A stretch of DNA of 63,370 nt, filler included, from a bacterium (GTDB taxonomy: Bacteria > JAMORN01): NCBI GenBank assembly GCA_027063545.1. It is 15 parts of 15 records of this genome, joined end to end, with 100 filler letters (N's around TTAATTAATTAA, not from the genome) between each part and the next. Parts side by side here need not be neighbours in the genome. Positions count along the whole stretch, not along the records: positions 40,724 to 43,170 come from JAMORN010000065.1; 14 more parts are not named here. One strand, given 5' to 3'. Positions within the stretch are counted from its first letter, which is position 1. Each line of letters opens with the position of its first letter. This document shows, piece after piece, positions 1 to 63,370 of the stretch. Below the pieces are notes generated by a model, which saw only the letters and a program-made list of their open reading frames with translations, was not told the DNA's origin and did not search any database. A program made the translations under genes and the position numbers.

Positions 1-261
1 GCCCTTGATGATGCTATTGATAGTGTTAACAACCAAAGAGCAACAATAGGGGCTTATGTTAATAGATTGGAACATACAATAGCTAATTTAAAAAATGCTC
101 AACTTAACACCCAGGCTGCTGAATCACTCATTAGAGATGTAGATGTAGGTGAGGAAATGGCTAACTTCACTAGACTTCAAATACTTGCTCAAACAGGTAC
201 AGCAATGCTTGCTCAGGCAAATATGGTTCCTCAAACTGTTTTAAATCTATTTAATGGATAA
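1..261 (+). CDS. fliC: Flagellin, C-terminal part (5' truncated by window)
   Basis: Frame open from base 1: ALDDAIDSVNNQRATIGAYVNRLEHTIANL...AAESLIRDVDVGEEMANFTRLQILAQTGTAMLAQAN, the canonical flagellin C-terminal domain. Confidence 0.95.
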   Translation, partial: ALDDAIDSVNNQRATIGAYVNRLEHTIANLKNAQLNTQAAESLIRDVDVGEEMANFTRLQILAQTGTAMLAQANMVPQTVLNLFNG

Positions 262-269
262 TAAAAAAT

Positions 270-294
270 CTCCCTCTTTTTATTCTTGAGGGAG
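270..294. terminator. Probable bidirectional intrinsic terminator between fliC and the vanZ-like gene
   Basis: CTCCCTC/GAGGGAG stem with an A-run on the left and a T-run on the right, between convergent genes. Confidence 0.6.
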
Positions 295-687
295 GAGTTT
301 TTTTTCCAAATATATTGATAGTATACTTAAAGATATAATAATCCCTGAAAAATCAGCAAAAAAATCATATATAGAAGATTGTCTTCCCGGGATAAAACTT
401 TGTATAGTTTCCTCAAAAGCGCCATAACCAATACCTATAATAAAAGATAACACAAATGCTCTTAGTATATTATATTTATTTATATACAAATATTTTAAAA
501 AAAACAAAGATGATAATATTCCATAAAAGCTAGCATGAAAAATTTTATCCATACCTTTTATAAAAATAAATTTAGGTAAATCTCTACCTGGAATAGTACC
601 TAAATAAAACATTAAAATCATCCAAAAATAAGGCAAAAACAATAAAAAGTAATAAAAAATTCTGTGTTTACTTCTTAAATAATGCAC
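280..687 (-). CDS. VanZ family membrane protein
   Basis: DKIFHASFYGIL, GAFEETIQSFIPGRQSSIYDFFADFSG motifs; hydrophobic helices. Confidence 0.85.
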   Translation of the reverse strand: MHYLRSKHRIFYYFLLFLPYFWMILMFYLGTIPGRDLPKFIFIKGMDKIFHASFYGILSSLFFLKYLYINKYNILRAFVLSFIIGIGYGAFEETIQSFIPGRQSSIYDFFADFSGIIISLSILSIYLEKKLLPQE

Positions 688-1621
688 TTACACTTTCTCC
701 ATAATGAATTCTTTTAATAGCTTCTGCAAAAAGAGGAGCAACATCTAAAACAGTTATTTTATCTATCTGCTTTTCCTTGGGTAGTGGAATTGTATTTGTT
801 ACAACAACCTCATCAATTGTAGAATTTTTAAGTCTTTCAATTGCTGGACCCACTAATACTCCATGAACAGCAAAAGCCCTTATTGTCTTTGCTCCCATTC
901 TTCTTAAAGCCTTCTCTGCTTCTATCATTGAACCTGCTGTTGATATCTCATCATCAAATATTATAGCATCTTTTCCCTCAACCTCTCCTATAACATGATA
1001 AACATGCGCCTGATCATCATCTGCTAATCTTCTTTTATCCATTACTGCTAGTGGTAAATTAAGTCTTGTTGCATAAGCTCCTGCTCTTTTAGCACTTCCA
1101 GCATCTGGAGCAACAACAACAGCATTTGATAAATCATAATTTTCTTTAAAATAATCTGTTGCTACCTTTATTGCTAAAAGTTGATCCGCTGGTATTCTAA
1201 AAAATCCCTGTATTTGAGGAGAATGTAGATTCATTGTTAAAACTCTATCAGCTCCTGCTGTTTCAACAAGATCTGCAACAAGCCTTGCTGTTATTGATAT
1301 TCTTGGTTCATCCTTTTTATCACTCCTAACATAGGGATAATATGGCATAACTGATGTAATTCTTCCTGCTGAAGCATGCTTTAAAGCATCAATCATAATA
1401 AGAAGTTCCATAAAATGATCATTAACAGGTGGCACTGATGTTTGAATAACAAAAACATCTGCACCTCTTACACATACCTCAGGCCTTACCTTAATATTAT
1501 CATTAGCAAATCTAATAATACTCATAGGTGATAGCTCTATTCCCAATTCTTCAGCAACTCTTTTTGCAAACTCTGGGTGTGATGATCCTGAAAATAACTC
1601 TATTCTAGTATGAGACATCAT
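668..1621 (-). CDS. prs: Ribose-phosphate pyrophosphokinase
   Basis: PYYPYVRSDKK, LHSPQIQGFF, VVAPDAG, IIFDDEISTAGS motifs. Confidence 0.97.
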   Translation of the reverse strand: MMSHTRIELFSGSSHPEFAKRVAEELGIELSPMSIIRFANDNIKVRPEVCVRGADVFVIQTSVPPVNDHFMELLIMIDALKHASAGRITSVMPYYPYVRSDKKDEPRISITARLVADLVETAGADRVLTMNLHSPQIQGFFRIPADQLLAIKVATDYFKENYDLSNAVVVAPDAGSAKRAGAYATRLNLPLAVMDKRRLADDDQAHVYHVIGEVEGKDAIIFDDEISTAGSMIEAEKALRRMGAKTIRAFAVHGVLVGPAIERLKNSTIDEVVVTNTIPLPKEKQIDKITVLDVAPLFAEAIKRIHYGESVSALFKK

Positions 1622-1625
1622 AACT

Positions 1626-2462
1626 TTATTCTCCTTTTTTTAATATGTTTCTAATTTTTTCTGATAAGCTTTTTGCTCTATTTTTTATCTCTAATAGCAA
1701 ATCTCCACCTTCCGCTTGAGGATAAAGAATCCCACGGGAGGAGTTTATTATAGAAAGACCTTTATTTTCTAAATTTGTTGATAAAACACTTTTTTCTAAA
1801 TCTCCACCCTGTGCTCCAACACCTGGCACTAAAAAAATAATATCTTTTCCCTCTTCTCTCAAACTAAGAAGCTGATCTGGTTTTGTTGCTCCAATTACTG
1901 CGCCTGTATTTTTATAAATACTATTATATTCTTTTACTCTTTCAAACACCTCTTCGTATAAAAACCTATTATTATCCAATCTCTTTTTTTCAAAATCATC
2001 ACTTCCTTTATTACTTGTTAAGACCAAAACAAAAACAAATCTATCTCTATACTCTAAAAATGGTTCTATAGAATCGCTTCCCATATAAGGAGCTATTGTT
2101 ATAGCATCTGCGTTAAAGTATTCAAATAAAGAATAAGCATATTTTTTAGAAGTATTCCCTATATCCCCTCTTTTTCCATCAACAATCACAGGAATATCAT
2201 CTGGAATATATTCAATAACCTCTTTTAAAACTTTCAAGCCTTCCCAACCAAAATATTCAAAAAAAGCCATATTAGGTTTATAACTAATAACATAATCCTT
2301 TGTTGCATCAATAACATCAAATAAAAATTTTCTAATTCCTTCTATATCTTTGGAATAACACCTAGAATCTATTTTTGTAATATCAGGATCAAGCCCTACA
2401 CAAAGAAGCGTTTTTTTTGCCTCAAATTGTGAAAATAATTTCTCTAAAAATCTATTGTTCAA
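1626..2462 (-). CDS. pyrF: Orotidine-5'-phosphate decarboxylase (long subfamily 2)
   Basis: LCVGLDP, YKPNMAFFE, DGKRGDIGNT, LVPGVGAQGG, NSSRGI. Confidence 0.95.
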   Translation of the reverse strand: MNNRFLEKLFSQFEAKKTLLCVGLDPDITKIDSRCYSKDIEGIRKFLFDVIDATKDYVISYKPNMAFFEYFGWEGLKVLKEVIEYIPDDIPVIVDGKRGDIGNTSKKYAYSLFEYFNADAITIAPYMGSDSIEPFLEYRDRFVFVLVLTSNKGSDDFEKKRLDNNRFLYEEVFERVKEYNSIYKNTGAVIGATKPDQLLSLREEGKDIIFLVPGVGAQGGDLEKSVLSTNLENKGLSIINSSRGILYPQAEGGDLLLEIKNRAKSLSEKIRNILKKGE

Positions 2463-2475
2463 TTTTCTCTCCTTT

Positions 2476-3024
2476 TTAAATAAATTTTTTTAAATCTATT
2501 AAATTATCAATAATCTCAACCTTTTCAAGAAGAGATGATGAATCATTTTGAAGCTTTTCAACCTCCTCAATACCATGACCTTTTTTTAGTAAAAAACCTT
2601 TTTTTAATTTGGCAGTTTCCACAAGTTTTACATCACTAACCTTATCACCAACAACAAAACTCTCACTTAAATCTATATTAAAATCCTTTTTAGCCTTTAA
2701 AACCATTCCTGGCTTTGGCTTTCTACATTCGCACTCTCCTGTAATATCAGGATGATGCGGGCAGAAATATATTCCATCAATTAAATAATTATCTCCCAAA
2801 AGTTCTATCATTCTTTTATTTACATTATGAAAATCCTCTTCTGTTAAATAACCTCTTGCTATTCCAGATTGATTTGAAATAACTATTATTAGAAAACCTT
2901 TCTGTTTTAAATATGTTAAAATCTTATAGGTATCTGAATAGAGTTCTACCTCTTCAGGATCTTTAATATAATGCTTTTCAACAATTAAAGTACCATCTCT
3001 ATCAAAGAATACTGCTTTTTGCAT
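2476..3024 (-). CDS. gmhB: D-glycero-D-manno-heptose 1,7-bisphosphate phosphatase (HAD)
   Basis: FFDRDGTL, SNQSGIARG, CPHHP...CECRKPKPGM, VGDKVSD. Confidence 0.9.
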   Translation of the reverse strand: MQKAVFFDRDGTLIVEKHYIKDPEEVELYSDTYKILTYLKQKGFLIIVISNQSGIARGYLTEEDFHNVNKRMIELLGDNYLIDGIYFCPHHPDITGECECRKPKPGMVLKAKKDFNIDLSESFVVGDKVSDVKLVETAKLKKGFLLKKGHGIEEVEKLQNDSSSLLEKVEIIDNLIDLKKFI

Positions 3025-3053
3025 ATATTTAAAAATAAATTATTTTTTCTCAT

Positions 3054-3914
3054 ATGAAAAAAATAAAAAGCCTGTTGAAATTAATAAGAATAGAAAATAC
3101 AATTCTTGCTGCTATTGGTGTTTTTTTAGGGAGTTTTTTCTCTGATATAGATATTTTTAAAAACTTCTATATAGTTTTTTCTTCATCTCTTAGTGCTTTT
3201 TTTATAACAGGCTTTGGAAATATTAATAATGATATTGTTGATTTTCAAACAGATTTAAAGAATAAAAAAAACCGGCCTTTAATAACTGGAGATTTCTCTT
3301 TAAAAGAAGCAATATTATTGCAGTACATTTTTTTAATATTAGGCTTTTTGGTTGTATGGAAGTGGAAGTATCTTCTTTTTATCTCATCTTCTGTTAGTAT
3401 TATTCTTTTAGGATATAATAAAATATTTAAAAAACTCCCTATTATTGGCAATATTATTGTAGCCTCCCTTGTTAGTTTAACTTATATCTACGGTTCATTA
3501 ACATCTATATATGTTAATAATATGTTAAAAATTGATTTTATACCTATAGTTTTTATATTTTTAATAAACTTTATAAGGGAGGTTGTTAAGGATATAGAGG
3601 ATTATTATGGGGATAAAGAGTTAGGGTATAAAACTCTTCCTATAGTTATAGGACCAAACAAAACAAAGATTTTTCTTTATGTGCTTTATCTTATATTTAT
3701 TCCTCTTTTATTTTACCCTGTTTTTAAAGGTGTTTATGGTAGAGTTTATTTATTTTTAATGCTTATGCTTGTATTTTTGCCTTTTCTTCATTCTTTAATC
3801 TTACTCATAAATGCTAGAATAAAAGAGGATTTTCACAAAATCAGTACTCTTTTAAAGTTTATTATGATAGGTGGTATTTTCACTCTTGTTTTTGATAAAA
3901 TAATTAAATTATAA
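3054..3914 (+). CDS. UbiA-family prenyltransferase, DGGGP-synthase-like
   Basis: NDIVDFQTDLKNKKNRPL and REVVKDIEDYYGDKELGYKTLP aspartate-rich motifs; multi-TM. Confidence 0.85.
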   Translation: MKKIKSLLKLIRIENTILAAIGVFLGSFFSDIDIFKNFYIVFSSSLSAFFITGFGNINNDIVDFQTDLKNKKNRPLITGDFSLKEAILLQYIFLILGFLVVWKWKYLLFISSSVSIILLGYNKIFKKLPIIGNIIVASLVSLTYIYGSLTSIYVNNMLKIDFIPIVFIFLINFIREVVKDIEDYYGDKELGYKTLPIVIGPNKTKIFLYVLYLIFIPLLFYPVFKGVYGRVYLFLMLMLVFLPFLHSLILLINARIKEDFHKISTLLKFIMIGGIFTLVFDKIIKL

Positions 3915-3928
3915 AAAAGGATAGGATC

Positions 3929-4387
3929 ATGAGGGTTCTTATTCAAAGGTGTTTAGAGGCTAATTGTAAGGTTGAAGGAAAGATTGTTGGAGAGATAAAA
4001 AAAGGTTTTGTAGTTTTTGTTGGTTTTCATAAAGATGATAGCATAAATGATTTAGAGTATTTATTTAAAAAGGTTTCTAATATAAGAATATTTGAAAACG
4101 AAGAGGGGAAAATTCATTATAGTATTCAAGACATAAAAGGTGAGATTCTTTTAATTCCACAATTTACCCTATATGCTAATACCAAAAAAGGAAATAGACC
4201 AGATTTTTTAGAATCAATGCCTCCTCAACAAGCAAAAGAGTTCTTTTATAGTTTTGTTGATATGTTTAAACAAAGAACCTCATTAAAAATAGAAACTGGT
4301 GTTTTTGGTGCTGATATGAAGATTTATGTTTTAAATGATGGCCCTTTTTCAATATTTATAGATAGTTCTCAAAGAGTAGGGAAATAA
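3929..4387 (+). CDS. dtd: D-aminoacyl-tRNA deacylase
   Basis: MRVLIQR, QFTLYANTKKGNRPDF, GVFGADM, NDGP. Confidence 0.95.
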   Translation: MRVLIQRCLEANCKVEGKIVGEIKKGFVVFVGFHKDDSINDLEYLFKKVSNIRIFENEEGKIHYSIQDIKGEILLIPQFTLYANTKKGNRPDFLESMPPQQAKEFFYSFVDMFKQRTSLKIETGVFGADMKIYVLNDGPFSIFIDSSQRVGK

Positions 4388-4390
4388 AAA

Positions 4391-5119
4391 ATGGAGATAG
4401 ATAAAAATACCTACAACCTTTTTGGTTATATCATACCTGCTTATAATGAATACCCATATATAGAGAATGTTTTAAACAAACTATTAACATTAGGGATTGA
4501 AAGGGATAATATATTAGTTATTGATGATTCTTCAAATGATGAAACACCTAGATCTATAAAAAAATTTAGGGTAAATTGTATTTCACATGGTATAAATAAA
4601 GGCAAAGGTGCTGGTATTATTGAGGGTATAAAATTTTTTTTTCAAAGATCTAAATTAAAAGAGAAATTAAAAGGTGTTTTTATAATAGATGGGGATGGTC
4701 AACATCCACCTGTTCATATTAAAGATTTTATAAAACTTTATTTAGAAAAACGGAGTGATTTAATTATAGGAAAAAGGGAGTTTTCTCCAAAAAAAATGCC
4801 TATTGATAGAATTATATCCAATACATTAACAAGTTTTTTTATATCTTTAGTTTGTAGAAAAAGGATCTATGATTCACAATCTGGATATAGATTTTTAAGT
4901 AAAAAATTTGCTTTATTTTTTAAGCCAAAAGACACAAGGTTTTTAACAGAATCGGAGATGATAATACAAGCAGCAAAAGAAGGGTTTAAGATTGATTTTG
5001 TTGATATAGAAACAGTTTATAACAAAAGTGTTTCTAAGATAAATAGATTTAGCGATACTCTTAGATTTATAAAATGGTATTTTAAAGATGCTTTTTTTTA
5101 TAAAAAAAGGAAAAAGTAG
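4391..5119 (+). CDS. Glycosyltransferase family 2 (DPM1-like)
   Basis: IIPAYNE, IDDSSND, NKGKG, IDGDGQH, DSQSGYR. Confidence 0.9.
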   Translation: MEIDKNTYNLFGYIIPAYNEYPYIENVLNKLLTLGIERDNILVIDDSSNDETPRSIKKFRVNCISHGINKGKGAGIIEGIKFFFQRSKLKEKLKGVFIIDGDGQHPPVHIKDFIKLYLEKRSDLIIGKREFSPKKMPIDRIISNTLTSFFISLVCRKRIYDSQSGYRFLSKKFALFFKPKDTRFLTESEMIIQAAKEGFKIDFVDIETVYNKSVSKINRFSDTLRFIKWYFKDAFFYKKRKK

Positions 5120-5121
5120 GA

Positions 5122-5793
5122 ATGGAGTTTAAAGAAGAAAAGGAGTTTTTAATAAGGGAACTTAAAAACTCTGGAACATTTGATTTAAAGGTTTTAGAGG
5201 CTATTTATAATATCCCAAGGGAGGTATTTGTTCCTGAGTTTTTAAAGGATAGAGCATATGAAAATGTTCCTCTACCAATAGGAGAAGGGCAAACTATTTC
5301 TCAACCTTTTATGGTAGCTTATATGACACAGCATTTAGAGATTTTTGAGGGTTGTAAGGTTTTAGAGATTGGAACAGGAAGTGGTTATCAAGCAGGTATT
5401 TTAAGTTATTTAGGATGCGAGGTTTATACTATAGAAAGAATTGATTATTTATCAAAAAAAGCAAAAGAGAATTTAAAAAAGGCTTCTGAGGTGATTGGTA
5501 AGGATTTACTTAAAAATATAAAATTCTTTATTGGCGATGGTTCATTAGGATTTAAAAATTATGCTCCTTATGATAGAATAATTATAACTGCTGCCGCAAT
5601 CTATAATAAAACACAAACATTTATAGAACAACTCTCTGATAACAATGGAATTTTAATAGTTCCTGAAGGAAAAAATCTAGAGATTCAGATTTTAAGAAAA
5701 TATATAAAAAACAATGGAAAGATTGAGGTTATTGATTTGGATTATTGTAGGTTTGTTCCTTTAATTGGAGAAAATGGATGGCAAGAGGATTAA
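5122..5793 (+). CDS. pcm: Protein-L-isoaspartate O-methyltransferase
   Basis: LPIGEGQTISQP, VLEIGTGSGYQA, APYDRIIITAA, RFVPL. Confidence 0.95.
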   Translation: MEFKEEKEFLIRELKNSGTFDLKVLEAIYNIPREVFVPEFLKDRAYENVPLPIGEGQTISQPFMVAYMTQHLEIFEGCKVLEIGTGSGYQAGILSYLGCEVYTIERIDYLSKKAKENLKKASEVIGKDLLKNIKFFIGDGSLGFKNYAPYDRIIITAAAIYNKTQTFIEQLSDNNGILIVPEGKNLEIQILRKYIKNNGKIEVIDLDYCRFVPLIGENGWQED

Positions 5794-5820
5794 AAAAATA
5801 GATAAAGGGGAGAGATTAGA

Positions 5821-8241
5821 ATGAAAAAGGATTTAAGAGAACTTTTAAAAGAAAAGATATTAATATTAGACGGAGCAACTGGAACAGAACTTCAAAAAAA
5901 AGGTCTTCCAAAGGGAGTTTGTCCTGAATGGTGGATATATGAAAACCCAACTCCTTTAATAGAACTTCAAAGGGATTATGTAAAAAATGGATCTATGGCT
6001 GTTTTAGCCCCTACATTTGGAGCAAATAGAATAAAACTATCAAACTATGGCCTTGAGAATAAAACTAGGTTTTTAAACAAAGAACTTGTAAAAATATCAA
6101 GAAAGGCTGTAGGTAAGGATATATATGTTTTGGGAGATATATCCTCAACAGGAAAATTTGTTGAACCTTTTGGAGAACTTCCTTTTGAGGAGGCTGTTAA
6201 TGTTTATAAAGAGCAGGTAGAAGCTTTGGTTGAGGCTGGTGTTGATGGATTTTTTATAGAAACAATGATAGATATTCAAGAGGCAAGGGCTGCTCTTATT
6301 GCTGTAAAGGAAACAATTGATCTTCCTGTTTTTGTTTCTATGACATATGAAATGGATGGCCATACACTAACAGGTTCTGATCCTATAACAGCCTCAATAA
6401 CTCTTGCCAGTTTAGGAGCTGATGCTGTTGGAGCAAATTGTTCTACAGGTCCTGATAGAATGGTTGAGGTTATAAAAAAGATCAAAGAGGTTGTTAGTAT
6501 TCCTGTTTTAGCAAAGCCAAATGCTGGACTACCTAAATTAAAGGACGGAAAAACAGTTTTTGATATGGGTCCAGAGGAGTTTGCCTCATTTTTACCTAAA
6601 TTTTATGAGTATGGTATAAATATAATAGGTGGTTGTTGTGGAACAACCCCTGATCATATAAAATTAGTTAGTGAGTTTTTTAAGGATAAAAAGCCTATTC
6701 CTCCAAAACACAAAAAACTTCCTCCTATAGCAACCTCTACAAGAAAGAGTGTTTTATTTGATATAGATGGCGAGTTTATTATAATAGGGGAGAGGATAAA
6801 CCCTACAGGAAAAAAGAAGCTAAAAGAAGATATAAAGAATAAAAACTATGTTTCTATTAAAAAACTTGCTTTAGAGCAAAAAAATGCTGGTGCACATCTT
6901 CTAGATATAAACGTAGGAGTTCCTTCAGTTGATGAGGTTGAGGTAGCAAAAGAGGTTATACCTCAGATATTAAAAATTGTAGATACACCTCTTGTTATTG
7001 ATTCTTCAAATGTTGAGGTATTTGAGAGGATTTTAAGAATATATCCGGGAAGAGCAGTTATCAACTCTATTTCTTTTGAAAAACATAAATATGAAAAACT
7101 TCTTCCATTGGTAAAAAAATATGGTTCTTTATTTATATTTTTACCTCTTTCAGAAAAAGGAATACCAAAAAGTATTAAAGAGAAAATAGAAATAACAAAA
7201 AAGGCTTTAGATGTTTTTGAAAAAGAATATAATATTCCAAAAGAATATATGATAATAGATGGGCTTGTTATGACTGTATCAACTGGTAGTGAAAATGCAA
7301 AACTATTTCTTGATTACATAGAGTGGGTATATAAAAATATAAAACTTCCAACAACAGCTGGGCTTTCAAATATTAGTTTTGGTCTTCCAAATAGAAAGAT
7401 TATAAACACAACATTTCTTTCTATGGCAACCTCAAAAGGCTTAACCTCTGCTATTATTAATCCAAACTCTAAGGAAATGATGGATACCATATGCACTATA
7501 AACCTTCTTAAAGGAGCAGATAAAAACGCACTGAAATATATAGAAAGATTCTCTCAAGAAATATCTGAAGATGACCTTAAAAAACAGAAAAAAACAGAAA
7601 ACATAGAAAACCTTCCATTAGATAAAAGACTATATAAAATGGTTGTTGATGGAACAGACGATTTCTTGGAGGAGGTTGTTAATAATCTGTTAAAAGAGAA
7701 ATCTCCTCAGGATATAATGGATCATATTTTAATTCCAGCAATAAGGGAAGTTGGAGACTTATATGATAAAAAGATATATTTTCTTCCACAACTTATGATG
7801 AGTGCAAATGTTATGCAAAAGGCTGTCAAAATACTGGAACCTCTTTTAAGAAAGGAGTCCAACGAAGAAAAGGGTGTTGTTGTTTTTGCAACAGTAAAAG
7901 GTGATATTCATGATATAGGAAAAAATATTGTTATTTTAATGTTAAGAAATAATGGTTTTAAGGTTATTGATTTAGGAAAGGATGTTGATCTTGATACAAT
8001 AATAGAGGCAGCAATAAAAAACAATGCTGATATTATAGGTCTTTCTGCTTTAATGACAACAACAATGACAGAGATGCCAAATGTGATAAAAAAGGTTAGA
8101 GAGTTGGGTCTTAAAGCAAAGGTTATGGTTGGTGGAGCAGTTGTTGATGAGGAGTATGCTAAATTAATTGGTGCTGATGGATATTCAAAGGATGCTGCAG
8201 AGGCTGTTAAGGTTGCAACAAAACTTTTAGAAGAAAAATAA
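5821..8241 (+). CDS. metH: Cobalamin-dependent methionine synthase (Hcy, pterin, cap and B12 domains; no reactivation domain)
   Basis: LDGATGT, GANCS, GGCCGTTPDHI, IGERINPTG, GDIHDIGKNIV, LSALMTTT. Confidence 0.92.
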   Translation: MKKDLRELLKEKILILDGATGTELQKKGLPKGVCPEWWIYENPTPLIELQRDYVKNGSMAVLAPTFGANRIKLSNYGLENKTRFLNKELVKISRKAVGKDIYVLGDISSTGKFVEPFGELPFEEAVNVYKEQVEALVEAGVDGFFIETMIDIQEARAALIAVKETIDLPVFVSMTYEMDGHTLTGSDPITASITLASLGADAVGANCSTGPDRMVEVIKKIKEVVSIPVLAKPNAGLPKLKDGKTVFDMGPEEFASFLPKFYEYGINIIGGCCGTTPDHIKLVSEFFKDKKPIPPKHKKLPPIATSTRKSVLFDIDGEFIIIGERINPTGKKKLKEDIKNKNYVSIKKLALEQKNAGAHLLDINVGVPSVDEVEVAKEVIPQILKIVDTPLVIDSSNVEVFERILRIYPGRAVINSISFEKHKYEKLLPLVKKYGSLFIFLPLSEKGIPKSIKEKIEITKKALDVFEKEYNIPKEYMIIDGLVMTVSTGSENAKLFLDYIEWVYKNIKLPTTAGLSNISFGLPNRKIINTTFLSMATSKGLTSAIINPNSKEMMDTICTINLLKGADKNALKYIERFSQEISEDDLKKQKKTENIENLPLDKRLYKMVVDGTDDFLEEVVNNLLKEKSPQDIMDHILIPAIREVGDLYDKKIYFLPQLMMSANVMQKAVKILEPLLRKESNEEKGVVVFATVKGDIHDIGKNIVILMLRNNGFKVIDLGKDVDLDTIIEAAIKNNADIIGLSALMTTTMTEMPNVIKKVRELGLKAKVMVGGAVVDEEYAKLIGADGYSKDAAEAVKVATKLLEEK

Positions 8242-8265
8242 AATTATAAAAAGATTAAAATAAAA

Positions 8266-8305
8266 AAGCCCTGAAAGAGCATAATTTAAAACTCTTTCAG
8301 GGCTT
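8266..8305. terminator. Bidirectional intrinsic terminator between metH and eno
   Basis: 14-bp stem AAGCCCTGAAAGAG/CTCTTTCAGGGCTT with A and T tails, between convergent genes. Confidence 0.85.
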
Positions 8306-8343
8306 AATTTTTTATTATAGTTCTTTAATTTTCCCTTAATTTA

Positions 8344-9696
<1,353 letters not shown>

Positions 9697-9702
9697 TTAA
9701 AA

Positions 9703-11384
9703 TTAAATATCAAGATTTTTTACATATAAAGCGTTTTCTTGTATAAATTTTTTCCTTTCCTCAACATTTTCTCCCATTAAAATACTAAAAATCTGTTCAG
9801 CAACTATAGCATCCTCTATTGTAACCCTTTTTAGGATTCTTGTTTCATAATTCATAGTTGTTTCCCAGAGTTCATCCTTATCCATCTCACCTAACCCTTT
9901 AAATCTTTGAACTTGAATTAATTTTTCTCCTTTTTCTTCCATGTCTTTTAATTTTTTATCTTTTTCTTCTTCTGTGTATACATAGTATATTTTTTCTTTT
10001 TTACCAGATCGTGCTTTTATTTTATATAAAGGAGGCATAGCAATATAAACATGACCATTCTCTATTAGAGGTTTTAAATATCTATAAAAGAGTGTTAATA
10101 ATAAAATTTGAATATGACTACCATCAACATCAGCATCTGTCATAAAGATTATTTTTCCGTATCTTAGTTTTGATATATCAAAATTATCTCCAAATCCTGT
10201 TCCTAATGCTGTTATAATACTTTTAATTTCATCATTTGTTAAAATCTTATGAGGATTTGATTTCTCTACATTTAAAATCTTACCCTTTAAAGGAAGTATT
10301 GCTTGATAGTTTCTATCTCTTCCCTGTTTTGCATTACCACCTGCAGAATCTCCCTCAACTATAAAAAGTTCGCTTTTTGCTGGATCTTTAGAAATACAAT
10401 CTGTTAATTTTCCCGGTAAAGATGTTGAATCTAAGAAATTTTTTCTTTTTATTTGCTTTGCTTTTCTTGCAGCTTCTCTTGCTTCTGCATTATTAATAAC
10501 TTTCTTACAAATAGCCTCTGCAATCTTTGGATTATCTTCAAAATACTGATCTAAATAACCTTTTACTATAGAATAAACAATACCTCTTACCTCACTATTT
10601 CCCAATCTTCCCTTTGTTTGTCCTTCAAATTGTGGTTCTTTCACATAAACACTAACAACAGCAGTTAATCCTTCTTTTACATCATCACCTGTTATTTGAA
10701 GTTTAGATTGCTGCTTTGTTAGTAGATTATGGTCTTTGATATATTTATTTATAGAAGCTGTTAAAGCACTTCTAAAACCAGAAACATGTGTTCCACCATC
10801 TTTGGTTCTAATATTATTCACATATGAGAATATTATTTCAGAATATTCTGTATTATATCTAAAAGCAATTTGAAGAGGAACCTCATAATCCTTTTTTTCT
10901 ATAACTATTACCTCTTTATGTAGAGGAGTTTTTCCAGAATCTAGAAAATTAACAAACTCAACTAATCCACCTTCATAATGAAAAACTTCTTTTTTTCCAT
11001 TTCTTTCATCTTCTATTGTTATCTCAAGCCCAGGATTTAAAAATGCAAGCTCTCTTAATCTTTCTGCTATTCTATCATAATGAAATACTGTCGTTTCTTT
11101 AAAAATCTCTGGATCAGGAGAGAATATAACCTTTGTTCCTGTATGATTTTTTATATCTGAAGAGTTTATATAATCAATTAAATAAAACTGAACCCTATCT
11201 TCTAGTTTTCTTAATGTTTCAACAGAAAGTTCTCCCAATACTTCTAGTTTTGTTTTTGTAATTCCTCTCTCATATCTTTGATAATATATCTTTCCATCTC
11301 TTATTATATAAACCTCAAGATAGGTACTTAAAGCATTAACACAACTTACACCTACACCATGAAGACCTCCAGAGATCTTATAAG
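9703..11384 (-). CDS. gyrB: DNA gyrase subunit B (5' truncated at linker)
   Basis: Frame open to the linker (YKISGGLHGVGVSCVNALS); FEGQTK, VEGDSAGG, PLKGKILN, TDADVDG, RFKGLGEM; ends NLDI. Confidence 0.95.
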
Positions 11385-11484
11385 NNNNNNNNNNNNNNNN
11401 NNNNNNNNNNNNNNNNNNNNNNNNNNNNTTAATTAATTAANNNNNNNNNNNNNNNNNNNNNNNNNNNNNNNNNNNNNNNNNNNN
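11385..11484. other. Artificial contig linker N44-TTAATTAATTAA-N44 (first of 14)
   Basis: Same 100-nt spacer also starts at 22640, 24560, 26476, 28385, 30281, 32168, 40624, 43171, 54080, 55950, 57811, 59671 and 61522; stops in all six frames. Confidence 0.99.
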
Positions 11485-11968
11485 GAGGATTATATAAGTC
11501 TATAAAAGAAATAGCTCTTCCATGAGAAGCTATTAAAGTACTATCATTATTGGTATAACAAATATCATATACTCCACCTTGTCCATCTAAAGTAAAACTT
11601 TCAAAATTCTCTAAGCTATCACCCTCATATACCTTATAAATTACCAAATTAAGAGAATCTGATTGTATAATAGATCCACCAAAAGCTACAAATTTTCCAT
11701 CATGTGAAAATCTAATAACAGCATTCCCCCCAGAAACACCATCAATTTTTTTTATTGTATCTCCATTCTCTTTACTTAATACTAAAGCTATAGAGTCTCC
11801 TACATAATTATTTCCTATATAAATATTTGTATCTATTTTTGAAATGTCTATCGGATTATTTCCATAATAACTATTCACTGACCAAATAAGATAATCTGAG
11901 GTTTGAGAATAAATTGTTAAAATTGTGTGAAAAAATAAAAACATTGATAAAAAAACTAATTTTTTCAT
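11485..11968 (-). CDS. Secreted WD40/beta-propeller-like protein (3' truncated)
   Basis: Signal peptide MKKLVFLSMFLFF; IRFSHDGKFVAFGG and VYDICYTNNDSTLIAS propeller-like blades. Confidence 0.55.
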
Positions 11969-12087
11969 AAAAAAAACTCCTTTTTTGTATCTTTTACAAT
12001 TATAAATAAATTAAAATATAGTATCTAATATAACTTTTTTTGAAAAAAAGTCAATAGAAGCACAGATATCTTGAGAAAATATAATAA

Positions 12088-12180
12088 CGGAGAGGGAGGG
12101 ATTCGAACCCTCGGTACGGGCTTCTAACCCGTACACACGCTTTCCAGGCGTGCCCCTTCGACCAGCTCGGGCACCTCTCC
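12088..12180 (-). tRNA. tRNA-Ser(GGA)
   Basis: Reverse complement GGAGAGGTGCCCGAGCTGGTCGAAGGGGCACGCCT-GGA-AAGCGTG...GGTTCGAATCCCTCCCTCTCCG; long variable arm; CCA not encoded. Confidence 0.97.
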
Positions 12181-12223
12181 TTTTTAACTTGCTTAATAAA
12201 AATAAATATTTAAAAAAATACTT

Positions 12224-12613
12224 TCAATTATTCCCTTTTTCTTTGTTTTTTTGCTGCTCTTTAAAAAATCGATGTTCTTCAACTAAATCTTCAATTAACT
12301 CCTTTAAACTCCAATGAATATTATTCTCTGTTGGTGTGCAGAAGATTGGCCTCTTTAATTCTTTTGGGTATATCTCCAAAAATCTAAAAATCTCATTATC
12401 ATCCAAATTAAGAAGCATAATAATCTTTGTTTCTAAATCCTCAAAGCTTCCTTCTTCCCAATCATCTAATATATGTTTTACTAATATCTCCTCTTTACCA
12501 ACACCTGATATAAACTCACTCTCTCTATTAAACTCCTCTTTTACAGCCTTTTTAATCCTTTCTACCTCATCCTTTGACAAACCATAAACAAAAAAATAAA
12601 ACTTCTCTTCCAT
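12224..12613 (-). CDS. DUF3783-like protein
   Basis: C-terminal IFCTPTENNIHWSLKELIEDLVEEH motif. Confidence 0.75.
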   Translation of the reverse strand: MEEKFYFFVYGLSKDEVERIKKAVKEEFNRESEFISGVGKEEILVKHILDDWEEGSFEDLETKIIMLLNLDDNEIFRFLEIYPKELKRPIFCTPTENNIHWSLKELIEDLVEEHRFFKEQQKNKEKGNN

Positions 12614-12641
12614 AACCTTAAACTCCCTTTACTCTATTATA

Positions 12642-13688
12642 TTATTCTATAACAACCTTACCTTCTCCCTCAATAACCTCTCCTATTATATAAACCTTTT
12701 CTCCCATAGATTTTAAAATTTCTTCTGTTTTATCCGCATCTTTTTTATCAACAAAAACTACCATACCTATTCCCATATTAAAAGTATGATACATATCATA
12801 AAAATCAACTTTTCCAATCTCTTCTATTAGTTTAAAAATAGGTAAAACATCCCAAGAACCCTTATTTATATAAGCATTTAGATTATCCGGAAGTACCCTT
12901 GGTATATTATCCCAAAAACCTCCACCTGTTATATGAGCAAGCCCATGTATCTTTATCCCCTCCTCAAGCACTTTAAAAATACTATTCAAATAACTCTTAT
13001 GAGGTCTTAAAAGCACTTCTCCCACAGTTTCGCCCAATTTATCTAGGTAAGTATCCACCTTATATCCTGCTACCTCAAACAATACCTTTCTTGCTAAAGA
13101 ATATCCATTTGTATGAAGACCTGTTGATGCTAAACCTAAAATCACATCACCTTTTTTTATCATCTTTTTTCCATCAATAAAATCCTTTTCATCTAATATA
13201 CCTACTATCATTCCTGCTAAATCATACTCCCCCTCTTTATACATATCTGGCATCTCTGCCATCTCTCCACCCAAAAGCACCATAGAAGCCTCTTTACAAG
13301 CCTTTGATAATCCTTTTATAATATCAACAACAACCTCTTGTCTGTGTTTTCCCATAGCAATATAATCCATAAAAAATAAAGGCTTTGCTCCCTGAACAAG
13401 TATATCATTAATACAATGATTTACAATATCCTCACCAACAGTATCATGTTTATCCATCATAAAGGCAATTTTTAACTTTGTTCCAACTCCATCAACAGAA
13501 GATACTAGAACAGGTGAATCATATTTTTTAAAATCTACTCTAAAAAGCCCTCCAAAACTTCCTAAATCTGTCAAAACATTAGAATTAAATGTTTCTCTAA
13601 CTAATTTTTTTATCTTTTCTTTTGTCTGGTTTGCTTTGTCTATATCAACCCCTGAATCCTTATAAGATAATCCCTTTTTTTCTTCCAT
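12642..13688 (-). CDS. purM: Phosphoribosylformylglycinamidine cyclo-ligase
   Basis: YKDSGVDID, DGVGTKL, GGEMAEMP, GLHTNGYSL, AHITGGG, TFNMGIG. Confidence 0.97.
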   Translation of the reverse strand: MEEKKGLSYKDSGVDIDKANQTKEKIKKLVRETFNSNVLTDLGSFGGLFRVDFKKYDSPVLVSSVDGVGTKLKIAFMMDKHDTVGEDIVNHCINDILVQGAKPLFFMDYIAMGKHRQEVVVDIIKGLSKACKEASMVLLGGEMAEMPDMYKEGEYDLAGMIVGILDEKDFIDGKKMIKKGDVILGLASTGLHTNGYSLARKVLFEVAGYKVDTYLDKLGETVGEVLLRPHKSYLNSIFKVLEEGIKIHGLAHITGGGFWDNIPRVLPDNLNAYINKGSWDVLPIFKLIEEIGKVDFYDMYHTFNMGIGMVVFVDKKDADKTEEILKSMGEKVYIIGEVIEGEGKVVIE

Positions 13689-13817
13689 ACTTTTCTCCTT
13701 TTTATGTTTATTATTTGTATAAAAATAAATTATTTATATTACGATTTTTTGTTTTTTCTTTTTTAATTTTTATATTTAAAAAAATTAATATTAAACAACA
13801 AGGAGAGGTAAATAGAG

Positions 13818-14147
13818 ATGAAACATTTGGAATCAATAGAAGAATTAGATCAACTTATTACAAATGAAGACTTTGTTTTTTTATATATCTCAACACCTAG
13901 TTGCAATGTATGTAAGGTTTTACTTCCAAAAGTAGATAAACTATTAGAAGAATTCCCAAATATTGAAGCGAGATATATAGATGCAACAAAGTTTTCTGAG
14001 ATTCAAGGAAGATTTTTGGTTTTTGCAGTTCCAACTCTTATTAGTATTATTACAGGAAAAGAAATTTTTAGGGAATCAAGAAATGTTTCGTTGGATATCC
14101 TAAAGGAAAAAATTGAAAGATATTATTCTTTAATATTTGAGGAATAA
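13818..14147 (+). CDS. Thioredoxin family protein
   Basis: CNVC motif, VFAVPT cis-Pro loop; RBS AGGAG upstream. Confidence 0.85.
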   Translation: MKHLESIEELDQLITNEDFVFLYISTPSCNVCKVLLPKVDKLLEEFPNIEARYIDATKFSEIQGRFLVFAVPTLISIITGKEIFRESRNVSLDILKEKIERYYSLIFEE

Positions 14148-14158
14148 GGAAAAAAAGT

Positions 14159-15181
14159 ATGAAAAAGAGGATTGCTATATTAGGGGCAACTGGTTATACA
14201 GGTGAAGAATTAATAAAAAGACTTATTAAACACAGGTATGTAGAGATAGTTTTTTTATCCTCAAGAACCTTTGAGGGAAAAAAAATCTGGGAGATTTTTT
14301 CTTCTCTTAAGGGAGAAATTGATTTAACATTAGAACACCCGGATAAGATTTTTGAAAAACTTGATAATATTGATATTGTTTTTACTGCTTTACCACATAC
14401 TGCTTCTGCTGAGATTATAAAAAAACTATATGATAGGGTTGAATATATAATAGATTTATCTGCGGATTTTAGATTGGATAGGGTAGAGGATTATTTAAAA
14501 TGGTATAAACAATATAATCATCCTGCAACAGATCTTTGGGACAAAAAGGTATATGGACTTGTTGAAATATATAGAGATGTGATAAAAAATTATAAATTAA
14601 TAGCAAATCCGGGTTGTTACCCAACAAGTGTGATTTTAGGGCTTTATCCCCTTGCAAAAGAAAAACTTATAGAAAATGAAATTATTGTTGATTCTAAATC
14701 TAGTATTTCTGGTGCAGGAAGATCATTAAAATATGGAAATCTTTTTGTTGAAATGAATGAAAATCTCTATCCTTATAATGCTGGACATTCTCATCGTCAT
14801 ATAAGCGAGATGGAACAAGAGATATCAAAGGCGTTAGGGGAAGATATTTATGTGATTTTTACTCCTCAGGTTATACCTATTCAAAGGGGTATCTTATCTT
14901 CTATTTATGTTAATCTAAAAAAGAATTTAAAAAAAGAGGAGATATTAGAGATATATAACTCTTACTATAAAAATGAATATTTCATTAAAGTAATAAAAGA
15001 CTATCCAAAACTATCTGATGTTTCATATACAAATTATTGTGAAATAGGTGTAGAAAAGGTTAATGAAAAACGGATTATTGTTTTTTCTGCTATTGATAAT
15101 ATTGTTAAAGGAGCCTCTGGTCAGGCAATTCAGAATATGAATGTTTTACTAGGAATAGATGAAAGAGAAGGATTAATATAA
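14159..15181 (+). CDS. argC: N-acetyl-gamma-glutamyl-phosphate reductase
   Basis: GATGYTG, ALPH, IDLSADFR, ANPGCYPT, DNIVKGASGQAIQNMN. Confidence 0.97.
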   Translation: MKKRIAILGATGYTGEELIKRLIKHRYVEIVFLSSRTFEGKKIWEIFSSLKGEIDLTLEHPDKIFEKLDNIDIVFTALPHTASAEIIKKLYDRVEYIIDLSADFRLDRVEDYLKWYKQYNHPATDLWDKKVYGLVEIYRDVIKNYKLIANPGCYPTSVILGLYPLAKEKLIENEIIVDSKSSISGAGRSLKYGNLFVEMNENLYPYNAGHSHRHISEMEQEISKALGEDIYVIFTPQVIPIQRGILSSIYVNLKKNLKKEEILEIYNSYYKNEYFIKVIKDYPKLSDVSYTNYCEIGVEKVNEKRIIVFSAIDNIVKGASGQAIQNMNVLLGIDEREGLI

Positions 15182-15188
15182 ATTAATT

Positions 15189-15950
15189 ATGAAAAGAATA
15201 GTTTTAAAATTAAGTGGAAAAATTATAGATAATGAAGAGAATTTAAAGATACTCTCTGAAAAAATAAAATCAGCATCTAATTTTCAATTTATAATTATAC
15301 ATGGTGGTGGAATCCAGATTACAAATCTTTATAAAAAATTAAAGATAGAACCTGAATTTGTTGATGGTCTAAGAATAACCTCTTGGGAAGAGATGGAAAT
15401 CGTAGAAATGGTTCTTTCTGGTATTGTTAATAAAAAAATTGTTAATTTATTTTTAAAAAATGATATTGATACTATTGGGATAAGTGGTAGAGATAATCTT
15501 CTTTTTGGAAAGCCTAAAGAAGAAAAACTTAAAAGAGTAGGTATAATAACAAAAGTTAATATAGAAATTTTTGATAAATTAAAAAGTTTTAAGGCTATTG
15601 TTATCTCTCCTGTTTCAAATGATGAAGATTTTCTACCTTTAAATGTTAATGCTGATGATGCAGCTACAGCTATTGCTATAGCATTGAAAGTAGAATATCT
15701 TTTTCTATTTTCTGATGTTGAAGGAGTATTAGATAAAAACGGAAATGTTATAGAAAAAATAAATGAATCTAAAGTTGAAGAGTTAATAAATTATGGTGTA
15801 GTAAAGGAGGGAATGATAGTAAAATTAAAATCCTCTATAGAAGCAATAAAAAAAGGTGTAAAAAATATTATTATAACAAAAATAAATAACTCTTTTTCCT
15901 TTGATAATATAGATAGTAATAACTTTAAAAAAACTATAATATCTTCATAG
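15189..15950 (+). CDS. argB: Acetylglutamate kinase
   Basis: IIHGGG, FVDGLRIT, NVNADDAA, SDVEGVLD, GMIVK; follows argC. Confidence 0.92.
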   Translation: MKRIVLKLSGKIIDNEENLKILSEKIKSASNFQFIIIHGGGIQITNLYKKLKIEPEFVDGLRITSWEEMEIVEMVLSGIVNKKIVNLFLKNDIDTIGISGRDNLLFGKPKEEKLKRVGIITKVNIEIFDKLKSFKAIVISPVSNDEDFLPLNVNADDAATAIAIALKVEYLFLFSDVEGVLDKNGNVIEKINESKVEELINYGVVKEGMIVKLKSSIEAIKKGVKNIIITKINNSFSFDNIDSNNFKKTIISS

Positions 15951-15959
15951 CATTATATT

Positions 15960-16256
15960 CTACTCTTCTCCAAAAAGCTTTAATAATTTCCTAGCTATGT
16001 TGTCTATATAAAGGTTGTAAAAGTATGGATTTTTTATATCTTCTTGTTTAATATGTTCTAATTCTTGTTCTTTAGATTCTAATTTTTTTGCTTCTTCAGA
16101 TATACTAACCTTTACAGAATTATTATTCTTTACAATCTTTTTATTTACCTTAGGTATTATATCTTTTATTATTGGAGAAACAACTCTATACCCTGCATAT
16201 TTTTCCCTTAAAAGCTCAGCTAACTTTTGTGTAATACTTATATCATTTCCCATCAT
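15960..16256 (-). CDS. Putative anti-sigma-28 factor FlgM (divergent)
   Basis: 98 aa; VKVSISEEAKKL ... IKQEDIKNPYFY ... NIARKLL resembles the FlgM C-terminal half; sigma-28-type promoter directly upstream. Confidence 0.55.
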   Translation of the reverse strand: MMGNDISITQKLAELLREKYAGYRVVSPIIKDIIPKVNKKIVKNNNSVKVSISEEAKKLESKEQELEHIKQEDIKNPYFYNLYIDNIARKLLKLFGEE

Positions 16257-16289
16257 AACCTACCTCCTTGTAGGTATTTCTATTATATA

Positions 16290-16316
16290 TTATCGGAAGA
16301 ATATAATAAGTCTTTA
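16290..16316 (-). promoter_or_regulatory. Sigma-28 (FliA)-type promoter
   Basis: Minus strand reads TAAA-N15-TCCGATAA (consensus TAAA-N15-GCCGATAA), upstream of an AGGAGG RBS. Confidence 0.7.
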
Positions 16317-16336
16317 ATTTATAAAAAGATAAACAG

Positions 16337-17431
16337 CTATTTTAGTTGTATCTCTAATACACCTCTAGAAAAATCTTTTATCTCTATTGTTTTATCTCCT
16401 ATACTTTTAGAATCTAAAATATCTGCCAAATCTTCAGCACTTGGACCTAAAAATTTTATATCAAACTCACAAAATCCAACAGATTTATTCCAGTTTCTCT
16501 TATCAACCTTTTGTATCTTTTTTATACCCATTAAAAAGTTTTTTAAAGCTTTATATTCTTTAAAACTATTAACCCCATAAGCCTTTAGGACAATATCTAT
16601 ACCATTATTTTGTTGATTAGCGAAATCATCAAACACTTTTATCATAAATTTTGGTAAAAAATCCTTTGCTAAAGCCTTTTTTATTGCCTTTTGAATACCA
16701 ACCTCTGGGTCTATATGTGGAAAAGCAGCACTTGTAGAAATTGCTGATAAAATTTTTGCATTATTAACATTTATAGCCTTTAATGTTATAACTACCTGAT
16801 TTGATAACATATCTCCTAATAAAGGTGTCTTTTTTGAAGATGTTTTTACCTTTCCTGTTATAATAATATCAACTCCAAATCTTGTTTTTAAATATGAAGC
16901 TAATTTTTTATTTCCTTCTATTTCTTCTGATGTTATAACTTCTTTTTTTCTAATTTCCTTTAATTGATCTGGGTCTAAAACATTAAAACCTTTATCTAAT
17001 AATATATTTACTATCTCTGCTTCTGCTATTTCATTATTTAAAATCACTGCTACTTTAGGATTTCCTAAAGACTCTAAGAGAATTCTCATAGCTTCTTTAT
17101 CTGATATTATACTATTTAAAGTTACAATAGCCTTTATCTTTACCTCTATTAAATTATCTGGTGTTGTTGTTTTTGAAAGGATTTCATACTTTTTTACAAA
17201 ACCATATGTTCGTGTTGTTATTTTATCATATTTTAGCATAAAATTTTCCACAACTGTTTCTGATGAAATAAATACTCCTAAACCTTCTCTTACAGCTTCT
17301 CTTTTTGCTTGAAGGATTGCTTCTTCTTCTGTTTTCCCTAAACCTGTTACAACAACTTCTTTTTCATCTTGAGCAAAAATTAAAGAAAAATTTAAGATTA
17401 AAACTATAATAAAAAGACCTATTTTTTTCAT
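16337..17431 (-). CDS. Secreted protein with FlgT N-terminal-like domain
   Basis: Likely start MKKIGLFII (17431, GGAG RBS) with signal peptide; VVVTGLG..EEAILQAKREAVREGLGVFISSET...GFVKKYEIL. Confidence 0.6.
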   Translation of the reverse strand: MKKIGLFIIVLILNFSLIFAQDEKEVVVTGLGKTEEEAILQAKREAVREGLGVFISSETVVENFMLKYDKITTRTYGFVKKYEILSKTTTPDNLIEVKIKAIVTLNSIISDKEAMRILLESLGNPKVAVILNNEIAEAEIVNILLDKGFNVLDPDQLKEIRKKEVITSEEIEGNKKLASYLKTRFGVDIIITGKVKTSSKKTPLLGDMLSNQVVITLKAINVNNAKILSAISTSAAFPHIDPEVGIQKAIKKALAKDFLPKFMIKVFDDFANQQNNGIDIVLKAYGVNSFKEYKALKNFLMGIKKIQKVDKRNWNKSVGFCEFDIKFLGPSAEDLADILDSKSIGDKTIEIKDFSRGVLEIQLK

Positions 17432-17453
17432 ACACATCTCCTTTTTTGTTTTT

Positions 17454-17843
17454 TTATATAACTTCTTCAACAATCCATTTATAATCATTTTCCTTTCTTA
17501 GAAAAAATCCTTTTACCTCAATTTCTTCTTCATCTTTTAACCAATTTTCTTTTATATAATCTACAACCCTCTTTATATTCTCTATATGTTCTTGATTTTT
17601 TACAGGATTTCCAGCACAATCCTCATGACCAAATACTAAAATATTTTTAGAATTATGTTTCTCCAAGGAAATAAATATTGATTCCTTTATATAATCTCTT
17701 AAAACCTTATCTTTTAAAAAAAAGCCATCTATTCCTGGGGCTGTTATCATATCTACAAATTCTATATTATAAATATCCTTTATAAAATCTAAAACTACTC
17801 TTTGAAGCCTTCCATCAATACAATTTAAAGCTGTAATAAACAT
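17454..17843 (-). CDS. Small beta-class carbonic-anhydrase-like protein
   Basis: CxDxR (NCIDGR) and HxxC (GHEDCAGNP) zinc-ligand motifs. Confidence 0.75.
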   Translation of the reverse strand: MFITALNCIDGRLQRVVLDFIKDIYNIEFVDMITAPGIDGFFLKDKVLRDYIKESIFISLEKHNSKNILVFGHEDCAGNPVKNQEHIENIKRVVDYIKENWLKDEEEIEVKGFFLRKENDYKWIVEEVI

Positions 17844-17855
17844 AAGCTTTCCTTT

Positions 17856-18695
17856 TTAAAAATTATCTACAATGAAAACAACTCTACATTGCTTTAATGC
17901 CTCTACACTCTTAGGTGAAGCTAAAAGTTTTTCAGCATCGCTATTTGATATTATAACATCTGTTTTTAATTTTCCTTTTATACCCTTTGCTTTTACCATT
18001 AAAGGATTAGTACCTATTCTATCTTTTAAGTCTTTAGCTTCCTTTTCACTATTTACATAAACAACCATTCCTTCCATTTTAAATAAATAATCACCATCAA
18101 TCTTTGATTCAGAATAAACAACATTTCCATTTTCATCATAAATCTTTACAGTCAAAGCGGGCATTAATTCCAATCCTCTACAATCAACAATCAAGCCTGT
18201 ATAGTCTTCTACTTTTGTATCCTTTTTTATAGGCTTAATATCTTCTTTTCCTATTTTATCCATTGGTAAAATTTCTCTCATTAATTCTGGATTTTCATAC
18301 AAAGGTATTTTTACTTCTATTTCTACTGTTCCATCACTAAAATAGTGAGGCTCTCCTACCTCATAAGTTTTTATCATTCCTTCGACATTTTTTATTATAA
18401 TATCATTTGTTAACATATGATTTTCTATTGTTGTTTCTGAGTTTAAATTAACACCTTTTATAATCTCTATAGCATTCCTTAAGGCTACAACTTTAGCTGC
18501 TTCAATTACAGCAGGTCTTTGTACAGCTAATGACATTTGGGGATTTACAGCCCCTATACCTTTTGCTATTACTATAGGTCCTTTTTCTGTCCATTCAATT
18601 CTTCCTAACTCTTTAGAAAAAGAGTATAACATTGATATAGATATCATTATAAAAACTACTACAGCTATTATTTTTATAATCTTATTACCTCTCAT
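17856..18695 (-). CDS. LPP20-like secreted protein
   Basis: Signal peptide; AKGIGA, AAKVVALRN..E.IKGV, YTGLIVDCRGL, GTNPLMVKA, C-terminal VVFIVD. Confidence 0.65.
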   Translation of the reverse strand: MRGNKIIKIIAVVVFIMISISMLYSFSKELGRIEWTEKGPIVIAKGIGAVNPQMSLAVQRPAVIEAAKVVALRNAIEIIKGVNLNSETTIENHMLTNDIIIKNVEGMIKTYEVGEPHYFSDGTVEIEVKIPLYENPELMREILPMDKIGKEDIKPIKKDTKVEDYTGLIVDCRGLELMPALTVKIYDENGNVVYSESKIDGDYLFKMEGMVVYVNSEKEAKDLKDRIGTNPLMVKAKGIKGKLKTDVIISNSDAEKLLASPKSVEALKQCRVVFIVDNF

Positions 18696-18818
18696 ATAAA
18701 AAAACTCCTTGTTTTATAATTTGTATTTTCTCCTTTTATTTTTATATTTTATTAAAATAAAAATAAAAAAACCTTTTTCAATATAAAAAATTAATAAATT
18801 AAAGAAAAAAATAATTTT

Positions 18819-19418
18819 ATGAAAACTATTGTAAATTTACTTACGATTTCTAGAATTCCTTTAATAATACTATTTGCTTATTTTTCTATAGTAAACAATA
18901 TAAAACAAAAGCCTTTTATATTTTTTATTAATATTTTTATTCTTATTATTATTGGTATAACTGATTTTTTAGATGGATATCTTGCACGAAAATACAAAGT
19001 AACAACAAAATTTGGAGAATATATAGATCCTTTAATGGATAAAATATTTTTTGCTATTGTTTTTCCTGTTTTAGCTTATCTTGCTGGTGTTAATAATGAA
19101 AAAATACATCTACTTATTTTAATATTTTTAATTATAATCTTTTGGATTAGAGATTTAATAGTAACTTTTTTAAGAATATTTGCTGAAAAATATAATATAA
19201 AACCCGGAGCATCAATGTGGGGAAAAATAAGAACATTCTCTACTTTTTATATTGTTATCTTGATATATTACTTTCTCCAGAAACCTAAAACTTTTCCTGA
19301 AATTTCTCCTACTATATTATATATAGTTGAAGGTTATTTAATCATTTATACTTTAATAACATTAATAACTTATATAAAGCAATTTCTTCCTGCTATAAAA
19401 AAAGAGTTAAAATACTAA
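18819..19418 (+). CDS. CDP-alcohol phosphatidyltransferase (PgsA-like)
   Basis: NLLTISR; TDFLDGYLARKYKVTTKFGEYIDPLMDK signature. Confidence 0.9.
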   Translation: MKTIVNLLTISRIPLIILFAYFSIVNNIKQKPFIFFINIFILIIIGITDFLDGYLARKYKVTTKFGEYIDPLMDKIFFAIVFPVLAYLAGVNNEKIHLLILIFLIIIFWIRDLIVTFLRIFAEKYNIKPGASMWGKIRTFSTFYIVILIYYFLQKPKTFPEISPTILYIVEGYLIIYTLITLITYIKQFLPAIKKELKY

Positions 19419-19424
19419 AAAATT

Positions 19425-19949
19425 TTATCTAAAAAAAATAAGAGTCGCTCCCTCTCCCCCGTATTTCTCTTCAGGATGATAATAATATTCTATCACATCT
19501 TTATATTCTTTCTCTATAATAAAATATAAAAGATCTTTTAAAAACGCTCCTTTAAATATAGATTGTGAACCTTGCCATATTTTAGATCTTTCCCCTTTCC
19601 CATGAATAATTAACACTTGTCTTTTATTTGAAGCTAAAGATTTGTTTAAAAAGTTTCTAATTTCTATAATTGCATCTTCTTCTGTTAAACCTCTAATATT
19701 TAACGTATCTATATTTAATTCTATTTGTTCTTTTTCTTTTCTTTTTTTTGTAGATCTATTTTTTTCTTTTTTTATCTCTTCTTCTAAAAGTTTATCTTTA
19801 TCAATAATATTGTATTTTGCTAAAAAAGATTCTATTTTTTCATCTCTTTCTTCTCTATTAATTCCATAATAATTATTAAAATCCTCTATTGAGGAAAAGA
19901 CTTTCTCTTCCTTTAATAAATCTTTTAAACGCTTCTTCTTTTTACTCAT
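19425..19949 (-). CDS. Smr domain protein
   Basis: LNIRGLTEEDA, LIIHGKG, YGGEGAT. Confidence 0.8.
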   Translation of the reverse strand: MSKKKKRLKDLLKEEKVFSSIEDFNNYYGINREERDEKIESFLAKYNIIDKDKLLEEEIKKEKNRSTKKRKEKEQIELNIDTLNIRGLTEEDAIIEIRNFLNKSLASNKRQVLIIHGKGERSKIWQGSQSIFKGAFLKDLLYFIIEKEYKDVIEYYYHPEEKYGGEGATLIFFR

Positions 19950-19954
19950 ACCAT

Positions 19955-20683
19955 CTATCTAAATAAATTGTATTTAAAAATTGCATATATTGTCCTAATA
20001 CCATCTTTCCATCCTATCTTTTTTCCCTCTTCATAGCTTCGTCCATGATATGATATACCCATTTCATATATTTTTATTCCTTTTATTTTTGCTATTTTTG
20101 CTGTAATTTCTGCTTCAAAGCCAAACCTATCTTCTTCTATAGTTATTTTTTTTATTATATCTGCTTTAAACACTTTATAACATGTTTCTATATCTGATAG
20201 ATTTAAATTTGTAAACATATTAGAAATAAATGTTATAATATTGTTAACAACATAGTGCCAAAATAAATGTACCCTTCTTTCATGGGTTGTTATAAATCTA
20301 GAACCATACACAACATCAGCATCCCTTTCTAATATAGGTCTTATAAGCATTAAAAGTTCTTTAGGTTCATATTCTAGATCAGCATCTTGAATAGCAACAA
20401 TTTTCCCTTTAACATATGAAAGCCCCGTCCTAATAGCAGCTCCTTTTCCTCTATTTTTTTCATGATGTATTATATTAATAACAGGGTTTTTTTCAAATTT
20501 TTTTAATATCTCAGCTGTTTTATCTGTTGAGGCATCGTTAACAACTATAATCTCTTTTGATACAGGTAATTCTAAAACTTTATTAAGAACTTTTTCTATA
20601 AAATTTTCTTCATTATATACAGGAATTATAATAGATAGAAGAGGCTGATCTTCCTTTAAATTATCTTGCTTCTGTTGTATCAT
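19955..20683 (-). CDS. Glycosyltransferase family 2 (polyprenol-phosphate glycosyltransferase-like)
   Basis: IIPVYNE, QDADLEYEP, VVYGSRF, DIETCYK, EEGKKIGWKDG. Confidence 0.92.
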   Translation of the reverse strand: MIQQKQDNLKEDQPLLSIIIPVYNEENFIEKVLNKVLELPVSKEIIVVNDASTDKTAEILKKFEKNPVINIIHHEKNRGKGAAIRTGLSYVKGKIVAIQDADLEYEPKELLMLIRPILERDADVVYGSRFITTHERRVHLFWHYVVNNIITFISNMFTNLNLSDIETCYKVFKADIIKKITIEEDRFGFEAEITAKIAKIKGIKIYEMGISYHGRSYEEGKKIGWKDGIRTIYAIFKYNLFR

Positions 20684-22639
20684 AATCTACATCCTGTGGT
20701 TTAATATCTCCTTTTATTATTAAAATATCTCTTTTCTTATAGAAATAAAACTCCTTTTTATATAGTAAATTATTATTATTATAAAATAAAATTTCATGAT
20801 ATCCCGGGGATAATTTAAATATCTTTAAAGAATCATTAAAAAGAGAAAAATCAAATGTATTATCCAACCTTATATATAAAGAATTACTATAATTAACTCT
20901 TATTTTTAAAATATCAGTAGTATCTTTATATGTCTTTGATAACTTTACATATTTAAAATCTTTTATATTTGAAAGAATTTCTGCAGACGTCCATAAAATA
21001 GGATATAATACATTATAATAATCTTTTTTATAGTATAAATTTCGAGGAATATCTATAATTATAACAGGAGCAGAGACCTGTTGTAAGATAAAATTTATCA
21101 TTTTAAAATGAATAGTTTTATAACCTAATTGATTATAATAATAACTTAAAATATTGGCAAAATCATCACCTATTAAACTATATTTATATGTAATTATACG
21201 AATTTTATCACCAAAAAATGAGGAATTTATTCTTATGAAAATTTCTCCTTGATTTTGCTCATTCTTTAAAAGCCTATAAGCATCATCATAATTTATATTA
21301 TCCTCTCTTGTTAATAAAACTTTTGCTCCAGAGAGAATAAATAGTTGTTTTAATATTTTGCTATAATGAAGGGTTATATCTCCTTCTCTATTAAATAAAG
21401 AATCAATAAAACCACAATCGTCTCCCCCACAGGCTGGATCTATTGTGATTCTTCTATTAAATAAAGTTCTCTCAAAAATAGGTGTAAGTTTTATTATATT
21501 AATACCTTTTTTTAAATCTTTTTTCTTTATTTTTCTGCCATAATATCCTATAGAATTTATATAAAAAGAATCAGCTTCTATCTTATTAACATTAAATAAT
21601 CTGTTAAAAATAATAATTGTTGTATCCTTTGTATATACGAATAAAGGATATTTTATCTCTTTATTTTCTATATAAATCTGTTTTAAGCCATCTATCTTTT
21701 TTACAAAAAAGTAATCTGTGTATAATGTATCATTATTTTTATAAAAAATTAATTTATATTTTCCTTCTTTTTTAAAAGATAGATAACTTGTTGTTTGATA
21801 ATTAGTTATAATAATATTTTCTTCATATTCAACATTATCAGGTATTATTTTTAATTTTATAGTATCTTCCTTTATAGGTGACATATTTTTATCAAAAACT
21901 TTTAAAGTAAAACTATTTATTATAGGGATATCTTTGTTTATAGAAACATATCCTGAGTCATTTTTATATAAAGAGATAAATTTTGTTTTTCTGTAGACAG
22001 ATAACTTTATAATAATATCTTTAGAATAACTTCCATTTATAGATTCAAATGTTAATATCAATCTGTGATTACCTTTTTCTACATTTTTTATAAAGATTAT
22101 ACATTCTTTTGGTGAGACAAAATAATAAAACAGGCTATTTTTTGATAATTTTTGATTATCAAATTTTATCTTTATAATATTATTAATCAGACTTTTATTA
22201 AACAATAATTTTATTTGTATATCTTTTTTGGTATCTAATACCTTAATATTCTCTATTTGTGGTATAGGATCAGAAAAAAAGTCAACAATTCCCTTAAGGT
22301 AAGATATTGCTTCATTTAAAAGGTTAAGATCCTCTGAAAGAAATTTTTCTGTTTTTGGATTAGTTAAATATCCATATTCTCCTAAAATAGATGGTATATT
22401 CTCTCTTGTTCTTAAAACAAAGTAATTTCCCATTTTTACTTTTACAGGTGAAACCTTTAATGACTTTTTCATATATTTTATAATACTTTTAGAAGCTTCT
22501 AAAGATCTATAAGGATCTGAATACTTATAAAAAACATAAATACCATCTTCATCTCTGTTTAAAGAAGCTGATGCATTATGGTGTATAGAAATAAAAAGAT
22601 CTATGCTATCAATAGATTGTACCTTTTCTAACCTTCTTT
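20661..22639 (-). CDS. N-acetylmuramoyl-L-alanine amidase (Amidase_3) with a second degenerate amidase domain; 5' truncated
   Basis: Frame open to the linker: DLFISIHHNAS ... ILGEYGYLTN; later ITIDPACGGDDCG ... EGDITL ... VLLTRED. Confidence 0.75.
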
Positions 22640-22833
22640 NNNNNNNNNNNNNNNNNNNNNNNNNNNNNNNNNNNNNNNNNNNNTTAATTAATTAANNNNN
22701 NNNNNNNNNNNNNNNNNNNNNNNNNNNNNNNNNNNNNNNAATTATAATTAACTACGAAGAGAGTCATCAAAACTCTTCAAAATTTCTTATTTTTTATATT
22801 TTTTATTTAAAATACTAAAACTACATTAAAACC

Positions 22834-22992
22834 CTACTCTATAGGTTCAAAATTAGACTTTCCTGCTCCACATACTGGGCACACCCAACCTTCTGGCAAA
22901 TCTTCAAAAGCCGTTCCTGGTTGTATTCCATTTACTGGATCTCCATTCGCTGGATCATAAATATAACCGCAAATTTTACATTGATACTTCAT
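22834..22992 (-). CDS. Rubredoxin
   Basis: [18 protein letters not shown]...[26 protein letters not shown] places the start at 22992. Confidence 0.95.
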
Positions 22993-23070
22993 CTTAAACT
23001 CCTTTGTTTTATTATGTATTTTTTTAATTAAAGTAAATTTTTTATTCAATCCGGCAACCTAAATTTCAAT

Positions 23071-24234
23071 TTAATGTCTCTTTTTAATCTCTTCTACTAA
23101 TTCATCAAGAAGTCTAAAATCATCTTCCCTTGGAAGTCCTTTTATCATTACCGTTTTTAAATACTCTACATTTAAAGCATAAAGCATAGATTTTAATTGA
23201 TCTGGTCCTTTTCCACCCCAGCCATATGATCCCATTATACCTATAAACCTAGTCTTCGGTCTTAATGCATTTACTAAATAAACTGCATAAACTATTGCAG
23301 GATGATAACCTGCTAAAACATAAGGAGAAGCAAAAACAATTGTGGTTGCATCAATTAAATTCATTGTTAAAACCCCTATATCCATTTTTGTCAAGTTTAT
23401 AGGTATTACTTCAATTCCAGCTTCTGTTAATCTATCAACAACATAGTCTACCATAACTTTAGTACTTCCATGCATTGAAACATAAGGTATTAAAACTTTA
23501 TTAGAGCATTTAGGTGAAACCCACTCTTTATAAGCATTTATTATTATTTCTGGGTTATTATAAACCGGTCCATGAGTTGGAGCAATATAACGAATTTCTA
23601 AATTTTCCAACTTTTTTAAATTATTTTGAATTTGTGTTCTAAAAGGCATCATGATCTCAGCATAATATCTTTTTGCATCTTCTATTACTTTATATTCATC
23701 TTTCACAAAAAGATGAGAAGCAGCTCTATGGGATCCAAAAAAATCACCTGAAAATAAAATTTTATCTTCTATCAAGTAGGTTGTCATTGTTTCAGGCCAA
23801 TGCACCCATGGAGTATAAATAAATTTTAGTGTTTTTTTACCTATTTTAAACTCCTCTCCATCAGATACCTCTATAAATTTATCCTCTGGTATATGTAATA
23901 AATCAATCAAAAAATCCTTACATTTTGGATTTGTTATTACTTTTGCTTCAGGATATTTTTCTAAAACAAAAGGAATACTACCTGAATGATCCTGCTCTGC
24001 ATGATTTGAAATAATATAATCAATTCTATCTATGCCTAATATCTCTAAATTTTCAAATAATACATCCTTTTTTTCTGGATCAACAGTATCTATTAAAACA
24101 GTCTTTTCATCCTTAATTAAATAAGAATTGTAAGAAGTACCATCAGGTATGTGAACAAGCTCATCAAATACAGTTCTATCCCAATGGATTGCTCCCACCT
24201 CATATATTCCTTCTATTATCTCTCTAACAGCCAT
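23071..24234 (-). CDS. fprA: Flavodiiron protein (class A, O2/NO reductase)
   Basis: HAEQDHSG, VHWPE, PTHG di-iron ligands; flavodoxin domain SMHGST, GSYGWGG. Confidence 0.92.
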   Translation of the reverse strand: MAVREIIEGIYEVGAIHWDRTVFDELVHIPDGTSYNSYLIKDEKTVLIDTVDPEKKDVLFENLEILGIDRIDYIISNHAEQDHSGSIPFVLEKYPEAKVITNPKCKDFLIDLLHIPEDKFIEVSDGEEFKIGKKTLKFIYTPWVHWPETMTTYLIEDKILFSGDFFGSHRAASHLFVKDEYKVIEDAKRYYAEIMMPFRTQIQNNLKKLENLEIRYIAPTHGPVYNNPEIIINAYKEWVSPKCSNKVLIPYVSMHGSTKVMVDYVVDRLTEAGIEVIPINLTKMDIGVLTMNLIDATTIVFASPYVLAGYHPAIVYAVYLVNALRPKTRFIGIMGSYGWGGKGPDQLKSMLYALNVEYLKTVMIKGLPREDDFRLLDELVEEIKKRH

Positions 24235-24660
24235 ATCTTTATCCTTTTTTTTATATTTATATTTTTATTTTATCACTATTCTCGTAATTTTTATAATAAT
24301 TTAAAATTTTATTTTTTCTTTGTCAATATTTTTTAAAATAATTTAAAATTAAAATTATTTTAAAAATATAGAAATTCCTATTTATATATTACATAATTAT
24401 TTTCACTATCCTAAAAGTCTATTTGTTTTTATATTTTTTTGATTATTATAATATAAAAATAGGAATAAATCTCTCTATCTCCAAGAATAAACATATTGAA
24501 ACTAGAATATTTTTTTATTAGTTTAAAATCATAAAAATAAAGGAGGAAAGTTTTTAAATNNNNNNNNNNNNNNNNNNNNNNNNNNNNNNNNNNNNNNNNN
24601 NNNTTAATTAATTAANNNNNNNNNNNNNNNNNNNNNNNNNNNNNNNNNNNNNNNNNNNNT

Positions 24661-25551
24661 GGATATAATAAAAAAAAATTTAGTTTTATACTTAATTGGA
24701 TAGCTTCTTTTTTTAAAGATTTATCTAATAGATCTCAGATTATACTTATTTTATATGGTGATAAAACTTCTGGAAAAGAAATTTTATTTAATGATATTCT
24801 AACACCTTTGTTTGGTATAGATTATTGCCTTAAAATTACAGAGAGTACACTCATAAATGATAAACATTCACTTGGTCTGCTTCAGGAAAAACTTTTTTAT
24901 AATTTATCTAGTATATCTAAAGCGACAGTTGATGATAAAACAACTAAAAATATATTAGAAAATGTATTACCAACACAACAACATTTTGCACAATATCTTA
25001 TAACAACAGAGATACCAGAATTATTTTATTTTAATCAAAATAGTAATGATTATACTGTATTCCATATCAATCAAAAAGTGGAAGAAATGTATATTCCTAA
25101 GTGGTTTAATGCTTCTAACAGGTTAACAAAAAATGAGCTACAAAAAGCAATTAAAAATGACTTAGAAAATTTTGCAATAATATTGAAATTACATGCACTT
25201 GAGTTTATTAACTATGAATTAGAAGAAGATGATAAAAAAGTAATGTTATCTTCTTTAGACGATAAACTAATGTCATTTGTACAGGCTATTAAAAATAAGG
25301 ACTTAGATTATTTTCAGAAGATTAAAGAAGATGTTGATTTGTATAAGACCTTAGAAGCAGACTTTCACAAACAACAAATAAAACAGTCAAATCTTGTAAA
25401 ATATTTTAACATACTTTATCCTGAAAATAGTTTTGATTCTTCCAGAACACTTAATAATAAATTACGAAAGATTGATAATGATCTTTTTAAAACTGGAAAT
25501 TTAAAAATGGGTAATGGTGGAAAGAAGTATTTTAAGATTCCTACTATTTAG
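24661..25551 (+). CDS. Degenerate primase-helicase (D5/SF3-like) protein of a mobile element; 5' truncated
   Basis: Frame open from contig start: FILNWIASFF...IILILYGDKTSGKEILFNDILTPLFG, a Walker-A-like segment in helicase context. Confidence 0.5.
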   Translation, partial: GYNKKKFSFILNWIASFFKDLSNRSQIILILYGDKTSGKEILFNDILTPLFGIDYCLKITESTLINDKHSLGLLQEKLFYNLSSISKATVDDKTTKNILENVLPTQQHFAQYLITTEIPELFYFNQNSNDYTVFHINQKVEEMYIPKWFNASNRLTKNELQKAIKNDLENFAIILKLHALEFINYELEEDDKKVMLSSLDDKLMSFVQAIKNKDLDYFQKIKEDVDLYKTLEADFHKQQIKQSNLVKYFNILYPENSFDSSRTLNNKLRKIDNDLFKTGNLKMGNGGKKYFKIPTI

Positions 25552-25590
25552 TTAAATATTAGTATATCTATACTGTATCTTATAAAATTT

Positions 25591-25692
25591 ATTAGAATAT
25601 TAGAAACAAAAATATAAGAATATTTACATTCTGATATTCTATTAAATATCTTAAAAGATAGTAATAATAAGCATTTATTCTAATATTCTAAT
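25591..25692. repeat. Four 15-bp iteron-like copies (two direct, two inverted)
   Basis: ATTAGAATATTAGAA (25591), ATAAGAATATTTACA (25614), TTCTGATATTCTATT (25629), TTCTAATATTCTAAT (25678, exact reverse complement of the first). Confidence 0.6.
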
Positions 25693-26146
25693 TTTATGAT
25701 TTATTTAATGGTATAGTGATTAATGATAATTTTGGATGATAAATATCTATTATTTGACGATCTTAAAGAAATAATAATGAAGTAGAAACCAATCCAGAAC
25801 TTTAATATAATTTTCTATTTTATAAAATCTACAATAATATCTTCACCAATCAATTTTATAACTAATTTACAATGCTTACTGCATTTTCAGTTAGTAGTAA
25901 ATCGTAAAGATACAAAAGATGAAAAAAGATATATCATTCTTCTTATTCATATAACAATTTTTTCACATCATCCATCTTCTACTGATAGAGATAAATTCAA
26001 AATAGAAACTACCCAGTTTACAAGCATTTTTAACAAATATATAATAGGTGTGAGATAATGACATTTATATATAAAATACTTACTGTATAACTGGACTATT
26101 ACTACTTTCATTTTGTTTCTATAAATACAACAGTAGAGAGATAAAT

Positions 26147-26475
26147 ATGAATATAAACAACATTACAAATACATACATAGATACACTAGGTATAAGATGT
26201 GTATGTGACAATAAAGAACAAAGAGAAAGTTTATCTAATGTACTATTTGATTTTCTAAAAGAGAAAAAAATAGTAGCTATCAGATATAACAAAGAAAGAA
26301 GTAATGAATATTATCAAATTACTGATTTACTTTATGGCAATACAAAACTAGCAACTATTGCTAAAGGTTATTATCAAAACGACAACAATCTACTGAATCC
26401 AGATTACTACTATGTTAATATGAATTTTTATGGTTTAAAGAGATACAACAATTTTAAAGATAAAGCCTCTTTTCT
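26147..26475 (+). CDS. Hypothetical protein, possibly replication-initiator-like; 3' truncated
   Basis: ORF with IDTLGI and NFYGLKRYN segments; downstream of the helicase-like gene and repeats. Confidence 0.4.
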
Positions 26476-26575
26476 NNNNNNNNNNNNNNNNNNNNNNNNN
26501 NNNNNNNNNNNNNNNNNNNTTAATTAATTAANNNNNNNNNNNNNNNNNNNNNNNNNNNNNNNNNNNNNNNNNNNN

Positions 26576-28201
26576 TGTTGTATATATTCTTTTCTCAGGT
26601 ATTCTCATTCTTTCGGGATGTTCCATAATATTATTTAATAAATTCATTTCTAAATATTTAGATAATGATACCTTTAATTTTTCTCTATATATACGCTCTG
26701 AAATAAATTTATGAACTTGAATAACTAAAAAGAAAATAACAGTTGCCGTAGTAAAAGGAATTCCTGTTATTACTATATTAAATTTATAAAACAAAATAAA
26801 AAATGAAAAAAGAGGTATAGATAGCGAAAGAAGTGTAAATATCATAAGAGAAAATATAGTATAATCTGAGATCTTTATAAAAATAATAAAAATTATAATA
26901 GAATATAAAAAGAGCAAAAGAAATATAAAGGATAAAGGGGGAAAAGTTATAAAATCATTTCTTAACATATTATTAAGAAAGTTAGCATGATATAGTACCC
27001 CGGGAATTATACCTATAGGAGAAGACCAAGCATCTCCTAAAGAATAATCTGTAATACCTACAATTACTATTTTATTCTTAACTTTTTCTTTATATTTTTC
27101 AAAAGAAAAAATAAAATCGTATAAAGATATTGTATAAAAATCTTTTAATCTCCCTCTAAAATTAATTTTTGTATTTCCATATTTATCTATAAAAATCTTT
27201 TTATCTTCTCTTATATTATATACTAAAAAATTATTATAAAATCTTTTTTCTAGTTTAAATCCTTCAAACTTTCCATATTTAAATAACTGGTAAGTAATTA
27301 ACATTGCATTAGGATATAGACGATTTTTATATCTAACTAATAAAGTAATCATATTCTCTTTATGTTTAGAAGCCTTAAATATATTTACATGACCAAAATA
27401 TTTTCCAGTTTCTAGTAAATATAAAAACGGAGCCTTAATTTGATTTGCCCATTCTACTAGATATTTATTTTCGTTATGACATTTTATTGTAAATGGTGTT
27501 ATCTTCATTTTTATTAAACTATCTTCTTTAATGTTATTTGTATAAATAAGTGTTTTAAAATATGTTGGATAAAAGGGATATGAATATACAAACTTAATAT
27601 TTAATGCTCTAGAAAATATATAAGGAAAAACTATAGGAAAGTTGGCACGTTTAACCTCCTGAATAAAAAAACTATCTCCACTACTATATACCCATTCTAA
27701 AGCATTCAATACATCCTCTATATTAACATTTATCTCAGCAAATATATCCTTACTTTCCATTAAAGCTGTATATATCTCTTTAGGATCCCTAAATATTAAT
27801 CTTGATACGTAGTCTGCTATATGAGGAGGATATTTATAATATCCTATCATTATTCTCTTAAAAAAAATAATATCAAAAAATAATACTCTAGGTTTTGCTT
27901 CAATAAGTTTATTTATTAAATCACCATATACTATCCTATTCCAAGGCCAATCTCCTATTATTGTAGAGATTAACTTTAAAGAAAGTTCATCTATTTTTAT
28001 AATAATAATATTTGTATCTATATATTTGGAAACCTCTTTATTATAATTATGTAATTTGTATCTATAATATTGAAATTGATTCAAAGACTCTTCTTGATAA
28101 TTAGTAAAAAATGATCGAGAAATAAAGACAAAACTAGTAATTATAGCTGCTAAAACATATAGTTTTATGTATTCATATATATTTTTGTTAAAATTAAACA
28201 T
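26576..28201 (-). CDS. CHASE2-domain membrane sensor, probably adenylate/guanylate cyclase; 3' truncated
   Basis: IIIKIDELSL..IGDWPWNR, FFDIIF, KIVIVG, PGVLYHAN, three TM helices, then LSKYL...EKR..T leading into a cyclase-type domain. Confidence 0.8.
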
Positions 28202-28485
28202 TTAATATCTCACTGTAATAATTTAAAATATGCTTATTTTCTTTTACAAAATCTAAAATTTCTTTATTATTGTGTTTTTTAGCACCTTTCTCTAGTATAT
28301 TTAACTTTATCTCCAATATTTTTAACAATTTATACAATTTCGCTTTTTCTATAATATTATAGTAAGTATTTAATAATTTTACCANNNNNNNNNNNNNNNN
28401 NNNNNNNNNNNNNNNNNNNNNNNNNNNNTTAATTAATTAANNNNNNNNNNNNNNNNNNNNNNNNNNNNNNNNNNNNNNNNNNNNT

Positions 28486-29865
28486 ATCTTAAATTATTTC
28501 CAGTATTATTGGCTTTTATTTTTTATAGGGCTTCTTTTAGGATACATTATAGTTAAAAAATCCAATAAATTTTTTTCCTATATATTAACTTTAGCCCTAT
28601 TCTCTCCAATAGTATACATACTATATACACAAATCTATGATTTTTTTGGATTTTTAATGATTAGCCAATATATAGGGAGGCCAATAGATTTTAATGAATT
28701 AGGCAAGCGGTTAATTTCAATCATTTCTTATTTATCTGTGTTAATACTTAATTTGTATCTAATAAGAGACGGATTTAAGCCTTCAAAATTATTAGAGGAA
28801 AATTTAATTCCAATACTAGGACCAAAATCATCTGGAAAAACAATTTTAAGTATTGGATTATTTTATTGTATCTCAAATAAAAAATTAGGGAAATATCTAG
28901 ATACCCCTATAGCGGTAAATACCGAACATATAAACTTATATAGCATATATTTGAAATTTTTAGAAAATGGTTATAAAAAAATTGAAGGTACTAAATATGG
29001 GGAAGTGATTCTTCATAAATTTTTAATATTTTCGGATCCATTAAAAAGAATATTATGGGGATTCAAGGATAAAAAAATTGAAATTGTGGATTATGCTGGA
29101 GAATATTTGGGAGATATCTCTAAATTATCATATGATGACAGATTTTTATTAAAATATTGTGAAGAAATTAGAGAGAACTTAAAAAAATATAATTTAGACG
29201 AATATTTAATTGATAAAATTATAAATAATATAAGAAAAAGGAAATTCAGATTTGAAGAGTATTTAGATAAATTGGATTTTTCAAAGTTAAATATGTCTCA
29301 AATTATCCCTTTATATATAGCTTTTTCTATATATCATTCTAATAAGATAATTTTTTTGATAGACGGTATCGCGTTAGTTAGATATTTATATAAAACAAAT
29401 CCTACCTTTGTTAGAAGAATAGAACAAATAAAAAGTAAAAATAAGACTTTTTATAATTTCATTACGAGATTAGTTAAAAAGTCCGATGATAATGACTTAA
29501 ACCGATTGACCTTAGTGATTGACCAATATAAAAAAATAAAAGATAAGTTTAAAGACAAGGATATTAAATTTTTAATAACCAAATCAGATTTTATTTTATA
29601 CTTATATGGTTTGTCATTTAATAACACAAAAAATTTAGATATCATTTGTAATGAAATTAGAAGAGAACTTTCTGAGGACCCATTACTAGAATGCGTGGTT
29701 AATGAAGGGTTTTTTGTATCAATGGTTATATCGAAAAAAGATATTGATGAAATATATGGAAAAGAAGAAAGTCGATACATTAAAGACCAGATATTAGTTG
29801 GAGGATTAGATAAGTTTATAGAGTATATAAAAAAAGATAACATACTGTCATCTATTAAGTGGTGA
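28486..29865 (+). CDS. Membrane-anchored TRAFAC-like GTPase; 5' truncated
   Basis: Frame open from contig start with TM helices; G1 ILGPKSSGKT, G2 GT, G3 IVDYAGE, G4 LITKSD. Confidence 0.7.
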   Translation: MLNYFQYYWLLFFIGLLLGYIIVKKSNKFFSYILTLALFSPIVYILYTQIYDFFGFLMISQYIGRPIDFNELGKRLISIISYLSVLILNLYLIRDGFKPSKLLEENLIPILGPKSSGKTILSIGLFYCISNKKLGKYLDTPIAVNTEHINLYSIYLKFLENGYKKIEGTKYGEVILHKFLIFSDPLKRILWGFKDKKIEIVDYAGEYLGDISKLSYDDRFLLKYCEEIRENLKKYNLDEYLIDKIINNIRKRKFRFEEYLDKLDFSKLNMSQIIPLYIAFSIYHSNKIIFLIDGIALVRYLYKTNPTFVRRIEQIKSKNKTFYNFITRLVKKSDDNDLNRLTLVIDQYKKIKDKFKDKDIKFLITKSDFILYLYGLSFNNTKNLDIICNEIRRELSEDPLLECVVNEGFFVSMVISKKDIDEIYGKEESRYIKDQILVGGLDKFIEYIKKDNILSSIKW

Positions 29866-29870
29866 TATTA

Positions 29871-30280
29871 ATGGACGACATGGAAAATGAGGATATAAAA
29901 TACGTTGTAATTACAACAGATAAAATGGTTATATTTGGTTCCAGAGAACTATATAATAAATATAAGGATTTGGTTGAAGAGATTGATAAAAACGACATTT
30001 GGTTAAAATTAGAAAAAAAAGACAATAAATGGAGATTATTTGCTAAAATTAAAGTTTATTTATCAGACAGCCCTAGACCAGAAAGAGTAATACTATTCGT
30101 AGAATCAAATCGATGGATATCTGGAGAAGATTTTGAAAAAATAATAAACGAGATAGTTGATAAATGTGATAAAATTGAATCACTTATTTCAGCTTCTGAA
30201 TCTGAACCAACTCCTAACAATATCTCTTTTGATAATATCAAAAACAAGGTATATATAAAGTATAAAAAAGTCCCTCACTT
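29871..30280 (+). CDS. Hypothetical protein downstream of the GTPase; 3' truncated
   Basis: GGTGAT RBS overlapping the GTPase stop region; ORF MDDMENEDIKYVVIT...SDSPRPERVILFV. Confidence 0.55.
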
Positions 30281-30380
30281 NNNNNNNNNNNNNNNNNNNN
30301 NNNNNNNNNNNNNNNNNNNNNNNNTTAATTAATTAANNNNNNNNNNNNNNNNNNNNNNNNNNNNNNNNNNNNNNNNNNNN

Positions 30381-30576
30381 GAGCTATAAAAATGGGCGCT
30401 TTTTCTAAAAAAGAAAAATTTATATAATCATACTCTTCATCAAAATACCCTTGAGGGTCTTTTAATAAATCCTGTTGAAAAAGCTCTGCTTTATTATCTA
30501 TATTTCTAGTATTACTTCCAAATGAAAAATTAATAAACAATATTAAAATATAAATAACAATATACAATATTCTCAT
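30381..30576 (-). CDS. Secreted hypothetical protein; 3' truncated
   Basis: Signal-peptide-like N-terminus; starts 3 nt after the gatA stop. Confidence 0.5.
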
Positions 30577-30579
30577 AAA

Positions 30580-31995
30580 TTAATCCCTCTTATCTAATAA
30601 TTTGGCTAATGCTAATACTTTCTTCTCCTCAAAATAATTACCTATTATCTGAACAGCTCCGTACAAATTCCCAATCTTACCTGCCCTTACAGATATTGCT
30701 GGTAATCCTGCTAAACTAGCAGGTATTGTAAACATATCAGATAAATACATTTGTAATGGATCATCTAACTTCTCTCCTAATTTAAATGGTAAAGATGGAG
30801 AAACTGGAGTTATTATTAAATCAACATCTTCAAAAACCTTCTTAAAATCTTCTATTATTAATGTTCTGACCTTCTGTCCTTTTAAATAATAAGCATCATA
30901 ATAACCTGCACTTAAAACATACGTACCTAACATTATTCTTCTTTTTACCTCAGCTCCAAACCCTTCATCCCTAGTTTTTTTATACATATCAATTAAACTT
31001 GTATAGTTTTGTGATCTATAACCATATTTTACCCCATCATATCTGGCTAAATTAGAAGATGCCTCTGCTGTTGCAATGATATAATAAGTGGCAACTGCAT
31101 ACTCTGTGTGGGGTAAAGAAATCTCTTTTACCTCTATACCCAGAGATTTTAAATACTCTATTCTTTCATTAACAGCATCTATTACCTCTTTATCTACCCC
31201 ATCTATAAAATACTCTTTAGGAACACCTACTTTTAAAGATTTTACATCAATATCTTCTAGATTAGAGTAAGATTCAACTTCCTTTTCTATTGATGTAGAA
31301 TCTTTAGGATCATAACCTGCAATCACTTCTAATAAATAAGCAGCATCCTCAACATCATCTGCTATTGGGCCTATTTGGTCTAAAGAAGACCCAAATGCAA
31401 CAAGTCCATATCTTGAAACTCTTCCATAAGTAGGTTTTAACCCTATAACACCGCAAAAAGCTGCTGGTTGTCTTATAGAACCTCCTGTATCTGATCCTAA
31501 AGCAATAGGAGCCATACCACTTGAAACTGCAGCAGCAGATCCTCCTGATGATCCTCCTGGTACTCTCTCTAAATCTAAAGGATTTTTTACTGGTCCGAAA
31601 TAACTAGTTTCATTAGATGAACCCATAGCAAACTCATCCATATTAGCCTTAGCTAAAATTATTCCATCCTCTGCTTTTATCTTCTCAATAACAGTAGCAT
31701 CATAAATAGATTCATAATTTGCTAAAATTTTAGAAGCACATGTTGTTTTTAATCCAAAAACATTAATATTATCTTTTATAACTATAGGAATTCCAAAAAG
31801 CTTTCCTAACTTCTCACCTCTATTTTGCTTTTCTTTTAATTTTTCTATTTGAGAATAAACATAATCTTCATCAAAAAATATTAAAGCATTTATATCTCTA
31901 TTTTTTTGTTTTATATTATCTATATATGATTTTACATATTCCTCTAATGACATTTCTCCATTTTTAAACTTTTCTACATCTCTTTTTATACTCAT
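30580..31995 (-). CDS. gatA: Asp/Glu-tRNA amidotransferase subunit A
   Basis: KDNI, NMDEFAMGSS, PGGSSGGSAA, GSDTGGSIRQPA, EVKRRIMLGTYVLSAGYYDAYY. Confidence 0.98.
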   Translation of the reverse strand: MSIKRDVEKFKNGEMSLEEYVKSYIDNIKQKNRDINALIFFDEDYVYSQIEKLKEKQNRGEKLGKLFGIPIVIKDNINVFGLKTTCASKILANYESIYDATVIEKIKAEDGIILAKANMDEFAMGSSNETSYFGPVKNPLDLERVPGGSSGGSAAAVSSGMAPIALGSDTGGSIRQPAAFCGVIGLKPTYGRVSRYGLVAFGSSLDQIGPIADDVEDAAYLLEVIAGYDPKDSTSIEKEVESYSNLEDIDVKSLKVGVPKEYFIDGVDKEVIDAVNERIEYLKSLGIEVKEISLPHTEYAVATYYIIATAEASSNLARYDGVKYGYRSQNYTSLIDMYKKTRDEGFGAEVKRRIMLGTYVLSAGYYDAYYLKGQKVRTLIIEDFKKVFEDVDLIITPVSPSLPFKLGEKLDDPLQMYLSDMFTIPASLAGLPAISVRAGKIGNLYGAVQIIGNYFEEKKVLALAKLLDKRD

Positions 31996-32013
31996 TATTC
32001 CTCCTTTTTTATT

Positions 32014-32167
32014 TTAATGTCTATAAAGTTTATATAAATACACAGCTAATAAAATACTTAAAAATGTAATAAAATTAAACTGAAATATAAAGCCAAATTT
32101 AAAAGCAAAAAAACCTAAATTGACAATAACTGGTTGAGCTGTTGTTAAATCTACTATAGTATCTAGA
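32014..32167 (-). CDS. Small membrane protein C-terminus (DUF4321-like); 5' truncated
   Basis: Open frame LTTAQPVIVNLGFFAFKFGFIFQFNFITFLSILLAVYLYKLYRH*. Confidence 0.5.
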
Positions 32168-32267
32168 NNNNNNNNNNNNNNNNNNNNNNNNNNNNNNNNN
32201 NNNNNNNNNNNTTAATTAATTAANNNNNNNNNNNNNNNNNNNNNNNNNNNNNNNNNNNNNNNNNNNN

Positions 32268-33567
32268 ATCCTCCTGCCGCTACTGTTATAAGAGTTGCAA
32301 CATATTTATTTGATAACACCTTATTTCCTGGTATAGATTCATCACTAAACAATTCTTGCCATGCAAATCTTGCAAGACGTGTTGCTGTATCAAGGGAAGT
32401 CAAAGCAAAAGCACTCACTGCTAATGTAGCAAATGTCACTAGATAAGTTTTTGGTAATTTTAAAATCTCACCAAATGTTGCTATACCTGAAGCAAATACA
32501 GCTATAGGACCTTTTTGTTTAATTAATTCTATATATTCTCCATGAGTTAGATATCCTGCTGTAATAAGGGCTATAACTGCTAAAAAACTTTCTATGAGCA
32601 TTCCTCCATATCCAACTATTTTTGCATCACTTTCCTTATCTAATTGTTTTGATGAAGTCCCAGAAGAAACAAGAGAATGAAAACCTGAAATTGCTCCACA
32701 GGCAATAGTAACAAAAAGTATTGGGAATAAATATCCTAATTTTTCATTATAAAAAGATGTAAATACCGGCATCTTTATTTGTGGATTATATAATATTATT
32801 GAAATAAACCCTAATAACAAAATTGCATATAAAAGAAAAGAACTTAAAAAATCACGAGGTTGTAATAAAAGCCATACTGGTAAAATAGAAGCAAATATTA
32901 TATAAACTAAAATAATATATATCCAAGTATCATGGGGTAAAGATATTGGATAGCTTACTCCTAAGAATAAACCTAATACTATTAAAAATAAACCAAATAT
33001 AGTTAATATACCCATTGACATTGGCTTTTTATAATTTATCAAGCCAAAAATCATAGCCAATAAAATAAAGAATATTGAGGTAGAGGCTGTTTGAGGAGAC
33101 GTATCAAAAGTCTTAGCAACAACAAATGTAAATACAGCTATAACAAGAACCAATGTTACCCAAACAAATATTAAAAATAAAAACTTTCCAACTTTTCCTA
33201 CTTCTTTCTCAATTATATCTCCAATCGACTTACCATCATTCCTTACAGAAGCTATAAGTGCTGTAAAATCATGAACTGCCCCCATAAATATACCACCTAT
33301 TATTATCCATATAAAACCCGGTAACCATCCATAAACAATTGCTGTTACAGGACCTATAATAGGAGCTGCACCAGCTATAGATGCAAAATGATGTCCTAAA
33401 AGAATAGGCCATTTTGCAGGTACATAGTCAACATTATCTCTAAGTCTGTGAGCAGGAGTTTTTCTTGAATCATCAATATCATAATGACCCACAATAAAAC
33501 TACCATATAATTTATATCCTAAAACTAATGCTATAAAAGAAAAAATTATTAAAACTAACCCACTCAT
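32268..33567 (-). CDS. cstA: Carbon starvation protein A family transporter; 3' truncated
   Basis: TPAH...DYVP, GHHFASIAGAAPIIGP, LLQPRD, FVTIACGAISGFHSL, LTSLDTATRLAR. Confidence 0.93.
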
Positions 33568-33594
33568 TACTTTTTCTCCTTTTTTATGTTTTAT

Positions 33595-33656
33595 TTAGTT
33601 TATACATAAACTAACTCTTTAAAATAAAAATAATTATTTAAATTAGATAAATCTAA
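33595..33656. promoter_or_regulatory. Two palindromic operator-like sites upstream of cstA
   Basis: TTAGTTTAT-AC-ATAAACTAA (33595..33614) and TTAGAT-AA-ATCTAA (33643..33656). Confidence 0.45.
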
Positions 33657-33663
33657 AAAAATT

Positions 33664-33694
33664 GAGGTCTAACCTTTCTTTTAGATTAGACCTC
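33664..33694 (-). terminator. Intrinsic terminator after the minor-pilin operon
   Basis: GAGGTCTAA/TTAGACCTC stem followed by a T-rich tail on the minus strand. Confidence 0.65.
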
Positions 33695-33744
33695 CAAAAA
33701 TATTATATTAAAAAAAAATAAGTTATAAAGAAAACAATTAAAAA

Positions 33745-35568
33745 CTAATAATATTTCGTAAGAAGCATTATTTGAAGATCTGTTACTTTTTTAGTTTCTA
33801 TTGTGGTATCTGCTACTGTTCCTCCAGAACTAGCAGCACTTCCAGTAATATCTACTAAAACACCTAATGCCTCAAACTCCCCTAATACCGCTGGATCATA
33901 TACTAAATTAAAAGTAGTAGAGGCTCCACTATTTATACCTACAGGTGTATCTCCTTTAAATATCATTGCGCCATAAAACGTTCCAGCAAAAGTATTATAT
34001 TTTCCTCTATTTGATGTACTATCCCATACAAAACCCCTAAAATCTCCTTGGCCTCCAAAATTTTCTAACTTCGCGCCATTTTTTACTATTATACCAACTC
34101 TTCCCTCCTCTTTAACATTCCAAAAATTGCTTCCTACATTTACATCTACAGGCTCATCCATAACAAAAATTATTTTTTTGCTAAAATCTCCATACTGAAA
34201 GTTCCCTATATCTTTATCTATTTTTACTACTAAAAATCCTCCATTATCATTCAAAGAACCATTAATATGAAATGTCTTACCATTCAATGTGGCGACTCCA
34301 TCATCTGCTAAATCTTCCCAAAAAGAAGGCCCAAAATTATTTTTTAAAGTATTATTATAAAAATTTGGATCTCCAGATTGTGCATCCAAATCAGATAAAG
34401 AAAAATTTATTGTTAAATTATCTATATTGGCACTTGCTTCTTCCTCTTCTTGAGTATCTATTCCTATTTCATCAGGTGTAGGCACATCAATAGATGCATT
34501 ATTTTCTGCAACCGCTCCATCAGTTAAAATTAAATATCCCTTATTATTAGACTCATCTGTTGCAAATCTAACAACTCCTCCATCTTTTGTTAAAGTATTA
34601 TTCCAATTTACCACATCAGTATTTATTTCTAATGTATCTCCATATGAAGTTATTGTACTCATATCAAAAGGATTCCCTCCAATATATCCATATTTCCTGA
34701 AAATTATAGAACCATTAAAACTTTTAAAACCACCTACTAAATATGCATTTGTTTTAAAATCTACTAATACATCAACAATAACTTTCCCTCCTATATAAAA
34801 ATATTGAGCTGTATCAGAAAGTGTTAATCCTGAATTTAATATAACATCTCCTGGAATGTAAACATTTCCTGTTATAGTTGTATTTTGATCTATTTTAATG
34901 TCATTTGTTTGATTTACAACTTTTACATCTCCATAAATTATAGAACCTTGATTAAAAGTAGCCTCCCCTTCACAATATATATCACCTTGAACATTCCAAG
35001 CGGGATCCATATGCTCTATAGGACCTTGAGAATAAAAAGCATGTCTTACAGCAGTACCTCTTAGACTATTATTTGCTATTTTCATAAATGTATCCCAGCC
35101 CTCAATTCTATAAATAGCAAACATAGTCTTTTTAGAATTCTCTGGTCCATAACCTATAACCTTTACTTTTACTAATGAATTTGTTCTATCCACTTCCAAT
35201 ATTGCAAATTTAAATTTTTGAATATTAGAAAGCTGAACTTCTGTGGCTCCTAGTTCATTTGTAGTCCAAGCCCATGTAAAATCTCCAATATTACTTGAAC
35301 CACTATACCATAAAGTATCACTAAAAGAAGACATCAGATTCATCATTTGATCAGGATTCTGATTTACCAATTCTTTAAACCAATCTAAAGCACTTTCTGC
35401 TGCTTCTTCAGCTGTCTTTTTTTGATAAAAATCTCCTTGAATTTGTATATCTTTATTTGATAAATATAATATAGTCCCCCCCAATAATAAACTTACAAAT
35501 ATAAATGTAAGTACTACCATTAAAACATAACCTTCTCTACTCTTAGTTCTCTGAAATATATTTTTCAT
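33745..35568 (-). CDS. PilX/GspK-like minor pilin with long beta-rich C-terminal extension
   Basis: REG|YVLMVVLTF prepilin leader without Glu5; AEEAAESALD; repeated short beta strands (VQGDIY, IYGDVK, ITGNVY, IGGKV). Confidence 0.75.
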   Translation of the reverse strand: MKNIFQRTKSREGYVLMVVLTFIFVSLLLGGTILYLSNKDIQIQGDFYQKKTAEEAAESALDWFKELVNQNPDQMMNLMSSFSDTLWYSGSSNIGDFTWAWTTNELGATEVQLSNIQKFKFAILEVDRTNSLVKVKVIGYGPENSKKTMFAIYRIEGWDTFMKIANNSLRGTAVRHAFYSQGPIEHMDPAWNVQGDIYCEGEATFNQGSIIYGDVKVVNQTNDIKIDQNTTITGNVYIPGDVILNSGLTLSDTAQYFYIGGKVIVDVLVDFKTNAYLVGGFKSFNGSIIFRKYGYIGGNPFDMSTITSYGDTLEINTDVVNWNNTLTKDGGVVRFATDESNNKGYLILTDGAVAENNASIDVPTPDEIGIDTQEEEEASANIDNLTINFSLSDLDAQSGDPNFYNNTLKNNFGPSFWEDLADDGVATLNGKTFHINGSLNDNGGFLVVKIDKDIGNFQYGDFSKKIIFVMDEPVDVNVGSNFWNVKEEGRVGIIVKNGAKLENFGGQGDFRGFVWDSTSNRGKYNTFAGTFYGAMIFKGDTPVGINSGASTTFNLVYDPAVLGEFEALGVLVDITGSAASSGGTVADTTIETKKVTDLQIMLLTKYY

Positions 35569-35590
35569 CTCTTCATCCCCCTTATTTTTT

Positions 35591-37885
35591 TTATTTATTA
35601 TAATTACTTAATGTTATCCCCACACCGCAATCAGGAATTGCTGAAAAAAATGTAAATTTAATATAATGATGATCTGCTTGTGGTCCAATTAAAAATATAT
35701 ACCAATCAGGACCTCCTGTTGCAGATGAAATTAAAGTACCACTTCCATCTGGTGAATACCATTCTACTTGTACTTTTGGTATTTGAGCACCATTACTATT
35801 AAATTCTATTTTCCAAAATGGATTCCAATAAGGGTTTCCTTCGCCTGGATAAGATTTAGCCCATACATATAATTCATTGCTAGTATTTACATCTGTTGGA
35901 TATATAATATACTCTGTATTACAATCCCACTCCCTACATTTACATTTATCCGAGCCATCAGCACCAAGATAATGATCCCATGTAGCACAACCTCCTCCAC
36001 CACCTGCTATATCAAAATTCGCTGTAATATTCATATCTCTATTCATTACTATAGTTAAAGGATTATTAGTTGCTGTAGTATCTCCACTCCATCCGGAAAA
36101 AGTATAACCAGTGTTAGGAGTTGCAGTTATAGTAACAGATGTCCCTTTTTTATAAGTACCACTTGCTGGATCAACACTACCATAGCTAGCATCTGGAGAT
36201 ACTGTTACATTTAAACTATAGGCCGGACAACCATTATAGTCAGCTGTTCCTGGATCATTTGGACACTCATCACAAGCATCTCCTATTCCATCTCCATCTG
36301 TATCTTCTTGATTTGGATTAGCATCATTAGGACAATTATCGCAAAGATCCCCCACATCATCATTATCTGCATCAGCCTGATCAGCATTAGAAACATCAGC
36401 ACAATTATCACACACATCACCTACCCCATCACCATCTGTATCTGTTTGATTAGGATCATAATCTTCAGGACAAACATCACAAGCATCTCCAATACCATCA
36501 TTATCCTGATCCTCCTGATCTGGATTGGCTACATTAGAACAATTATCTGTAGAATCAGGAACTCCATCATTATCAGCATCTGCAACTCCAATACTTCCTG
36601 AACCTGCCCCAGAAGTATCAGGAGACAATCCTGAAGAACTAATACCACTTCCTGATAAATCAGGTGTTACTCCATTTTGAGGCACAGGAATTACAATAGA
36701 GAATAATCTCCTTTCGAATTTATCATTAAATGCTAGCTGAATATTTCCTATTTTAAAAGTATCATTTAAAACCTTATTTAATTCTCTTCTTGTTCTAGCT
36801 AAAATTGAAACCTTTATTGCTCTTACAAATGGCTTTGCTGCACTCCAAGAGCTATAACCTAATTGAGATAATGTAGTATCTTCTGTAATATATTTATTAA
36901 GTTCATCACCAACCCAGTAATATCTTCCCAAACTTTTCTCTACAACCACTATATCTTTCATATAAAAAGTAGGAGTTACCACATCATTATTGTTAAAAGT
37001 AAATCCTAAATACATATCTGCTGTGGTATCCGCTGTAAAATAGAAATCTATCTTAATAAAATTTGTATCTAAATAATAAATAGATGCTATCTTCTTATAA
37101 AAACTTGCTGTTGTTGTCCATAATCCTAAACTTAAATCTTCATAAGTTGCACTAGAATCTTTATCACTTAATTTATCTTTTGCTATATAAAATTTTACAT
37201 AATACTTAGCACCTGCTTTTAATTTTAACACATTATTTGTATATAATATACTAGAACCATCTATGTATTGTTTATAATTAATCTGTCCTGTAGAAGTAAT
37301 TGTTAAATGCCCCTTTAAAGGATTCCAAAACCAATCACTTGAAACTGTAGAATTTCCTGTTTTTACCATGGTATCATTAGATCCCAATATACCAAACTCT
37401 ACTTGAAAAGCTTCAACATTTCTAACTAATGTGTAAGGAGTTCTGCCTTTATATGCATGCTTTATAGTTCTAGTTGCTGGATCATAATAAAAAGCCTCTG
37501 CTATAATAGTGTCTGGACTTCCATTCGAATTTAAACGTAAATATCTAATAGCTAAACTATCCCCTCTAGAAGCTTGTGTTGTAAAATCGTATTCTCTTAC
37601 TTCAAAAGAGCTTCCATCAGATAAAACAACTCCTGGATATACCCCTTTTACTATTGTCCCAGCACTATCATACATATAAGTTTTATAACCTGTATTTGAT
37701 ATTCTTTTTGCCAAAAAATTTATTGCATCTCTTGCATCCTCAACAGTAGTTTGAGAAATAGTTTGCTCCAAAAATCTCTTATTAGAATAAAAAAATGCTT
37801 GTAAAACAGCAGCTACCACTATAAAGGATAAAAAAGCATAAATTAAAAGTTCAATTAAAGTAACTCCTTTTTTAAATTTTTTCAT
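35591..37885 (-). CDS. PilW-like minor pilin fused to TSP3 repeats, an InlB-B-type repeat and a C-terminal domain
   Basis: [12 protein letters not shown] leader; [10 protein letters not shown] and [12 protein letters not shown] PilW motifs; DxDxDGxxDxCDNCP repeats; [19 protein letters not shown]. Confidence 0.8.
36224..36584 (-). repeat. Thrombospondin type 3 (Ca-binding) repeat tract in the PilW-like protein
   Basis: About five NPxQxDxDxDGxGDxCDxC units. Confidence 0.85.
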
Positions 37886-38316
37886 CGTACAACTCCTGTG
37901 AGGGTTATGGTTTTCTTATTATAAGCACCAGTCCCCCCCTGATACCATTCTATAGTCACTGTTATTCTTTTAGCTATACTACTAGTTGATAAAGGAGTAA
38001 TTTGAATTATTCTAATAAAAGTTTTTCCTGAAACTCTTACTGTATCAACAATAGGAGAGGTAGTAGCCTCAATACCCTCAGCTCCTATACCTCTATATGA
38101 AGCTATTGTTGATTTAGCTAAATCTGTAGCTAATTCTGTTCTATAACTCATTTCTATAAATTTATATCCTGCAACCTCCATAAGGAGAGCTTGAGATAAT
38201 GCCAAAGCGAAAATTACCATAGCCACTAAAAGCTCTAATAAAGAAGCTCCTTTTAATCTCTTATTTTTTATCTTATTACATAATATATTAAATCTCTCAG
38301 CCAAAAACATAAACAC
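37882..38316 (-). CDS. PilV-like minor pilin
   Basis: [16 protein letters not shown] leader with Glu5; [13 protein letters not shown] overlap with the next gene. Confidence 0.8.
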
Positions 38317-38459
38317 GCCTCCTTTATATCCTTTCTAAATATATTATAAATTTATATATATAGGAATTCAATAGAAAATTCTAATATAGATATATTTTTT
38401 GAATTAATATTGAACTTTATTAATATTGAATTTAAAAGAAATTATAATTAAAAAAATAA

Positions 38460-38532
38460 TAGCGGCGTTGGGACTCGAACCCAAGACCCAGGGATTATGA
38501 TTCCCTTGCTCTACCAACTGAGCTACGCCGCC
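38460..38532 (-). tRNA. tRNA-Met(CAT), elongator type
   Basis: Reverse complement GGCGGCGTAGCTCAGTTGGTAGAGCAAGGGAAT-CAT-AATCCCTGGGTCTTGGGTTCGAGTCCCAACGCCGCTA; paired position 1, no initiator GGG/CCC anticodon-stem end. Confidence 0.93.
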
Positions 38533-38684
38533 ATCCTAATAACAATCTCAACTTCTAGTACAGAAATATAATTTTTAAAATTGATTTTTTCAAGATTTTC
38601 AATATATAAAAAATAGTTAAAAATAACTATTACATTAAGTTGTGAATTTAATCATAACCATATCTTATTAATTACTAAATATTT

Positions 38685-38732
38685 ATACTATATATAGTAT
38701 TATTTATAAAAAAATACCACAATATATAGTAA
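38685..38732. promoter_or_regulatory. Tandem NrdR boxes
   Basis: ATACTATATATAGTAT (38685) and CCACAATATATAGTAA (38717), 32 bp apart, upstream of nrdD; consensus acaCwAtATaTwGtg. Confidence 0.85.
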
Positions 38733-38840
38733 TAAAATGTTTGACTTTTCTATTTTTTGTTTTTATTTATTTATTTTATCTAATACAGGTACTAAAAATT
38801 ATAGCAAACTATAAATAGCTAAAAATCAAGGAGATATAGT

Positions 38841-40999
38841 ATGTCTGTAAAAACTACAAAATTGAAATTTATAAAGAAAAGAGATGGAAGACTTGTAGCT
38901 TTTAATCCTGAAAAAATAGTAAATGCTATAATGAAAGCTCAAAAAGCTGTAGGATATGAAGATAGGCAAGAGGCAGAAAAAATTACAAAAAAAGTTATAG
39001 AAGTATTGGAGTTAATTTTTAAAGGTGAAGATGCGCCTACTGTTGAAAATGTACAAGATTTAGTAGAGAAATTCTTAATAGAAAGTGGAAATGCTGATGT
39101 TGCAAAAAGATACATCTTATATCGTCATCAACATGCAGAACTTAGAAACATTAAGAAACTTCTTGAAGGTGCTATAGAGTTAGTGGATTCATATCTAACA
39201 AAAAGTGATTGGAGAGTAAGAGAAAATTCAAATATGAGTTTTTCTCTTCAAGGATTAAATAATCACATATCCTCACAAATAACCCAATATTACTGGTTAC
39301 ATAAAATATATCCTCCTGAAATAAGAGAAGCTCATCTATCAGGGGATTTTCATATTCACGATTTAGGGCTCTTATCTGTATATTGTTGTGGTTGGGATCT
39401 TCAAGATTTACTTTTTAGAGGATTTGGTGGTGTTCCAGGAAAAGTTGAATCTAAACCTCCTAAACATTTTAAAACAGCTCTTGGACAAATTGTAAACTTT
39501 TTCTACACAATGCAAGGGGAAGCAGCTGGAGCTCAAGCTTTAGCAAATTTTGATACATATTTAGCTCCTTTTGTTGCTTATGATAATCTATCTTACAAAG
39601 AAGTTAAACAGGCTATGCAAGAGTTTATTTTTAATTTAAATATACCTACAAGAGTTGGTTTTCAAACACCATTTACAAATCTAACAATGGATTTAAAAGT
39701 ACCTAAAAATATGGAAAATCAACCTGTTATTATTGGGGGCAGTTTCTGGGATGACCATGTATATGGAGAATTCCAAAAAGAAATGGATATGATAAACCGT
39801 GCCTTTGCTGAAGTTATGATGGAAGGAGACGCAAAAGGTAGAATCTTTACATTCCCTATTCCAACATATAATATCTCTAAAGATTTTGAGTGGGAAAATC
39901 ATAATCTTGATCCTATATGGGAAATGACTGGAAAATATGGAATTCCTTATTTTGCTAACTTTATAAATTCAGATATGGATCCTGAAGATGCAAGAAGTAT
40001 GTGTTGTCGTTTAAGACTTGATAATAGAGAATTAAGAAAAAGAGGAGGAGGTCTTTTTGGTTCAAATCCATTAACTGGATCTATAGGGGTGGTAACAATT
40101 AACCTACCTAGAATTGCTTATCTATCAGAAACAGAAGAAGAATTTTTTGATAGACTAGCTAGACTTATGGATTTAGCAAAAGAATCTCTAGAAATTAAAA
40201 GAAAAGTATTAACTAAATTTACAGAAGAAGGGCTATATCCTTACTCTAAAGTTTACTTAGAGGGAATAAAAAGACGCCAAGGAGACTACTGGGCAAATCA
40301 TTTCTCTACAATAGGCCTTGTTGGAATGAATGAAACTTGTCTTAATCTATTTGGGGAAGATATAACATCTGTAAAAGGTAGAGAGTTTGCTATTAGAGTA
40401 CTTAAATTTATGAGGGATAGAATTCAAGAATATCAAATTGAAACCGGAAATTTATATAACTTAGAAGCTACACCAGCAGAAGGTACATCATATAGACTTG
40501 CAAAGATAGATAAAGAGAAATTTCCTGATATTATAACATCTGGTAAAGATAAGCCTTATTATACTAATTCTACTCAATTACCTGTAAATGCTACAGAAGA
40601 CATATTTGAAGCTTTAGAACATCNNNNNNNNNNNNNNNNNNNNNNNNNNNNNNNNNNNNNNNNNNNNTTAATTAATTAANNNNNNNNNNNNNNNNNNNNN
40701 NNNNNNNNNNNNNNNNNNNNNNNTTACAATCTTTATATACAGGAGGAACTGTTTTACATATATTCTTAGGAGAGAAAATTGATGATGTTGATACTGTTAA
40801 ATATTTAGTTAAAACAATTGCTGAAAATTACACATTACCTTATTTTTCCCTTACACCAACATTTAGTATCTGTCCTATCCATGGATATATACCAGGAGAA
40901 CATGCTGAATGTCCTATCTGTAAAGCTGAAAAAGAACAAAAATTAAAATTAGAATTGAAAAAATTAGAAAAACAATTACAAATGTTAGAAGGAAAATAA
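38841..40999 (+). CDS. nrdD: Class III (anaerobic) ribonucleotide reductase catalytic chain, lacking the glycyl-radical loop; spans the linker at 40624..40723
   Basis: ATP cone (IKKRDGR), HIHDL, YCCGW, RSMCCRL, EATPAE, YYTNST; after the gap LQSLYTGGTVLH...CPIHGY...CPIC-KAEKEQKLKLELKKLEKQLQMLEGK*. Confidence 0.93.
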
Positions 41000-41000
41000 A

Positions 41001-41165
41001 ATGAATAAAGAGGAATTACTAAAAAAAATAAAAGAAATAAAAAAAGAAATGAAAAATATAAGAGGTACAGAGACTAAAGTTGTATATAGAATCGGATGTA
41101 GAGAATTTGACAAAGACCACACCATTGAAAATGGTGTTATAATAAACTTAAATAACAAAAAATAA
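41001..41165 (+). CDS. 54-aa paralog of the NrdD glycyl-radical subunit lacking the RxxGY motif (not in the ORF track)
   Basis: MNKEELLKKIKEIKKEMKNIRGTETKVVYRIGCREFDKDHTIENGVIINLNNKK*; starts 1 nt after the nrdD stop, AAGGA RBS; 16 of first 30 aa identical to 41184..41381. Confidence 0.75.
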   Translation: MNKEELLKKIKEIKKEMKNIRGTETKVVYRIGCREFDKDHTIENGVIINLNNKK

Positions 41166-41183
41166 TCAAAAAAGGAGTGTAAA

Positions 41184-41381
41184 ATGAACAGAGAAGAATT
41201 AATGAAAAAGATTCAAGAATTAAAACAAGAGCTTGAAAATGTAAAAGGTACACCTACTGAAATCTACTCAAGAGTTGTAGGATATTATAGACCTGTTCAA
41301 CAATGGAATGATGGAAAGCAAGAAGAATTTAAAGAAAGAAAAGTATTTAAAGTATCAACACCTGTAAACTCTAATACATAA
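41184..41381 (+). CDS. Stand-alone glycyl-radical subunit of class III RNR
   Basis: TEIYSRVVGYYRPVQQWNDGKQEEFKER is the NrdD C-terminal radical loop; AAGGAG RBS; N-terminal heptad helix. Confidence 0.92.
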   Translation: MNREELMKKIQELKQELENVKGTPTEIYSRVVGYYRPVQQWNDGKQEEFKERKVFKVSTPVNSNT

Positions 41382-41383
41382 TT

Positions 41384-42127
41384 ATGATTACAGAAAAGTT
41401 ATCTAAACAAGAAATAAACTCCCTGGAAGCCTTACCTATTTATGGCTTTCAGGGAGTAACTCTTATAGATTTCCCTAAACATCAGGCATCTATAGTTTTT
41501 ATTGGTGGATGTAATCTTAGATGTCCATATTGTCATAACAAAGAATTAGTATTTTTAAATCCTAAAGATAGACTTGATTACAAAAATATTTTAGAAAAAA
41601 TAGAGAAACGAAAAAAAATAATAAATGGGGTATCTATAACTGGTGGAGAACCTCTATTATATGATGAAATCTTTGATTTTATAAAAGTATTAAAGGAAAA
41701 ATTACAATTAGAGGTTAAAATTGATACAAACGGAACTAGGTATAAAAGATTGGAATATATAATTGAAAATAAACTTGTTGATTACATTGCAATGGATTTT
41801 AAAACAATACCTTCAAAATACAAATTACTGGGAATCCAATCAGAAGAAGATTTGGAAAGTATTCTTATCTCTGTAGACATTCTTAAAAAAACAGATATCC
41901 CAAATGAATATAGACTTACTGCTGCGCCTTATATTATTGAAAAGGATGATCTGGAAGAATATGGAAGCATAGTTAAAGGTGGGCAAAAACTTTTTATACA
42001 ACAATTTTATCCTAGAAATACCCTATCCGATGAATATCTAAATGTTAAGCCTTATAATATAAAAGAGCTAGAAAAATTTGCTCAAATACTATCAAAATAT
42101 ATTCCTACTAAAATTAGAGGAATATAG
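41384..42127 (+). CDS. nrdG: Anaerobic RNR activating enzyme (radical SAM)
   Basis: TLIDFP, GCNLRCPYCHN, ITGGEP, KIDTNG, DYIAMDFK. Confidence 0.93.
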   Translation: MITEKLSKQEINSLEALPIYGFQGVTLIDFPKHQASIVFIGGCNLRCPYCHNKELVFLNPKDRLDYKNILEKIEKRKKIINGVSITGGEPLLYDEIFDFIKVLKEKLQLEVKIDTNGTRYKRLEYIIENKLVDYIAMDFKTIPSKYKLLGIQSEEDLESILISVDILKKTDIPNEYRLTAAPYIIEKDDLEEYGSIVKGGQKLFIQQFYPRNTLSDEYLNVKPYNIKELEKFAQILSKYIPTKIRGI

Positions 42128-42226
42128 ATTATAAACTTTTTGATTTAAATTCTTAACTTTATTATTTTCAAATATAAAGAAAGATAAAAATAATTTTTTT
42201 TTATTATTTGAAGGAGGATAAAAAAA

Positions 42227-43170
42227 ATGGGTCTATTGGACTTTTTTAATATTTTTAATTTTTCAAATTATGATATGGCTATAGATCTAGGTACTGCCAA
42301 TACATTAATATATGTAAAAGGTAAAGGTATTGTTATTAATCAACCTTCTGTGGTTGCTATAAATAAAGATACAAAGGAAATAATTGCTGTCGGTAAAGAA
42401 GCAAAGGAAATGATTGGAAGAACTCCTAAAGGTAAAGAAGCTATAAGACCTCTTAAAGATGGAGTTATTGCCGATTTTACTCTTACTACGTACATGTTAG
42501 ATTATTTTATTAAGCAAGTATATAAAAATAGATTTATCCATCCTAGAGTTTTAGTTGCTGTTCCATCTGGAATAACAGAAGTTGAAAAAAAAGCTGTTAT
42601 AGAAACTGTGGAAAATGCTGGTGCCAGAGAAGTATTCTTAATTTCAGAGCCTATAGCTGCTGCTATAGGTGTTGATATACCTATAGAAAAATCTTCTGGA
42701 AATATGGTTATTGATATAGGTGGTGGAACAACTGAAATTGCGGTATTATCTCTATCTGGAATCGTTGCATCTGAAAGTTTAAAAGTAGCAGGTGATGAAA
42801 TGAATAAAGCTATAATGAGTTATTTAAGATCAAACTATAGAGTATCTATTGGAGAAAATACTGCTGAAGAAATTAAAATAAAAGCTGGTAGTGCTGTTGA
42901 GTTAGAAGAAGAGATTACTGTTGAAGTAAAAGGTAAAAGTACAACAACACCTACACCTATATATTTTCAAATATCTTCTAAGCAGATTAGAGAAGCTCTA
43001 CAAGAACCTATTAATAAAATTATAGAAGGAGTAAAAAGAACTTTAGAAAAAGTACCTCCAGAGCTTGCATCTGATATTTATTCTAAAGGAATTATTATGA
43101 CAGGAGGGGGTAGTTTATTGAAGGGTCTTGATAAAAAAATATCTGAAGAAGTAAATCTTCCTGTAAGGGT
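42227..43170 (+). CDS. mreB: Rod shape-determining protein MreB; 3' truncated
   Basis: AIDLGTANT, RPLKDGVIADF, DIGGGTTE, MTGGGSLL. Confidence 0.96.
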
Positions 43171-43270
43171 NNNNNNNNNNNNNNNNNNNNNNNNNNNNNN
43201 NNNNNNNNNNNNNNTTAATTAATTAANNNNNNNNNNNNNNNNNNNNNNNNNNNNNNNNNNNNNNNNNNNN

Positions 43271-43860
43271 CTTTTACAGTTTTATCAGTACCAGGACATT
43301 TATCTTTCACATCAGGAATACCATCTTGGTCATTATCAGGATCAGGACAACCATCTTTGTCTTGGAATCCATCTATATCTTCTGGTTGGAACGGACATTT
43401 ATCATGTTTATCGTCTATACCATCATGATCAGAGTCTTTTATATTGTCAGGACATCCATCACTATCATCTATACCGTTTTTTGTTTCTGGTTGATTTGGA
43501 CATTTATCAAGTTGATCAGGAATACCGTCTTTATCATTATCTAGATCAGGACAACCATCATTGTCTTGGAATCCATCTAAGTCTTCTTTTGTAGATAACG
43601 CATCTTGATCAGTACCAGGACATTTATCATCAACATCTGCTATACCATCTTTATCATTATCAGGGTCAGGACAACCGTCATCATCTTGGAAACTATCGTA
43701 GTCTTCAGGATCATTAGGACATTTATCTTTTTTATCAGGTATTTTATCGAGATCGTTGTCAAGGTCAGGACAACCATCATCATCTTGAAAGCCATCAAAA
43801 TCTTCAGGCTCTGTAGGACATTTATCATATCTATCATTTATACCATCTTTATCCTGATCT
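43271..43860 (-). repeat. TSP3-like DGCPD repeat tract
   Basis: At least five EDxDGFQDxDGCPD-type units running into the linker. Confidence 0.85.
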
Positions 43861-45050
43861 GGCGGAATAATAAACCAATGAAATGTTACCTGAGCACTAG
43901 CACCCAGTTTTGGAGGAACATGAGCATTTACTAAATAAATATTATTATTATCTTTTATATAATAGAGCCCATGATTTAAGTTATCTTTATATGTTTTCTC
44001 TGCAGCAGGATCATCATCATTTAAAACATATCTATCCTTTACTATTTCAGGAGAAGAAAAAGTTTTCATTATAGACATAATAATAGATGCATGAGGAGAT
44101 CTAACAAGTAATCCAAATTTTCCATTTAACTCGTCTTTAAAAAGATCATGATGATTAATTACATTAGACCACTCCATTGCTCCACTTAAAGAACCAAAAA
44201 AACCAAAACTAGGATGAGGACAATATTCAACCCCAAATTTTCCAAATATTTTATTGTCAGTATAAGATTTTGAATCCATAGAGGATCCTGTATTAGCCAC
44301 TCCAAGACCACCAACATTAAAGTGAAATCTTAGAAGTAAATCAGGGTTAACAGCTCCAACATCAAATGTAAGAGCAAGTAATGCTTTTAAAGCCCAAAGT
44401 CTCGAATGATTTGCTGTATATGTTCCAAATATAGCATTTTTATACCCAGGAAACTCTGGACCATCCATAGTAGCTTTCCAGTGGAATTGGGGATCTCTTA
44501 AAATATATCCTGTTTTTAAACCTGTAGCTGTTTTATTTGTAGGAACATAACCTGTAAAAACAAAAGCAAGATTTACTATTTGATTAGTAGGAACAGCTAA
44601 TTTTGTATTTATAAAGAAATCTCCAGTTCCTTTTTTCTCTAAATCTTGATTATTTACATCATAAACTTGATCCCAATAAGAGTAAACTCCTAAAGCAACG
44701 CTCCAATAATTAAAAAGTCCATAAGAGAAAAATACTGGAGCAAAAATTCCTAAAGTAGAATTTATTCTACTAGAAGCTGATGTTAACCCTGCTGCAACAT
44801 AGTCATCCCATGTAATATCAGCAGGATTATCTGTTCTTGTATAAGGAACTATTCCAATTTTATCCCAAGTGATTAATGGAGATACACCTATTGCCATTCT
44901 ACCTCTTTTCATTGTTTTAGCATCATAAAGATCTAAAATACCCCTTAAACCTTCATTATTAAATGAGATATCAGTGTATATATCAATATATCCCAAAATG
45001 TTGGATAAATAAACAAATACTAATAAAACACTATAAAAAATTCGTTTCAT
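43271..45050 (-). CDS. Outer-membrane protein with TSP3 repeats (OmpA-like architecture); 3' truncated
   Basis: Signal peptide, beta-barrel-like N-terminal region, then repeated CPxxPEDxDGFQDxDGCPDxDNDxDGIxD. Confidence 0.75.
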
Positions 45051-45073
45051 AAAAACCTCCTTATTTATCTATT

Positions 45074-45745
45074 TTATAAACTATTTTTTACCTTTTTTAT
45101 ACTTGATATAGCCTTTCTTGCAGCATATATATGTTTTGGTAGATAAGAATCATCTTCATCATAAAAAATTATTTTGAAAATTTTAGCAGCATATACTCCT
45201 TTTTTAAGGGCAGCAATAATCTCCTGTTTATGGTCACCAATTGACGATTTAAAAGTTTTATTTTTATACTTTTTTAATAACTTTTTCATTGTTAAATAAT
45301 ATGAATAAGAACGATTTTGATATTTTTCGTATAAGTAATCATCTTCCAATATTTCATCATATTTATCTTCAGAGACAGCAGCAATAGCAGATAAAATTGA
45401 TATCGCTTTGTTTAGATCCTTTACAACTTGAACTTTTTCTTGGTTATAAATCTTTTGATCCTCTTCTGACTGTTTTGTTTTCATAACCTTCATTTCTAAT
45501 TTCTTTTTCTCTTCCAATAGCTTTTGTTTCTCTAATTGTTCCTGTTGTATCTTTTTTTCAGAAATAGCAACGTAAATTTTTGTTATACCAGTAATAGTTG
45601 TAAATATTAATAATAAGGTTGCAAGAAAATAACTAATAACATTTTTAGCAATACCACGAGCAGTGTTTATAGTTATTAAAAAAGCTAAAATAGTTATATA
45701 TACCATTAGAATTATTATCAAAGTATCTGTAGAGAAATTAAACAT
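45074..45745 (-). CDS. Hypothetical membrane protein with coiled coil
   Basis: Two N-terminal TM helices then a Q/E/K-rich helix; co-oriented in operon. Confidence 0.6.
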   Translation of the reverse strand: MFNFSTDTLIIILMVYITILAFLITINTARGIAKNVISYFLATLLLIFTTITGITKIYVAISEKKIQQEQLEKQKLLEEKKKLEMKVMKTKQSEEDQKIYNQEKVQVVKDLNKAISILSAIAAVSEDKYDEILEDDYLYEKYQNRSYSYYLTMKKLLKKYKNKTFKSSIGDHKQEIIAALKKGVYAAKIFKIIFYDEDDSYLPKHIYAARKAISSIKKVKNSL

Positions 45746-45749
45746 ATTT

Positions 45750-46814
45750 TTACTCCTTGTTTTGAATCTTCGTTATTTTTAATTTTTTAATTCGGGTCGG
45801 TGAAGATTCCAGTATTGTTATTAAATAGTTATCTATTTTAAACTTTTCATTTTCTTTTGGTATATAGCCTATTTTATTGGTAATATATCCATTTATTGTA
45901 CTAAATTGTTCATTTCCTATCTTTATTCCATATACATTTTCTAAGTCTACTACTGAATACAATCCGTCAACAACTACCTCATCAATCTCTTTGATATCCT
46001 TTTTTTTCTCTATATTTTCAGAAAAATATTTTAAAAGATCATCAACCTGCAAGTATCCTATTTCATTTCCGTATTCATCAACGATTACAGCATACTTAGT
46101 ATCAGTCAAAATTAACCTTTTAAAAATAAAATAAATAGAAGAAAAAGAATTTACAAGTATAAATTTATCTTTTTCTTTAATTTTGTTTAAAGTATTTTTT
46201 TCTGTTTTCATAATAAACTTTACAGGCACATTAGATAATTTTATAATAGATAACAGAATTTTTTCTTCAATACTAGAAAACTTACTGGAGTAGTAGATTT
46301 TATTAATAAATTTTTTAAGATCTTCCTTATTAATTTCAATATCTGATGTTAATCTTTTTATATGGAAAAAGAATGTATCAATAAACTTAAAAATATTCAC
46401 AATAGGCGATAAAATTTTGAATAAAAAAATTAATAAATTTCCTAATCTTATAAAGAAAATAGGATAATTTACACCAATACTTTTTGGTATAATTTCTCCA
46501 AAAATAAGTAATGAAAAAGTAGTAAATAAAAAGGAAACAAAAGAGCTATATTCTATATTTAAACTTTTTATAAAACTTTCTGAAAAACTAGAAAAACCAA
46601 CGTTTACACTCATATTTCCTATAAGAATGAAGATTAAAAATTTATATTGTCTAGAAATAAAGAAATTGTAAATATTAAAATATTTTTTGTTTTCTTTTAT
46701 TAAAGAATATTGATAGTCTGAAATAGAAAAAAAGGCTGTTTCTGTCCCTGATAGGAGCCCAGAAAGACTTAGAAAAAAAATAGAAAGAGCTATATTAAAA
46801 AGGAAGGTCGTCAT
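45750..46814 (-). CDS. CNNM/CorC (hemolysin-family) transporter-associated protein with reduced CBS region
   Basis: SGTETAFFS, ILIGN, FGEIIPK, VIVDEYG, TINGYITNKIGYIP. Confidence 0.85.
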   Translation of the reverse strand: MTTFLFNIALSIFFLSLSGLLSGTETAFFSISDYQYSLIKENKKYFNIYNFFISRQYKFLIFILIGNMSVNVGFSSFSESFIKSLNIEYSSFVSFLFTTFSLLIFGEIIPKSIGVNYPIFFIRLGNLLIFLFKILSPIVNIFKFIDTFFFHIKRLTSDIEINKEDLKKFINKIYYSSKFSSIEEKILLSIIKLSNVPVKFIMKTEKNTLNKIKEKDKFILVNSFSSIYFIFKRLILTDTKYAVIVDEYGNEIGYLQVDDLLKYFSENIEKKKDIKEIDEVVVDGLYSVVDLENVYGIKIGNEQFSTINGYITNKIGYIPKENEKFKIDNYLITILESSPTRIKKLKITKIQNKE

Positions 46815-47271
46815 CAGTAATTGCTTCTTCAGGGTTTATTTCAAAAGAAGACAACTCTTCTTTTACAATCTCTTCATTTATAGGTTCCTCTATAGGTGTA
46901 GGTTCTATATTATTACTTTTTATTTCTTCAACAGAAGGTCTTTCGTCTTTTCTAGAAAGCATTTTCATATTATTCCCTATTATCTCAGTAATATATCTTG
47001 TTTGGCCTGTAGAATCTTCATATTTTCTATATTTTATTCTTCCTTCAATTAAGAGCAACATTCCCTTTTTTACGTATTTATCAGCAACCTCTGCATTTTT
47101 TCCAAATAATACAATATTATGCCATTGGGTTGGTCGTTGACCTGTTTCATCAGGTGGCTCATCTGATGTAGCAAGAGGAAAAGCTGCTATAGGTATCCCA
47201 CTTTTTGATATCCTAACTTCTGGATCTTTTCCAACGCGTCCAATTAAAATAACTTTATTTAAAGAAGACAT
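46795..47271 (-). CDS. ssb: Single-stranded DNA-binding protein
   Basis: LNKVILIGRVGKDPE, TQWHNIV, acidic tail DDDLPF. Confidence 0.96.
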   Translation of the reverse strand: MSSLNKVILIGRVGKDPEVRISKSGIPIAAFPLATSDEPPDETGQRPTQWHNIVLFGKNAEVADKYVKKGMLLLIEGRIKYRKYEDSTGQTRYITEIIGNNMKMLSRKDERPSVEEIKSNNIEPTPIEEPINEEIVKEELSSFEINPEEAITDDDLPF

Positions 47272-47337
47272 TTTTTTCTCTCCTTAATTTTTTATTTTTT
47301 AATATATATATTAAAATAAATTTTTAATAGCATAGAT

Positions 47338-48396
47338 ATGAAAAAAAATATTCTTAATTTCTCAAAAAAAGAATTGGAGGAGTTTTTTAAATCTATTGGA
47401 GAACCTAAATTTAGAGTAACACAAGTACTTGATTGGATTTATAAAAAAAAAGTTTTAGATTTTTCTTCTTTCTCTAATCTTTCAAAAAGATTAAGAGAGA
47501 AATTGGAAGAGAATTTTGTAATAAAAACCCTTTCAATTGAGGAAATTCATGAAAGTAAAGATGGAAGTATAAAAATTGCTTTTAAGACCTTTGATGATAA
47601 ATATATTGAATCGGTAATTATTCCATCAAAAGATAGAGTAACTTTATGTATATCAACTCAAATAGGATGTAATATTGGATGTGCTTTTTGTAATACAGCA
47701 AGGTTGGGGCTTATAAGAAATCTTTATACCTCAGAAATTTTAGAGCAATATCTACTTAGTGAATCAATAATAAATAAAAAAATAACCAACATTGTATATA
47801 TGGGAATGGGAGAGCCTCTTGTAAATTTTGATAATTTTCTTAATAGTTTAGAGAGATTTATTTCAGAAGAGTATTTTAATTTTGGAAAGAGAAAGATTGT
47901 TGTAAGCACAATTGGAATACCTGAAAAGATAAGAAGATTAGCAGATTTTGAGTATGCTCCAAAGATCTCTCTTAGCCTTCATTTTTCTACAGATGAAGAG
48001 AGAAAAAAATATATTCCTGTTAGTTATAAAATAGATGAACTTGTGGAAAGCCTTTATTATTATTATAAGATGACAAATCTTCCTATAACATATGAATATC
48101 TCCTTTTAAATGGAATTAATACCTCCCAGCAGCATATGGAAAAACTATATCAAATAGTTTCTTTAATTCCAAAATCAAAAATAAATTTAATCCCTTTTAA
48201 TGAATTTGAAGGCTCTTCTTTTTCTACACCAGATGTAGAAGAGATTGAACGTTTTAAAGAGTTTTTTAAAGAGAGAGGAATATTTACCTCTGTAAGAACC
48301 TCTTATGGTAGGGATATAAGTGCTGCATGTGGGAATCTTGGTTTTTCTCTTCTTAAAAGAGATTTAGTTAAGAGAGATTTAAAAAGAAAATCTTAG
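47338..48396 (+). CDS. rlmN: 23S rRNA m2A2503 methyltransferase
   Basis: CISTQIGCNIGCAFC, MGMGEP, INLIPFN, DISAACG. Confidence 0.96.
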   Translation: MKKNILNFSKKELEEFFKSIGEPKFRVTQVLDWIYKKKVLDFSSFSNLSKRLREKLEENFVIKTLSIEEIHESKDGSIKIAFKTFDDKYIESVIIPSKDRVTLCISTQIGCNIGCAFCNTARLGLIRNLYTSEILEQYLLSESIINKKITNIVYMGMGEPLVNFDNFLNSLERFISEEYFNFGKRKIVVSTIGIPEKIRRLADFEYAPKISLSLHFSTDEERKKYIPVSYKIDELVESLYYYYKMTNLPITYEYLLLNGINTSQQHMEKLYQIVSLIPKSKINLIPFNEFEGSSFSTPDVEEIERFKEFFKERGIFTSVRTSYGRDISAACGNLGFSLLKRDLVKRDLKRKS

Positions 48397-50615
48397 AATA
48401 TTATTAGTTTTAAAGTTTTTTTTTGGTTTTTATTATAGATATCCCAAACAGAGATTTTTACTATATATATACCTTTACCCACTTTTTTTCCATTAAAATA
48501 AGGATCTATTTTTATATTACTATATCCAATAAAATCTCCATAGATAGATTTCTTTATTAGTCTTTTTCCTTTTGAATTATAAATAGAAACATCAATCCTT
48601 TTTGTAGGTTTTATAAAGTAAGCACCGAATATAATAGCACTATTTGAAGAAGTTCTATATGGATTTGGGTATATAAATGAGTCTTTTAGTATAATAGATG
48701 AATTCTCGTCAATAACCTTAAAATTAAATTCTTCCTCTTTCATGCTAGAGTTTTTATAAAGAATAGTTCTTAAAGTATTATAAAATGAGGTTATATTAGA
48801 AAGAGAAATATAAAAAGATGTATCATTCTCTAATTTTTTAGAATTTTTAACTAGGGAAATAGAGTTTAAATAAATCTTTAAAGAATCAATATAGGTGCTT
48901 AAACTAATTCTTATTATAATCTCTCCATTTTTTTCAGTAATATCGCCCTCTTTTAATTTAATAATCTTTTCTGTTTTGTCTTTATAGTAATAACTAAGTT
49001 TATAATCAAATACCTCATTAACCTTTAACGAATTACCTGAAAGAGTAGTGTATGAACTGTTATAGTATATAAAATCCTGATAAATATCTTTATTATATGC
49101 ATAGAGAACCTCTTTTAAAGGGGTATAAGAAGAATCCACAAAAGGAAGATAAAATGATACAGAATATATGTTTGATGTTGTTATGGAAGAATCAACAACT
49201 ATAGGAGATAGAGCTTTTGTTATAGTTATGGTATCCTCGCCTGTTAATGTTCGTTTTGTATATGTAATAGAAGAATCTTTTGGATAAACAAAAAAATTAA
49301 CAGACCAATTTGTTAAATAGTCTAAACTATAGTCCTTTTTATTTACACTCTCAATGTCTAATGTATCAGGAGAGAGTTTTCTTATTATAGGGGAGACTAT
49401 AATCATTGCCGGATCACCAAAAAGTTCATAGCTGGAAGAGTTAAGATAATAACCAGTATAGTTATAGGCTGTTTTTGCATAATAAAAAGTTTCTCCTATA
49501 GTTTTTTTTGAAGGAAGATCATATATTTTTTCCAAAAGCGCACCTCCAAATTCATTATTCTCTATAGCATAAACCTCCATTATTGATCCAATCCCTGCAA
49601 CTGCTCCATATTCCGGTGTTATAAATATCCTTTCAACCACCCCTTTTTCATTGTATAGGTCAAATTTAGATGCATAGCATCCCAAAACTACGAAAATAGT
49701 TAAATCTTTATTTACCAAACTAGGAGTGCTCCATGATTTAAATACCCTCTCTATTGCTAAAACACCCCAATGGGAATGGCCAGAGAATAAAGTTATAAAA
49801 ACACCTTTGTTTATATAATCAATAAAATCTGCTTCAGCAAGTGGTTTATAACTTTCATCATCTTTAGGATAGAGTTGTAAATAGACATTTTCTTTTTCAA
49901 TTCCCTCTGGAATATATGGTAAGACATATTTTTCTACCAGTCTTTCATGATTGTAAGGATCTATTACTTCAGGTGATATCTCATCATCATCTACCGATAT
50001 TAATATTTTTCTTTTATAATCACCGAAGGGATTTCCCTCATACCTTTTTATTTTGTAAAAAGCACCCCATGCCTCATCTATATTATCTGCAGGAATTCTT
50101 CCTACATACGCAAAAGTAGGATATATATTTGAAACCCCATATTGATATGAAACATAAAAATCATCACTTGCTCTTATAGAATCTACTGTTGATATTAAAT
50201 TTTTATCATATATCATAGGAATAAAGTTAGGATGTTCTAGGGTGTCATACTCACTATATCCATCTCCCAAAAGAACTACATATTGAAGCTTCCCTTGAGA
50301 GAGTTCCTTAATTCTTCTTATACCCTCTCTTATACTAAAAGCCTTAGGAAGATAGGATGTTTTAAAGGAATCGAGATATAATAAATATAAAGTTTGGGTC
50401 GTTACAAATCTCGGAGAATAAACAAAATCTTTTTTTAGGGTATCTCTATATAAACAAAAACTATAAGCCACATCTTTAAATAACGAATCAGTAACAATAA
50501 GATAATCTACATCTATAGAATCAGATAAAAACTCCTCTTGAGTAATTTCATAATTTTGAGCAAAAGCCCAACCTATCCTTAAAATAAATAAGCCTAAAAG
50601 AAGATAAATTCTCAT
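48393..50615 (-). CDS. Peptidase C25 (gingipain/PorU-like) with T9SS-type C-terminal domain
   Basis: YVVLLGD, SDDFY, VGRIP, FSGHS, LGCY, LFGDPA; tail YPNP...IYNSKGK...GIYIVKI...KLII. Confidence 0.85.
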   Translation of the reverse strand: MRIYLLLGLFILRIGWAFAQNYEITQEEFLSDSIDVDYLIVTDSLFKDVAYSFCLYRDTLKKDFVYSPRFVTTQTLYLLYLDSFKTSYLPKAFSIREGIRRIKELSQGKLQYVVLLGDGYSEYDTLEHPNFIPMIYDKNLISTVDSIRASDDFYVSYQYGVSNIYPTFAYVGRIPADNIDEAWGAFYKIKRYEGNPFGDYKRKILISVDDDEISPEVIDPYNHERLVEKYVLPYIPEGIEKENVYLQLYPKDDESYKPLAEADFIDYINKGVFITLFSGHSHWGVLAIERVFKSWSTPSLVNKDLTIFVVLGCYASKFDLYNEKGVVERIFITPEYGAVAGIGSIMEVYAIENNEFGGALLEKIYDLPSKKTIGETFYYAKTAYNYTGYYLNSSSYELFGDPAMIIVSPIIRKLSPDTLDIESVNKKDYSLDYLTNWSVNFFVYPKDSSITYTKRTLTGEDTITITKALSPIVVDSSITTSNIYSVSFYLPFVDSSYTPLKEVLYAYNKDIYQDFIYYNSSYTTLSGNSLKVNEVFDYKLSYYYKDKTEKIIKLKEGDITEKNGEIIIRISLSTYIDSLKIYLNSISLVKNSKKLENDTSFYISLSNITSFYNTLRTILYKNSSMKEEEFNFKVIDENSSIILKDSFIYPNPYRTSSNSAIIFGAYFIKPTKRIDVSIYNSKGKRLIKKSIYGDFIGYSNIKIDPYFNGKKVGKGIYIVKISVWDIYNKNQKKTLKLIIF

Positions 50616-50637
50616 ATTATTTAATATAAAAAAAGAA

Positions 50638-50658
50638 AAGCCCCTGAAAAAGGGGCTT
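50638..50658 (-). terminator. Intrinsic terminator after mrp
   Basis: AAGCCCCT/AGGGGCTT stem with a T-run on the minus strand. Confidence 0.8.
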
Positions 50659-50667
50659 AACTACTTT

Positions 50668-51531
50668 TTATATTTCTTTTTTTGCTTTTAGTTTTTCTAC
50701 AATTTTATCACCAATAGAAACAAAAGCACTTGCTGCTAAAGAATCACTATAAGCCTCTATATAAGAAATACCTTTATCAGTTGCTTCTATAACTTTAGGA
50801 TCAAGAGGAACATATCCTAAAATATCTATATGAAAATCCTCTGCAGCCCTTTCTACATTTCCTCTTGGAAAGATCTCTATCTCTTTTTCACAATGAGGAC
50901 AGATTAAATAACTCATATTTTCAATAATACCTAAAACATCAACATTTACCCTTTTGGCAAATGTAATTGCTTTTCTTGCATCTAAAAGAGAAACTTCTTG
51001 AGGGGTTGTTACAATTATAGCACCATCAATTTTATTTGGCATCTGTTGAACAATTGTTAAAGGCGCATCACCTGTTCCTGGAGGATTATCAACAACCATA
51101 AAGTCAATCTCAGGCCAAACAAAATCATCAAAGAACTGTTTAATAACACCTGTTATCATTGGTCCTCTCCAAATTAACGCCTCGTCAGGATTTGGTAGGA
51201 TGGAAGCAATAGATAGTACCCAAAGATTTTCTTTTACCTGAATTGGCATAGGTTTTCCATCTTCTGTAAATGGTAGTTTTTTCCCTTCAATACCTGTCAT
51301 TCTGGCAATTGAGGGTCCATGGACATCTAAATCTAAAATAGCAGTTTTATATCCCTTTGAAGCTAAATAGTAAGCAAGATTAACACTTACAGTTGATTTT
51401 CCAACACCACCTTTTCCACTTAACACCAAAATAGTATTCTTTATTTTCTCAATATTTTTTTGTTTATTTTGTTCTTTTGCAAAGTTTTCAAAAGCATTTT
51501 TATTAAAATGATCTTTTCCTCCAGGTTGCAT
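50668..51531 (-). CDS. mrp: Mrp/ApbC/NBP35 Fe-S carrier ATPase
   Basis: SGKGGVGKST, DLDVHGPS, IWRGP, PPGTGD, VTTPQ, ENMS..CPHC. Confidence 0.93.
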   Translation of the reverse strand: MQPGGKDHFNKNAFENFAKEQNKQKNIEKIKNTILVLSGKGGVGKSTVSVNLAYYLASKGYKTAILDLDVHGPSIARMTGIEGKKLPFTEDGKPMPIQVKENLWVLSIASILPNPDEALIWRGPMITGVIKQFFDDFVWPEIDFMVVDNPPGTGDAPLTIVQQMPNKIDGAIIVTTPQEVSLLDARKAITFAKRVNVDVLGIIENMSYLICPHCEKEIEIFPRGNVERAAEDFHIDILGYVPLDPKVIEATDKGISYIEAYSDSLAASAFVSIGDKIVEKLKAKKEI

Positions 51532-51624
51532 ATCTTCCTCCTAATTTTGTTAAAATTTAGTATTGTTAGTTATAATTAAAAATATAAATAAAAAATCAAA
51601 AAATTCAAAATAAAATATCACAAA

Positions 51625-53661
51625 TCACATAATATTAACAATAAAAATACCTATTTGGTAGAATAATGTGGCAACGGTCCATCCAAGGAGTATTGTATAT
51701 ACAGTTGTAAATATTGCCCATTTCCAGCCTATTTCATTTTTTATAGCAGCAATTGTTGCTACACATGGTATATACAAAAGGCTCATAAGCATGAAGGCAT
51801 AACCAGATAAAGGATTAAAGTTGTTTGATATTATATTAACAAGGGAGTCCTCTCCTGCATTATATAAAATCCCAAGAGTTCCAACAACAAGTTCCTTTGC
51901 CATGGTTCCAAAAAGAAGAGCAACAGCATTTTGCCAAGAAGCAAAACCAGAAGGCACTAAAACAGGAGCTATAAATTGGCCAATTTTTCCTAAAATACTA
52001 TCCTTAGATAGATATTCAACGCCCCAAGGAAGGGAAGCCAAAGCCCATATTAATATAGACGCAAATAAAATTATTGTTCCTGCTTTTTTAATAAAAAGTT
52101 TTGTTTTAAGCCAAGAATAAAATATTAATCCTTTAAATTGTGGCATATGATAAGGAGGCATTTCCATAATTAAAGGCGAGTATTCTTTTTTGAAGAAGAT
52201 ATTTTTAAATATTCTTGCAACAACAAAGGCTAAAATTATTCCTATTAAGTATAATGATAATAGGATTAAAGATTTATTTTTTTTAAATAAAGCATTTATA
52301 AAAAGAAGATAAATAGGAAGACGGGCAGAGCAAGACATAAGAGGTATTGTTATAATTGTCAATATTCTATCCTTAGGATTTGAAAGGGTTCTTGTAGCTG
52401 TTATTGCCGGGACATTACAACCAAATCCAAGAATAAATGGTATAAAAGATTTTCCATGAAGCCCCATCTTATGCATAATTTTATCCATTAAAAATGCTGC
52501 TCTTGCCATATATCCAGAGTCTTCAAGTATTCCCATTAAGAAATAAAGAATAAAAATACTAGGGAAAAATACTAAAATAGAACCAACTCCTCCTATTATT
52601 CCGTCAACCAAAAGAGATATTAACCAATCAGGAAAATGGTGATTCTCTCCTACTTTTGTAACAATATTTGATAATATTCCAAAGAAACTATCTATAATAC
52701 CAGATAACGGCTCGCTTAATGTGAAAACAATCTGAAATATTATATATAAAATTAATATTAATATAGGAAAACCAAGATATTTATTTGTTAGAATATTGTC
52801 TATTTTGTTTGTTAATGATAGTTTTTCCTCTATATCCACCTTTTTTGTAATAACCTCATTAAGAAGTCCTTTTATATATCCATATCTGTTTTCTATAACA
52901 AGATCCTCTAAAGTAATCCCATGCTTATCAATAAAATCCCTCTCTATTTCGTCTTTTTTATATAAAACTTTTTTGCCGTTTTCATCATTTATTAGTTTAT
53001 TTACAAGAAATTCATCATTCTCAAATATCCTTAATATTAGCCATCTTTTATTTAATGTTTTAAAGCCTATTTTTTCTAAAAGAGAATCATCTATTAAATC
53101 AAAAAGTTTGTTTATTTCATCCTCTAATGTAGATGAATATAATATAGGCTTTCTTCCTTTTGGAGATTTGTAAAACTCAACAATCCTCTTTTTTAATTCT
53201 TCAATCCCAACCGATTTATTCCCAATAGTCTCGACCACAGGAATATTAAGTAGTTTTTCTAAAAGTTTTGTATCTATTTTTATCCCCTGAGATTCAACAA
53301 GATCCATCATATTTAATACCAAAATTACAGGAAGATTTAGTTCTAAAAGCTGAAGGGTAAGATAGAGATTTCTATTTAAATTAGAGGCATCAACAATATT
53401 AACTAAAATATCATAACCACCCTCTAAAATTACATCTCTTGATATCTTTTCATCAATAGAAAAAGCATTTAAAGAATAAATACCGGGAAGATCAATCACA
53501 TTAACTCTAAATCCATCAAAACTAAACTCACCTTCCTTTTTTTCAACAGTTACACCCGGCCAATTACCAACCTTTTGAGTATCCCCTGTTAATCCATTAA
53601 AAATTGACGTTTTCCCACAATTTGGGTTTCCCGCTAAAACTATATTTATAACATTTTTCAT
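51625..53661 (-). CDS. feoB: Ferrous iron transporter B
   Basis: GNPNCGKT, VGNWPGVTVE, DLPGIY, LEDSGYMAR, GFGCNVPA, MSCSARL, YIPCVAT. Confidence 0.97.
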   Translation of the reverse strand: MKNVINIVLAGNPNCGKTSIFNGLTGDTQKVGNWPGVTVEKKEGEFSFDGFRVNVIDLPGIYSLNAFSIDEKISRDVILEGGYDILVNIVDASNLNRNLYLTLQLLELNLPVILVLNMMDLVESQGIKIDTKLLEKLLNIPVVETIGNKSVGIEELKKRIVEFYKSPKGRKPILYSSTLEDEINKLFDLIDDSLLEKIGFKTLNKRWLILRIFENDEFLVNKLINDENGKKVLYKKDEIERDFIDKHGITLEDLVIENRYGYIKGLLNEVITKKVDIEEKLSLTNKIDNILTNKYLGFPILILILYIIFQIVFTLSEPLSGIIDSFFGILSNIVTKVGENHHFPDWLISLLVDGIIGGVGSILVFFPSIFILYFLMGILEDSGYMARAAFLMDKIMHKMGLHGKSFIPFILGFGCNVPAITATRTLSNPKDRILTIITIPLMSCSARLPIYLLFINALFKKNKSLILLSLYLIGIILAFVVARIFKNIFFKKEYSPLIMEMPPYHMPQFKGLIFYSWLKTKLFIKKAGTIILFASILIWALASLPWGVEYLSKDSILGKIGQFIAPVLVPSGFASWQNAVALLFGTMAKELVVGTLGILYNAGEDSLVNIISNNFNPLSGYAFMLMSLLYIPCVATIAAIKNEIGWKWAIFTTVYTILLGWTVATLFYQIGIFIVNIM

Positions 53662-53720
53662 CTTCTACCTCCTTTTTTTATTTTATTACTAAATATATAA
53701 TTTTTGTTATCAAAAATCAC

Positions 53721-53752
53721 ATATTAAATTTAGATATATCTAACTTTAATAT
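53721..53752. promoter_or_regulatory. Palindromic operator upstream of feoB (DtxR/MntR-like)
   Basis: ATATTAAA-T-TTAGATATATCTAA-C-TTTAATAT, a 32-bp inverted repeat with one mismatched pair. Confidence 0.65.
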
Positions 53753-53832
53753 AAAAAATTTCACAGAACAAAACAAAAACTTTATACAATAATATTTTAT
53801 TTGGAGAGAGATTTTTTTATATATTTTTTGAT

Positions 53833-54079
53833 ATGGAGAAAATGTTTAAAGGTTTTTATAGAGTAATAGATGCTAATATAAATAGATTTAAAGAAGGTAT
53901 AAGAGTTGTAGAGGATGTTCTAAGATATATATTTGAAGATGAAGCAGTATATAAACATTTAAAAAAATTACGCCATGATATAGATGAGATAATAAATAAA
54001 GCAGGAATAGATGATATACAAAGATTAAAAGAAAGGGATTCTATTAATGATATAGAAAGGAAAAACTATAATAAGAGTG
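53833..54079 (+). CDS. Thiamine-phosphate synthase N-terminal (ThiD2-like) domain; 3' truncated
   Basis: RVIDANINRFKEGIRVVEDVLRY...KKLRH...RDS.ND. Confidence 0.8.
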
Positions 54080-54179
54080 NNNNNNNNNNNNNNNNNNNNN
54101 NNNNNNNNNNNNNNNNNNNNNNNTTAATTAATTAANNNNNNNNNNNNNNNNNNNNNNNNNNNNNNNNNNNNNNNNNNNN

Positions 54180-54764
54180 TAAAGGCTTTAAATATGGATC
54201 TACCTTTTCATACAAATCCCCTGGTAAGAATCCTAAAGATTCTCCAGCTTCTACTGCCGGCCTAACTAAAACTATCTTCTCAACCTTTCGAATTTTTAAT
54301 AAATATACAGCTACAGCAACTGCTAAATATGTCTTTCCTGTACCTGCAGGACCTATTCCGAATACAATATCATTATTTAAAATTGTCTTTATATAACTTT
54401 TCTGTTTTGAATTTTTAGGTATAATCCTTTTATTGCCAAAGGTGAAAATATAAGAAGTATTATCTTCTGTGGATAAATCAGAACTATCTGAGTCTTTATA
54501 ACCTATTTTATAATTATATAACTCTTCTAAATCTTCTAATTTTATTGTTTCGCCTTTTTTATATAATGAGACTATTTCTCTAATAAAATCAGTAGCCTCC
54601 TCTAATTTTTCTTTATCCCTAGACTTAATTTTTAATCCATGAGGTAATATATAGAAATCACACTCAGGAAAATTCTCTTCTAAAAAAATTAAATTTCTAT
54701 CCTGATTACTTAAAAATATATTTTCTAGATCTTTATAATCTATAAAAACAATCTTACTATTCAT
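54180..54764 (-). CDS. phoH: PhoH-family ATPase; 3' truncated
   Basis: GIGPAGTGKTYLAVA, RPAVEAGESLGFLPGDL.EKVDPYL. Confidence 0.93.
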
Positions 54765-54773
54765 AAATTAAGT

Positions 54774-55199
54774 TTACTTACTCTCCTCTTTTTGAGAAGT
54801 ACTATTGCTATCAGCAGAGGCAGAATTTGTTTTTAAAGAATCTACTTTTGTTGTATCATTTACTGTCTGTATTTGTTTATGTAAAATCTCTTTTTCTTCC
54901 TTTTCTATTTCAGCTAAAACTGTTTCTAAATTAACACCTGTAGTATCATATCCTAACTCTACAAGTAATTTCTTCTTTTCTTTTAAATATTTTTCTAATT
55001 CCTTTTTTTTCAATTCTAATTTCTTTTCTAAAACCTCTCTTTGAGCTTTAACATCTCTTAATTCTTCATATGCAGCCTTTGTCTCTGCTTTTGATTCCTC
55101 TAGTTTTTGTATTTGTTCTTGAGATAACTTTTTAGAACAACCAAAAAGTATAAAATTTAAAATAAATATAGATATCATTAACAACTTTATTTTTCTCAT
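54774..55199 (-). CDS. Coiled-coil lipoprotein
   Basis: Lipobox LFGC; long E/K heptad helix; low-complexity tail. Confidence 0.7.
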   Translation of the reverse strand: MRKIKLLMISIFILNFILFGCSKKLSQEQIQKLEESKAETKAAYEELRDVKAQREVLEKKLELKKKELEKYLKEKKKLLVELGYDTTGVNLETVLAEIEKEEKEILHKQIQTVNDTTKVDSLKTNSASADSNSTSQKEESK

Positions 55200-55295
55200 A
55201 ACTTTCCCCTTTTATAACCTATATTCTTACCTATTTAAACGTTTTATCTTAGATAATTGTAATCTAAAATTATTTAATAATAAAGTCAAGTTTTT

Positions 55296-55949
55296 TTATT
55301 TAAACACCTCATTAGTTTGTTTCCACCACAATAGAAGATCTAAATGGGCTATATCAAATTTTACATAATTACAAAATTCTACTACTTTCTCTTCTATGTC
55401 TAAATATTTCTTTTTAGTTAATGTCTTAGGTATCTCCTCTATTATAGACAGTTTTTTTAAATTTTTCAAAATATGTCTATCCAATATTGTTAAATTCAAC
55501 CCTATACCTATATTTCTTAAAAAATGACTTGACTCTTTTAATCCCATTCCCTTTATATTATTAACCAAAAAAGACCTTAAATCATATACACTAGTAAACT
55601 TTTCCAAAAAACTCTTTATTTTTATTTCATTATTATTTGAAAAAAAATTTCTAGCCTCAACTATATATTTAGCCTTACTATTCTTAAATCTAACACCTTT
55701 TAAATATGGTAAAATATCATCTACACTACCAATATATAATAAATCATTTTCAATTAAATTTTCTATAGACTTCCAACAAATCTTTGCTTTTGACTGAGGG
55801 GTTAATAAACAAAAAGCTAACTCTGCAAAAATTCTTTTATCATCCTCATTATATAGTTGTTTAAAATCATTAATTCTTTTTTCAATAATATCCTTTATTT
55901 GAGAATAATCTTCTAAAAGAGTATTCCAATATACTTCATTAAATTTCAT
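55296..55949 (-). CDS. ogg: 8-oxoguanine N-glycosylase/DNA lyase (archaeal/Thermotoga Ogg2 type)
   Basis: ELAFCLLTPQS, VRF, IKGMGLKESSHFLRNIG, ILDRHILK, KKYLDIE, LDLLLW. Confidence 0.9.
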   Translation of the reverse strand: MKFNEVYWNTLLEDYSQIKDIIEKRINDFKQLYNEDDKRIFAELAFCLLTPQSKAKICWKSIENLIENDLLYIGSVDDILPYLKGVRFKNSKAKYIVEARNFFSNNNEIKIKSFLEKFTSVYDLRSFLVNNIKGMGLKESSHFLRNIGIGLNLTILDRHILKNLKKLSIIEEIPKTLTKKKYLDIEEKVVEFCNYVKFDIAHLDLLLWWKQTNEVFK

Positions 55950-56049
55950 NNNNNNNNNNNNNNNNNNNNNNNNNNNNNNNNNNNNNNNNNNNNTTAATTA
56001 ATTAANNNNNNNNNNNNNNNNNNNNNNNNNNNNNNNNNNNNNNNNNNNN

Positions 56050-56950
56050 ATATACTTTTTCTTATTCTTATAGTACAATAACTACCTGTATAAATTCCTC
56101 CACCATTCGCAGAGACATTATCAGAAATTATAGAATTTTCTATACTTATATATGAAGACACATACAACCCTCCGCCTTTCGCCTGAGCATAATTTGAAGA
56201 AATCTGGCTATTTTTTAACACTAAAGTTCCACTACTATAAATCCCTCCTCCTAAAAAGTTTCCACCTGATAAATAAGAAGCTTTATTTTGAGATATAGTA
56301 GAATTATCTATTATTAATTTTGAATTTGTCCAAATTCCACCGCCTTCAGAAGAAGAATTATTATATATTTCACTATTCGTAATTATAAGCGAATCTCCAT
56401 AATAATAATATATTCCTCCTCCGTAATAGGCATTATTATCATAAATTTTACAACTATCAATTATTATATCAGAAGATTCTAAATAAAAAGCTCCTCCTTT
56501 ACTATCCGCAATACAAGAATCTATTTCTACATTATTAAAAATAATACTAGAAAAATTTTTTATATAAAATGCCCCACCATTAGTCTTTTTTGCATGTTTA
56601 ATATTACAATATCTAAATATACTTTATCGCTGCTGTATCAAGAGATGTAGAATCAAACCTAAATCCCGCCCAATAATTACCACTATCTACCCAATCAAAT
56701 ACTATTGATAAATCACTGGTACCTTCTACAACTATTCTCCCATAAACATCTATCAAGGTATTTTCACTTATTTTAACCTGTGTTCCCGGTTTTATTGTTA
56801 AAGTTTTTCCTGGTTGAATATAAAAATTTCCCCATTACCTCCTATTTATAGATCTGACTCAATATATCCATATAAAACTATATCAGCAAAATTTAAATTA
56901 TAACTTAACAAAATTATTAATAATATTAAATTCGTTAAGTTAAATTTCAT
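56050..56950 (-). pseudogene. Disrupted secreted right-handed beta-helix protein (GGAI/GGGI repeats)
   Basis: Signal peptide from 56950, TAA at 56846..56848, then a new frame (IQPGKTLTIKPGT...WAGFRF), second shift near 56620 into SIFRYCNIKHA..NGGAF...GGGIY repeats running to the linker. Confidence 0.75.
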
Positions 56951-56966
56951 AAAAATCCCTTCTTTT

Positions 56967-57620
56967 TTAATTCAAAAATAATGATGTTATTTTTATTATT
57001 ATATCTATAGTATCTTTTATATTTTCTCTATTATCTTTAAAAAATTTTTCTATATTATTCAATAGATTCTTATTATCTTTTGATGATTCTATCATTTCAA
57101 ATAGTTCTTTATTTTTTATTTTGCTTTTTAATTCTACTAAATATCTTTCATTTTTCAATGCCTCTGAAAAAAATATTGAAACAAATACACTTTTTTTTAC
57201 TACTAAAACATCTTTATTAAAACTATAATCTATTATTGCTCCTAACTCTTTTACTTTATGCTCAAACTCTAATTTTAGTATTGGATCTTCCAATAAAAAT
57301 CTTACCTTATCATCTTTTCTTTCTATATCTATTTTGCTATCTAAAAAAGCTTTTGCTATTCTTTTTAATACTTCTTTATTATCTATTGTTTTATATTTTA
57401 AATAAACTTCTTTCATTAAATTTTTTACTCTCTGTTCTGAAATTTTTAACTCTTTTGAAATTTCGTAAATTGATTTACTCTTTAATTTAGTCTCATATAA
57501 TAAATAAAAAATATAAAGATCAACTTCTTTTTTCGTCATTGTTCCAAATCCATTCTCTAAATATTTTTCTAAAAATTTTTCCCATATATTAATACTGTTG
57601 ATTATTTTTTCTTTATCCAA
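56967..57620 (-). CDS. Hypothetical protein with HTH-like segment
   Basis: TTG start with GGAGG RBS; GFGTMTKKE...SIYEISKELKISEQRVKNL. Confidence 0.6.
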   Translation of the reverse strand: MDKEKIINSINIWEKFLEKYLENGFGTMTKKEVDLYIFYLLYETKLKSKSIYEISKELKISEQRVKNLMKEVYLKYKTIDNKEVLKRIAKAFLDSKIDIERKDDKVRFLLEDPILKLEFEHKVKELGAIIDYSFNKDVLVVKKSVFVSIFFSEALKNERYLVELKSKIKNKELFEMIESSKDNKNLLNNIEKFFKDNRENIKDTIDIIIKITSLFLN

Positions 57621-57771
57621 AATAAACCTCCTTTTATTTAATTTAGTTTTAGATACTTATTGATATATTTTATATAATTATTTGCTATAAAATCAGAAAA
57701 ATATCTATAAAGAGAAAAAAGAAGACTATTCATAGAAAAATATTTTTTTAAACCAATTAAGACCTTATTAT

Positions 57772-57805
57772 ATAGAATAGAATAGAATAGAATAGAATAG
57801 AATAG
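57772..57805. repeat. Pentanucleotide microsatellite (AATAG), about 7 units
   Basis: ATAG followed by six AATAG, 5 nt before the contig end. Confidence 0.95.
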
Positions 57806-57910
57806 TTTACNNNNNNNNNNNNNNNNNNNNNNNNNNNNNNNNNNNNNNNNNNNNTTAATTAATTAANNNNNNNNNNNNNNNNNNNNNNNNNNNNNNNNNN
57901 NNNNNNNNNN

Positions 57911-58136
57911 TTTTATAGTTTTTATAAAAGCTAACAAAATCATATCTTCCATTTTTTTTTAAATTGACATATTTTATATTCGGAACATTTTTTATAATAT
58001 CTTCTTGCACTCCTCCATACATGGTACAAACCAAAACATCAAATTTATTTTTATCTATATTTTTAACTAACTCTATAAATTGACGCTCGGCTCCTCCGAT
58101 GTCAAGAGAACGGATAGATAAAACTAATTTAATCAT
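57911..58136 (-). CDS. Glycosyltransferase family 4 N-terminus; 3' truncated
   Basis: SIRSLDIGGAERQ motif; overlaps the pglI-like stop. Confidence 0.85.
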
Positions 58137-59059
58137 TTTTTAAACTTTACTCTTATTTTTGATAAAAGTAACACTATTTTTTTTGGTAAAAACATAACTA
58201 TAAACATAATATAACTTGCTTTATATTTAGGACATAATTTGATAGCTTCAAATATATACTTAAAGCCTTTTTTATATTGAGATGATAATTTTGCAAAATA
58301 ACTAGCTCCTTTATAAATAGTGGCTAAATAACAAGGACAATATTTTTGCATCTCTTTACCATAATATTCTATATCTCTTTCATAATTTTTTATTACTATA
58401 CCTGCTTTATTTACCATATTATGTGTTACACTATTTTCATTAATTCTATAATTTCTTACAGCCTTATGAATATAATATATTTTTTTATTTTTTAATAAAC
58501 CTCTCCATAAAGTTCCTTCTCCTCCATAAATATCTGTATCAAATCTTTTATCTCCTAATATCTCTTTTTTAAAGATACCCCAATACTCTCCATAAATCTT
58601 ACCACATAGATAATCTTGCCAATTAACTTCTGTAGATTCATTTAATCCAAATCCTGAAAACTTTCCATTATCTACTCTGTTGGATATGATTTTACAATTT
58701 CCCATCACAACATCATAACCTTCAAGTATTTTATCTACCATCATTTTTAAAGCACCATCTATCATTGTATCATCATCATCAAAAATTCCAATCAATTCTC
58801 CAGTTGCATAATCTAAACCATTATTTTTATTACCATTTGGACCTTGTGGATATTTTTTATTTTTAATATACTTTATAAATGAATATTTTTGTATATACTC
58901 CTTGACAATCTGCTCAGTTTTATCTATAGAATTATCATCTGTTACAACTATTTCTAAATTTGGATAATTTTGATTGATAATACTATCTAAACACTCTTGT
59001 AAATAATCTTCTCTATTATAAGTTGGAACTATAATCGATAATTTCGGATAATTATTCAT
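58133..59059 (-). CDS. pglI: GT2 glucosyltransferase similar to Campylobacter PglI
   Basis: PKLSIIVPTYNR, QGPNGNKNNGLD, DDDD, GNC, FSGxGL, YIHKA.R.YR, AxYxAKL and LSKIRV, all recalled from C. jejuni PglI. Confidence 0.75.
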   Translation of the reverse strand: MNNYPKLSIIVPTYNREDYLQECLDSIINQNYPNLEIVVTDDNSIDKTEQIVKEYIQKYSFIKYIKNKKYPQGPNGNKNNGLDYATGELIGIFDDDDTMIDGALKMMVDKILEGYDVVMGNCKIISNRVDNGKFSGFGLNESTEVNWQDYLCGKIYGEYWGIFKKEILGDKRFDTDIYGGEGTLWRGLLKNKKIYYIHKAVRNYRINENSVTHNMVNKAGIVIKNYERDIEYYGKEMQKYCPCYLATIYKGASYFAKLSSQYKKGFKYIFEAIKLCPKYKASYIMFIVMFLPKKIVLLLSKIRVKFKK

Positions 59060-59670
59060 TTATAACCTTATTTAGTATATTTTCCCATTCTTTAGCAATT
59101 TTCTCTATATTATATTTTTCTTTTACTTTTATAGCTTCTTTTGAAAGTTTATCTCTTAAATCTTTATTTTTAATTAGTAATTCGATCGCTTTCTTTAGCT
59201 CTTCTTTATTTTGATTTTCTACCAATAAACCATTCTTGTTATGATCTATTATTTCACTTGGTCCATAAGGACAATCAAAACTAACAACAGCACAACCACA
59301 ACTCATAGCTTCTAATAATACATTTGGAAACCCCTCTTTTTTAGAAGATAAAACGAAAATTGAAGCTTTCGAATAAAAGTCAAAAACATTTTTAACCTTA
59401 CCAAATAAAATAACTTTATTTTCTAATTTTAATTTTTTAATTAATTTTTCTAAATTTTTTCTTTCATTTCCTTCACCTGCTATATATAATTTCCAATCTG
59501 TATCTATTTTTGAATAAACATCTATCAAAGTATCAAATCCTTTTTGCTTATCAAGTCTCCCAACAGCTAAAATGATATTTTCTTTTTTAATATCACAATC
59601 TATAAAGCCAATAGGATTATAAATAACTTCAACATTATTTAAAAATTTATAGTTTTTTTTATCTGCTTTT
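59052..59670 (-). CDS. GT4 glycosyltransferase, PglH-like; 5' truncated
   Basis: Frame open to the linker: VIYNP...KENIILAVGRLDKQKGFD, EGFPNVLLEA; directly upstream of the pglI-like gene. Confidence 0.75.
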
Positions 59671-59770
59671 NNNNNNNNNNNNNNNNNNNNNNNNNNNNNN
59701 NNNNNNNNNNNNNNTTAATTAATTAANNNNNNNNNNNNNNNNNNNNNNNNNNNNNNNNNNNNNNNNNNNN

Positions 59771-60133
59771 CGAAACATTCCTTTCTTCATAAAATGACAT
59801 ACATGAACTGTGAATTGTATTTCTTTTTAGAATTGATATTAATATATCCTTATTTTTTTCTGATAAAACTGTAATTTCTTTATTGGCATTTTTAGATATA
59901 CCTTTTAATAGATTATGCTTACTAACTTCCATTATTACAGACAATGAGTCATTTTTATAATTAGCTTTTGAACTCATAATTCTTGTAAAAGAGTCTAGTA
60001 CAATTGGTCCACTTTTTTTCATTAGATCTACTGTCTCTCTAATTGCTTTATGATTATCAGTCTCTGACTTAACTATTTCCACGGCACCTAAACTACAAAT
60101 CATTAGTAATAACATTAATATTGTTTTTTGCAT
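59771..60133 (-). CDS. Secreted hypothetical protein; 3' truncated
   Basis: Signal peptide MQKTILMLLLMICSLGA; GAGGA RBS. Confidence 0.55.
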
Positions 60134-60175
60134 TTTTTATCCTCTTTAAATTTAATTTTGGAATAATATCATTTT

Positions 60176-61135
60176 CTAACTTAAACTAAAGTTATTTTTT
60201 CTTAAAAATCTTTCTAACTTTTGATAATCTTTCTTTCCTTCTTTTAAACTTTTTATTAATATTTTTTTCTCTGTTTTGAAAATTTCACGTTCTTCAATAT
60301 CTTTTATAAAGTTTGAATACAATAAAGATAAAGCAGATCTTCCTAAATAAAAGTAATATGAACTAATATAAGTGAATATAGGTTTTTTAATATATCTGTA
60401 TGGTGCAATTATTGATAAAATATATCCACTTGCTTTTTTTAATTCTTTTAAGTTTTCAAAATTTAATCTATCTTCACCTAAGAAGTGTAAACCTTTAGTC
60501 TCTAAATTATCATAACATTTGTAGGGTGTAAAGCCTAACATTAGAGAAAATTCTATATCTTCTCCTCCATTATATTTACTTTCACCAGAGCTTCTGCCAA
60601 CTAATCTTTGCTTAAACCCTTTTTCTTGTAAAAAATAATATGCCTCTTTTTTAATACAAGGCATGCTTGATATAAAATTTTCTTTTTCTCCTTTTAGATT
60701 CGGTACTATTGCAAAAATCTCTTGATATTTTCTACAGATATCTGGGACATTATATTCTTTTGGAAACTCTAAAGAGGCTGAAATTAGACCCGCGTCTTCT
60801 TTTTCATTCATTATTTTCATAAATGAAGTTATCCAGTTCTTTCCAACTTTTATATCGTCGTCAATATAAAAAACTATTTCAAACTTTGACTCCTTCATAC
60901 CTCTATCTCTCGCATAAAGTAAACCTTGTTTTGATTCTTTTACAATTCTTAAATTATCTAAATTAAAAGATCTAACAATTTCTAAGACATTATCTGTTGA
61001 ATTATTGTCTACGATAATTATTTCATATTTAAATTCAATTGGTATCTCCAAAGCTTTTATTCCTTCAAGGGCCTTAGATATCTTTTTTGCTCCATTGAAA
61101 GTTGGAACAATTATAGAAAAATTCTTATACTTCAT
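60176..61135 (-). CDS. Glycosyltransferase family 2
   Basis: SIIVPTFN, VDNNSTD, QGLLYAR, YIDDD, GGEDIE. Confidence 0.9.
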   Translation of the reverse strand: MKYKNFSIIVPTFNGAKKISKALEGIKALEIPIEFKYEIIIVDNNSTDNVLEIVRSFNLDNLRIVKESKQGLLYARDRGMKESKFEIVFYIDDDIKVGKNWITSFMKIMNEKEDAGLISASLEFPKEYNVPDICRKYQEIFAIVPNLKGEKENFISSMPCIKKEAYYFLQEKGFKQRLVGRSSGESKYNGGEDIEFSLMLGFTPYKCYDNLETKGLHFLGEDRLNFENLKELKKASGYILSIIAPYRYIKKPIFTYISSYYFYLGRSALSLLYSNFIKDIEEREIFKTEKKILIKSLKEGKKDYQKLERFLRKNNFSLS

Positions 61136-61521
61136 GTTTTATACTCCTTAGATAGTGTTCTCTTTTTTTAAAATCTTTTTTTTCTTTCCTTAAGGTTTCT
61201 AATATTTTATTCAGTTCAATTTTTTTGTATTTTTCTACACTGATAAGCTTTTTGATAAGTATTCTTGTGTAAAAATAATAATATGAAGAGAAGTATTTAA
61301 ATGGAAATCTATAAGTATATCTATATGGCGCGATCTTTGCAATTATATATCCACTAGCTTCCTTTAGTTTTTCTAAGTTTTCACTGGATAACCTTTCTTT
61401 ATCTACATAATGAATTGCTTTCGTATGATTGTTATCATAACATTTGTAAGTGGTATATCTTAACATTAAAGAAAATTCAATATCTTCTCCTCCATTATAT
61501 TTATTATTATTAATTCCTCTA
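61125..61521 (-). CDS. Glycosyltransferase family 2 paralog, C-terminal part; 5' truncated
   Basis: Frame open to the linker: KYNGGEDIEFSLMLRYTTYKCYDN...EASGYI..IAPYRY, matching the downstream GT2. Confidence 0.8.
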
Positions 61522-61621
61522 NNNNNNNNNNNNNNNNNNNNNNNNNNNNNNNNNNNNNNNNNNNNTTAATTAATTAANNNNNNNNNNNNNNNNNNNNNNN
61601 NNNNNNNNNNNNNNNNNNNNN

Positions 61622-62714
61622 TATTAAAAAAAGGCAATGAAAAAATTATACTATTTAGTGATTTAAAATTATCTCCTAAACTTAATAAATAAGAAAGTAG
61701 AATTATAATATAAAAAAATAAAAAGAATTTCCTTTCTTTTTCTTTTAGTAGGTAAAAAGAACCTATAATAAAAATATATAAAACTATAATTCCTACATAC
61801 ACACTAAAAAGCCAAGATATTCTTCCCTCAAAACTCCAAGAAATATTTAAATCTTTTGAAAATAAAAATTGGGGTAATATTAATGTAAATAATTTATAAT
61901 AATCAAAAGACCATCTAAAAATCTCATCTAAAGAAAGCCCATTACTTCTATGACTTAATTTTACTAAATAATAAAAAGGAACTAATTGAAAAAGTGTTAA
62001 TAGAATAGAATTAACCAAAATTAAAACAAATAATAAAAAATCTTTTATTAAAATTTTTCTTTCTTTTAATTTATAATCTTTGTCAAATAAAATAAAAACA
62101 AAAGCTATTAATAAAATAAATTCTAAAACTTGCAATTCCCCAGATAATATACCAGAACTTAATATAAGAGAAGCTATAAAAAATCTAATAGGCGTTTTCT
62201 TATTATAAAAAAATAAAAAACTCCATATTATCCATCCACTCCATGAAAATGTCTTAGGTGTATTAAATGATGTAAAAGTAGAAATCATATACCCATTAAA
62301 CATACCTAATATAGAACTAACTAGAGCTATATTAGGTGTAAATCTTAAATATCTAAAAAGTAAATAAAAACCTAATCCAGCCCATAAATAATGAAATTCC
62401 ATGAAAAGTTTATTTGCTATACTAAACTCTTTGATTAAAAAGAAAATATTAAATGGATAAATCCAGGAAAATTGGATATTTGCTAAAGGGTCCTCACCTG
62501 CTCCAATATAAGGATTAAACCATGGAATAAATTTAAACTGATACGATAACCATATAAAAAAATGTCTACCAATATAATAGAAAAGATAATCACCATAATA
62601 AAAATCAATTCCAGAAACCCATGAATAATACCAGTATATACCCCAAATAAAAATAATTAATAAAATATTTAATATATCAACATGCTTTTTTAAATAATTA
62701 ATATATTCTTTCAT
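61622..62714 (-). CDS. YfhO-like polytopic membrane protein (GT-C fold); 3' truncated
   Basis: GD..F.Y, PWFNPYIGAGEDPLAN, YPFN, FNGY, QLVP...SHRS, YVGI, LSLG. Confidence 0.75.
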
Positions 62715-63370
62715 ATATACCCATAATAACAAATTTATCTGGAGTTTCTAATAAATAGATAGGTTTTTGCCTAAGTATATATATAATATAATCTTTCATT
62801 TTAGGATCATTAAGAATCCAATTTGCTTTATATAATAAAAAATTACTTTTTTCTAATTCTCTATTATAATTATAATTTTTATTTTTTTTCAAAAAAATAT
62901 AATCTTGATAAAAACTATCCATATTTCTATTAAATTCTATTTTAAATCCTCCTACTTTATATACCTTTTTTATTATATAAGGCTCTATATTAAATAGATT
63001 AACATCTCTTATCTTATTTAAATCATTTAATAAATTTACTACTTTTTCATTAAATGGATAAAAATATCTACCTACCTCAAATCCATGTTCAAAAGCACCT
63101 TTAGTATATCCAATAAACATATTATAATAATCCAACTCTGCAGGATGGTATAAAATTGTAATTAATAAATTAAATGTAAAGATAATTAAAGAAATAATAG
63201 ATTTAGAAATTCTAAAAAAACCCCATCCTCTATAAGAAAGTAAAAAAAAGAAAGGCCATATTTGAGAATATATTCTATATTCATGTTTAGGGGTTGAAGG
63301 TAACATAAATATAAATATTAAAAGAGAAAATACAATTATTTCAAAAATTAAAGAAAAATTTTCTTTATTC
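62698..63370 (-). CDS. PMT/ArnT-like membrane glycosyltransferase C-terminus; 5' truncated by window
   Basis: Frame open to the window end; K..RIY..IWP and DYYNMFIG motifs after TM helices. Confidence 0.5.
   Translation of the reverse strand, partial: NKENFSLIFEIIVFSLLIFIFMLPSTPKHEYRIYSQIWPFFFLLSYRGWGFFRISKSIISLIIFTFNLLITILYHPAELDYYNMFIGYTKGAFEHGFEVGRYFYPFNEKVVNLLNDLNKIRDVNLFNIEPYIIKKVYKVGGFKIEFNRNMDSFYQDYIFLKKNKNYNYNRELEKSNFLLYKANWILNDPKMKDYIIYILRQKPIYLLETPDKFVIMGIYERIY

Follow-up and report, generated by a model that had tools for sequence, protein, structure and literature searches.

Glycyl-radical enzymes have their main weak point at the radical glycine, where oxygen cleaves them. The locus described here raises the question of whether an anaerobic ribonucleotide reductase (RNR) can carry that glycine on a small chain of its own, how such a chain would be held on the rest of the enzyme, and whether it could be exchanged once damaged. 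The locus lies within a stretch of 63,370 nucleotides from a bacterial genome (GCA_027063545.1; hereafter the window), in which separate contigs are chained by N-linkers at 14 joints and the order across linkers is generally untrustworthy.

The large subunit, its stop codon and the small gene

The large subunit matches the Pfam models NRDD (6e-163, 543.9 bits) and ATP-cone (5e-23) and scores above the cut-offs of PRK08270 (947 bits) and TIGR02487. Its barrel carries finger-loop cysteines in the motif SMCCRL (residues 386-391), which corresponds to the MCCR type of double-cysteine class III enzymes in the available text of Burnim et al. (bioRxiv 10.1101/2022.04.23.489257). A CxxH...CxxC zinc finger precedes the position of the radical loop. 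The loop itself sits on a separate ORF and not at the C-terminus of the same chain, and an NrdG activase gene is adjacent, giving the gene order nrdD, small gene, nrdG (Table 1). Read from its sequence, the locus encodes a class III (anaerobic) RNR as two polypeptides, with the cut falling after the zinc finger and before the glycyl-radical loop.

Table 1. Features of the split nrdD locus, in coordinates of the window
Feature	Position	Strand	Evidence or remark
Two NrdR-box-like palindromes, 32 bp apart	38685..38732 (38685, 38717)		5' of nrdD
NrdD large subunit, residues 1-594: ATP cone and catalytic barrel	38841..40623	+	Pfam, PRK08270
Assembly linker between contigs C64 and C65, inside nrdD	40624..40723		N run
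NrdD large subunit: last barrel strands and zinc finger	40724..40921	+	Pfam NRDD
Zinc finger CPIH..CPIC	40871..40921	+	sequence alone
C-terminal heptad helix of the large subunit and stop codon	40922..40999 (TAA 40997..40999)	+	
54-aa ORF, partial tandem duplicate of the small gene, likely decaying	41001..41165	+	
65-aa small subunit with radical loop RVVGY	41184..41381	+	
Codon of Gly33	41280..41282	+	
NrdG activase, radical SAM, NrdG2 type	41384..42127	+	TIGR02495 179.9 bits, cut-off 131.15

An assembly linker, which the original prediction does not mention, interrupts nrdD. The two nrdD pieces cover positions 1-458 and 463-532 of Pfam NRDD and the 65-aa ORF covers 532-562, which places the loss at the linker at about 8 bases (Pfam positions 458|463). 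A contig of metagenome run X1 begins 8 letters before 40724. P0071, the closest relative among the matches listed, bridges the gap with three residues, and we therefore treat the two pieces as one gene from which about 8 bases were lost.

Downstream of the linker, the frame 40724..40999 encodes the zinc finger and a 25-residue tail and then ends in TAA. Three hydrothermal-vent metagenome runs contain the stretch, and contigs from two of them cross the stop with identical letters and no gaps: X1 (40724-41375), possibly from the source sample, and X3 (40831-41329). The stop is thus not an assembly error. P0071, which is 84% identical over the tail, also stops after a helix. We regard the split itself as almost certainly real.

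The 65-aa product comprises a helix (residues 1-21), a strand, the RVVGY loop with Gly33 and a C-terminal helix region, and it contains no Cys or His. An AGGAG precedes its ATG. The ORF matches NRDD in Pfam and the NrdD models of NCBIfam, and no PFL or GrcA model is among the matches listed. Scored for heptads, the core helix was equalled by 5 of 500 shuffles and the small-subunit helix by none of 500; the score is ad hoc, with thresholds placed in the gap after the first scores had been seen. The original prediction, namely that NrdD stops after its zinc finger with an added heptad helix while the loop is encoded separately with its own ribosome-binding site and an N-terminal heptad helix, is thus borne out on both counts by the frame, the Pfam matches, the contigs, the AGGAG and the heptad score.

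The NrdR-box-like pair upstream of nrdD comprises the only window sites with 2 mismatches to an NrdR-box consensus; at up to 3 mismatches, the window holds 23 matches as compared with 22.3 by chance. An nrdR gene is present in the genome. A tRNA-Met gene (38459..38533, minus strand) sits just upstream of the nrdD promoter region. A search for internal promoters or terminators at the locus gave nothing usable (24 promoter-like sites, 20.8 expected), and no RNA run was listed as containing the stretch. A class I or II large subunit (PF02867) was not found in this 82.7% complete genome, and the split class III enzyme may therefore be its only RNR. Among the genomes searched, this one has no kin closer than domain level.

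Probable pairing of the helices on either side of the cut

The 91-aa core tail, used as a query, matched 5336 proteins. In 118 of the best 120 the tail stops beyond the zinc finger and has no radical loop, a count to be read knowing that the query itself selects for such tails. Nearly all of these 118 carry a similar helix, including proteins from Hippea and Treponema, and Deferribacter desulfuricans has a helix-bearing 64-aa homolog of the small subunit.

Loci were collected from genome, viral and metagenome scans and from genome searches with helix-bearing queries (best 30 or 80 each). In the first set, we counted 60 distinct split pairs with adjacent genes, the ends of 134 distinct one-chain enzymes and 27 small ORFs with no core beside them. 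Both helices are present in 32 of these pairs and neither in 28, with no mixed pair. With thresholds fixed beforehand, 60 further loci from two other phyla yielded 50 new pairs, 33 with both helices, 15 with neither and 2 discordant, the latter being a helix-less tandem extra copy in G483 and one core just below the cut. Overall, 65 of 110 adjacent pairs have both helices, 43 neither and 2 are discordant, counts that are inflated by kinship. In the comparison of split with fused enzymes proposed with the original prediction, the two helices are jointly present or jointly absent in 108/110 split pairs, and 132/134 distinct one-chain loci have a short linker. The viral scan gave 24 loci, 20 of them one-chain and four small-only, one of which has the helix.

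Phylogeny reduces the number of independent observations. On starred branches, only two independent contrasts of helix with helix are available, and both agree (p 0.5). When 79 cores, each trimmed at the zinc finger, are placed on a tree, one-chain enzymes lie interspersed with those of the helix type, which requires 8 changes, 4 of them forced by starred branches. A single origin of the helix type was rejected by the AU test on this quick LG+G4 core tree (p 1.4e-69). The helix type therefore does not form one clade, and has been gained or lost, or its 3' module exchanged, several times.

We counted core positions from the last Cys (+) and small-subunit positions from the E of EIYSR (-). Both partners show a conserved a/d heptad. 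On the core, the a/d positions are +8, +12, +15 and +19, the first three of which are hydrophobic in 32/32 first-set cores; on the small subunit they are -20, -16, -13, -9 and -6, with -16 and -13 hydrophobic in 32/32. If the helices pair antiparallel, the a-d' layers give a position sum of -1. Charge patterns at e-e' or g-g' are the expected signature of antiparallel coils. Core +16 and small -12, both e positions, exchange charge across the first 32 pairs (r -0.76) and again across 34 later pairs (r -0.87, cut 0.74), where they rank second of 289 column pairs. Fourteen of these later pairs are basic/acidic, 13 are acidic/basic and one is like-charged; the window itself is acidic/basic (E, K). 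The g-g' pair +11/-17 comes next (r -0.65 and -0.62). On a tree of 62 rows, 6 changes are required to account for the acidic/basic state, and seven independent pairs give five that agree, none that oppose and two without difference. At p 0.0625, the charge swap is therefore strong yet below formal significance. The net charges of the whole helices show no anticorrelation between core and small subunit (rho -0.16, p 0.38).

The re-fused enzymes give the same register. G080 encodes a split enzyme whose stop and start overlap in ATGA, while its sisters G079 and G078 encode one chain in which the two helices follow each other; relative to G080, they have lost 11 and 44 nt, respectively, across the overlap. 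The three cluster together with support 100. The junction of G079 recurs in P0116 with substitutions and is therefore inherited. In G078, three residues link core +16 to small -17, and in G079 core +23 abuts small -24, so that both sums are -1. We note that L295 (G079:C15), P0116 and P0124 in the re-fusion clade are very long NrdD frames (1863, 1268 and 1100 aa), and that P0116 and P0124 have precomputed hits to PF14528/PF14890, which we take to be intein/homing-endonuclease families.

AlphaFold2 models of the natural re-fused chains place the helices at 61-77/81-93 and 61-84/88-103, with a 3-residue turn between them. The pLDDT of this block (76-93) is the highest of the models in that part, and since the alignments are shallow we read the models for secondary structure only. 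Foldseek found no match to the re-fused C-terminal model in the PDB at E 0.001 or better. A complex prediction of core 44-91 (A3) with small 1-58 (A2) reached 0.28 against a mark of 0.32 with controls not folded, and is not evidence either way. In sum, the joint occurrence of the helices, the heptads, the charge swap and the re-fusions suggest that the core helix very probably docks on the small-subunit helix as an antiparallel coiled coil, and the zipping of the radical subunit onto the core proposed in the original prediction is well supported by this comparative evidence.

Split enzymes without the helices often appear to be held in other ways. One Cys of the second zinc-finger pair lies on the core and a matching Cys on the small subunit in 11/28 helix-less pairs of the first set and in 15/15 of the later set. 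This Cys is found five places before the E, the site of the fourth ligand in one-chain enzymes. These 26 splits thus appear, from their cysteine patterns, to share a zinc ligand between chains, a layout seen in 0/32 helix pairs. The small subunit of the window has neither Cys nor His, which leaves the helix as its only evident extra dock. Loci of the class cut within the zinc finger, with three ligands on the core, are L176, L182, L190, L244, L253, L258, L263, L265, L279, L014, L162 and L309-L326.

A third split class was also observed, in which CPxxH at the end of the core is followed by an acidic motif of a few residues and the small subunit opens with a short basic strand (L003, L004, L075, L127, L167, L184, L185, L188 and L189). 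At L159 and L160, the helix-type small subunits are about 175 aa long and carry a C-terminal CPGC part that looks thioredoxin-like by eye; nested in the same branch of the tree are clostridial one-chain NrdDs whose C-terminal part resembles this one.

Possible exchange of the radical-bearing piece

By homology, NrdG would put the radical on Gly33. In the proposed mechanism, the core helix packs on the small-subunit helix, core +16 (E) and small -12 (K) forming an e-e' salt bridge, and the coiled coil would replace the covalent linker, keeping the radical loop against the zinc finger while the mobile domain moves out of the barrel and back in. The radical domain of P. copri NrdD, comprising zinc site, loop and tail, is described as very mobile and as frequently invisible except in the active state (available sections of PMC11226230). 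During movements of this kind, a loop on its own chain would come away if nothing held it, so that the coiled coil likely fastens it to the zinc finger.

Oxygen cuts glycyl-radical enzymes at the radical glycine, according to the accessible parts of PMC8683613 and PMC3019208. Here it would sever just the 65-aa piece and spare the core of about 690 aa. The helix is N-terminal to the cleavage site, so the stub (residues 1-32) would keep it and repair would require exchange. We infer that the stub, having lost its barrel contacts, could be displaced by an intact copy with loop and tail contacts. That the helices pair as an antiparallel coiled coil and that a cleaved small piece can also be swapped for a new one is, taken together, rather likely in our judgment.

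Relatives provide the evidence that bears on exchange. A second small-subunit match is found in 3/37 genomes of the phylum of G041, namely G079, G080 and G081, which are three of the four genomes of one clade; none of the other 33 genomes of the phylum has two. The helix is retained in all three second copies, each of which is followed immediately downstream by a Dps/ferritin-like gene. Their surroundings also encode a Fur/PerR-like regulator and desulfoferrodoxin (L289, G079:C20), a flavodiiron protein, peroxiredoxin and desulfoferrodoxin (L290, G080:C14), or peroxiredoxin (L291, G081:C173). As the NrdD of G079 is itself a re-fused single chain, its extra copy stands beside a one-chain enzyme in a layout like that of GrcA. 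In two other phyla, two matches occur in 1/35 and 1/33 matching genomes, one of which is G370. Helix-type copies beside stress genes were seen in a single clade. The original prediction also proposed that such docking makes the oxygen-sensitive part cheaply replaceable. The stress-linked copies in 3/4 clade genomes speak for this part of it, whereas the window's genome (82.7% complete) yielded no second intact copy, its sole intact loop lying in the nrdD operon. Replaceability of the oxygen-sensitive piece is therefore plausible, with support from relatives.

Other stand-alone loops were observed. G042 has two helix-bearing copies without an adjacent core (L292 on C6 and L293 on C39) in phage-like regions with integrase and DUF5675 genes, and the viral contig L150 likewise encodes a helix-bearing small subunit without an adjacent core. 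A 99-aa helix-less NrdD-loop protein is encoded directly 5' of rubrerythrin at L296 (G178:C136:2957-3253) and L297 (G333:C49), in G178 also downstream of desulfoferrodoxin. This protein is present in 4/4 genomes of that order, two of which add a loop match in a frame of 804-805 aa.

Among known systems, the closest is one-chain NrdD with NrdG (T. maritima 4COI/4U3E, P. copri 8P23, phage T4 1H78; 9D3X), with which the locus has in common the ATP cone, the barrel, the double-cysteine finger loop, the zinc finger, the RxxGY loop and the adjacent NrdG. In T. maritima NrdD, three residues separate the matched stretches (612, 616), whereas here the chain is cut and a helix is added at each end. RNR alpha is also made from two polypeptides in class II NrdJa/NrdJb of P. 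aeruginosa and class I NrdA of phage Aeh1, as reported in the available text of PMC3267527. In contrast to the present case, these belong to other classes, have other cut points and separate no oxygen-cleavable glycyl radical. Split phage nrdD genes have been attributed to introns, inteins or unexplained fragmentation (available part of PMC3653736).

Like GrcA/YfiD of E. coli and Y06I of phage T4, the small subunit would be a small free-standing radical-loop protein acting in trans on a large barrel. For spare parts of the GrcA type, the duplicate docking element must displace the damaged one (PMC8683613, in the sections available). However, GrcA backs up an intact one-chain PFL, whereas here the small piece is the enzyme's only radical loop; an extra copy beside an enzyme with its own loop is found in G079 and not in this genome. 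By sequence, the small piece belongs to the NRDD family with a predicted coiled-coil dock and not to the GrcA/YfiD family, though it may work like a member of it. Formate lyases are named as the only glycyl-radical class with identified spare parts in the accessible text of a 2026 review (PMC13450708), and Andorfer et al. (PMC8683613) leave open, in the part available, whether spare parts exist beyond PFL. Our full-text literature search, which covered the main texts of mostly non-subscription papers, turned up no account of an NrdD whose radical loop is a subunit of its own or of the helices; the available portions of PMC4390871, PMC4493059, PMC9669993, PMC3653736, PMC3019208 and PMC12288474 do not mention the split.

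A two-piece NrdD with a defined docking helix makes the question of spare parts beyond PFL testable and offers a 65-residue NrdG substrate for activation studies. Many anaerobe genomes contain short NrdD-loop ORFs with the appearance of fragments, and these may likewise be genuine subunits. More broadly, and tentatively, class III RNR may have repeatedly evolved a disposable radical subunit with at least two docks, the coiled coil and the shared zinc site, the coiled-coil form being a repair system. Once oxygen has cut the small piece, a fresh copy, supplied in some lineages from stress genes or prophages, might zip onto the core, even onto a re-fused NrdD; this wider reading as a whole stands, for us, slightly short of an even bet. 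If it is true, spare parts would for the first time be known beyond pyruvate formate-lyase, and with them a route to repairable glycyl-radical enzymes.

The main competitor grants the docking and denies the repair: the split would be neutral or regulatory, the coil a tight substitute for the linker, and the cleaved stub would stay bound, so that damaged enzyme is broken down and not repaired. Every piece of docking evidence fits this account equally, and the helix, being N-terminal to Gly33, outlasts cleavage. Re-fusion happens and is tolerated, the helix type is scattered among one-chain enzymes, and most helix-type genomes have a single copy inside the nrdD operon. Against such an account stand the second copies among oxidative-stress genes in 3/4 clade genomes, one of them with a one-chain NrdD, and the prophage-like regions (G042) that carry the helix-bearing piece alone. 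The helix is also just two to three heptads long, and coils of that length usually exchange fast. We hold a pure tether to be unlikely.

A further account keeps the two chains and gives up the pairing: the helices would self-associate or bind another partner such as NrdG, and the small subunit would dock by its strand and loop alone. Both helices share an I-x-x-L pattern and align on each other; in the mixed MAFFT alignment of cores, small subunits and re-fusions (A6), the core helix fell on the small helix, and the alignment was dropped. Since the two are alike enough to be aligned in this way, self-pairing is possible. Moreover, 7/28 helix-less pairs have a complete CxxC, no shared Cys and no evident extra dock. 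Against this stand the joint presence or absence of the helices in 108/110 pairs, the charge swap across subunits and the re-fusion that leaves three residues between the helix ends, and we judge unpaired helices to be quite improbable.

That the stop is erroneous, or that a frameshift or read-through joins the frames into one chain, might be suspected from the fragmented assembly with its gap within nrdD and from the ATGA overlap of the two genes in many relatives, but it is already largely refuted, and has a negligible chance of being right, given the unchanged stop in contigs of two runs, the 118 of the best 120 homolog tails without a loop (from a query that selects for such tails), the 184 nt and another ORF between stop and start, the small gene's own AGGAG and the conservation of both helices at free ends.

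A partial duplicate of the small gene

The 54-aa ORF between the two genes, likewise absent from the original prediction, repeats roughly codons 1-31 of the small gene in tandem; it retains the helix and lacks the radical loop. Over codons 1-22, 50/66 nt are identical, and several of the changes are synonymous or conservative. An AGAAGGA precedes its ATG, and its heptad score was reached by 0/500 shuffles. Similarity to the small gene ends after codon 31, and the part downstream was matched by 208/500 shuffles. Contigs of three runs span the ORF. In the protein collection searched, it has no homolog but itself.

We considered a conserved decoy as an alternative and disfavor it, because the ORF has no homolog and its tail cannot be aligned to the small gene; for the same reasons, a decaying tandem duplicate is the likely reading of this sequence. 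If expressed, the product could still act locally as a radical-less decoy that occupies the core helix. A tandem extra copy of the small gene was also seen in G483, where the loop is kept and the helix is seemingly lost.

Follow-up and report, generated by a model that had tools for sequence, protein, structure and literature searches.

[quoted passage not shown] Small non-catalytic subunits encoded beside a glycyl-radical enzyme are known from benzylsuccinate synthase, with its beta and gamma subunits (BssB/BssC), and from 4-hydroxyphenylacetate decarboxylase, with its gamma subunit (HpdC). These subunits are Cys-rich, bind [4Fe-4S] clusters, and have no relationship to the radical domain, whose accessibility or stability they are believed to govern. 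Small proteins that consist of little more than an interaction domain form another point of reference, as with the plant LITTLE ZIPPER, a microProtein with a zipper-like interaction domain that titrates its partner; to our knowledge, the known microProteins are eukaryotic and act mostly on transcription factors. In the available text of PMC9638782, a microProtein is defined as a small single-domain protein that is related to a functional protein and keeps its interaction domain.

Two further systems come closer to the enzyme considered here. GrcA, also called YfiD, is an autonomous glycyl-radical ‘spare part’ of pyruvate formate-lyase, as described in the available portion of PMC8683613. NrdJa/NrdJb of Pseudomonas aeruginosa is a split class II RNR; in the accessible part of PMC9669993, which cites Crona et al. 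2015 for it, an extra folded element at the end of NrdJa is thought to hold the second chain, and split domains are treated as distinct to class II RNR. Neither a split class III RNR nor a radical-less paralog of a radical subunit was found among the Creative-Commons papers of PMC and in bioRxiv, and the accessible parts of PMC11528403, PMC4390871, PMC12288474, and PMC9669993 do not describe them, although subscription papers and RNR family lists may mention a split NrdD.

The window analysed in this study, a stretch of 63,370 nucleotides in all, is made up of separate contigs chained by 14 identical linkers of the form N44-TTAATTAATTAA-N44, 100 nt each, and the locus described here lies on a contig of 2447 b at positions 40724-43170, which is JGI locus L068. 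Linkers sit, for example, at 11429, 22684, 40668, 43215, and 61566. In several runs of contig pieces along the window, each piece is a little shorter than the last, going from about 1.92 down to 1.85 kb, as though sorted by length; despite this apparent sorting, nrdD runs on across the linker at 40624-40723, about three residues short. The features of the locus are as follows.

38841-40622, + strand: N-terminal piece of the nrdD core, with ATP-cone and catalytic barrel, interrupted by an assembly linker (Pfam, NCBIfam)
40624-40723, no strand: non-biological linker N44-TTAATTAATTAA-N44, which interrupts nrdD (sequence)
40724-40999, + strand: C-terminal piece of the nrdD core, with the CPIH...CPIC metal site and the stop codon TAA at 40997-40999 (Pfam)
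40913-40990, + strand: K/E/L-rich heptad helix at the C-terminus of the core, the presumed docking (‘zipper’) helix (AlphaFold2)
40989-40993, + strand: AAGGA, the ribosome-binding site of ORF54, located within the 3’ end of nrdD and 7 nt before the ATG (sequence)
41001-41165, + strand: ORF54, 54 aa, a paralog, by sequence comparison, of the N-terminal helix of the small subunit, with another tail and no radical-glycine motif
41007-41057, + strand: codons 3-19 of ORF54, amphipathic helix, hydrophobic at 6, 10, 13, 17, and 20 (AlphaFold2 and heptads)
41067-41120, + strand: codons 23-40 of ORF54, family-specific conserved tail TxTK..YRIxCxE[FY]DK with the single Cys33 (comparison of ORF54 with its relative P0070)
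41119-41137, + strand: hairpin of doubtful significance, with a perfect 8-bp stem and a 3-nt loop, in the part of ORF54 that is not conserved (folding)
41172-41177, + strand: AAGGAG ribosome-binding site of ORF65 (sequence)
41184-41381, + strand: ORF65, a 65-aa stand-alone glycyl-radical subunit, consisting of a heptad helix followed by RVVGYYRPVQQWNDGKQEEF (Pfam NRDD)
41384-42127, + strand: nrdG, the radical-SAM activase (TIGR02495, Pfam)

In the N-terminal piece of nrdD, Pfam recognizes ATP-cone with E 5e-23 and, over profile positions 1-458 of 562, NRDD with E 6e-163, and NCBIfam recognizes NF006126 with E 4e-285; the C-terminal piece takes up the NRDD profile at positions 463-532 of 562 (E 8e-20), without the glycyl-radical loop. 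Because the profile stops at 458 and restarts at 463, and homologues read HQDxLQ, the residues lost at the linker number about three (consensus QDx). The end of the profile is found in ORF65, which matches Pfam NRDD (PF13597) at positions 532-562 of 562 (E 6e-10), covering RVVGY and WNDGKQEEF, and the NCBIfam NrdD models (TIGR02487) with E 5e-10 and 9e-9. The gene that follows, nrdG, scores above the cut-off of TIGR02495 (NrdG2, E 3e-53) and matches Pfam Radical_SAM (E 3e-22). A large ORF without the radical end is thus accompanied by a small one with the end of the NrdD model; therefore, judged from its domain matches, the locus encodes a two-piece (‘zipper-split’) class III RNR. In the AlphaFold2 model, the last 26 residues are confident, and residues 64-89 of the 91-aa C-terminal piece form a helix with block pLDDT values of 89-96. 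A reading made beforehand from the sequence alone had postulated a zipper on NrdD, and with this long terminal helix the core does have a candidate partner for it. Most likely, as far as can be deduced from the two helices, those of the core and of ORF65 zip the two pieces together.

The surroundings of the locus hold a tRNA gene (68 bits) just upstream of nrdD, at 38460-38532 (-), and two large proteins rich in Asp repeats of the DxDxDGxxD type, at 35591-37885 (-) and 43215-45050 (-). The former of these has a type IV pilin-like N-terminus and is followed by a 144-aa pilin-like ORF at 37882-38316 (-). Inside nrdD, at 39390-39445 (+), there is a sub-threshold match to the Na+ riboswitch (26.3 bits, with a gathering score of 40.5), most likely a chance match.

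The two-piece RNR is a more general and better supported feature than ORF54, which is a rare twist on it. Stand-alone radical subunits of small size are common: relatives of ORF65 at E ≤ 0.01 comprise 68 small proteins of 35-114 aa; one of them, named from Deferribacter desulfuricans, has 64 aa and is called ‘anaerobic ribonucleoside-triphosphate reductase’. Among the 80 metagenome loci returned for ORF65, which form a biased sample, 22 (two of them doubtful) carry the radical motif in a separate ORF of <130 aa. The zipper-split subgroup consists of L068, L069, L070, L071, and L074 together with the Deferribacter-like proteins. Here, a heptad helix comes after CP[IL]CKxEK at the end of the core, and another opens the small subunit; L069, L070, L071, and L074 have the same helix-stop-helix layout as the window. 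These four, of the five readable zipper-split metagenome loci, lead from the core directly to the radical subunit without an ORF54-like ORF, over spacers of 0 nt in L071, 12 nt in L069, 44 nt in L070, and 126 nt in L074. Three-frame translations of the 126-nt and 44-nt spacers revealed no ORF54-like remnant, and blastp of ORF54 and P0070 against the 3945 ORFs of the 80 loci found, besides radical-subunit helices, only the contig of the window itself. By these gene orders, ORF54 is not needed by the split enzyme, and the four-gene layout of core, decoy, radical subunit, and activase put forward in the sequence-only reading does not hold as a general system. The spacer of L074 (L074:669-794) is G/T-rich, with short repeated GGT/GAT words.

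A different type of split is seen in L110, L127, L131, L123, L138, and L140, in which the core ends right after ‘CPYEVPDE’ and the small subunit, of 58-70 aa, begins with ‘MKCKAxVE[VI]YSRVVGY’. From these ends, each chain seems to supply part of the second cysteine pair of the metal site. Immediately upstream of stand-alone radical subunits, genes for HNH-type endonucleases are found at L094:151-540 and L125:3520-3825, the matches being to Pfam HNH_3 (E 5e-11) and Endonuclease_7 (E 1.5e-26). The nrdD split may be linked to a free-standing homing endonuclease in some contigs, which are probably those of phages.

At the locus in the window, the ATG of ORF54 (41001) follows the stop codon of the nrdD core, TAA at 40997-40999, after a single A, and the stop codon of ORF54 lies 18 nt upstream of the ORF65 start. 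A 54-aa ORF coupled to nrdD by TAA-A-ATG with an AAGGA ribosome-binding site, and resembling the radical subunit without gaps, had been described in the sequence-only reading, and both descriptions were confirmed at 41001-41165. In a single BLASTP comparison, ORF54 and ORF65 are identical at 16 of 31 residues and positive at 28 of 31, ungapped, with E 6e-12. Since both proteins are K/E-rich, the match was checked against composition-preserving shuffles, none of which (0/20000) reached its score of 100, the shuffled maximum being 52. ORF65 is also the top match of ORF54 among the 235 other ORFs of at least 30 aa in the window, scoring 100 vs 40 for the next. Nucleotide identity between the two genes amounts to 78/118 over -25 to +93, and to 21/72 further on. 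The earlier observation that shared residues use different codons was likewise borne out (5 of 16, namely N2, E4, K9, I10, and E16), and the Nei-Gojobori method applied to the 31 codons gave dN 0.30, dS about 1.2, and pS 0.60, values made imprecise by the mere 16.7 synonymous sites available. The paralog dN/dS of 0.25, which comes from the same 16.7 synonymous sites, is dominated by the constraint on ORF65. By the likeness of the two proteins, ORF54 is a paralog of the N-terminal helix of ORF65, and the duplication is old, judging from pS 0.60, dS about 1.2, and dN 0.30.

The order core-ORF54-ORF65 is bridged, with no differences, by contigs from three public hydrothermal-vent DNA runs (X1, 40724-41375; X2, 40831-41329; X3, 40995-41252). 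Therefore, the tandem is not an assembly artefact of one data set, with the proviso that the three runs possibly stem from a single campaign or contain the source sample, so that their independence is uncertain. ORF54 is identical in all three runs, which is uninformative on selection.

Within ORF54, the likeness to the radical subunit covers the first 31 residues. Although ORF65 matches the NRDD models of both Pfam and NCBIfam, ORF54 gave no NRDD match at E ≤ 1 in Pfam or E ≤ 0.1 in NCBIfam; for Gly_radical (PF01228), neither ORF gave a Pfam match at E ≤ 1. Where ORF65 has RVVGY, ORF54 reads RIGCR and P0070 reads RIRCK. Arg30 and the following beta-branched residue of the motif are kept in ORF54, and its sole nearby Gly (G32) is not kept in the relative, where it is Arg. 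The WNxGKxxEF segment is absent, and the tail of ORF54 is no more like that of ORF65 than shuffled sequences are (p 0.47). Both the radical motif and the WNxGK tail had been reported missing beforehand, and indeed neither RVVGY nor WNDGKQEEF is present. Since a tail of its own replaces the radical loop, ORF54, as read from its sequence, cannot bear the radical. A Cys at the position of the radical Gly had been claimed as well; C33 does lie opposite that Gly in the ungapped register, but the placement depends on this register, and the tail is not detectably derived from the radical domain (p 0.47). A MAFFT alignment drew the tail as a radical domain with an in-frame deletion, a derivation that is not demonstrable at p 0.47. 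Outside the RNR family, the PDB profile search with ORF54 produced nothing below E 0.04, its matches being K/E helices, and the ESM Atlas held no usable match; across Pfam, NCBIfam, the PDB profile search, and the ESM Atlas, the tail has no detectable relation to known domains.

A second lineage bears on whether ORF54 is maintained. HMMER against 1,835,955,588 representatives returned, at E ≤ 0.001, just one protein besides ORF54, the 45-aa P0070 (E 7e-5), and a profile search of 5.8 billion clusters returned the same two clusters only. P0070 is identical to ORF54 at 18 of 40 residues and positive at 32 of 40 (E 1e-13). P0070 and P0071, which differs from it by one residue, are encoded on two ENA contigs of 1725 b and 3136 b. 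The contig of P0071, at 3136 b, is as long as that of P0002, whose sequence, that of a radical subunit, is 86% identical to ORF65; from this equal length, P0071 and P0002 very probably lie on one contig. The nearest full-length NrdG relative is 49% identical, and none lies on a 3136-b contig.

The tails of ORF54 and P0070 share YRIxCxE[FY]DK, with a score that 0 of 5000 shuffles reach, and P0070 carries one Cys, as does ORF54 (C33). The C-terminal tails of ORF65 and P0002 have 0 of 9 residues in common, which, from the sequences at hand, suggests that neutral divergence between the two organisms is saturated. When neutral evolution was simulated, an amino-acid identity of 45% was reached at about 0.35-0.4 substitutions per site, and both frames remained open with a start in 5.8% (at 0.3) and 2.4% (at 0.4) of 4000 runs, indels being ignored. 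Hydrophobic residues fill heptad positions 6, 10, 13, 17, and 20 of ORF54 (L, I, I, M, I), of P0070 (I, I, L, L, V), and of ORF65 and P0002. The tail motif, the frame retention in the light of the neutral simulation, and the hydrophobic heptads argue for constraint on ORF54, whose open frame and own tail motif are kept in the second lineage. By hand counts, ORF54 and P0070 agree at 18/40 residues vs 48/56 for ORF65 and P0002, or 14/31 vs 24/31 in the helix region, and on these figures ORF54 evolves much faster than the radical subunit. The last 14 residues of ORF54 are not conserved, and the P0070 ORF is 9 codons shorter. Taking these comparisons together, we regard it as fairly probable that ORF54 is a real, lineage-restricted gene.

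Searches of contig collections added no further member. Genome contigs scanned with ORF54 gave 599 pattern matches, and viral contigs scanned with the ORF54 family alignment gave 567, with none confirmed in either; metagenome contigs scanned with the same alignment gave 593 and again none confirmed, in a weak search that missed the contig of the locus itself (L068), which is present there. Phage records searched by tblastn at E ≤ 1 held no ORF54 match. With ORF65 as the query, viral contigs yielded 13 loci, none having the N-terminal helix, and with NrdG as the query, genome contigs yielded 67 loci, the best at 42% identity and none a close relative, with a small radical ORF only in L028.

The helix shared by the two paralogs bears on what ORF54 could bind. 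Modelled alone with AlphaFold2, ORF54 forms a helix over residues 3-19 (block pLDDT 86 and 78) followed by a low-confidence tail, and it has the hydrophobic residues at 6, 10, 13, 17, and 20 and the end xVKG/xIRG by which the zipper-type small-subunit subgroup (ORF65, P0002-P0006, L069, L070, L071, and L074) is recognized. The docking helix is therefore kept, as the sequence-only reading had it, in its hydrophobic heptads and in the modelled structure. Its companion claim, that ORF54 binds the NrdD zipper, fared less well. A complex prediction of ORF54 with the N-terminal and C-terminal core pieces gave an ipSAE of 0.42 vs 0.19 for the best control, rated as ‘weak support’, with runs agreeing in at least 71% of contacts and a partner pLDDT of at least 64. 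Of 80 solved complexes, 58 attain the mark that this result passes, as do 2 of 110 mismatched pairs; at ipSAE ≤ 0.60, it is attained by only 7 of the 80 solved complexes and by both passing mismatches, and the wording of the tool for such a weak pass is ‘more often wrong than right unless the guess was likely beforehand’. K/E-rich helices are, moreover, promiscuous in complex models. By hand count, the net charge of the helix is +4 in ORF54, 0 in ORF65, and +2 in the core. On these charges, pairing between ORF54 and the core is not obviously favoured electrostatically, nor is simple competition.

Our preferred, tentative explanation, which we consider possible without calling it probable, is that ORF54 is a real small gene encoding a docking-helix-only ‘microprotein’ that arose by an old partial duplication of the radical-subunit gene. 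An old tandem duplication of the 5’ end of that gene, comprising the ribosome-binding site and about 31 codons, would have given rise to ORF54, which would retain the amphipathic heptad helix; the helix of ORF65 most likely docks on the long C-terminal helix of the core. ORF54 might then occupy the docking helix of the core or pair with the helix of the radical subunit, and so could tune the number of cores loaded with a radical subunit, or it could hold the site during the exchange of a spent or oxygen-cleaved radical subunit. A narrower form of the proposal, in which ORF54 would sit on the core helix as a dead twin when no intact radical subunit is bound, gating loading or exchange after oxygen damage, seems to us rather unlikely. 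We infer translation, binding, and any effect of ORF54 on the enzyme from sequence; the effect could be inhibition, site-holding, or the addition of a third bundle helix. A decoy or placeholder role, as suggested beforehand, is plausible and unproven, and the shielding of active-site cysteines from oxygen, suggested along with it, found no support.

A decaying partial duplicate is a serious rival to the decoy reading. ORF54 would then be a non-functional relic, in which the ribosome-binding site and the 5’ third of the radical-subunit gene were duplicated and the frame ran into unrelated sequence, remaining open so far without any function. A family confined to two clusters, the absence of ORF54 from four of the five readable zipper-split loci, its fast evolution (18/40 vs 48/56 for the radical subunit), a C-terminal end that is unconserved and differs in length, and a tail unrelated to any known domain in the searches above speak for such a relic. 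It accounts less well for a tail motif kept across two lineages (0/5000 shuffles) when the tails of the radical subunits share 0/9 residues, and for five heptad positions that are all hydrophobic in both ORF54 and P0070; under neutrality, both frames would stay open in only about 2-6% of simulations with indels uncounted, and a paralog dS of about 1.2 implies long survival of the copy. We hold the relic to be somewhat unlikely. The same evidence of conservation, namely P0070, the tail motif, and the neutral simulation, applies equally to a third possibility, in which ORF54 is not a competitor but a structural or regulatory subunit, adding to a three- or four-helix bundle, or a ligand of NrdG through RIGC/RIRC. 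That stretch resembles the RVVGY substrate loop, of which Arg30 and the next beta-branched residue are kept, and a helix charge of +4, more basic than that of ORF65 (0), fits another partner at least as well as it fits the core helix (+2). We nevertheless consider such a role unlikely, as the Gly of RIGC is Arg in P0070 and other zipper-split enzymes manage without ORF54.

Two explanations dispense with the peptide. If ORF54 were a relay ORF, translation alone would matter: ribosomes would be passed from nrdD to ORF65 and the ratio of the products set, whatever the peptide. The spacing agrees with this, at 1 nt from the nrdD stop to the ORF54 start and 18 nt from the ORF54 stop to the ORF65 start, and tight coupling is the rule in the family, the gap between core and small subunit being 0 nt in L071 and 12 nt in L069; a relay would also explain an open frame in a drifting sequence. 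ORF65, however, has a strong AAGGAG site of its own, and amino-acid conservation in the tail motif and at the heptad positions would go unexplained, which makes the relay improbable in our view. Least credible is a non-coding stretch acting as an RNA element, an attenuator or a processing hairpin between the RNR genes. The perfect 8-bp hairpin at 41119-41137 is what speaks for it; by a rough estimate, chance would give about 0.06 such hairpins per 200 nt of this composition and about 0.7 in the whole contig. No T-run follows it on the + strand, however, and the fold energy is no better than that of shuffles (z -0.5; 57 of 200 fold at least as well). Apart from the tRNA and the weak match inside nrdD, there was no Rfam match at E ≤ 1 in 38300-42300. 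The protein likeness of ORF54 to ORF65 and P0070 is, in addition, in frame, and we give the RNA element almost no credence.

The radical-less paralog is a new element at this locus. That the radical subunit of a two-piece enzyme can come off suggests that such an enzyme is repaired by exchange, as pyruvate formate-lyase is with GrcA, and if the docking helix has a conserved copy without the radical, this would be a first hint at regulated occupancy of the docking site. If the narrower form of the proposal is true, with ORF54 as a dead twin on the core helix, no natural placeholder or dominant-negative subunit would be known before it from any glycyl-radical enzyme, and it would show directly that two-piece class III RNRs operate by exchanging the radical piece. 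Even as a mere relic, ORF54 would record how the small-subunit gene duplicates and mark the heptad helix as the module that survives. With just the core, NrdG, and two peptides, of 54 and 65 residues, the system is small enough to be tractable in vitro.

Compared with known systems, ORF54 is most like the stand-alone radical subunit itself, as represented by ORF65 and the Deferribacter desulfuricans protein, with which it shares 16/31 N-terminal residues, the heptad helix, the context of ribosome-binding site and start, and the position directly after the nrdD core. It is unlike that subunit in having no RVVGY, WNxGKxxEF, PF13597, or TIGR02487 and in carrying an unrelated tail with a conserved Cys. 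With BssB/BssC and HpdC, it contrasts in its single Cys and in being a paralog of the docking helix of the radical subunit. NrdJa/NrdJb resembles the RNR of the window in the division into a catalytic barrel chain and a separate C-terminal chain, but is a class II, cobalamin-dependent enzyme with no glycyl radical, and the available text of PMC9669993 describes no catalytically dead paralog of its second chain.

GrcA/YfiD offers a functional parallel. As seen in the available portion of PMC8683613, it resembles ORF65 in being a small protein of its own with kinship to a glycyl-radical domain, and it rescues a one-piece enzyme, whereas the RNR of the window is permanently in two pieces. GrcA also carries the radical glycine, which ORF54 does not, and is of a different family, since PF01228 gave no match. 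By analogy, the spare-part logic of GrcA may apply to ORF65, which would give ORF54 a possible role during exchange. In its make-up, ORF54 is like the microProteins: in 54 aa, it has only the interaction helix related to that of ORF65, with the radical domain absent, and putative competitive binding would complete the likeness.
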